Source: Ostrea edulis (Eukaryota). Taken from it: a DNA stretch of 64,000 nucleotides. Shown piece after piece: positions 1 to 64,000 of the stretch. The stretch lies in contig NC_079165.1 in the NCBI RefSeq assembly GCF_947568905.1, forward strand, positions 46,128,001-46,192,000. The letters are read 5' to 3'. The translations under genes were made by a program, and so were the position numbers. Below the pieces are notes generated by a model that was not told the origin of the DNA, searched no databases, and saw only the letters and a program-made list of their open reading frames with translations. Position 1 is the stretch's first letter, and each line of letters opens with the position of its first letter.

Positions 1-13800: not shown

Positions 13801-16800
13801 TGACTCCCTTATGGGGTTATGTCAGATCCTATTGTAGCGATTGTGAGCGTATCTAAGGATCTGATTTTAATTAGATTTCCTGAGACAACACCCAGGAGAA
13901 TATGCAGGGTTTGACATTTACTTTCTTGAGCACTAGACCAGTCGGGCTACTTCAAATGATTTTTACTAGACCTGACCTTACATCCACTAGCCCTGACCAA
14001 CTTTCCAGAGAAAAGAAACCCTGATGGTTTCTCCATATTTAAGTACTTAATTCAAATGACAAACGTTAAGTTTAAACTATAACGTACTTAATTGTCTCAA
14101 AAACATCTTTAGTCTCGTCATTCAATGTGATGCTTTTAATTTCAAACGCATTCTTTAAATTCTACTCGGCACAGAAATTCTTTAGTCTTTTGTTAGAATA
14201 AAATGACCTCAACATCTTTTTCAAAATTTCTTTTTCATAAGCCCTGCTTTGTTTCTTCCCAATCTACTCCTCTCTTTTTTTTTTCTCGGAACATCCTTCC
14301 TTGAGGACGAGAAGTCGACACATTCCCGCACATGTGTCAACAACGAAAAATGGCTATTTACGATTTAATTTATTTATTTGATAGACACGTTCTTATATTC
14401 AATTAAAATAAACTGTTTTGTTTTTATTCAAATGAAAATAAAACAGTTTATATCTATTTATCCGAAATATAACTTTACACCCATTAACAAAGAGTAAATG
14501 TCGTAAAATATCACTTCCGACAGCGACTTATAGATTAGAACTAAAAATAGAGATTTTGTCATCACGCGGTTCAAAATTGCTCGCAAACTCTTTACAGTTA
14601 TTTTTTTAAGTTAAAAATAAGATATCTTATGGTTTAAAATAAAGTTTCTTGTTTATTTGTTCAACACGACCAGTCGGACTAGTGAATCGACATTTTACCC
14701 GACCAAACCTATCATTTAGTAGACTCGGTCGGTCGGACGTGCCTTAGTGTCAAACCCTAATATGATTTTTCTTTTTCTTGGATGAATAAATCTTCACATC
14801 TCCCAAACATTCATGTAATAAATTTTTTATTACACCGAAACAAAGTAAAACTACAGAAATTGCAAAACAAATCCTGGATCTGCTCATTTCTACCTAGATA
14901 TGCTCAAACTGACAGTAGCACCGTGTCGTCAACGTAGTAGAATAAATAAAGTGATGTGATAACCATTTCTTATGTTTCCTTTCTCCCTGAATGCTGATTA
15001 TTTACAAGGTGTGTGTATAAAAAAGTGATGAATCTGCGTACAAGAAACCGGTGTATAAACAGACATTAAATTTCATATGAGACCCCTCACCATTCAAATG
15101 TTATGAGCTAGGTCAAAGTTTCAGACAGACAGGACAGAAACAATATGCCCCCTCCCCAAACTTTAGTCATGGGGGCATAAAAAAAACTTGAATCCAAACG
15201 ACTTTGCAATATTTGCATTTTGATTAGCTGCAGAACTATAGCTCTCCGAAAAAAATTATGTTAACAGTCCGGCCTGTCAACATAATTTTTTTCGGAGAGC
15301 TACAGTTCTGCAGCTACATTTTGATATGAATCATATGATAAAGTGGGATCCTGCTACTCTTGTAAAGAATTTGTTTTAAATAATTTCCTGTTTATTCCCA
15401 TATAAAACTTTGATCTCCTATTGTGACCCCATTCTACCCCCGGGCCCCCTGAAATGGACATGAAGAAGTTTGATTGAAATTGGCCTAGTGGATATGGAGA
15501 AGAATATGAAAATGTGAAAAGCCAGTCAAATTTCAATCAGAACTTTTGGTTCTGATGAGCTAAGATTTTCTATGGGTTTGTCATTTTGTGTTGAATACCA
15601 AGCCATACAATCAAGTGATCAATGACAAGCAAGTTTTGCTCATTCAGTAAGAATACAAAGTGACTCTATGAAATAATGTACATATCAACAAAATAGTATT
15701 TTTTTCTGCCAAAAATCCACTAAACTTTGATGGTTCTAAAAATGTATGAAACCCCCGTTATAATTCCAATGTTATTTATTACAATTGCTTTGATTGGACA
15801 AAAATAAAGCTGAGCGAGAGTTTACACATCTATAAATCCAAAAATGTGATGTATTCATACGCACCTGAAAACAAATAATGTAGTGCGGGGAAACTATCAA
15901 CATTTTTGAAATTGTTAATACAGGGAACGAATTGGAATTATAAGAATCAAACACTCTTTTTAAAGAATTTATCAATGCGTAAACTCTGGACATTTTACTC
16001 ACAAACTTAACATAAAAGTGCTTTGCACTTTTACTCAGTTTGTGAGTAAAATGTTTGGAGTTAACACATCAATAAATTTTTCAAAAAGAATGTTTAATCC
16101 TATAATAAATAATTTGCATAGAATATTACCTTTTTACCAAGAAGCATAACTTTTGCATGATCGGTTAATCCGATGTCTGTCAGGTATGCCTCTGGGTCTT
16201 TGTTTAAAGTCTTGCCTGAAAGAAAGAAAATCATTTAGCACCATTGCTTGTCCAAATATTGAAACTTAAAAATTGTGAAGGAAAGGTATCTTATTTCATC
16301 TGATTATGCAGAAATCGTTTTGTTTGTTTGTATGTCGTTTTCATACTATTCAAGAATTGTTCATTCATACAAACATCTACAGCTTCAGATGAAGTGCCAT
16401 CAATTCTAATCTAGGCTATGATTGGTGCTCAAAGCCATAGCAGTGACAGCTTTTATTGTGCCAATCCCTACCATGCCATAGGACCTCTGTTTTAAGGTCA
16501 CATCTTTAAGGGAAGAGATCAAAAGTTTAATGTCTGACAAAAAACTAAATTCACTAAGTTGAATCGCGTTTATATTGAACAGTATCTATATCTCGGTGAA
16601 TCGTTTTAGCCCTATATGTGAAGTGACCTTTAAACAATATGACCAGATGCTTTGCATTTGATGCTAATAATCAAAGTGAACATGATTTCAAAGATTGTTT
16701 TCAGTGAGATATACAGTGGAGCCTCGTTAATCCGGACACTTTGGTTCCCAGCAAAATCGTCCGGATAAATGAAGCGTCCGGATAACTGAATCACATATTT

Positions 16801-19800
16801 TTTATCTTTACATATGTAACCAATATGCTTACTTTATTGATGCGTAGTGAATTAAACACATTCTATCATTGGATTTAACCATTTGCATTAGTAAATAAAT
16901 CATGATAATGTTAACATTTACATGGATTTCAAAGCTCTAAAATTGAAATATACATGTGCAGTGTATTTGCCTATGCTTACACTGTACATGTATATTAGCA
17001 CTACAAATAATTATACAAAATTGTGAACCGTATGCACTAAAACTAAAACACTATATGTAACTATGAATAAATAAATCAATCAATAGTAACTAACATAATC
17101 ATTTACACTAAATAAACATTTCATCACACTTTTACTTCTTAAAGAGGCCGGTCATTTCCATCAGTCACGATTCACGGGTTTGGCGGTCTGTCTAAACAAT
17201 ATTCATCGTCCACAGTTGATTTAAGAATATCGTGTTTGTCATGTCGGTTGACAACATTCTTTAACCAAAATTTCATCTGCCAGAGTTTATATTTCTTATT
17301 CTATAATTATCCAAGCCAATATCGGGAGAACAAAATCATTTAAGTTAATAACATTAAGACCTACTACTGCTTTGTCTAGCCAAGTGCACCTATTATTTTC
17401 ATGATGCGATAATATCGGAACAAAACTCGGGTGAAACCAACTTTACGGGTACATACAAACTTTAACTGTCATTTTCCTTAAAATTGTAATTTTCTAACTG
17501 CTACCCAGAGTTTAAAAAATTGAAAGCAATAAAACTCTACAACATTGTAACAAGAATCAATCGTACACAGGTACATTCTACATGCGTTACAGTCTAAACA
17601 TTAAAAACTTACTACATATACATGAACATGAATGTATATTTCATGCCAATTAGCAGTATAAAATCCAGAATCTAGAAGTATAATCTACACTCTTTAGATT
17701 TGAATAAGTCGATATCAATTTACGAATCAGTACAACTGATATGTGTAGCAGACACTAGCAGTTCAACAACAAAAATATCATTACAGCATGCTGTTTAATT
17801 CATTTTAAAATACTATTAGGCTATTGATCAAGACTATAAAATAATATGCTACAGATTTACAAAATTTAACACTACACGCAATACAGATCTTATGTGCCAA
17901 AATTGGCAATACAAGATCGGCACGTGCTATCTAACTGACATATCATCACACACCACCTAATTAAAGGGAGGTGTTGATGGGGTACAGGTAATCGCTTCAA
18001 TTAGACAGTTTGGCTTGTTTTCTTTATAATTTACGCCTTGCTAAAATTGTCCGACACAGACCTTCCCTCAAAAAAAAATTACCGTCCGGATTAACGGTAC
18101 AATTTTCAATGCATATTAACGTTTTGTGGTAAAAAATGATCGTCCGGATCCGGAACGTGAATTTCCGGATTAATGATGCAAAATAACGTATAAAAATTCC
18201 GTTTCCTTGAAAAATCGTCCGGAAGGTGAAGCGTCCAGATTAATGGCGTCTGGATTACCGAGGCTCCACTGTATAGCATTTTAGAATATAAGTACACTGA
18301 CATATGTACATGCAGAGCAACATACAATCCGATAAAAGTCAAGTCATCGAAAACAGTCTTGTTCACTACAAATACAAAATTGATTCCATCTTTAAATGTA
18401 CAACATAATCAGAATTCATTTCTGAGACCATTATTACTGCAAACATACCTTTAAAAAGAATCTTTTGATTGGCTGGTGGAATTTCTGTGACATCATAGAT
18501 TTTCTTCACTAGATCCTCCACTGTCAGCACATTTCCCTGTACGGCTTGTAACCCAATGTCGTGGACTTTGGAACCTATATAAAGCAGAGTAACAAACAAA
18601 CCACTGCAGCACATACACTCCTTACTACACATGTAAACACATGCACACTAATCATAATTATAAGGACTAGGCTTCTTCATAACATTATGTAGTGATACTG
18701 TTTGCTACATGTATATCATAAAACTCTCGTCCCCATCTTTCAGAACATGTTGGCTGCGATTCAATTGGCACAGTTGCAAGAACACGTACTAATTTATGTT
18801 CCATGCTTAAATATACGTATGAAACAGAGAGATTCTAATTCATGATGGTACTAAATTTTGAATATGCTAAAACAAGTATACACATTCAATATTTACTATA
18901 TTAATTACAATAGGGAGCATATATCAGTTTCATTTACAGGAGCTAGGTTGCTTGCAGTATATAAGCCCTTTGATAATATTATGAAACAAAATCACATCCT
19001 ATGTATGAGAAATTGACAAAAATAATCATTGAAGTGCTCAGCAACTTTGGTGAGAGTTCCTACACCACCCCTCAAGCCATGGAATTTCATAACTTAAATC
19101 AACTGTTTTATTACCTAATGCAACAGATTTATAGTTACATCACATGTACATATGTAGTGGGTTTTTTTTTTTACTTATTTTTTCTGTAAAACTATTTAAG
19201 TTCCTCTAAAGCATTTTGACTGTCAGTCAATAGTTTTTGAATTTTTGGACTGGCTATCTATTGGACTGGCAATGTACATGTAGTAGTGCTTTAACATTGT
19301 TAAAGGAAATTTAAAGTTACTAACTATTTTGCATTAAAATCAGTTGTTCAAAAATGGTGGATGTTTATTATATAATAGGTTGCATGAATACAACTTGGCA
19401 AACACTATACAGTGGACTTTTATATCCTTTTCAAAAATGGTAACTTCTAGAAAGCCATCAACACATTCAATAACATTTTGATTGAATTCTTGGTATTTTT
19501 AGAGTCCTTATCTTTAAGAAGAATAACCCAATCTCCTTCCTGTAGCTCTGGGAATCTTACTAAAGCTGCCATGTTTGTTGTATCTGCACATTAGTGCATT
19601 TCGAAACGAATACCATACTTCCAGACCTGGGAAAATTAGCCTCGCCTATTGACTGATAAGACATTAAATAACTTTTTCTAGACGGCATCTGACATGTTGA
19701 CTGGTAGATGGAGGAACTGTAAAGTGTCAAAATGTAAGAAGTTCAACTGCAGTCTCTCAACATGTAGTCAGCTTCTCTTAGTCAAAATAAAAAGAAGAAA

Positions 19801-21922
19801 AGAAATGTGTTCTTTTGTGACTGTGATGCTGATGTACATTGTCATTTCAGTAAAAAGTGGTTGACCAAATTTTGATGAAATGCTTTGAAACTGTGAGCAT
19901 ATAAGTACCAGGTCTTGTATCTTATTATCAATCTATATACATGTATTCTATTAACTAATATCCCCTAACCAGAGACAACTGATGAAAGTTGAAGCTTTTT
20001 AAGAGGAATGGAACTGAACATCTTAAAAGGTTAAGCATTGTGGTTAAGAGGTATTTCAATGGACCGAGGACATTGGCCTGAAGAGCTCAGTGGTGGAGGG
20101 CCTGAATAGCAACACAAGCCATTGTAGTCACATAATCATGATTCATTTATCTTCCTACTGCCCAACAAATATTACCCTTGTTTAAATTATGTGTAAAAAT
20201 TCTAGGAGTTAAAAATCTCGAGAAACATAATGCAGGCATCAATGGGATAGTATTGGTTAAGCTGCATTTCAATGGATTGTGGATATGGGCCCATAAAACT
20301 CAGCACACATGTATAGTGCTTGACTAGTACTGCAGGTATATACATGTACAGTGCTTGACTAGTACTGCAGGTATGTACATGTACAGTACTTGACTAGTAC
20401 TGCAGGTATGTACATGTACAGTGTTTGACTAGTACTGCAGGTATATACATGTACAGTGCTTGACTAATACTGCAGGTATATACATGTACAGTGCTTGACA
20501 AGTACTGTAGGTATATACATGTACTATGTACATGTACAGTGCTTGACTAGTACTGCAGGTATATACATGTACAGTGCTTGACTAATACTGCAGGTATATA
20601 CATGTACAGTGCTTGACAAGTACTGTAGGTATATACATGTACAGTGCTTGACTAGTACTGCAGGTATGCACATGTACAGTGCTTGACTAGTACTGCAGGT
20701 ATATACATGTACAGTGCTTGCCTAGTACTGCAGGTATGTACATGTACAGTACTTGACTAGTACTGCAGGTATATACATGTACAGTGCTTGACTAGTACTG
20801 CAGGTATATACATGTACAGTACTTGACTAGTACTGCAGGTATGTACATGCACAGTGTTTGACAAGTACTGCAGGTATAACAGGAAGGGGAAAATTCAACA
20901 GACTAGCTAGACTGGGATTCGAACCTCGGCCTTCAGAATCTCTATATGGTTATGTGTTCTACCATTGAGTTTTCTGGCTACCAGAGATCAAATCCGGCTG
21001 ATTACCACATTCTTCCCTCCTTATAAATATGTCTTCACACTTTAAAGATATCAACCCAGAATCCCTGGCAGGTTTTTCACTTGTCCGTCTACAGCACCAT
21101 ATGTAAAGGGAAGGGAAGACATGCAGGATTTGAACTAAAGGGCTCCTGAATCTAGTCAGGTGCTCTACCAACTGAGCTCCCTGGCAATTGATTCCATCTA
21201 ACTGCTATACAGGGGTTCCCAGTTCAATTCTCAATCCAGCTACCTTACAACCATCCCTCTTCCTACAGTATGATGCAATAAATATTTAGGCATTGTTATC
21301 CTGTACGTATCTCATACATATACTGTCAGAAATAGGCTCTCCAAATACTGGTGAAATATTGTTCAATAATACATACATGTATATATTAGAAATTTCAACA
21401 TATTCGATAGACAATAAGTTAACAGTGTAAGATTTTGAGAATTTGCAAATCAGTTATATTCTACTAACCAGCTGCTAACGAATTTCAATATAATTATATA
21501 TGTAACTCAAAATAATTTTGCTTAAAATCGAACTGATATTTTAAATTCGTTTGTAAAACGAGTGGGTTATTAATCAGGAAAGCTTACGAAATCTATGAAA
21601 CATTTTCAAACAAGTGCCTCTGTAAGAAAGTATGTGCTGTTAGCCTGTATGGTTTTGTTCGAAATATACACATCATAACATACGTGGCAAACTACGAGTT
21701 AGTCCAAATGTAATATATCACCATGGAGTATTACAATACTGATACAGATCTCTGTTTACATACATTAACTCAGATGAAGGCAAGCCAAAACAAAAGCTAG
21801 CTGTTTATCGAGAAAATTCGGTATTTTTAAAGTAATACTTAGCAATTAACAAAATGAAGTGAATTTAAAATCGTACCATGCTTGACACGAAGTTTCATTC
21901 GACTGGCTTTTACGACTGACAT
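7845..21922 (-). CDS. BAG1: BAG family molecular chaperone regulator 1-like (ubiquitin-like domain + BAG domain), 6 coding exons, 207 aa
   Basis: Minus-strand exons: 21877-21922 (MSVVKASRMKLRVKH-G), 18449-18574 (SKVHDIGLQAVQGNVLTVEDLVKKIYDVTEIPPANQKILFK-G), 16130-16215 (KTLNKDPEAYLTDIGLTDHAKVMLLGKK), 9992-10105 (PDPLDDKEMGRLHNIEQSMKKEEEKLSEVTYELDGIHR), 8409-8579 (GFLDNSLKGPALQKSRKRVAHTIEQYMKLLETLDSLSLDESNSGGRAKRKSLVNRIQ), 7845-7925 (NLLDRCDGLAKGIEDMLARWSAKMQI*). All introns are GT-AG with phases 1,1,0,0,0; total 624 nt, open. The UBL motif QKILFKGK...VMLLGKK and BAG motif EQYMKLLETLDSL...RAKRKSLVNRIQ match the short BAG1 layout. Confidence 0.93.
8720..8980. repeat. 36 bp minisatellite (~7 copies) in BAG1 intron 4
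   Basis: Unit ctcttctgatatcaatttccttatctgatatctatt; explains ORFs 8746-9093 and 8750-8980. Confidence 0.9.
9369..9903. mobile_element. 535 bp MITE with TTAA target duplication (Kolobok-like termini)
   Basis: ttaa|AGGGACTGGTTCATGATTTT ... AAAATCGTGAATCAGTCCCT|ttaa; TIR identity 18/20. Confidence 0.8.
10821..12896. repeat. 32/34 bp minisatellite, ~64 copies, in BAG1 intron 3
   Basis: Unit ctcatacaatcatatcagtgacatt[accagct|actatagat], plus a gacatcattaggt variant. Confidence 0.97.
13270..13832. mobile_element. Possible ~560 bp MITE
   Basis: Inverted termini gatctgacataaccc ... gggttatgtcagatc; no clear target duplication. Confidence 0.45.
13905..14759. mobile_element. 855 bp non-autonomous TIR element with apparent 5-bp target duplication
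   Basis: ATATG|cAGGGTTTGACA ... TGTCAAACCCTa|ATATG. Confidence 0.65.
15225..15316. mobile_element. 92 bp hairpin mini-transposon with 9-bp target duplication
   Basis: CATTTTGAT|TAGCTGCAGAACTATAGCTCTCCGAAAAAAATTATG...CATAATTTTTTTCGGAGAGCTACAGTTCTGCAGCTA|CATTTTGAT. Confidence 0.85.
16714..18271. mobile_element. Tc1/mariner-pogo (Tigger-like) element, 1558 bp, no intact transposase
   Basis: ta|CAGTGGAGCCTCGTTAATCCGGAC ... GTCTGGATTACCGAGGCTCCACTG|ta; TIR identity 22/24 with TA duplication. Confidence 0.85.
20310..20874. repeat. 35 bp minisatellite (~16 copies) in BAG1 intron 1
   Basis: Unit gtacagtgcttgactagtactgcaggtatatacat. Confidence 0.95.
20875..21211 (-). mobile_element. TRIM-like element with two tRNA-containing short LTRs (Helenus-like)
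   Basis: LTR-like units 20875-21009 and 21102-21211, each with a tRNA A/B-box-like segment on the minus strand. A polypurine tract (aggagggaagaa, minus, 21010-21021) abuts one LTR and TGGTGCTGT (PBS-like, minus, ~21091-21099) abuts the other. Confidence 0.55.
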
Positions 21923-22212
21923 ACTATTATTTTCCGAAATCGTCCATCAAATAATATTTCAATATATTTGTTGTTGTTGTGAAAACAGAGCAATGAAATA
22001 GCGAAAACCTCTTAAGTACGGACATTCTTTTTCCGATTGCATGCTGCATGTGCCCTAATCCTATCAATCGTCCACAAATACAAGTATTGGTATCAGATAT
22101 TAGTATTGGTAACCACTCATGAATTACAATTAATTGATTTTATTTACAACTTTTTATTGATCATTGGAAGGCTCAGTTTGAGCCAATCTCTACCAAGAGT
22201 TATTGTTCCTTA

Positions 22213-22349
22213 TGTAACAGGAAGGGAGAAAATGCAACGGACCGGAACGGGACTCGAACCCGGGTATCCTGAATATCCCTAGTCAGATGCTCTACCAACT
22301 GAGCTACATGTATCTGGCCACCGGCGATGAAACCCGGCTGACCGCTACA
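22213..22349 (-). mobile_element. 137 bp solo LTR containing a tRNA-like sequence, 4-bp target duplication
   Basis: CTTA|TGTAAC...GCTACA|CTTA. The minus strand carries gtagctcagttggtagagca...gggttcgagtccc. Confidence 0.7.
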
Positions 22350-22364
22350 CTTATATATCAGACT

Positions 22365-22757
22365 AATATGCTTGTTGTTTCTGCTGGGATGCTTGTTGAT
22401 TGGTTTAATTCAAATTTCTGCTGGGATTCTTGTTTGGTTTAATATTTTTGCTAGGATATTTGTTTGGTTTCATATTTCTTCTAGGATGCTAGTTGATTGG
22501 TTAAATTCAAATTTCTGCTGGGATGCTTGTTGATTGGTTTAATTCAAATTTCTGTTGGATGCTTATCTGCTAGGATGCTTGTTGATTGGTTAAATTCAAA
22601 TTTCTGCTGGGGTGCTTGTTGATTGGTTTAATTAAAATTTCTGTTGGGATGCTTATTTGGTTTTATATTTTTGCTGGGATGCTTGTTGATTGGTTAAATT
22701 CAAATTTCTGCTGGGATGCTTGTTGATTGGTTTCATGTAATTCTGCTGGGGCGCTTG
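22365..22757. repeat. ~37 bp degenerate minisatellite
   Basis: Unit tttctgctgggatgcttgttgattggtttaattcaaa; the last unit is split by the foldback element and resumes at 23548. Confidence 0.85.
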
Positions 22758-23547
22758 TAATCTCAGCGAGATTCGTCGAGGCTGGATATTTGGACTGACG
22801 CCTCTTCCGAATCTCAGACCAGTGTCACATACAGTGATTCGGGAAATCTTGCCTGAACTTCGGCCGCTTGTTGCGATTAAAATGGGTTAAATTGAATTTC
22901 TTGTCCGCTTCAACTTTTCGCCTTAGATATCCTATTAACTCCCTATCACAATGAAACATGCATTTCTTACCTTTACAAGGTGTAAATCCCACAGTAATTC
23001 AAGTTGGCTATTTTCGAAGCCATTGCAAACGGTCACCATTTCATATTTTACCTTTTCAACACTGGAGAGTTCCGATATACTACTTCATGACAATTTGTAC
23101 TATGATGGAAAATACAGAACTTACTGGTTGACAATTACTTTGTACAAAGCATTTAAGCATAAAAATTAAAAGCAATAAAAAGAAAACTGTGTAACATTTA
23201 ATCAATCTATTTGAAGGCGTCCTAAACTATCGGAACTCTTCAGTGTTGAGAAGGTAAAATATGAAATGGTGGCCGTTTGCAATGGCTTCGAAAATAGCCA
23301 ACTTGAATTACTGTGGGATTTACACCTTGTAAAGGTAAGAAATGCATGTTTCATTGTGATAGGGAGTTAATGGGATGTCTAAGGCGAAAAGTTGAAGCGG
23401 ACAAGAAATTCAATTTAACCCATTTTAATCGCAACAAGCGGCCGAAGTTCAGGCAAGATTTCCCGAATCACTGTATGTGACACTGATCTGAGATTCGGAA
23501 GAGGCGTCAGTCCAAATATCCAGCCTCGACGAATCTCGCTGAGATTA
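22758..23547. mobile_element. 790 bp foldback element: 320 bp TIRs, 150 bp spacer, 9-bp target duplication
   Basis: GGGCGCTTG|TAATCTCAGCGAGATTCG ... CGAATCTCGCTGAGATTA|GGGCGCTTG. Arms 22758-23077 and 23228-23547 differ at about 6 positions. Confidence 0.92.
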
Positions 23548-24751
23548 GGGCGCTTGTTGATTGGTTTTGTGGTATAGAAATACATTGATTTCTGTTTGTG
23601 CGATTTATTCTATCATATATAAAGATAAAAAAAATTTAAATGTCCCTAAATTTTCCGACCCCGTATTTTAAACATTGTTCTATTTCAAATTATAGTATAT
23701 ATTTGAGTTTGTGTTTCAAACACTCCAATCTACAGACAATAACATTTGTATTTACAAACCATAGAAGTAGGCCATAGTCACTGCGATGTCATTAATTAAA
23801 CAGAAAGCTCTCGTTATATATACACCATCAAAATCTTTGTGAAATCACGAAAAGTGTGTTTTTATCCGACTGAAAACCTGTTAAGATACTAGTATTCTGA
23901 GAATTGTTATGTTAAGCCACGAGAACTAGTTCGTTTACTGGGCGTCCAAAAGGCTTGACGACGTACTTTGGTATTTTATTTTATTGAATTTTAAAAATTC
24001 ATACTGAATCACGTGAGCTGAACTGTAACTCATGCAACAAATGAATGAGGTACATTGTAACATAGATTATTGGAATTCGATTTTTGAATTAGTAAATAGA
24101 TCATGTAGAAAATAATGAGTAACCTACTCTCGGACATCTATGTGAAGCATATAGAGTGCGGCAAATTAATATCAACCTGTTTATAACCCCCACCCCACCC
24201 CCATGCAAAAGTTTAATGGCTTCAGTCAAAGTAAAACTCCTGTAAATAGCATAGTTCTATCAGGTGTGGATAGACAGGTGTTAATGGTAGTAAGGATGAC
24301 AGAAGAGCGGCAATCGGGTTCTCTTAATCTGTCGCCCTCACCTTCTCGTTTTTCATAAGTTCGCTCCCCTTCCGTTGTCCATATGAAGGAGCACACTTAT
24401 AGTTTCTTTAATTCTAATTGATATAAATGGTATATCTGTTAGTGTTGATGAATACTAAGTTGATTTTATATGCTTACGATAGTGCTACATGTATATTTTA
24501 TGCATATACAAATCCTTGTATTATTAACAAAAACTGGACAGTGTTCTTGAAAAATGTTCTTCATGGTTGGTCGATAACAGGTTGTCACTCCATTCAGGCA
24601 AAACAATATCCATTTTTAAACCCCCAAGAACACTTGATATATGATTAAACATCCTCTTCGAAGAATTTATCGATGTGTAAACTCTGGACATTTTACTCAC
24701 ACACTGTTGCATTGCCATTAGAGATCAAAGAGATGGCTATAAAACAAACAT

Positions 24752-24786
<35 letters not shown>

Positions 24787-25010
24787 ATAAAAAAACAACA
24801 ACAACAACAAAACAACAACTGTGAAATCATTTTTAGCCTGTAATGCAAGAAATGCTACCTGATGTTTTGTCAAGTTTTCTGCTTTTCATATTTCATAAGT
24901 ACACTAGTCATTATCCTTGTATACTATGCTTAACTTTAACAACTGAATTCATTGTAACACAAGGGCCCCTTAGGAAGCTGTTAAGGGTCTAAGGGTCATC
25001 CTTAGGTAAT

Positions 25011-25062
<52 letters not shown>

Positions 25063-25447
25063 GTGCAAATGTATATGATAGGAACTATATCTAGTTTTGT
25101 AAATATTATCTGTTTTGTGATCGTCTGGATTTTATTGAATTACTCATGAAATTATAAAAAGTCTTCTATTTCCTTCTTCTAAAGCTATCATACCTATTTC
25201 TCCATCCTGAAATATTGTTGATCAGAAACTGCAAACACATATCTTTTAAGCCTGGCCTTATTACGTGGTGTTTGAACAGTGCAATTTGCATGTTTTTATG
25301 TTGGGAACAACCCCTTGGACATCCATGCATGTTTAACAGAAATCGTTTAAACTTTATTTGCTGAACTTTAACAACTTTGACATGTATCTATCAAGGCAGT
25401 TTTTTTTTAAACATGGCAATGATACATAGTTCAAAGAACTCCAATTC

Positions 25448-25457
25448 CTTATAAAGA
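25448..25457 (+). promoter_or_regulatory. TATA box of the cysteine-rich peptide gene
   Basis: cTTATAAAGa with TATAAA at 25450-25455, about 40 bp upstream of ATG 25491. Confidence 0.5.
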
Positions 25458-25490
25458 ATGAACCAGACTCCCTTTCTGATTGAGTACAGA

Positions 25491-26981
25491 ATGCAGGCGC
25501 ACGCATATTGTGGGTTCCTGGTTGCATTTCTCTCTGTGATACACATCGGTAAGTACGTATTGTTGTGTATATATATTGCTGTCAATGAAACATATACGAT
25601 TGCTTGCAAAATATATTTGATTTTAATATGAAACTCCATTTATGGAATTGTACTTTCTCAGTTGATTACGAAGACCGGCCTGGTTTTCTCGAAATAAACT
25701 TTTAAAAGTTGAAACCTGGAACTAAGTCTGAGATTTTCTTCCGATTTTGCCAAAACAAAAAACAAAAAAAACCCGCAAACTTAAGTTCAAGATTTTTTTG
25801 ATTTTTTTTGGTGGAGAAATCCAAGCAAGGAACAACAAAGTAAGGAGAATGATGTCCATTTATATGGCGTGTAAAACGCTGCAATTTTATACAAATTTTG
25901 AGTTATAAGAGAAAATCTTGATTTTTATTCAATAATCTTGATATTTATATGCGAAAAGTTTTATTCTTACATGTATATTCGATAATCATAATATTTATAT
26001 GCGAAAATTTTGACGTGCGAACAATTTTGATTTATATTCGATAATCTTGTGATTGATATGCGATAATTTTGATTCATAAATTATATTCGATAATCTTGAT
26101 ATCTAAATGCAAAAATTTTGACGGGCGAAAATTTTTATTTGTATTCGATAAATCTTGATTTATATTCGATAATCTTGATATTTGTATGCAAATATTTGGA
26201 TTTATATCCAATTATCTTGTTATCTATATTCGATAAATTTTGATTTATATTCGATAATCTTGTTCAATTTATCGAATATGTATAAATAACAAGATTATCG
26301 AATATAAATCAAGATTTATCACATATCATACTGTGTATATAAATCAAAATTTTCGCATACAGATATGAAAATTATCGAATATAAATGAAAAATGTTGGGC
26401 AGAAATATCAAGATTATCGAATATACATCAAAATTTTCGCATATACATATCAAGATTGTCGAATATAAATAAAACATTTCGCACATAGATATCAAGATTA
26501 TAGAATATAAATCAAGATTTATCAAATATAAATCAAAATTTTCGTATGTAAATATAAAGATTATCGAATGCACATAAAAAAAATTCTCATATAAATATCA
26601 AGATTATCGAATATAAATCAAGATTTGTACATTATTGCAACGTTTTATACGCCATACAATACTTTTAACTTTTCTTTCAATTCTTTTAAAGCAGATGCCT
26701 ACTCATTCAATAAAGGAATTTTCTGTCCTAAAACTCCATGCTATTTCCCGCCACCTAATTGTAAGATCGCCTTCAGGACAATGATATACTCGGATGGCTC
26801 TTGTGAGATGGTTTGCTATCACAAATGCATGTGCGACCCTCGTCGGGCCGTTTGTTCAAAGAGTCTGGAAGGACCCAATACTCCTGCGGTTCCACGCTGC
26901 TACCCTGTGGAGCAGACAGAGACGCTTAGTGACGGCACCCAATGTAAAGTCTGTTTACATCTTTGTGATCCTATTTCATGA
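25491..26981 (+). CDS. Small secreted cysteine-rich peptide (115 aa, signal peptide + 2 x 6-Cys repeats), family not recognised
   Basis: Exon 1 25491-25548 (MQAHAYCGFLVAFLSVIHI + G|gtaagt, phase 1). Exon 2 26692-26981 follows a pyrimidine tract and aaag| (phase 1): ADAYSFNKGIFCPKTPCYFPPPNCKIAFRTMIYSDGSCEMVCYHKCMCDPRRAVCSKSLEGPNTPAVPRCYPVEQTETLSDGTQCKVCLHLCDPIS*. TATAAA at 25450. Both exons are GC-richer than their flanks. The hydrophobic N-terminus ends in an A-D-A cleavage-like motif; there are 12 Cys in the mature part. Confidence 0.75.
25865..26654. mobile_element. 790 bp TA-flanked MITE with inverted internal (tttatattcgataatcttg) repeats, inside the intron of the Cys-rich gene
   Basis: ta|TGGCGTGTAAAACGCTGCAA ... 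TTGCAACGTTTTATACGCCA|ta; the internal repeat orientation flips near 26270. Confidence 0.75.
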
Positions 26982-27329
26982 TAAAAACGAGATTTAGTTG
27001 TCTATTTCTATTTCCTTTGTTCCTTCACTCGCTAAATTAGATGCAGAAATGACACAAATTAATACTGGGTTCGGCGCTCCTGCATGTGAATCCACAGGCA
27101 ATCATATCGCTTGGGTTCGAATTTACTACAGTGTATTAAAAATAGAAAATTCAAACCCAAGTACCGTTAATATAAATGCCTGTGTGTGAATCCACAATCG
27201 TGACTTCATGCGACAACTGAGTTCCCAGCTGCTCAACATGTGTCACAAAGTTTTCATTTTATTAGAGTTTCCTTTTTTTCAGTACTAGTGCTATGATGTG
27301 GATTTAAACTCGTGAAATGGGTACATGAA

Positions 27330-28950
27330 GTTCACACGATTTGATTTTTGAAACAGGAGTAATTCCATCCCAGTGGACATATTGTAATATAATTCCACTG
27401 CATACAAGAAAACGAAAGCAACAACTCTGATTCCAGAAACCGTACAACTATTACACGGATTAGTGGTTTGAGGAAATTGTTTACTGTAGTTTTGAATGCG
27501 ACACTTAATGAATATGCTAACAGTATTGAACTGATTGCAGAAAATCAAGCTGGTTTGGGTAAATTAAAAAAATTCTACACAGGACCATACTTTTACTCCA
27601 CATACACTTTTAGAAATTTTCAAGAATCTCAAAACAAGCAAAAAAAAACCCCTAAAACCATAATGCGATTTTATTGGTTTTTGAAAAGCATTTGCCTCTG
27701 AATGTCGTATTGGTCTCTGGATCAAAATCTTATTTGATGGAAAATGTTTAAAACTTGTAACAAAATTGTTTAATGGTATTAAGTTAAAAGTGCCATATAA
27801 TGGCTTGTACAATAAAAATATTTCTATGTAATGTAGGAGTTAGACAGGGTGAAAATCTATCGCCGTCTCTATTTGCTTTATATCTAAATGACTTTGACGA
27901 ATTTATGTTCTGTAATAATGGTCAAAGGTCTTTCTCGTTTATCTGAGAAATTAGATAATAGTCTTGATATACATTTAAATTTTATAGTCTTACTGTGTGC
28001 AGATAATACAATATCATTGTCAGAAACTCCAGAACAGGTCTGATGGGTGGTGTGTTGTTTTTTTTACGAATATTGTAAAACAAAGCACATAAAGCTTAAT
28101 AATATGAAGACAAAACTTATCATTTTCGGTAAAGGTGCTTTGGTTACCACTGCTCAGCTGTATCTAAATACAATGGAGAAAACATTGAAATTGCAGGTAG
28201 TTTTAAATACATGTACATGTATTTGGACATCACATTTTCTAAAAATGGTTGATTAGTTTAACATTACGGACTTATTCGATAAAGCCACTTGGGATATGTA
28301 GTGTGATAGGAAAAATGTAGAAAACATATTCTATATATCAATTGCAAATTAGACATGTCTGATAAAATTGTAAAACCTAAACTCCTAGTCGCATGTATAT
28401 GACGTATGGTGAATTTGGAAGATTTCACATCGCAATTGTGGACTATCTTATGTATGGCAGCAGGAACAACCTGTAAATGTGAACTGGGTCAAAAGATTTT
28501 TTTTTTTTTTTTGTTCTTTAAGATCAATTTAAAGAAAGTTGGACTGGTGNNNNNNNNNNNNNNNNNNNNNNNNNNNNNNNNNNNNNNNNNNNNNNNNNNN
28601 NNNNNNNNNNNNNNNNNNNNNNNNNNNNNNNNNNNNNNNNNNNNNNNNNNNNNNNNNNNNNNNNNNNNNNNNNNNNNNAGAATATTTAAAAACACTCATT
28701 GACTTTAGAAATATCTTCTTAATTCAACTGAAATATAGTCTAAATTGTTAGGATGGTACGATAGATTTTGCTACATTTACCTAGAAAAAGTAGAATTTGT
28801 CAATGGTGTACCAGAAACGACATCGGTGACGAATTTCTTTATCTATACTTGTACATGTATACTTGTACATTTATACATGTAAAACAAACCATATTCCAAA
28901 CTATTATTGCACAAATCCCAACATTTATGAATTTGACCAAATATATGTAA
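27330..28950 (+). mobile_element. Degraded non-LTR retrotransposon RT (CR1/L2-group), spans an assembly gap
   Basis: Broken frames give FETGVIPSQW...IIP, KLFTVVLNATLNEY...LIAENQAG, VGVRQGENLSPSLFALYLND, LLCADNT (YADD equivalent), LNNMKTKLIIF, and C-terminal RICQWCTRNDIGDEF. Confidence 0.85.
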
Positions 28951-29421
28951 TGCACAAAATAGCCAAACGTTAACTAGATTATGTACATTTATAAAAGTCA
29001 ATATGGAGAGGTTTAATTCTCCGGTTAAAATAACAAATAACTTTCGTAAACTTTTTCATGCATCTATGTTTATCATTAGTATCATCATCATTATTATCCA
29101 TGCTGTATCTCATATCGCTAGGATTGTTCCACAGACCTTCATCATATACAAGACACATTATCATTTTGTCTAAAAAAAAAAAAAAGTCTGGCAAGTATTT
29201 GAAATATTTTGGTAGGTTTAGAACTTGTATAAATATTAAATTACACCCGTTAAATGGTTTGATGGACCATGAGAAAAGAGAATTTGTAAATAATGTTTAC
29301 AAATGAAACTGGTGATGAGTTTTCCAACTTATTTTAAAATTGTGTGCTCTTACACAGGAAAATTTATCATTCCATTTATATATGTTCCTTCCTGATTTAA
29401 ATTTATCACTGAACTTCACAT

Positions 29422-29834
29422 CGGTCGCGGTAGCTCAGTGGCAGTCTGGTAGAGCGGTAGCTCAGTGGTAGTCTGGTAGAGCAGTAGCTCAGTGGTAGTC
29501 TGGTAGAGTGGTAGCTCAGTGGTAGTCTGGTAGAGCGTTTGCTTCGTGACTGGGAGGTCGTGAGTTTGAGTCGTGCTCGTGAACCTTAGACGCAAACATA
29601 GGTAGTGATTGCTCCTTTGTCAAAAGCTCTAATGTGAGAATCACGGGTCTTCCGGATATGACCCTACTAATGGAGGTCCCGTTTCACAGCAGGCATCGAC
29701 ACGTTAAAGAACCCTCACTGCTACGGCCCTGACCCCTAAGCATAAGTCTATACTTGTGGTACAACTGGTGACGTCTCAATATGAGTGAAAGTTTCTTGAA
29801 ATGTCGTCAAACAAACAAACAAACAAACAAAACA
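29422..29834 (+). mobile_element. tRNA-derived SINE with quadruplicated 27-bp head segment and (AAAC)n tail
   Basis: 4 x ggtagctcagtggtagtctggtagagc, then B-box-like gagtttgagtcg; the body is shared with 50965-52848 and 59543-59952. Confidence 0.85.
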
Positions 29835-30011
29835 ATAATAATTTCACATACATCCTTTGGTCTAAGTAGGACATTCTTCATTTTTGTTACTAGTATATTA
29901 GATATACCCGTATAGCATTTGTTTCTCTGTTCATTTGAATAAGGGTTGGTCATGCTCCACTCCTAAACTTTATATAGGGATGACGCAACTATATCATAGA
30001 ATTATACATTC

Positions 30012-30300
30012 ACCACAACCAGAGTATGTATATTCATTACATGTGTATGTAACGCTGTCAATCACAACCAGACAACCAGAGTATGTATACTTATTACATG
30101 TGTATGTAACGATACCAATCACAACCAGAATATGTATATTTATTACATGTGTATGTACCGATACCAATCACAACCAGAATATGTATATTTATTACATGTG
30201 TATGTACCGATACCAATCACAACCAGAATATGTATATTTATTACATATGTATGTACCGATACCAATCACAACCAGAGTATGTACATGTATACTTATTACA
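30012..30300. repeat. 49 bp minisatellite (~6 copies)
   Basis: Unit caaccagaatatgtatatttattacatgtgtatgtaccgataccaatca. Confidence 0.9.
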
Positions 30301-33020
30301 TGTATATAAATTTTTCATTTCGAACCTATAATTTAACAACAATGGTGAAATTGACCTTCAAACTTGGCCATCATTTCCCAATTTAAGCGCTGATAATGAC
30401 GTAAATTTTCACTTTTAAGTCCTTCAAGACAGGCCTGCCTCTAAGATTATTTTTTGATATTTTGATTTTACAATCGTAAGAACAATTTACAATAGTATTT
30501 TTAGGGGCAACGCTGCCTTGGGGTCGAAATTAACGAAAAACCTATAAATTAGGGGAACTGGTTTAGAAAACCTTATTCATATTTACAGGTGCATTACTTG
30601 TGCTTAAAATAGCTCAGTCAACTGCACCGCTGGCAGAAAATGCTGCGATTATTTTTTGCCATGGTTGGAATCCGAATCACGCCACACTTTTATTTTTTAT
30701 TTCGCATTTTCAACACTTTTTCATATCTTGAATATTTATGAGTATATTTTCCTTCCATAATCTAGTTTAAATGCATATTCATTCTGTATATAGAAAACAT
30801 GAAAAGAGACCACAAATTCTAAATTCTCTGCAGTCAAGTGGAACTATCCTCGCCGTGGTCGATTTTATCCCAAGGACAATAATCATCCAGTCTGCGTTAC
30901 TCTACGGAATTACGTGTGCGACGGGAAAAAAGCACGTCATACAAGAATCGTTGTGTTTGCCTGTCCAGCATGTATTTTGGAAAGAGTTCTGTTGTTGGTG
31001 AAGTACTGAAGAATCGGAGTATTTCATTACTGGGAAAAGATGTACACTTAGGCGATGGTTTATACCAAAAATGTAGAAAGAAAGTCTATCGGTTAGAAAA
31101 GAGTGGGAATGGGGTCGTGTTATGTACAGACCTGTGACTTTCACGTTTAATGCTGACCGTCTGGTGATGGAACAGTTACTACCTGTTTTAATGACGTACA
31201 TGTAGTACTATATCTGCACGTGCTTCTTCGGATTTCCATTTTATAATACATGTATCAGTGATATGTATTCTTAATGGCAGTAATAAATGTATATCAAGTA
31301 GGGAAATATCCCAAAAGTACTAGTAATTAAGACCGGATATATATCATTACAAAAATATGAGATATCATATTAGAGCTCAAAATGCGATAACAACGCAAAC
31401 TACGTATAGCGTGCTTGTGCATCGTTATAAGAGGTCTATTGAAAGTCCACATGCTAAAGTCATGAATGAGCTTTTTGTAAAGACTTAAACCAGATCTGGC
31501 CTAATCGTGCTAATACAGTTTTTCTTTTGTTACCATGATTTGATCCTTTAAGGAAGAGGTTTCGAAAAGAATATTTTTTGTTCCATACTTTGGGGGGAGG
31601 GGTGTTGTTATGGTAATTTTTTTTTTAGTAAAAATGAAATGAAAACAATTTTTAACTTATTTCCATAATTTCCAACATTTGCAGTTTTGTGCTTTGTATT
31701 TGTTTTTGAGAAGAACATTAAGATAACTTTGCAAGACATAACAGAAGTATAATGCCCTCAACCAATTTAATATTGAGTATACGAGAAAAAATTGGAGGGT
31801 TGTGTTGTTTCAACCTCTATAATACCACGTGTTGCATTCAGTACCAAAACCATATATTTGATTACTTATATACACAGAAACATTATACATGTACTATAAC
31901 ATGGTTGTCTATGCATCACGTACCTAGATCTATTAACGAATCTGTTAATTTTGCGATTAAATGAGTCGTTGTAAATTCGTGCAAAAATTCAATTTGTTAT
32001 AAAATGTACATATTTAGAAAAAGTTAAAACGTTATTTCACATTGTAATACAAAGCTATATTTTTATGAAAGTGTAGGTCACAATTTCAACATGATTCATG
32101 GTAGAGTTAAACAATGACTTGTTTCTGGTGGAAGCATAGTTGTCAGTTGGTGTTTTCATATACTAGGAGGTTTTGTTTTTTTGTTGTTGTTTTTTTTGCA
32201 CTTTACCAAATTTTGTTGATGATTCGTACCTAAATCATTTAATAACTTTTAAAGTTATGACTTATTTTTGCATATATATAAGTAAACAATTATATTCAAT
32301 CAATTCAGTCATTTGTAGCACTATCACGTAGCACGTTTTGTACTGAGTAAAACTACTTGATCTATGATAATAATTTTTATGTACTTTTCTGATATCCGAG
32401 TAAAATGGACATTTCAATTTCAAAATTCTCCTATGTCCTTATGAGCAGATAGCGTACAGACTCTCATGGGTGTTATTATATTCCCATAAAGACCAACTTC
32501 AATATGATTACAAATTCTAAACTTAGTTCTTTTCTATATTTGAAATCATTTGGTTTTGTCGGGTATGACTGCAAACCAAATCCATCAACAACATATTGCA
32601 AAAGAATGAAGATACCAAAGAAAAGATGGTTTGCCTTTTTACATCAAATATCCTTTGTTGTGTAAAATTGTATATATAGAATTAAAATTACGTCTATATT
32701 ATCCTATTATGTGCAATACAATCCTAACGTTGACAACTCTTCCTTAACGTTCAATACCCGCTATCATTTCGTAAAATCATATCCTCATAACAGGCTTTCA
32801 AAACACAATTATCAGTCTACTTAACTTCAATCAGTATTTAGAACTTCTTGATGAATTATTGAACTATTTAAAGCGTGATATAATTGAACTACAGACATCC
32901 ATCACATGATAAATTGATTACTTTCAACTAATTAAATGAAAATTCTAAACACAAAACATAAGTGAGAGAGTTAAGTTATATATCTGGACCCAGTTGCTCG
33001 AATGTTAGTCAACTTTAACT

Positions 33021-34930
33021 AACAGTTAACTTGTCATTGACTCTTACATTTATATAGTGTTGACTAGACGTTAACTATCGGTTAAACTTATAACAGTTAA
33101 CTTGTCATTGACTCTACATTTATATAGTGTTGACTAGACTTTAACTATCGGTTACACTTATAACAGTTAACTTGTCATTGACTCTTACATTTATATAGTG
33201 TTGACTAGACGTTAACTATCGGTTAAACTTATAACAGTTAACTTGTCATTGACTCTTACATTTATATAGTGTTGACTAGACGTTAACTATCGGTTAAACT
33301 TATAACAGTTAACTTGTCATTGACTCTTACATTTATATAGTGTTGACTAGACGTTAACTATCGGTTAAACTTATAACAGTTAACTTGTCATTGACTCTAC
33401 ATTTATATAGTGTTGACTAGACGTTAACTATCTGTTAAACTTATAACAGTTAACTTGTCATTGACTCTTACATTTATATAGTGTTGACTAGACGTTAACT
33501 ATCGGTTAAACTTATAACAGTTAACTTGTCATTGACTCTTACATTTATATAGTGTTGACTAGACGTTAACTATCGGTTAAACTTATAACAGTTAACTTGT
33601 CATTGACTCTTACATTTATATAGTGTTGACTAGACGTTAACTATCGGTTAAACTTATAACAGTTAACTTGTCATTGACTCTTACATTTATATAGTGTTGA
33701 CTAGACGTTAACTATCGATTACACTTATAACAGTTAACTTGTCATTGACTCTACATTTATATAGTGTTGACTAGACGTTAACTATCGGTTAAACTTATAA
33801 CAGTTAACTTGTCATTGACTCTACATTTATATAGTGTTGACTAGACTTTAACTATCGGTTACACTTATAACAGTTAACTTGTCATTGACTCTTACATTTA
33901 TATAGTGTTGACTAGACGTTAACTATCGGTTAAACTTATAACAGTTAACTTGTCATTGACTCTTACATTTATATAGTGTTGACTAGACGTTAACTATCGG
34001 TTAAACTTATAACAGTTAACTTGTCATTGACTCTTACATTTATATAGTGTTGACTAGACGTTAACTATCGGTTAAACTTATAACAGTTAACTTGTCATTG
34101 ACTCTACATTTATATAGTGTTGACTAGACGTTAACTATCTGTTAAACTTATAACAGTTAACTTGTCATTGACTCTTACATTTATATAGTGTTGACTAGAC
34201 GTTAACTATCGGTTAAACTTATAACAGTTAACTTGTCATTGACTCTTACATTTATATAGTGTTGACTAGACGTTAACTATCGGTTAAACTTATAACAGTT
34301 AACTTGTCATTGACTCTTACATTTATATAGTGTTGACTAGACGTTAACTATCGGTTAAACTTATAACAGTTAACTTGTCATTGACTCTTACATTTATATA
34401 GTGTTGACTAGACGTTAACTATCGATTACACTTATAACAGTTAACTTGTCATTGACTCTACATTTATATAGTGTTGACTAGACGTTAACTATCGGTTAAA
34501 CTAATAACAGTTAACTTGTCATTGACTCTTACATTTATATAGTGTTGACTAGACGTTAACTATCGGTTAAACTTATAACAGTTAACTTGTCATTGACTCT
34601 TACATTTATATAGTGTTGACTAGACGTTAACTATCGGTTAAACTTATAACAGTTAACTTGTCATTGACTCTTACATTTATATAGTGTTGACTAGACGTTA
34701 ACTATCGGTTAAACTTATAACAGTTAACTTGTCATTGACTCTTACATTTATATAGTGTTGACTAGACGTTAACTATCGGTTAAACTTATAACAGTTAACT
34801 TGTCATTGACTCTTACATTTATATAGTGTTGACTAGACGTTAACTATCGGTTAAACTTATAACAGTTAACTTGTCATTGACTCTTACATTTATATAGTGT
34901 TGACTAGACGTTAACTATCGGTTAAACTTA
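33021..34930. repeat. 70/71 bp satellite, ~27 near-identical copies
   Basis: Unit aacagttaacttgtcattgactcttacatttatatagtgttgactagacgttaactatcggttaaacttat. Confidence 0.97.
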
Positions 34931-36350
34931 ACTTGTGTTTGTGCAACTGCCTATTAAATATATATAAGTAAAGTTATAGTGCAACCTAACANNNNNNNNN
35001 NNNNNNNNNNNNNNNNNNNNNNNNNNNNNNNNNNNNNNNNNNNNNNNNNNNNNNNNNNNNNNNNNNNNNNNNNNNNNNNNNNNNNNNNNNNNNNNNNNNN
35101 NNNNNNNNNNNNNNNNNNNNNNNNTGCTTACACACTAAACAAATAAAATCCTATCCTAATCTAGATTAGAGGAATATTCGGTCTTTTTAAGTGGTAAACT
35201 GAATTAACCCAGTGCAAACTGTGTTTGTATTTCAATAAACACACTCAAATTATATAGCGAAAAGAACTCTTCCGGATACTGAAGTAAAAAAAGGGGGGGG
35301 AGGGGTCACTATAAAGGGGGAAGTGAGACTTCTCCCCAGAAATCTGACTGTATAGTGAGATGGGAGAAGGCTCACTATATAGTCAGACTTCCGGGGTAAA
35401 GTCTCACTATATGGCCGGGGAGAGGGTGGTCTCACTATATGTATATAGCCAGTCTTCCGGGAGAAGTCCCACTATGTAACGACGGGACCGTTCGTGTGAA
35501 TGAGTATGGGTTTGTTAGTGTGTATGTAACACTGAGCTTGTAGACACTCTACAGGTAACATTTTTGCTCGATTGATTCTATATTATTAACTTCACTTTCC
35601 CATCAAAACAGGCAGAAGAAGTCTATTGATTTTGAGATCAAACGGTCAGGTCAAGGTCACGACAGGACGTCATAGAAAAAGCTTGTAGACACGATAAAGG
35701 CTACATGTTTTGCTCGACTGATTTGATACTTCACATGTACAGCTTTGTTATCAAGACAAGGAAACCCTTATTGATTTTGAGGTCCAAATATCAAGGTCAC
35801 TACCGAATTTAATAGAAAAAAAAACTTATAGTCACTCATTGCGAGGGGATATGTCCTACCTGGTGGATATTTTGTTGACCCATATATTTCTGGAATGGGA
35901 GGTTCCTGATCCAACCTGTCAAAAGGGCACCTGCATTTCTCTCTGTACTGGTGAATGGGGACATAGAGGTGTTTTCTACATCTGGATATTGAAGACAAAT
36001 AATTTTGCGAGATTAAGGAATCCATCACATATCTTTGGTGTTGAAAATCCCTTTGTGGTGTGTGACTATTGCAGTAGTAAACATTGCAGTAGTAAACATT
36101 TGTGCTACTTTACATTTTACCGTAAATTTATAATCGCAACATTTCTAGAATGATGAATGATACGCAGCTAAAAATTTTAAATCTTCAAAAATATTCTTTT
36201 CAAGAACAATAAGATCCTGATCAATCAAGTTAATATGCAAATTCCAATTATCTCAAAGTTGTGCATACTATAGTTTGTTTAAATTGTAGCCCCCGGGGAT
36301 AGGGTGGGGCCACCATAGGGATCAAAGTTTTACATAAGAATATATATAAG

Positions 36351-36705
36351 CAGGCTACTGACAAACAAGTTGATGGTGCAGGGGTTCCAACAGTCTCGTT
36401 TAAAATCAGCATTTCGCAAATTCTATGGTCGTTATAACGATCTAGTTTGTCAATACAACCTATCATTGGGTCAAATGCTGTCTGGCGTGTTTCATGCCGA
36501 TTGTTAGGCTGTTCTTGGCACACTGATTTACTCCGTTTACCTGATCAGGATATAGGGCTCACGGCGGGTGTGATCTGTGTTACTCCTCCTAGGCACCTGA
36601 TCCTACCTCTGGTATGTCCAGGGGTCCGTGTTTGCCCAACTCTCTATTTTGTATTGCTTATAGGAGTTATGAGATTGATCTCTGTTAGTTATCTTCACCT
36701 TTCAT
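36351..36705 (+). mobile_element. 3' fragment of a Penelope-like retroelement
   Basis: LLTNKLMVQGFQQSRLKSAFRKFYGRYNDLVCQYNLSLGQMLSGVFHADC* plus 3' UTR. Confidence 0.65.
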
Positions 36706-36707
36706 AT

Positions 36708-36956
36708 ATATGACTGATTGATGTTTTCCGCCATACTCAACATTTTTTTTCAGTTATCTGGTGGCACCCAGTGTATATTGGTGGGAGAGAGAACCCAGAT
36801 ACAATGTACCTGGGAAGAGACCACCGACCTTCCGAAAGTAAACTGGGAAACTTCCTCACTTACCGGCGCGAGCGAGATTCGAACCCGCGCCGACCAGAGG
36901 TGAGAGGCCGTGTGATTTTGAGCGCGATGCTCTAACCACTCGGCCACGGAGGCCCT
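36708..36956 (-). mobile_element. tRNA-derived SINE (second family)
   Basis: Minus-strand head gggcctccgtggccgagtggttagagc...gggttcgaatctc followed by a non-tRNA body and (aatc)-like tail. Confidence 0.8.
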
Positions 36957-37204
36957 TCTTTCATATATGAAAACATATTCACAATTCTTCATCTCAACAA
37001 CAGCAGGGCCATGATTAGTCATACAAACATCCACAGGTACATAATATGTAACTTGCAGATTCAAGTTTGTTCAAATGATTATCCCAAATGTTGGGTGGAT
37101 CACAACAAGAATAATGGAATATGCGGAAAATTAATTGAAAACAAATTCTTTTCAAGAGTAGCAGGGCCACACTTAATCAACATTCGTAAGTTGTGTGGAT
37201 TCAA

Positions 37205-37437
37205 TTTGCTTTTATGTCATCGCGACTAAAGTCGGGGGCATATTGTTTTTGTCCTATTTCCTCTCCGAAACTTTAAACTTGCTGAAAACTTTTGAATAGT
37301 GAGTGATGGGACTCTCATACTTGTGTCAAAACCCTTTTTCGTTGATTTTCGTCACCATTTTTCGTGTAGTTGATCATGTCAAAGTCACATGATTCACCAC
37401 CGTGCTTTTTCTTCCAAAATTTTCAACCTTGTGGTCT

Positions 37438-37468
<31 letters not shown>

Positions 37469-38175
37469 AAGAAAACCTAATCTGTGCAATATCTTCTGAA
37501 CTATTTAAGTTAGGACTTTTATATTTCGCATATAGCTTCCTTATAGCGAAGTCTTTCATTTCATATCATATTTGACCCTGTGATCTTGACCGCGGAGTTT
37601 GACCAAAATTTCAAAACTTTTAACTGACATTTTAACTTGCTAATAACTTTTGAATGATGAGTGAAATATCTTTCATATTTCATATATGTATTCCTTGTTA
37701 CAAGATCTTAATTTTGGTACCAAAGTTTCACCTGGTTACCTTTATCTTAATTTTTGACTTACTTTTTAAAAAGATATCATCGGCTATCAATTTTTAACAG
37801 CAATACCTTACATTTCATACCATTATCTATGACCTTGTGATCTTGACATCGGAGTTTGACCAAAATTTCAAAACTTTAACCGAAACTTTAATAACCTTGC
37901 TCATAGCATTTGAATGGTGAGTGAAATATCTCATAATATCTCATATTTCATGTATATATTCCTTAATACAATATCTTAATTTTGGTACCAAAGTTTTTGA
38001 CCTTGTAACCTTAACCTTAACGTTTGACCAACTTTTAAGAAAAGTTAACGTAAGCAATATCTCCTGATCTTTGTATGTAATGGTTTCCATATTTTTTATA
38101 TACATGTAGTATAGATTCCTTATGGAAAGACCTTTTATTTCATACCATGATTTTTGACCTTGTGTCGTGACACTT
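37205..38175 (-). repeat. Interspersed repeat with internal ~160-190 bp duplicated units (HINE-like)
   Basis: Starts with tttttatgtc...gggggcatattgttttt; repeated gaccttgtgatcttgac...ggagtttgacc and ttttggtaccaaagttt blocks. Confidence 0.55.
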
Positions 38176-38859
38176 TGGGGCTAGGTTCGGGTGACAATAG
38201 GGGGTCCAAAATTTTCAAGGGATAAAAATTGAGAGAAAAAATTAAGGATATATGCGACGTTTCTGACATTTTCTCTTGATCATTTTTTATCTCCTCGATA
38301 TGAAGAGCTCTTGTATGATTTCCGGAATAGTTTTAAATTTTTATGTAGCAATATTATCATATTTACAAGTATCAGCCTGTTTGGCTCAGTATGTTAGATC
38401 ACCTTACTAATGGTGTAATGGTCCCAGGGTCGATACCCAATTGTTCCAAAAATAATTCTCCTTTGCAACAGTAAAATTGCTGTAATACATAAGAGATGAC
38501 TTTACATACTTGCAATAACTAGGAACTACCAAAACTCTAAAACAGACATGGTAATATACCTTAAGATTTTTGTTGTTGTTGTTGTTGTTGAAGAAGAAGA
38601 AGAAACGAGATAAATTGCATGTGAATTCTACGTCACGAAAAATCATATACATGTACAGGTGTACTATATGGAGAAACGACTCGCATAACAATAGCGGGAC
38701 CAAAGTGACTCAGGTGAGCAATGTGGCACATGGGTATCTTGTTTGAAAATACTACTTGAGGGTATGAACTGCAACGCTCTTGAATGTAAACACTTATTGG
38801 ATTGTGCGTATGGCCGGACACTGTTGTTAATACTTAATGCGGAAACCTTAAAAAAAACA

Positions 38860-52300: not shown

Positions 52301-55300
52301 TCTCATTATAATGTGAATGAAATTATCGCTCTAGATAACGTGACACCTCAGTTACAACTAGTGACGTCTCATTATAATGTGAATGAAATTATCGCTCTAG
52401 ATAACGTGACACCTCAGTTACAACTAGTGACGTCTCATTATAATGTGAATGAAATTATCGCTCTAGATAACGTGACACCTCAGTTACAACTAGTGACGTC
52501 TCATTATAACGTGACACCTCAGTTACAACTAGTAACGTCTCATTATAATGTGAATGAAATTATCGCTCTAGATAACGTGACACCTCAGTTACAACTAGTG
52601 ACGTCTCATTATAATGTGAATGAAATTATCGCTCTAGATAACGTGACACCTCAGTTACAACTAGTGACGTCTCATTATAATGTGAATGAAATTATCGCTC
52701 TCGATAACGTGACACCTCAGTTACAACTAGTGACGTCTCATTATAATGTGAATGAAATTATCGCTCTAGATAACGTGACACCTCAGTTACAACTAGTGAC
52801 GTCTCATTATAATGTGAATGAAATTATCGAAGGGACGTAAAACAAACAATGACCTGACACTTTAAAAAAAAAAAATTAAACAGTATTTTATTATGAAAAT
52901 TCACAACAGGACTGGGCAGCAGACACTGTCTATATAAGTCCTCTCCGTTGACACAAGGATGGATAACCAAACTCAAGAACGAATATATCAAAGAACGTGC
53001 AAATTATTTTTATACCCCTGCAGCTGACTGTTGCGAGGGGATATTAGTGATAGGCTTCAATGCATGGATTATTGTAACAACAAAAATAAATCATATGCTT
53101 ATTAGTTTTATAGCTGAAAAGTGTAAAGAGAGAAAGAAAGGGGGGGGGGTAGTATATGCGCACCGTAATATTAACTTAATTGTGCATGCATTTCATTATA
53201 AATAGAAATTTTTGGCTGAAGCGAGGACATACCTTCCAAAAGGTAACCACAATCGATATGTATATAATTTTTATACAGTAACATACATTATGTTTTCTAT
53301 GAATATCTTATAAAGTGGCATAACAAAGTAAAATAACGAACATCTAAATCGTCAAATGAAAGTGCCAAAGTTTTAAAAGTCTAAAATTGAATTGATAACA
53401 GGTAAATTGACCATCATTAATTACAGGTAGGGGAAAGAGAGGTCAGTCTAAAGGAAACACTGACGGACACAAAATTGGCAACTTGGCGGTAGAAGTGGTG
53501 GTGGACACTCTTAGCTCTATACAGGTAGGATTTAAGATCGAATTTCACTTCGGTTAAGCCGTAGTCGCTGAAATGTAAGCACCACTGAAGTCTATTGAGT
53601 AATTTACCTAACTGTTTGTGATTTAAATTTCAAATCTTAGGCAGACGTGTTAGTATGTAGTGGACCGAAAGACTTGCAGCTAAATAATGGAGCTTTATCC
53701 CAAGCCTTGCTGGAAGTAGCCGGGGATGAAATGCAAGAAGAACTTAGCACCAATTATCCGAATGGCATCGACTTTGGTGAATGTGCCATAAGTAAAGGAT
53801 TTAATCTCAGCTGTAGATATGTATACCATGGAGCATTGCCTAAATGGGGAAGCAACACACCGGATCCTTCTTTTGTAAGAATAAAGTGATATCTTTAAAT
53901 TCTAGTATCAAAGGTAAGGTATAAACTTGTGTTCTTTCATTCAAATGTTTTTAATCGCAGATCTTGAAAAAGTTTATGTATGAGTGTTTAGAAGAAGCGA
54001 ACAAACATTCAACGAAGTCAGTAGCATTTCCGACCCTTGGCCTAGGCGCACTTCAGTTTCCCGTGGACCAAACAGTGAAACTTATGGTGCAAACTCTCCG
54101 TACCTTCAGCAGAAAGCATCGTCAAATGAACATCAACAAAGTTATAATAGTTGTATACAGTGAGAGCAGAGATAGTTCAACAGTGAAGTCTGTAAGTCAG
54201 TAATCTTGAGATTAATCGATAGTCTGTAAGTCAGTAATCTAGAGATTAATCGATAGTCTGTAAGTTAGTAATCTAGAGATTAATCAACAGTCTGCAAGTC
54301 AGTAATCTAGAATTTAATCGATAGTCTGTAAGTTGGTAATCTAGATGATTAATTGATAGTCTGTAAGTTAGTCATGTAGAGATTAATCTACAATCTGTAA
54401 GTCAGTAATCTAGAGATTAATCTACAATCTGTAAGTCAGTAATCTAGAGATTAATCTACAATCTGTAAGTCAGTAATCTAGAGATTAATCTACAATCTGT
54501 AAGTCAGTAATCTAGAGATTAATCAACAATCTGCTAGTCAGTAATGTAGAGATTAATTGATAGTCTGTAAGCTAGTAATCTAGAGATTAATTGATAGTCT
54601 GTAAGTCAGTAACCTAGAGATTAATCAACCGTCTGTAAGTCAGTAATCTAGAGATTAATTGATAGTCTGTAAGTCAGTAATCTAGAGATTAATTGATAGT
54701 CTGTAAGTCAGTAATCTAGAGATTAATTGATAGTCTGTAAGTCAGTAATCTAGATGATTAATCTAAATATCAAAATTAAAAAATATTCTAATTATAAAAA
54801 TGAATAAAAACATTTATCAATGCAATGACAAGATATGTTCATAGACGATTATTCTGAATATTGACAAATGAAGATAGGCTTATGAACTGTATTTTCCAAT
54901 AAACCCCTTAACTTCAAAAACCATACTGTCAGAGGGTTTACTGGAATATCTATACTTGTCATTATGTGAATGGTTGTATGTCTCCTGAATAGGAACTTAA
55001 GTGATCGTATTACAAATACTATCGTAATAGAATAAACATATTTATCTCGTTGTGAAATTGTTTGGTGAAGAATACCTTCCTTAGTGTCAAGATATTACTG
55101 GAAAATAAAAGTATCCCTCCTCGGGCTTAGTTTTTATTTTCAAAGAAAGTATCTGAACTTTGAGGGTTGCTCTCCTATGTAGTCTTATTTCTTAATTTGA
55201 TGAGCTTCTGAAGACACGCTTACTTTTTGCAGACATTGTTGAAGGAACTTAACAGCCCGGCAGGTAAACCAGCATTTCTCTCACTCTCGTTCGACAATTT

Positions 55301-58300
55301 CTCATTATAAAGTTTCTGCCATTCGATCTATAAAATCCTTTTATTAGTTTCAGCTGTATCAAAATCAGTTTATTCTGGAAAAATCGACAATGTCTCGATA
55401 AATGTGATAGTTGGGAGTATCACGGAAGAAAAGGTAGTTTTATTTCTCCTTCATAACAATGTACAAATTACAAGTTTGGAAAATGATGATATTAGTAATT
55501 CACGTGAATGGAAATTAAAATGGTGGTGAAACTTAAGGAAAGAGGTAAAAATACAAAATGCGTTTCACTCATACTCTTATGTTCAATGTAGGTTGCTTTA
55601 GCATGTTTCACAGCATTCGACTTAACGACATGTTGTATTTACAAAATGCATGTAAGATCTTTATAACGACCATGAAATTGGCAAATAGATATTTTCTTTC
55701 AATTCACTAGGTGGACGTCCTTGTGAATAGTGTCTCTACAGATTTGGGAATGACCTCGGGGACTGCAGCTGCGGTTTCTGCTGCAGCTGGCTCAGGGATG
55801 ACTAACGAAATTGCCCAAGATTATCCGAATGGAATTACATATGATGACGTTGCTGTTACCTCCGGCCACAACCTAACAACTGTTAAGAAAATATACCATG
55901 GTGCCCTTCTTCCGTGGTATTCAAAACGCTCGGGATCAACGAAACTCCCTGATGAGGTACATTTCTTAACATGACGTTCATGTATAGTCTTATTCTCTTT
56001 AGAGAAGTCGAGAGGCATAGCCTACATCGACTTCTCTTCGCAAGCATTCATGTTTTGATTCTGGAAAACGTGTAAATGCCGGAGTCGGTGACGGTTTATG
56101 CTTCGACCGACGTTTCGACTCAGATGTGCCTGGATTTACGCAATAGACAAGTTGTTTTCAAACATTTAACAGCAATGCTCAAAACTGTCACAAAGAAATC
56201 AACACGTACTTGCTTTTATTCCATTTTCAACATGTCTCCTGTCCCGGGTTTACGTTAACTGGTCTTGGGAGCTGTCACAATAGGGAACCAGTTAAGAGAA
56301 AAGCAGGCTGACGTAATCAGAGTTGTGATTTAAACCCGGGACAGGGGCATGTTGAAAATGGATTAAAAGCAAGTAAGTGTTAATTTCCTTGCAACGGTTT
56401 TGTGAATTGCTGTTAAATGTTTGAAAACAACTTGTCTATTGCGTAAATCCAGGCACATCTTAGTCGAAACGTCGGTCGAAGCATAAACCGTCACCGACTC
56501 CGGCATTTACACGTTTTCCAGAATCAAAACATAAATGCTTGCGAAGAGAAGTCGATGAAGGCTATGCCTATCAACTTCTCTAAAGAGAATAGTATAGTCT
56601 GAACTTTACGTTGATAAAATCATATCTAGTTACGTCCGTTTGTTTGTAGTTACTGGAGGAATTTGTCTTGAAATGCCTTCAGAAAGCGAACTCTAGCGGT
56701 CACTCATCAATAGCTTTTCCAGCTCTCGGAACCGGATATCATAAATTTCCAGCAGATGTTGCATCAGCTAGTATGGTTTCAGCATTTGATGATTTTTGTA
56801 AGCAAACTAAAAACAAAACTGTCTTGGAAATACGCGTGGTGCTATTCGCAAGTGGTCCTGATCTGCAGCAATTGGAAAAGGTTTTGTATCTATTTATCAT
56901 TCATCATAATTTGATAACCACACTGAGGGATAAATCCTAAATAAGAAATGATAACACACGACACACTGTTTAGTAAAGCAAAAAATGTATAGCATCTCCA
57001 TAAAATGTATAGCATCTCCATAAAATGTATAGCATCTCCAAAATTTACAGGCCTTCCAGGATGAATTAGGGAATTTGTCACCGGGAAATAGTACAAAAGA
57101 ATCAGGAACAGCCGGGAAACAAGGTAATTAATATCTGAGATTATGTAGTCCGATAAATTACTTAATAAAATGTGAAGACAACGAACAGTGATCAATCTCA
57201 TAGATCCAATAAAGAATACAAAATTAAGAGCAGGGCAAACACGGACCCCTGGAAACTCCAGAGGTGGTATCCAGAGGAGTAAGCATCCCATGTTGACCCG
57301 TCACACCTGCCGTGGGCCCTCTGCCTTGATTACCAACCAATAGAGTATAGGGAGGATGTAAAACTCAAAACGAATATGCAGAATTAGCTAGAAGCATTTC
57401 AACTAATTGCTGCAAGTTAGTTAGAGGATGAACTTTTTTAGCATCGAGAGAATCTCTTTATTTGGAAACAGTTTGGGGTCAGCTTCGAATTAGGCGAAAA
57501 ACAACATGAATAAAAACAATGTATAAAGAGGACCAGAATTTGACTCCAAATACATGTATATATTTCTTATCAAAATTACAACACAAGAAACACTCTAAAT
57601 TGCATTTACCTAAATGTAAATCTATAAAACTTCTTGTGTACCAACTGTAGGTGAAAGGAGTAATCTGTAGTAATCTGTAGTCAAATTCAGTATGTAAAGA
57701 ACGGCCTAACAATTGGTATGAAACACGTCCGACAGCTTCGACTTACCGACATGTTGTATTTGCATAATACATGAAAGATCATTATAACGACCTTAGAATT
57801 TGCTAAATGCTGACTTCAAACGAGAAACCCTGCACATCAACGTATTTGTCAGTGCCGGTAGCTTGCGTTGATTTTTTTTTTTTTTTTTTTTTTTTTGTGA
57901 GCAGGGAAAACGTTAGATTTTGTGCTTGAACATACTGTAAAATATTCAAATAAAATCAAAATGTTATTACGTGATTTAACGATCTTTGGAAATTTAATTT
58001 GCTCAATGTGACCATGATTAAGAAATGACAGTAAATGATATGCTTTTTTCATTGAATAATTTTCAGCAAGCAACACTAAACACATACCTCTTCGAAGGCG
58101 AGTCCCTACAGTAGCTCCAAAACGTGGAACAAAAGCATATCTCATATATAAATACCAGGAGGCTGCACGGACCCCGCCCTACTGGACGAAATTTACCTGT
58201 CAGAAGAAACTCAAAGATTGGAATTTAGCGGTGAAATCTGGAGCTTCATCGCACATGGAAAATGTCGACCAAAATACTTTTCAAAGTATTGAGGCTGCTT

Positions 58301-59565
58301 TTAAAAGTACGTTGGGTATAGCACAAATTGTCAGCATACATAGAATAGAAAACGTTGAACTTTTCTTGAAATACACCGATGAATGTCAAAGACTGTTTCG
58401 GAAAGCGATTGTGGAAGGAGATTTTGTACCTTTGGAGAATGTAACGGGTTCAAGTGGACCGGCTAAGACAATGCAATATTTGGATTCGACGATGCTGAAA
58501 CACACACATCCAGAAATAAACGAGTATTATTTCTTTCACGGAACAAAGCCACAGAGCGTTGCTGTGATTTCTGGACAGGGGTTAGACAACAGACTGGCAT
58601 ATACAGGGGGTTTACTCGGGACAGGGGTCTATGGCGCAGAGGACGCTTTGAAATCCAATGGATATACAGGTAAAGTGTGCTCTGATTTAGAAATTCTTAA
58701 TAAAGTTTTAGTATTCTAAGTATGATGATGATGATATACTAATAATGAAAATTTATATTGCGCTCTATATAAAACGAATTACTCTAAGGCGCTTCACGTG
58801 GATAAAAAATTATCATAGTGTTATGGTAGTATGAAGATCATTTTCATAGCATATCCTTTGGATAAATCTTTACACTTATACCGAACAGTTCATAACTGAT
58901 TGATTGTTTCTGGACTAAATTGTGTAATCTTAATCTAAAATGTCTGTCCTTCATATTTCTCTCTGATGAATCTTTACGTGTATTATGTACATGTATATTG
59001 ATTATTTGTTTGTATGTATTTTATTGAGCACCACATATACCATTTTGTAGTTTTCAGAGTGTAAAAAAGACATAAACTTTAACTGTATTGAAGTTACCTA
59101 TGCTAGACATCCGCGTCCGATTATTAGTGAGTTTTTTTTTTACTAAGTCAACACCTTCTGTGACACAGGACATCCGTTTCTACGACCTGTGTTATCATTT
59201 CTACGTCAAGCGCTTGGTGAGGAATAATCGCTACCTGTTTTATGGACTCGGATATCAAACCCGTGCCTCCCATAAAATTGAGCGCTCTACCGTCTGATCT
59301 ATCTTGCATTCCATAGAACGTGTAAATAATCTCAAGAAATTAATTAATATCTCACGATGAAATTAGCCCTTTGGCGATTTTTGTCGCTCAAGTTTATTAC
59401 AATGTATATCAAACCATAAATGATTTCTATTTTACCATAAGTCACCATACTTTATACAAAGAATCGCTATGGGATGGGGAAGATTCCAACTGATATAAGG
59501 AAGGTCAGGCGATACTGATATAGTAGAACGATTTCCGGTTAATTGATTGGTTGTTTTATGTCCCG

Positions 59566-59598
<33 letters not shown>

Positions 59599-60639
59599 AG
59601 CTGTAGGTGAAGTACCACAAACTTAGACCCATGCTTAGCGCTCAGTGCTGTAGCAGTGAGGTTTTTTTATCGTGCCAACACCTGTCGCGACACGAGACCT
59701 CCGTTTTAATGTCTTATCCGAAAGACCCGTGATTCTCACTTCTAAATATCAAGCGTTTGGCAAAGGACCAATCACTACCTATGTTTATGTCTTAGCTCAA
59801 TCGTAACTACTCGGCAAATGAACCGGCTACGGAAAAGGACGAGGGCGTGATCCGATTGTCCTTAGCTTTGACGCGGCCATGACACGAGCGGGCCTAGAAC
59901 TCACGACCTCCCGGTTACGAAGCGAACTTTTTACCACTGAACTACCGCGACTGCTAAACGGTTTCCGGGCTTTAAGTAATTCTTCTTTCCACCAACAGTC
60001 GTCATATTTCATTTAGTAACTCGCCATGGTATAAGGATGACCCCTATCAAGTTTGGGGACTAAAGGTCAGAGTTCAAGCAAACTGAAATAACGGTTTCAG
60101 GGCTTTAATAGTAGTTTCCCTTTGTTCACCTGGAATCCCCACACACATGAGGAAGTCCTCTATCGACTTGAGGACAAACGATAAAAGTCAAGCAAACTGG
60201 TCGGTGGACTTTGAGATTAGAAAATGGTCTCTTGGTCACAAGTAGTTTCTCCAATTCATTAAACTTGTTTGGTGGTTTTTTGGCAAATTGAAAGGTCATT
60301 TATATGTCGAAGTATTTTTAACAAGAAATACGATGAAACATTAAAGGTTTACTACTATTAAAATATTTTTGAATTGTTTCATTTTTATTTCAAATCAATT
60401 GAGGAATGGATACCAACGGATGCCGCCCGATGTTCCTTATGAGAATGTGCCTTGGTGATATTCATTTGACGACATCCACTTGTAGCTTCACGAGGCCACC
60501 TTGTAGAATATGCGCCCGGCAAGTTTGTAGCAGTCACCAGGAAATATTTGACAGCGTGGTAGCGAACTTTCAATTTCGAGAGTTTGTTGTATATGACAGA
60601 AGTCAGTGTTACCCAGAATATCTTATATGGTATAAATAA
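40388..60639 (+). CDS. Macrodomain-containing ADP-ribosyltransferase, PARP14/PARP15-like (3 macrodomains + PARP catalytic domain, no WWE seen), 14 coding exons, 874 aa; orthology not established
   Basis: Exons: 40388-40474, 40650-40877, 47748-47957, 53206-53242, 53427-53524, 53641-53874, 53961-54191, 55233-55263, 55354-55433, 55711-55956, 56650-56880, 57051-57123, 58067-58669, 60404-60639. Total 2625 nt, open, all GT-AG with matching phases; the last acceptor is an uncommon GAG. Macro motifs: VDVIVNS/ADVLVCS/VDVLVNS, IYHGAL x3, IAIPALGTG/VAFPTLGLG/IAFPALGTG. PARP motifs: EYYFFHGT, LLGTGVYGAE, KSNGY, FREFVVYDRSQCYPEYLIWY*. An in-frame TAG lies upstream of ATG 40388. Confidence 0.92.
41131..41252. 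repeat. 122 bp interrupted palindrome, probably a transposon end
   Basis: Outer arms match 32/35 and inner arms (gttggctgtcaaaatgcac / gtgcattttgacagccaac) 19/19. Confidence 0.85.
42026..42835 (+). mobile_element. 810 bp non-autonomous DNA transposon, TAGCTGCAATAATGTAGCCCT termini, 9-bp target duplication
   Basis: TGGTGACAC|TAGCTGCAATAATGTAGCCCT ... AGGGCTACATTATTGCAGCTA|TGGTGACAC. It is nested in an older element with gcaggggacagtt TIRs (~41543-43010). Confidence 0.92.
43212..43598 (+). mobile_element. 387 bp MITE with CAG(T/G)GGCGGAT termini
   Basis: CAGTGGCGGATT ... GGATCCGCCCCTG; second copy at 3823-4210. Confidence 0.8.
44615..45105. repeat. 33 bp minisatellite (~14 copies)
   Basis: Unit aggtataccgtatatactaaacataatactaaactt-like; explains ORFs 44517-45107 and 44613-45095. 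Confidence 0.95.
46239..46807. mobile_element. 569 bp CATATG-rich MITE with TA duplication, inserted in an older repeat
   Basis: ta|catagggaaaagTGCCACATATGATCC ... GGATCATATGTGGCAagcatgcctgtg|ta. Removing it restores the host motif cactggtagatcctaaggagtagatgacc. Confidence 0.7.
51014..51841 (-). mobile_element. 828 bp copy of the TAGCTGCA element in reverse orientation, 9-bp target duplication
   Basis: GAGTGGTCC|TAGCTGCAATAATGTAGCCCT ... AGGGCTACATTATTGCAGCTA|GAGTGGTCC; the interior is the reverse complement of 42026-42835. Confidence 0.93.
52030..52829. repeat. 66 bp minisatellite (~12 units, two 39-bp short units)
   Basis: Unit gctctagataacgtgacacctcagttacaactagtgacgtctcattataatgtgaatgaaattatc; explains ORF 51944-52840. 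Confidence 0.95.
54187..54765. repeat. 34 bp minisatellite (~17 copies) beginning at a splice donor
   Basis: Unit agtctgtaagtcagtaatctagagattaatcgat; the first copy overlaps the exon end at 54191. Confidence 0.93.
55991..56591. mobile_element. 601 bp foldback element: ~262 bp TIRs, 78 bp spacer, 9-bp target duplication
   Basis: GTATAGTCT|TATTCTCTTTAGAGAAG ... CTTCTCTAAAGAGAATA|GTATAGTCT; arms 55991-56252 and 56331-56591. Confidence 0.92.
57168..57320 (-). mobile_element. Short 3' UTR fragment of the Penelope-like element
   Basis: Reverse complement of the ggtccgtgtttgccc...gagattgatcactgttcgtt segment seen at 400-490 and 36610-36700. Confidence 0.7.
59543..59952 (-). mobile_element. tRNA-derived SINE, same family as 29422-29834
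   Basis: Minus-strand head agtcgcggtagttcagtggtaaaaagttcgcttcgtaaccgggaggtcgtgagttc; shared body gtgagaatcacgggtcttt...ggaggtc.cgtgtc and tggtgacgtctcaatatgagtgaaa. Confidence 0.85.
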
Positions 60640-61244
60640 TAAGAAAATTATGTTCCCTTTATATTCAGTATGAATGTTTGTTACTGACTGTCTACAGAAA
60701 TATGTCGGATTGTTAAGATCCACACAAGGCGATGCACGACCGTGTCTTCTATGAACTTACACAACCCGACATAGTTCCGTAGACAGTCGGTAACAAATCT
60801 ATCAAGAAAACATTTGTTTCCATCAATTGTCGCCCGAAGAAAGTGCCAACTTTTTGTTAATAGGAATATGCTGCAAGATATGTTTAAAAGTTTAGCATTG
60901 GACAAACTTTGATCAGAAACACTTCACTTAGGTCTGTATCCGGTTACATAAGTACATGTACAAATTAAGATGTTTTACAAAGGTCTTGTTAGTGACCACA
61001 CGCTTCTTTGCTTTCAGTGTTCATGCGTTGCGTTTTTCAACAGTTGTAATAAAATATGGTATTTATTCATACATAATGTGTCTTGTTTTTCATTGCACTT
61101 AGTAATATTGACTTCTTTTGTTCTGTGTATAGGTGCTTATGCACTTCCACCCCAGTCTGTATTTTTATTATCAGGTTAATCTATAGCATCACTGATATGG
61201 CATTCATAACACCAGTTTCTGTTTGGGATTTGTTTCCTTTATTG

Positions 61245-62200
61245 AAATAACAATGGGCCACGTCTCTCACCTAGTCACCTTGGCTCTGCTCTTGTTCAGC
61301 TGTTGCGATTTTAAAAAGATTTTTCAATGTTTATTCCCATTTTACAATTTTGACCTCATATTTTGGCCCATAACCGACCTTGAATTCACACAACATGGGG
61401 GTGCCTCAATACCAATACGACCAACATGACCTTGCTGTTCAGGAGAACTCTTTTCTGTATACATGTATTGTGTTAAATTGACCCACTCTAACCACGGGGT
61501 TATTAACTTGAATAATAAACTTGAACCCAAAGAACGTAGGAACTCTTGCATTTTGATATGATTTAATATGGCCCTACTAATCTTGTGTAGAATTTCTTCT
61601 ATTCAATTTCTTGTATATTCGCAAATAAAAATTCGATCTTCTGTCGCCCCATCCTACCCCTGGATTGAGCAAACTGGAATTTGAATACCTGAAAATGTTT
61701 GCATATTGATATGACTAATCATTGCCTTGCTGTTGTCGAGATGAAGAATTTTACAAATGTAATTTGAAAAATGTTTTCTTGTATATTTTTATCTAAAATT
61801 TTGAGCCCCTATTGTGGTTCTCCATGGGTCAAGACTTAAAGAAACTTTATCTGTACTACCTTGGGATGCTTGACTTATCATGGTCCTGCTGAGATGAAAA
61901 TTTTCAAAAGATATATATATATCCCAATGTAAATCTTTAATCCCCGACTGTGGCCCCATCCTACTTCTAGTCCCACGATTTGAAGAAACTTTAATTCCAT
62001 GTGATGCTGGTGTATCAAACTTTAATTCTATTGATGCTGGTGTATCAATCTTTAATTCTATGTGATGCTGGTGTATCAATCTTTAATTCTATGTGATGCT
62101 GGTGTATCAAACTTTAATTCTATGTGATGCTGGTGTATCAAACTTTAATTCTATGTGATGCTGGTGTATCAATGTGACTAATCATGGCTCTGTTCTTGAG
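61245..62200 (+). repeat. HINE-like repeat with degenerate ~165 bp satellite units and a 31-bp array (61990-62172)
   Basis: aacaatgggccacgtctctcacct start, units with ccccaattgtggccccatcctacccc...aaacttgaat, and ~6 x ctttaattctatgtgatgctggtgtatcaaa. Confidence 0.6.
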
Positions 62201-63605
62201 AAAAAAAGTTTTTTTAATAAATGTAAAGTCTTTGAAAATAAATGTCTGATTCTAAGGTCGTTAAGATTATGAGCCTAGAATGAGAGTACCAAACCCCCAG
62301 GTGTATAACCTAGACGCAGTTCTCCTAGAATGGACAGTTTGAGGCTAATATCCTACTTAAAACATTACATCTTTTGTTCTAAGAATAGACAGGCTCAGAT
62401 ACACCCATTGACAATGATAATTATGAATAAAGCTCTATCTAAATACTAAGTAGCCTGACAATATAACCAGTAGCAATCTGTTTCTTTCGTTCACTGACTG
62501 AAATAGTGTCAGGTAAATTATCAATGGTATCTTGTGCTGCAGGTGTTTTATATCAACTCACTCCGTGGTATTGGGCCATATCAACATGTACTATGTCAGC
62601 ATTTTCATTGCACAATTGAAATTTCATGATGCTAATGAAATTAAAGTACTATCAAAGTACTTAATAGCTGATATTCAAGATATGGAGGAAGCTATGAAGC
62701 CAAATTTTGATCTGTAAAGCATTTTGTTTTCGAATACCGGTATATCGGACAATGAAATGACTAATGCCAGTCACAAGAACCCAAGATGCCCAGCTCGTGA
62801 AATGAAGTGAAATTATTCATGGAATCGAGAATAATATTTCAGAATTCGGATATTGTTGAAGGATAAATTTGATAAAGAAAACGTCAAGAAAAAGCGTTGT
62901 GGAGAAGTTTTGGAATGTGCCTTTGGGTCCAGCAAAATTCAAATATAGCAAGGAAATACATGTCTTTCAAATTTAAGGTTTGATAGAAAGTTGATATAAT
63001 AATGACCGATGGAATTAAATGATGTGTGAATAGCAGAAGTTGGAGCAGATGAATATACTAAGAGAAATATTTGATTTTCCGATATTTGTATCCATTAAGG
63101 GAATTTAGAATTAAATTTGTGCCTGTTTGACAAATGCATCGTTTTTCTCTTCTTTTCAGTCTACCTGTAGGCATCTAATACGTTGTTGCGTTTACCTGGC
63201 ACCGTCAAATTCTCAATTTATTATCATCAATCTGAATGCTGATTTTATATTCATTTTTTCCTATGATATTGCCTTTACGTGAACTTTCAACGTTCTGCAA
63301 TGCCTGGTCTACAGAAGTGTATGCAACTGTGTCTATAAAATGATTTACGCTATTGTTTTCCATATTGGCTTGCTCAATAAGGGTCTACTTCACTTATTTT
63401 ATTAAGGATAAATGCTACGCCAGATGAAAAGTTGGGGACATGTACAACAATATTTTGAAATTGAAAACTTTCAAATTTACTTTTGATAAAAATGCTATTT
63501 TAGTAGAAAGCAATCTGGAAAATAATATTTAAAACCCCTTCTGGACTCGAACCGGCGATTTACAGTTTAGCAGTCGACGTGCTTCTATTTATTTTCATCA
63601 TACAT

Positions 63606-64000
63606 TAGCTGCAATAATGTAGCCCTCTCCAAATTTTTTTATTCTGACGTTTTCGGGGGAGGGCTACAATTCCATAGGATCTTCGTAATGGTGCAAAATA
63701 TTTTTATGGGTAACTTGTAATAAGCTCCGTGCATTTGTCTCCAATGCTGTTTACCCCAAAAAGAGTACCAACTTGTGCTCGGGCATGTCTAATAAAGGTG
63801 GTTTTCATTCAGTATCATGTACAGCATGCAAGTTCTTTGTTTGCTCCGCCATGCTTGTTATCGCGAGATCTCGTTGATGAATCTACTGAAGAATCTAAAC
63901 ATTGACAATCAGCACGAAATGTAGTTACTTGAGTCATGCCAACAAAAGAAAAAAGGAAAAGCATATGGTGGGGAAAAAACACACACTCAGTTCCGTTTTT
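63606..64000 (+). mobile_element. Third copy of the TAGCTGCA element, truncated by window end
   Basis: tagctgcaataatgtagccctctccaaattttttt...ggatcttcgtaatggtgcaaaa, colinear with 42026 onward. Confidence 0.9.

What the first reader, a model, noticed from the sequence alone, without database searches (positions are those of the whole stretch)
25448..26981. Unrecognised two-exon gene for a secreted peptide with two 6-cysteine modules
Seen: a TATA box, a 58-nt signal-peptide exon with a strong gtaagt donor, and a phase-matched second exon. The predicted mature peptide (~93 aa after ADA) has C-x4-C-x6-C-x13-C-x3-C-x3-C followed by C-x6-C-x14-C-x14-C-x2-C-x3-C. Both modules have SDG(S/T) before the fourth Cys and an H two residues before the last, implying internal duplication. 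The spacing loosely recalls antistasin-type inhibitors but does not match any family I can name. Inference: a disulfide-stabilised effector (protease inhibitor, antimicrobial or shell-matrix peptide) that automated annotation could miss. It lies between a chaperone gene and an immune-type PARP. The acceptor is a NAGNAG (aaagcag), allowing a one-residue variant at the cleavage site.
Basis: partly seen in the sequence, partly recalled or inferred. Interest (0 to 1): 0.75.

Follow-up and report, generated by a model that had tools for sequence, protein, structure and literature searches.

The report
Orphan 12-cysteine secreted peptide gene candidate
A coherent two-exon gene model in what is probably the flat oyster would make a secreted 93-residue peptide built from two copies of a disulfide-stapled beta-hairpin module; it resembles no known family, but I could obtain no RNA evidence that it is expressed.

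Summary
That covers the ATG at 25491, the 58-nt hydrophobic exon, the GTAAGT donor, the phase-1 AAAG/CAG acceptor, a 96-codon second exon with 12 Cys, and the two similar modules.

Chance is unlikely. In 20 Mb of Markov-simulated sequence, none of 2056 open frames of at least 96 codons had 12 Cys. Exon 1 is the only one of 63 phase-compatible upstream candidates with both a good donor and a hydrophobic core. The two halves align at z = 6.7, yet 11 of 14 identical residues use different codons and the DNA halves are not similar. That pattern indicates long-term selection on the protein.

AlphaFold2 models module 1 as a long beta-hairpin (pLDDT 87) with SDG(S/T) at the turn.

No relative was found by any route:
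- Pfam and PDB sequence searches
- phmmer against 1.84 billion representatives
- fold searches
- the organism's own genome, where the gene is single-copy

The antistasin, protease-inhibitor, antimicrobial and shell-matrix ideas have no support. I read it as a probable real, lineage-restricted secreted peptide gene of unknown function. Interest is modest.

The parts
25450..25456 (+). TATAAAG motif 41 nt upstream of the ATG; possible TATA box (weak evidence in AT-rich DNA)
   Evidence: read directly
25458..25460 (+). alternative in-frame upstream ATG (would add MNQTPFLIEYR to the N-terminus)
25491..25548 (+). exon 1 coding part: 19 codons plus 1 base, MQAHAYCGFLVAFLSVIHI; n- and h-regions of a signal peptide
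   Evidence: Of 63 phase-1 ATG..GT candidates in the 6.6 kb upstream, only those ending at this donor (this ATG and the in-frame ATG 25458) have both a good donor and a hydrophobic core.
25860..26659 (.). 800-bp foldback or MITE-like element in the intron: terminal inverted repeats and mirror-image arrays of 21/42-nt units; a dispersed family in this genome
   Evidence: at least 382 first-look candidates; the 40 scored full-length matches are 81-89% identical
26665..26669 (+). TTAAC, candidate branch site 23 nt upstream of the acceptor and outside the inserted element
   Evidence: by eye; inference
26689..26694 (+). tandem AAG|CAG (NAGNAG) acceptor; exon 2 would start at 26692 or 26695
26692..26981 (+). 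exon 2 coding part: (A)DA then a 93-residue mature peptide with 12 Cys and 11 Pro, TGA stop at 26979-26981; local GC 0.47 against 0.34 for the window
26709..26828 (+). module 1 (exon-2 residues 7-46): predicted long beta-hairpin 24-32/38-46 with SDGS at the turn
   Evidence: pLDDT 87.4
26841..26846 (+). Arg-Arg in the linker CMCDPRRAVC between the modules; possible but unproven convertase site
26856..26966 (+). module 2 (residues 56-92): 36% identical to module 1, hairpin 70-78/84-92 with SDGT at the turn
27083..27192 (.). small palindromic dispersed repeat about 100 nt after the stop; holds the nearest ATTAAA (27135-27140)

Best explanation
This is a real, single-copy, lineage-restricted protein-coding gene with two coding exons.

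Proposed mechanism:
1. Exon 1 supplies the hydrophobic part of a signal peptide of about 22 residues.
2. A phase-1 intron, later enlarged by an 800-bp foldback transposon, splits the signal peptide just before its Ala-Asp-Ala cleavage site.
3. Exon 2 encodes a mature peptide of 93 residues and 10.4 kDa.
4. After entry into the ER and signal cleavage, the peptide folds into two tandem modules that arose by an old internal duplication.
5. Each module is a long beta-hairpin with an Asp-Gly turn. Four aligned cysteines per module, plus four unaligned ones, staple the hairpins. All 12 are presumed to be paired.
6. It then acts outside the cell as a stable binding module. My best guess is a mucosal or haemolymph defence effector or a signalling ligand.

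Shown: the sequence features, the improbability of chance, the protein-level duplication, and the absence of relatives.
Inferred: splicing, secretion, disulfide pairing and function.
For: - The ORF and all splice and signal features are present.
- An order-3 Markov null of 20 Mb gave 2056 open frames of at least 96 codons. None had at least 12 Cys and 7 had at least 10.
- Exon 1 is the unique good candidate among 63.
- The two halves align with score 53. This was reached by 2 of 5000 shuffles and by 3 of 20000 shuffles that keep the Cys in place, z = 6.7.
- The DNA halves are not similar (p = 0.34). Of the 14 identical residues, 11 use different codons, including Ser TCG against AGT. The repeat has therefore been kept at the amino-acid level.
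- There is an even number of Cys.
- GC rises to 0.47 over exon 2.
- Module 1 is modelled with pLDDT 87.4 as a hairpin whose turn is the conserved SDG motif. The whole-peptide model shows the same hairpin twice.
- Promoter, exon 1 and exon 2 are unique in the 895-Mb genome, so this is not a transposon ORF.
- A phase-1 intron inside the signal peptide, with all Cys modules in the last exon, is also the layout of mussel MgCRP-I genes (PMC4558851).
Against:
- No homologue or paralogue was found anywhere, so conservation across species is unshown.
- No product of this ORF is in a protein collection that does hold ORF calls from this species.
- A codon-usage test trained on the neighbouring PARP exons did not favour the frame (-10 bits against -0.6 for another frame). 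The training set is tiny and of very different composition.
- There is no canonical AATAAA near the stop. The only ATTAAA lies inside a repeat.
- The signal peptide n-region has no Lys or Arg.
Confidence: 0.6

Rival explanations
1. It was a gene that is now silent or decaying. The ORF was shaped by selection in the past, but the locus is no longer expressed. Possible causes are the foldback element ending 32 nt from the acceptor, or loss of the promoter.
For: No RNA holder was listed. No product is in the protein collections. An 800-bp palindromic insertion lies close to the acceptor. There is no clear poly(A) signal.
Against: The ORF is intact over 115 codons with all 12 Cys. Both splice sites, the pyrimidine tract and a branch-like site are preserved outside the insertion.
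Confidence: 0.17
2. It is a chance open frame in non-coding DNA that happens to be Cys-rich and to have a signal-like mini-ORF upstream.
For: Open frames of 128 codons occur by chance at about 10 per Mb per strand in this composition (211 in 20 Mb). The codon-usage test is neutral to negative. There are no homologues.
Against: None of 2056 simulated frames had 12 Cys. The protein-level internal repeat has p of about 1.5e-4 with different codons. The in-phase consensus donor and hydrophobic exon are unique. An AxA site forms across the junction. The joint probability is well below one per genome (my estimate).
Confidence: 0.08
3. Exon 2 is real but belongs to a different transcript structure. 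It might have other 5' exons, or an internal donor that continues into downstream exons.
For: No read evidence fixes the exon boundaries. The TATA motif is weak evidence, and the 5' UTR would be only about 10 nt if it is used.
Against: No other phase-compatible start exon lies in the 6.6 kb upstream. The even Cys count and the CDP after both modules suggest the ORF is complete. The downstream DNA consists of repeats and a reverse-transcriptase fragment.
Confidence: 0.07
4. This is a variant of the main reading. The precursor is cut at the Arg-Arg between the modules and gives a two-chain or two-peptide hormone-like product.
For: RR is at mature residues 48-49 in the linker, flanked by C48 and C55. 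Another finding in this genome reports processed secreted Cys-rich proteins (s1-311831, unchecked).
Against: It is a single dibasic site with Pro at P3. There is no amidation signal, no conserved propeptide and no homologues to test for conservation of the site.
Confidence: 0.08

Closest known systems
MgCRP-I cysteine-rich peptides of Mytilus (PMC4558851)
   Same: Both are bivalve, small, secreted and lineage-restricted. In both, a phase-1 intron splits the signal peptide after about 17-19 residues, and all Cys motifs, including multi-module forms, sit in the last exon.
   Different: MgCRP-I has the array C(X3-6)C(X1-7)CC(X3-4)C(X3-5)C with an adjacent CC. It also has a conserved propeptide ending in KR/RR, four exons, and a large multigene family. 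Here there is no CC, no propeptide exon, only two coding exons, a single copy and no sequence similarity.
Antistasin-type inhibitor repeats
   Same: Both have tandem internal repeats of a six-Cys unit in a secreted invertebrate protein.
   Different: There is no Pfam hit for the peptide or its halves even at E 10. The units here are 40-45 residues with a 13-14-residue gap and are predicted as long hairpins. Antistasin units are about 26 residues with short gaps (my knowledge).
Growth-factor cystine-knot proteins (TGF-beta, NGF, IL-17, glycoprotein hormones)
   Same: Both are about 90-110 residues with two long beta-hairpins separated by a loop. Activin, GDNF, NGF and IL-17 appear among weak Foldseek rows.
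   Different: Those rows have E of about 1 and TM 0.2-0.28, which is noise level. There is no CxGxC motif. The Cys that follow the hairpin turns lie at the tips and not at the base. The VIA-align search gave best Z 3.6, to unrelated proteins.
Mytimycin, the 12-Cys antifungal peptide of mussels (from my knowledge; named only in reviews found)
   Same: Both are bivalve secreted peptides with 12 Cys.
   Different: phmmer found no similarity. The size and spacing differ. Not tested directly.
Knottin-like secreted peptide family reported elsewhere in this genome (s1-271411)
   Same: Same genome. Both are small secreted Cys-rich peptides in no described family.
   Different: That family has about 15 genes with six Cys. 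This gene is a singleton with 12 Cys, and no paralogue was found by protein, DNA or motif search.

Membership tests
Antistasin family (Pfam PF02822) | Match to the family profile | tested here: not met
   hmmscan against Pfam-A at E up to 10 gave 0 families for the whole peptide, both halves and both hairpins.
Antistasin family (Pfam PF02822) | Compact six-Cys unit of about 26 residues with short gaps | tested here: not met
   The gaps here are 4-6-13-3-3 and 6-14-14-2-3. The family's spacing is from my knowledge.
Other curated Cys-rich domains (Kazal, TIL, WAP, EGF, VWC, Ly6/uPAR, defensins, granulin, IGFBP) | Match to any Pfam profile, or to a solved structure by sequence | tested here: not met
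   Pfam gave 0 hits. PDB phmmer gave 0 hits at E up to 10.
Growth-factor cystine knot | CxGxC and CxC ring motifs at the base of two fingers | tested here: not met
   There is no CxGxC. The only CxC is C46-M-C48. Fold matches are at noise level.
MgCRP-I | C-C-CC-C-C array and a conserved pre-pro region ending in a dibasic site | tested here: not met
   There are no adjacent Cys and no propeptide between the signal peptide and the first Cys. The definition is from PMC4558851.
Generic secreted cysteine-rich peptide gene (signal exon plus mature exon) | N-terminal signal peptide with a small-x-small cleavage site | tested here: inconclusive
   There is a 13-residue hydrophobic core (mean Kyte-Doolittle 2.67 over its best 10-residue window) and A-D-A before Tyr. 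No SignalP was available, and the joined precursor was not searched or scored, by rule.
Generic secreted cysteine-rich peptide gene (signal exon plus mature exon) | Spliced, polyadenylated transcript | not testable with these tools
No RNA holder was listed.
Generic secreted cysteine-rich peptide gene (signal exon plus mature exon) | Even number of Cys in a compact mature region under protein-level constraint | tested here: met
   12 Cys. The internal repeat is conserved in protein but not in DNA, and 11 of 14 identities use different codons.

The most novel reading that the evidence does not exclude
The gene is expressed and founds an undescribed disulfide-rich domain. The domain is a ~40-residue Cys-stapled long beta-hairpin with a PxTP...PxC...SDG(S/T)...VCxHxC signature, present here as a tandem pair. 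It would be restricted to the Ostrea lineage or evolving too fast to trace, with a role in oyster defence or signalling.
Probability: 0.45. Interest if true: 0.5.

Novelty: new variant of a known kind. Interest (0 to 1): 0.33.

Why it matters
Bivalves rely on large, fast-evolving sets of small secreted cysteine-rich peptides for defence and signalling, and many escape automated annotation.

If this gene is expressed, it adds a new disulfide-rich module with no sequence or fold relative. It would be a candidate effector in the flat oyster, a species of conservation and aquaculture concern that suffers from Bonamia and Marteilia. It would also be a clean example of a domain built by internal duplication.

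As it stands it is one unvalidated singleton, so the value is mainly as a lead for annotation and peptidomics.

Tried and rejected
No junction or coverage data could be obtained. Later DNA queries were 25380-25620, 25790-26690, 25850-25950 and 26660-27260. Loci that the genome search fetched by itself with flanks (L001, L003, L004, L010, L012) contain the places but were never used as queries.
2. The runs found have kind '?'. I could not tell whether they are DNA or RNA, and I draw nothing from them.
All searches used exon 2 or its parts by reference.
4. The only phmmer hit, P0001 (E 6.6e-4), is a tandem-repeat translation. Its score is summed over repeats and no Cys is aligned, so I rejected it.
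5. The weak own-genome hit L002 (E 9.65) is noise.
6. Motif patterns for D-G-x-C...C-x-H-x-C in the own genome returned the gene itself plus three hits. L011 is an EGF-type repeat, and L013 and L014 are short frames. This matches the roughly 1.7 chance hits expected per pattern. The first two pattern calls were over the length limit.
7. Fold searches gave nothing above noise. This covers the whole-peptide model (pLDDT 62) and the module model (pLDDT 87) against PDB by Foldseek, PDB representatives by VIA-align 2, and BFVD.
8. The metagenome scan found no relative. A profile of the two modules found none either.
9. Exact look-ups of four ATG-started ORFs overlapping the exons found no public contig.
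10. The codon-usage log-likelihood test was uninformative.
11. The ESM Atlas was busy on five tries.
12. A literature search for a motif string and for oyster 12-Cys peptides found nothing specific.

Full report
**1. What is there**

- An ATG at 25491, with A at -3, opens 19 codons, MQAHAYCGFLVAFLSVIHI.
- One further base and a consensus GTAAGT donor at 25549 follow.
- The acceptor comes 1143 nt downstream. It is aaAG|CAG at 26689-26694, behind an 85% pyrimidine tract and a TTAAC branch-like site.
- The exon that starts at 26692 is in phase: G+CA makes Ala.
- It reads ADA then 93 residues to a TGA at 26979-26981.
- It has 12 Cys, with gaps 4-6-13-3-3-1-6-14-14-2-3 as claimed.
- The mature peptide would be 10.4 kDa with pI 8.0, 11 Pro, no N-glycosylation site, and one Arg-Arg in the linker between the halves.
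- A second in-frame ATG lies at 25458, just after the TATAAAG at 25450. Either start gives the same mature product.
- With either NAGNAG acceptor, the residues before Tyr still fit the -3/-1 rule. The variant would therefore alter only the signal peptide (inference).

**2. Is it more than chance?**

Open-frame length alone is not convincing. An order-3 Markov simulation trained on the window gives 211 open frames of at least 128 codons in 20 Mb of one strand. Four further observations are not explained by chance.
- Cysteine content. None of 2056 simulated frames of at least 96 codons had 12 Cys in the last 96 codons, and 7 had 10 or more.
- The upstream exon. I examined 63 phase-compatible ATG..GT mini-exons in the 6.6 kb upstream. 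Only this one, and its extension from ATG 25458, joins a good donor to a strongly hydrophobic core.
- The internal repeat. The two halves of the peptide align with score 53. That was reached by 2 of 5000 plain shuffles and by 3 of 20000 shuffles that keep every Cys in place (z = 6.7). The DNA of the two halves is no more similar than shuffled DNA (p = 0.34). Of the 14 identical residues, 11 use different codons, including Ser TCG against AGT. An old duplication whose amino acids were kept while synonymous positions drifted is the mark of selection on a translated product. I take this as the strongest evidence that the frame is, or long was, coding.
- Local composition. GC rises from 0.34 to 0.47 over exon 2.

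A codon-usage test trained on about 780 codons of the neighbouring PARP exons did not favour the frame. Given the training set, I treat it as uninformative.

**3. Anatomy of the peptide**

MAFFT aligns residues 7-46 with 56-92 (exon-2 numbering) at 36% identity. The invariant columns are K, PxTP, PxC, T, SDG and VCxHxC, and each unit is followed by CDP (the C being C48 after the first unit and C92, the unit's own last Cys, after the second). Four Cys per unit are in register. C12 and C17 on one side, and C48 and C55 on the other, are not.

AlphaFold2 gave two models.
- Whole exon-2 peptide, single sequence: only pLDDT 62. It shows the same element twice, a long two-stranded hairpin (24-32/38-46 and 70-78/84-92), with the conserved SDG(S/T) at each turn and a disordered linker at 53-70.
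- Module 1 folded alone with module 2 as its only alignment partner: pLDDT 87.4 with the same hairpin.

I have no coordinates, so the disulfide pairing is not known. A confident hairpin does not prove that the protein exists.

**4. Relatives**

None were found.
- Pfam-A at E up to 10 gave nothing for the peptide, its halves and its hairpins.
- PDB sequence searches gave nothing.
- phmmer against 1.84 billion representatives of 15 billion proteins gave one hit. It is a tandem-repeat artefact with no Cys aligned.
- The word-indexed search of 5.8 billion proteins gave nothing for the peptide or for the two-module profile.
- Foldseek and VIA-align 2 gave only noise. For the whole model the best values were E 0.14 and Z 3.6. 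For the module they were E 2.6 and Z 2.6. BFVD gave E 0.85.
- Activin, GDNF, NGF and IL-17 appear among the weak rows. Their TM is 0.2-0.28, and the sequence lacks the CxGxC motif, so I reject membership of the cystine-knot growth factors.
- In the organism's own 895-Mb genome, the peptide, the promoter with exon 1, and exon 2 are each unique.
- Degenerate patterns for the hairpin motif found only the gene itself plus the number of chance hits expected.

As a control on database content, I searched the neighbouring PARP catalytic exon. It found a 99%-identical ORF called on a Logan contig that is colinear with the window at 99.88% (SRR25445072). It also found some 20 relatives at 52-86% identity. 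The collections therefore do hold oyster material, and the blank for the peptide is not simply a gap in coverage. Short Cys-rich ORFs may still go uncalled on genomic contigs.

**5. Expression**

Expression could not be tested. The look-up of sequencing runs listed four runs from two studies that hold 84-100% of the sampled words of 26692-27150. All are of unknown kind and none is on record as RNA.

I worked beside those places from then on and sent none of their letters to any search.

Exact look-ups of four ATG-started ORFs overlapping the exons found no public contig.

**6. Surroundings**

- About 800 nt of the intron (25860-26659) is a foldback element. It has terminal inverted repeats and mirror-image arrays of 21/42-nt units, and it belongs to a dispersed family with at least 382 first-look candidates, of which the 40 scored full-length matches are 81-89% identical.
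- That element ends 32 nt before the acceptor and leaves the branch-like site and pyrimidine tract intact. The original intron was about 340 nt.
- About 100 nt after the stop lies a small palindromic dispersed repeat (27083-27192). It holds the only nearby ATTAAA.
- A reverse-transcriptase fragment follows near 27840.
- Upstream on the minus strand is a BAG1-like co-chaperone gene. Its BAG domain is at 8397-8582 (E 9.8e-7) and a ubiquitin-like exon is at 18369-18647.
- A macro-PARP gene runs on the plus strand from about 47.5 kb.
- Neither neighbour bears on function.
- Earlier notes of this scan call the genome the flat oyster. I did not check that.

**7. Verdict**

- Real secreted-peptide gene: probability about 0.6.
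- Once-functional locus that is now silent: about 0.17.
- Chance ORF: under 0.1.
- The function is unknown. Nothing supports a protease inhibitor, an antimicrobial peptide or a shell protein in particular. Given the habit of bivalves, my best guess is an extracellular defence or signalling module.

It is a new family within a well-known kind of gene, namely lineage-restricted secreted cysteine-rich peptides with a signal exon and a mature exon, as in mussel MgCRP-I (PMC4558851). Interest is modest until a transcript or an orthologue is shown.

Noticed in passing
window 25860-26659: An 800-bp foldback or MITE-like element fills most of the intron. It has terminal inverted repeats (TATGGCGTRTAAAACGYTGCAAT) and a body of 21/42-nt tandem units in mirror orientation. 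It belongs to a dispersed family with at least 382 first-look candidates in the genome; the 40 scored full-length matches are 81-89% identical.
   Followed up: partly
window 27083-27192: A small palindromic dispersed repeat matches both strands at about 70 scored places in the genome, roughly 100 nt after the stop codon. It contains the nearest ATTAAA.
   Followed up: partly
window 27840-27900: This stretch reads VRQGENLSPSLFALYLNDF in frame, a reverse-transcriptase motif. It is probably a decayed retroelement fragment.
   Followed up: no
window 8397-8582 and 18369-18647, minus strand: A BAG1-like co-chaperone gene. The BAG domain exon has Pfam E 9.8e-7, and a ubiquitin-like exon has a weak ubiquitin-family hit. 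The likely 5' end is near the GC-richer stretch at 20.9-21.3 kb.
   Followed up: partly
window 47526-47987, 56650-56937, 58060-58716, plus strand: Two macro-domain exons and a PARP catalytic exon of a macro-PARP gene. About 20 relatives at 52-86% identity are present in Logan, JGI and ENA ORF calls.
   Followed up: partly
window 57874-59580 / L015: Logan contig SRR25445072_23885 is colinear with the window over 1707 nt at 99.88% identity. It is unspliced, so it is probably genomic DNA of the same species.
   Followed up: partly
window 28540-28680: A run of N (gap or masked).
   Followed up: no
window 29900-30390, 44500-45170, 900-1470: Long open frames here are tandem-repeat translations, some of them Cys-rich by composition (for example 19 Cys in 110 codons at 1092-1421). 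They show that Cys-rich frames in this genome can be repeat artefacts, which the candidate is not.
   Followed up: no
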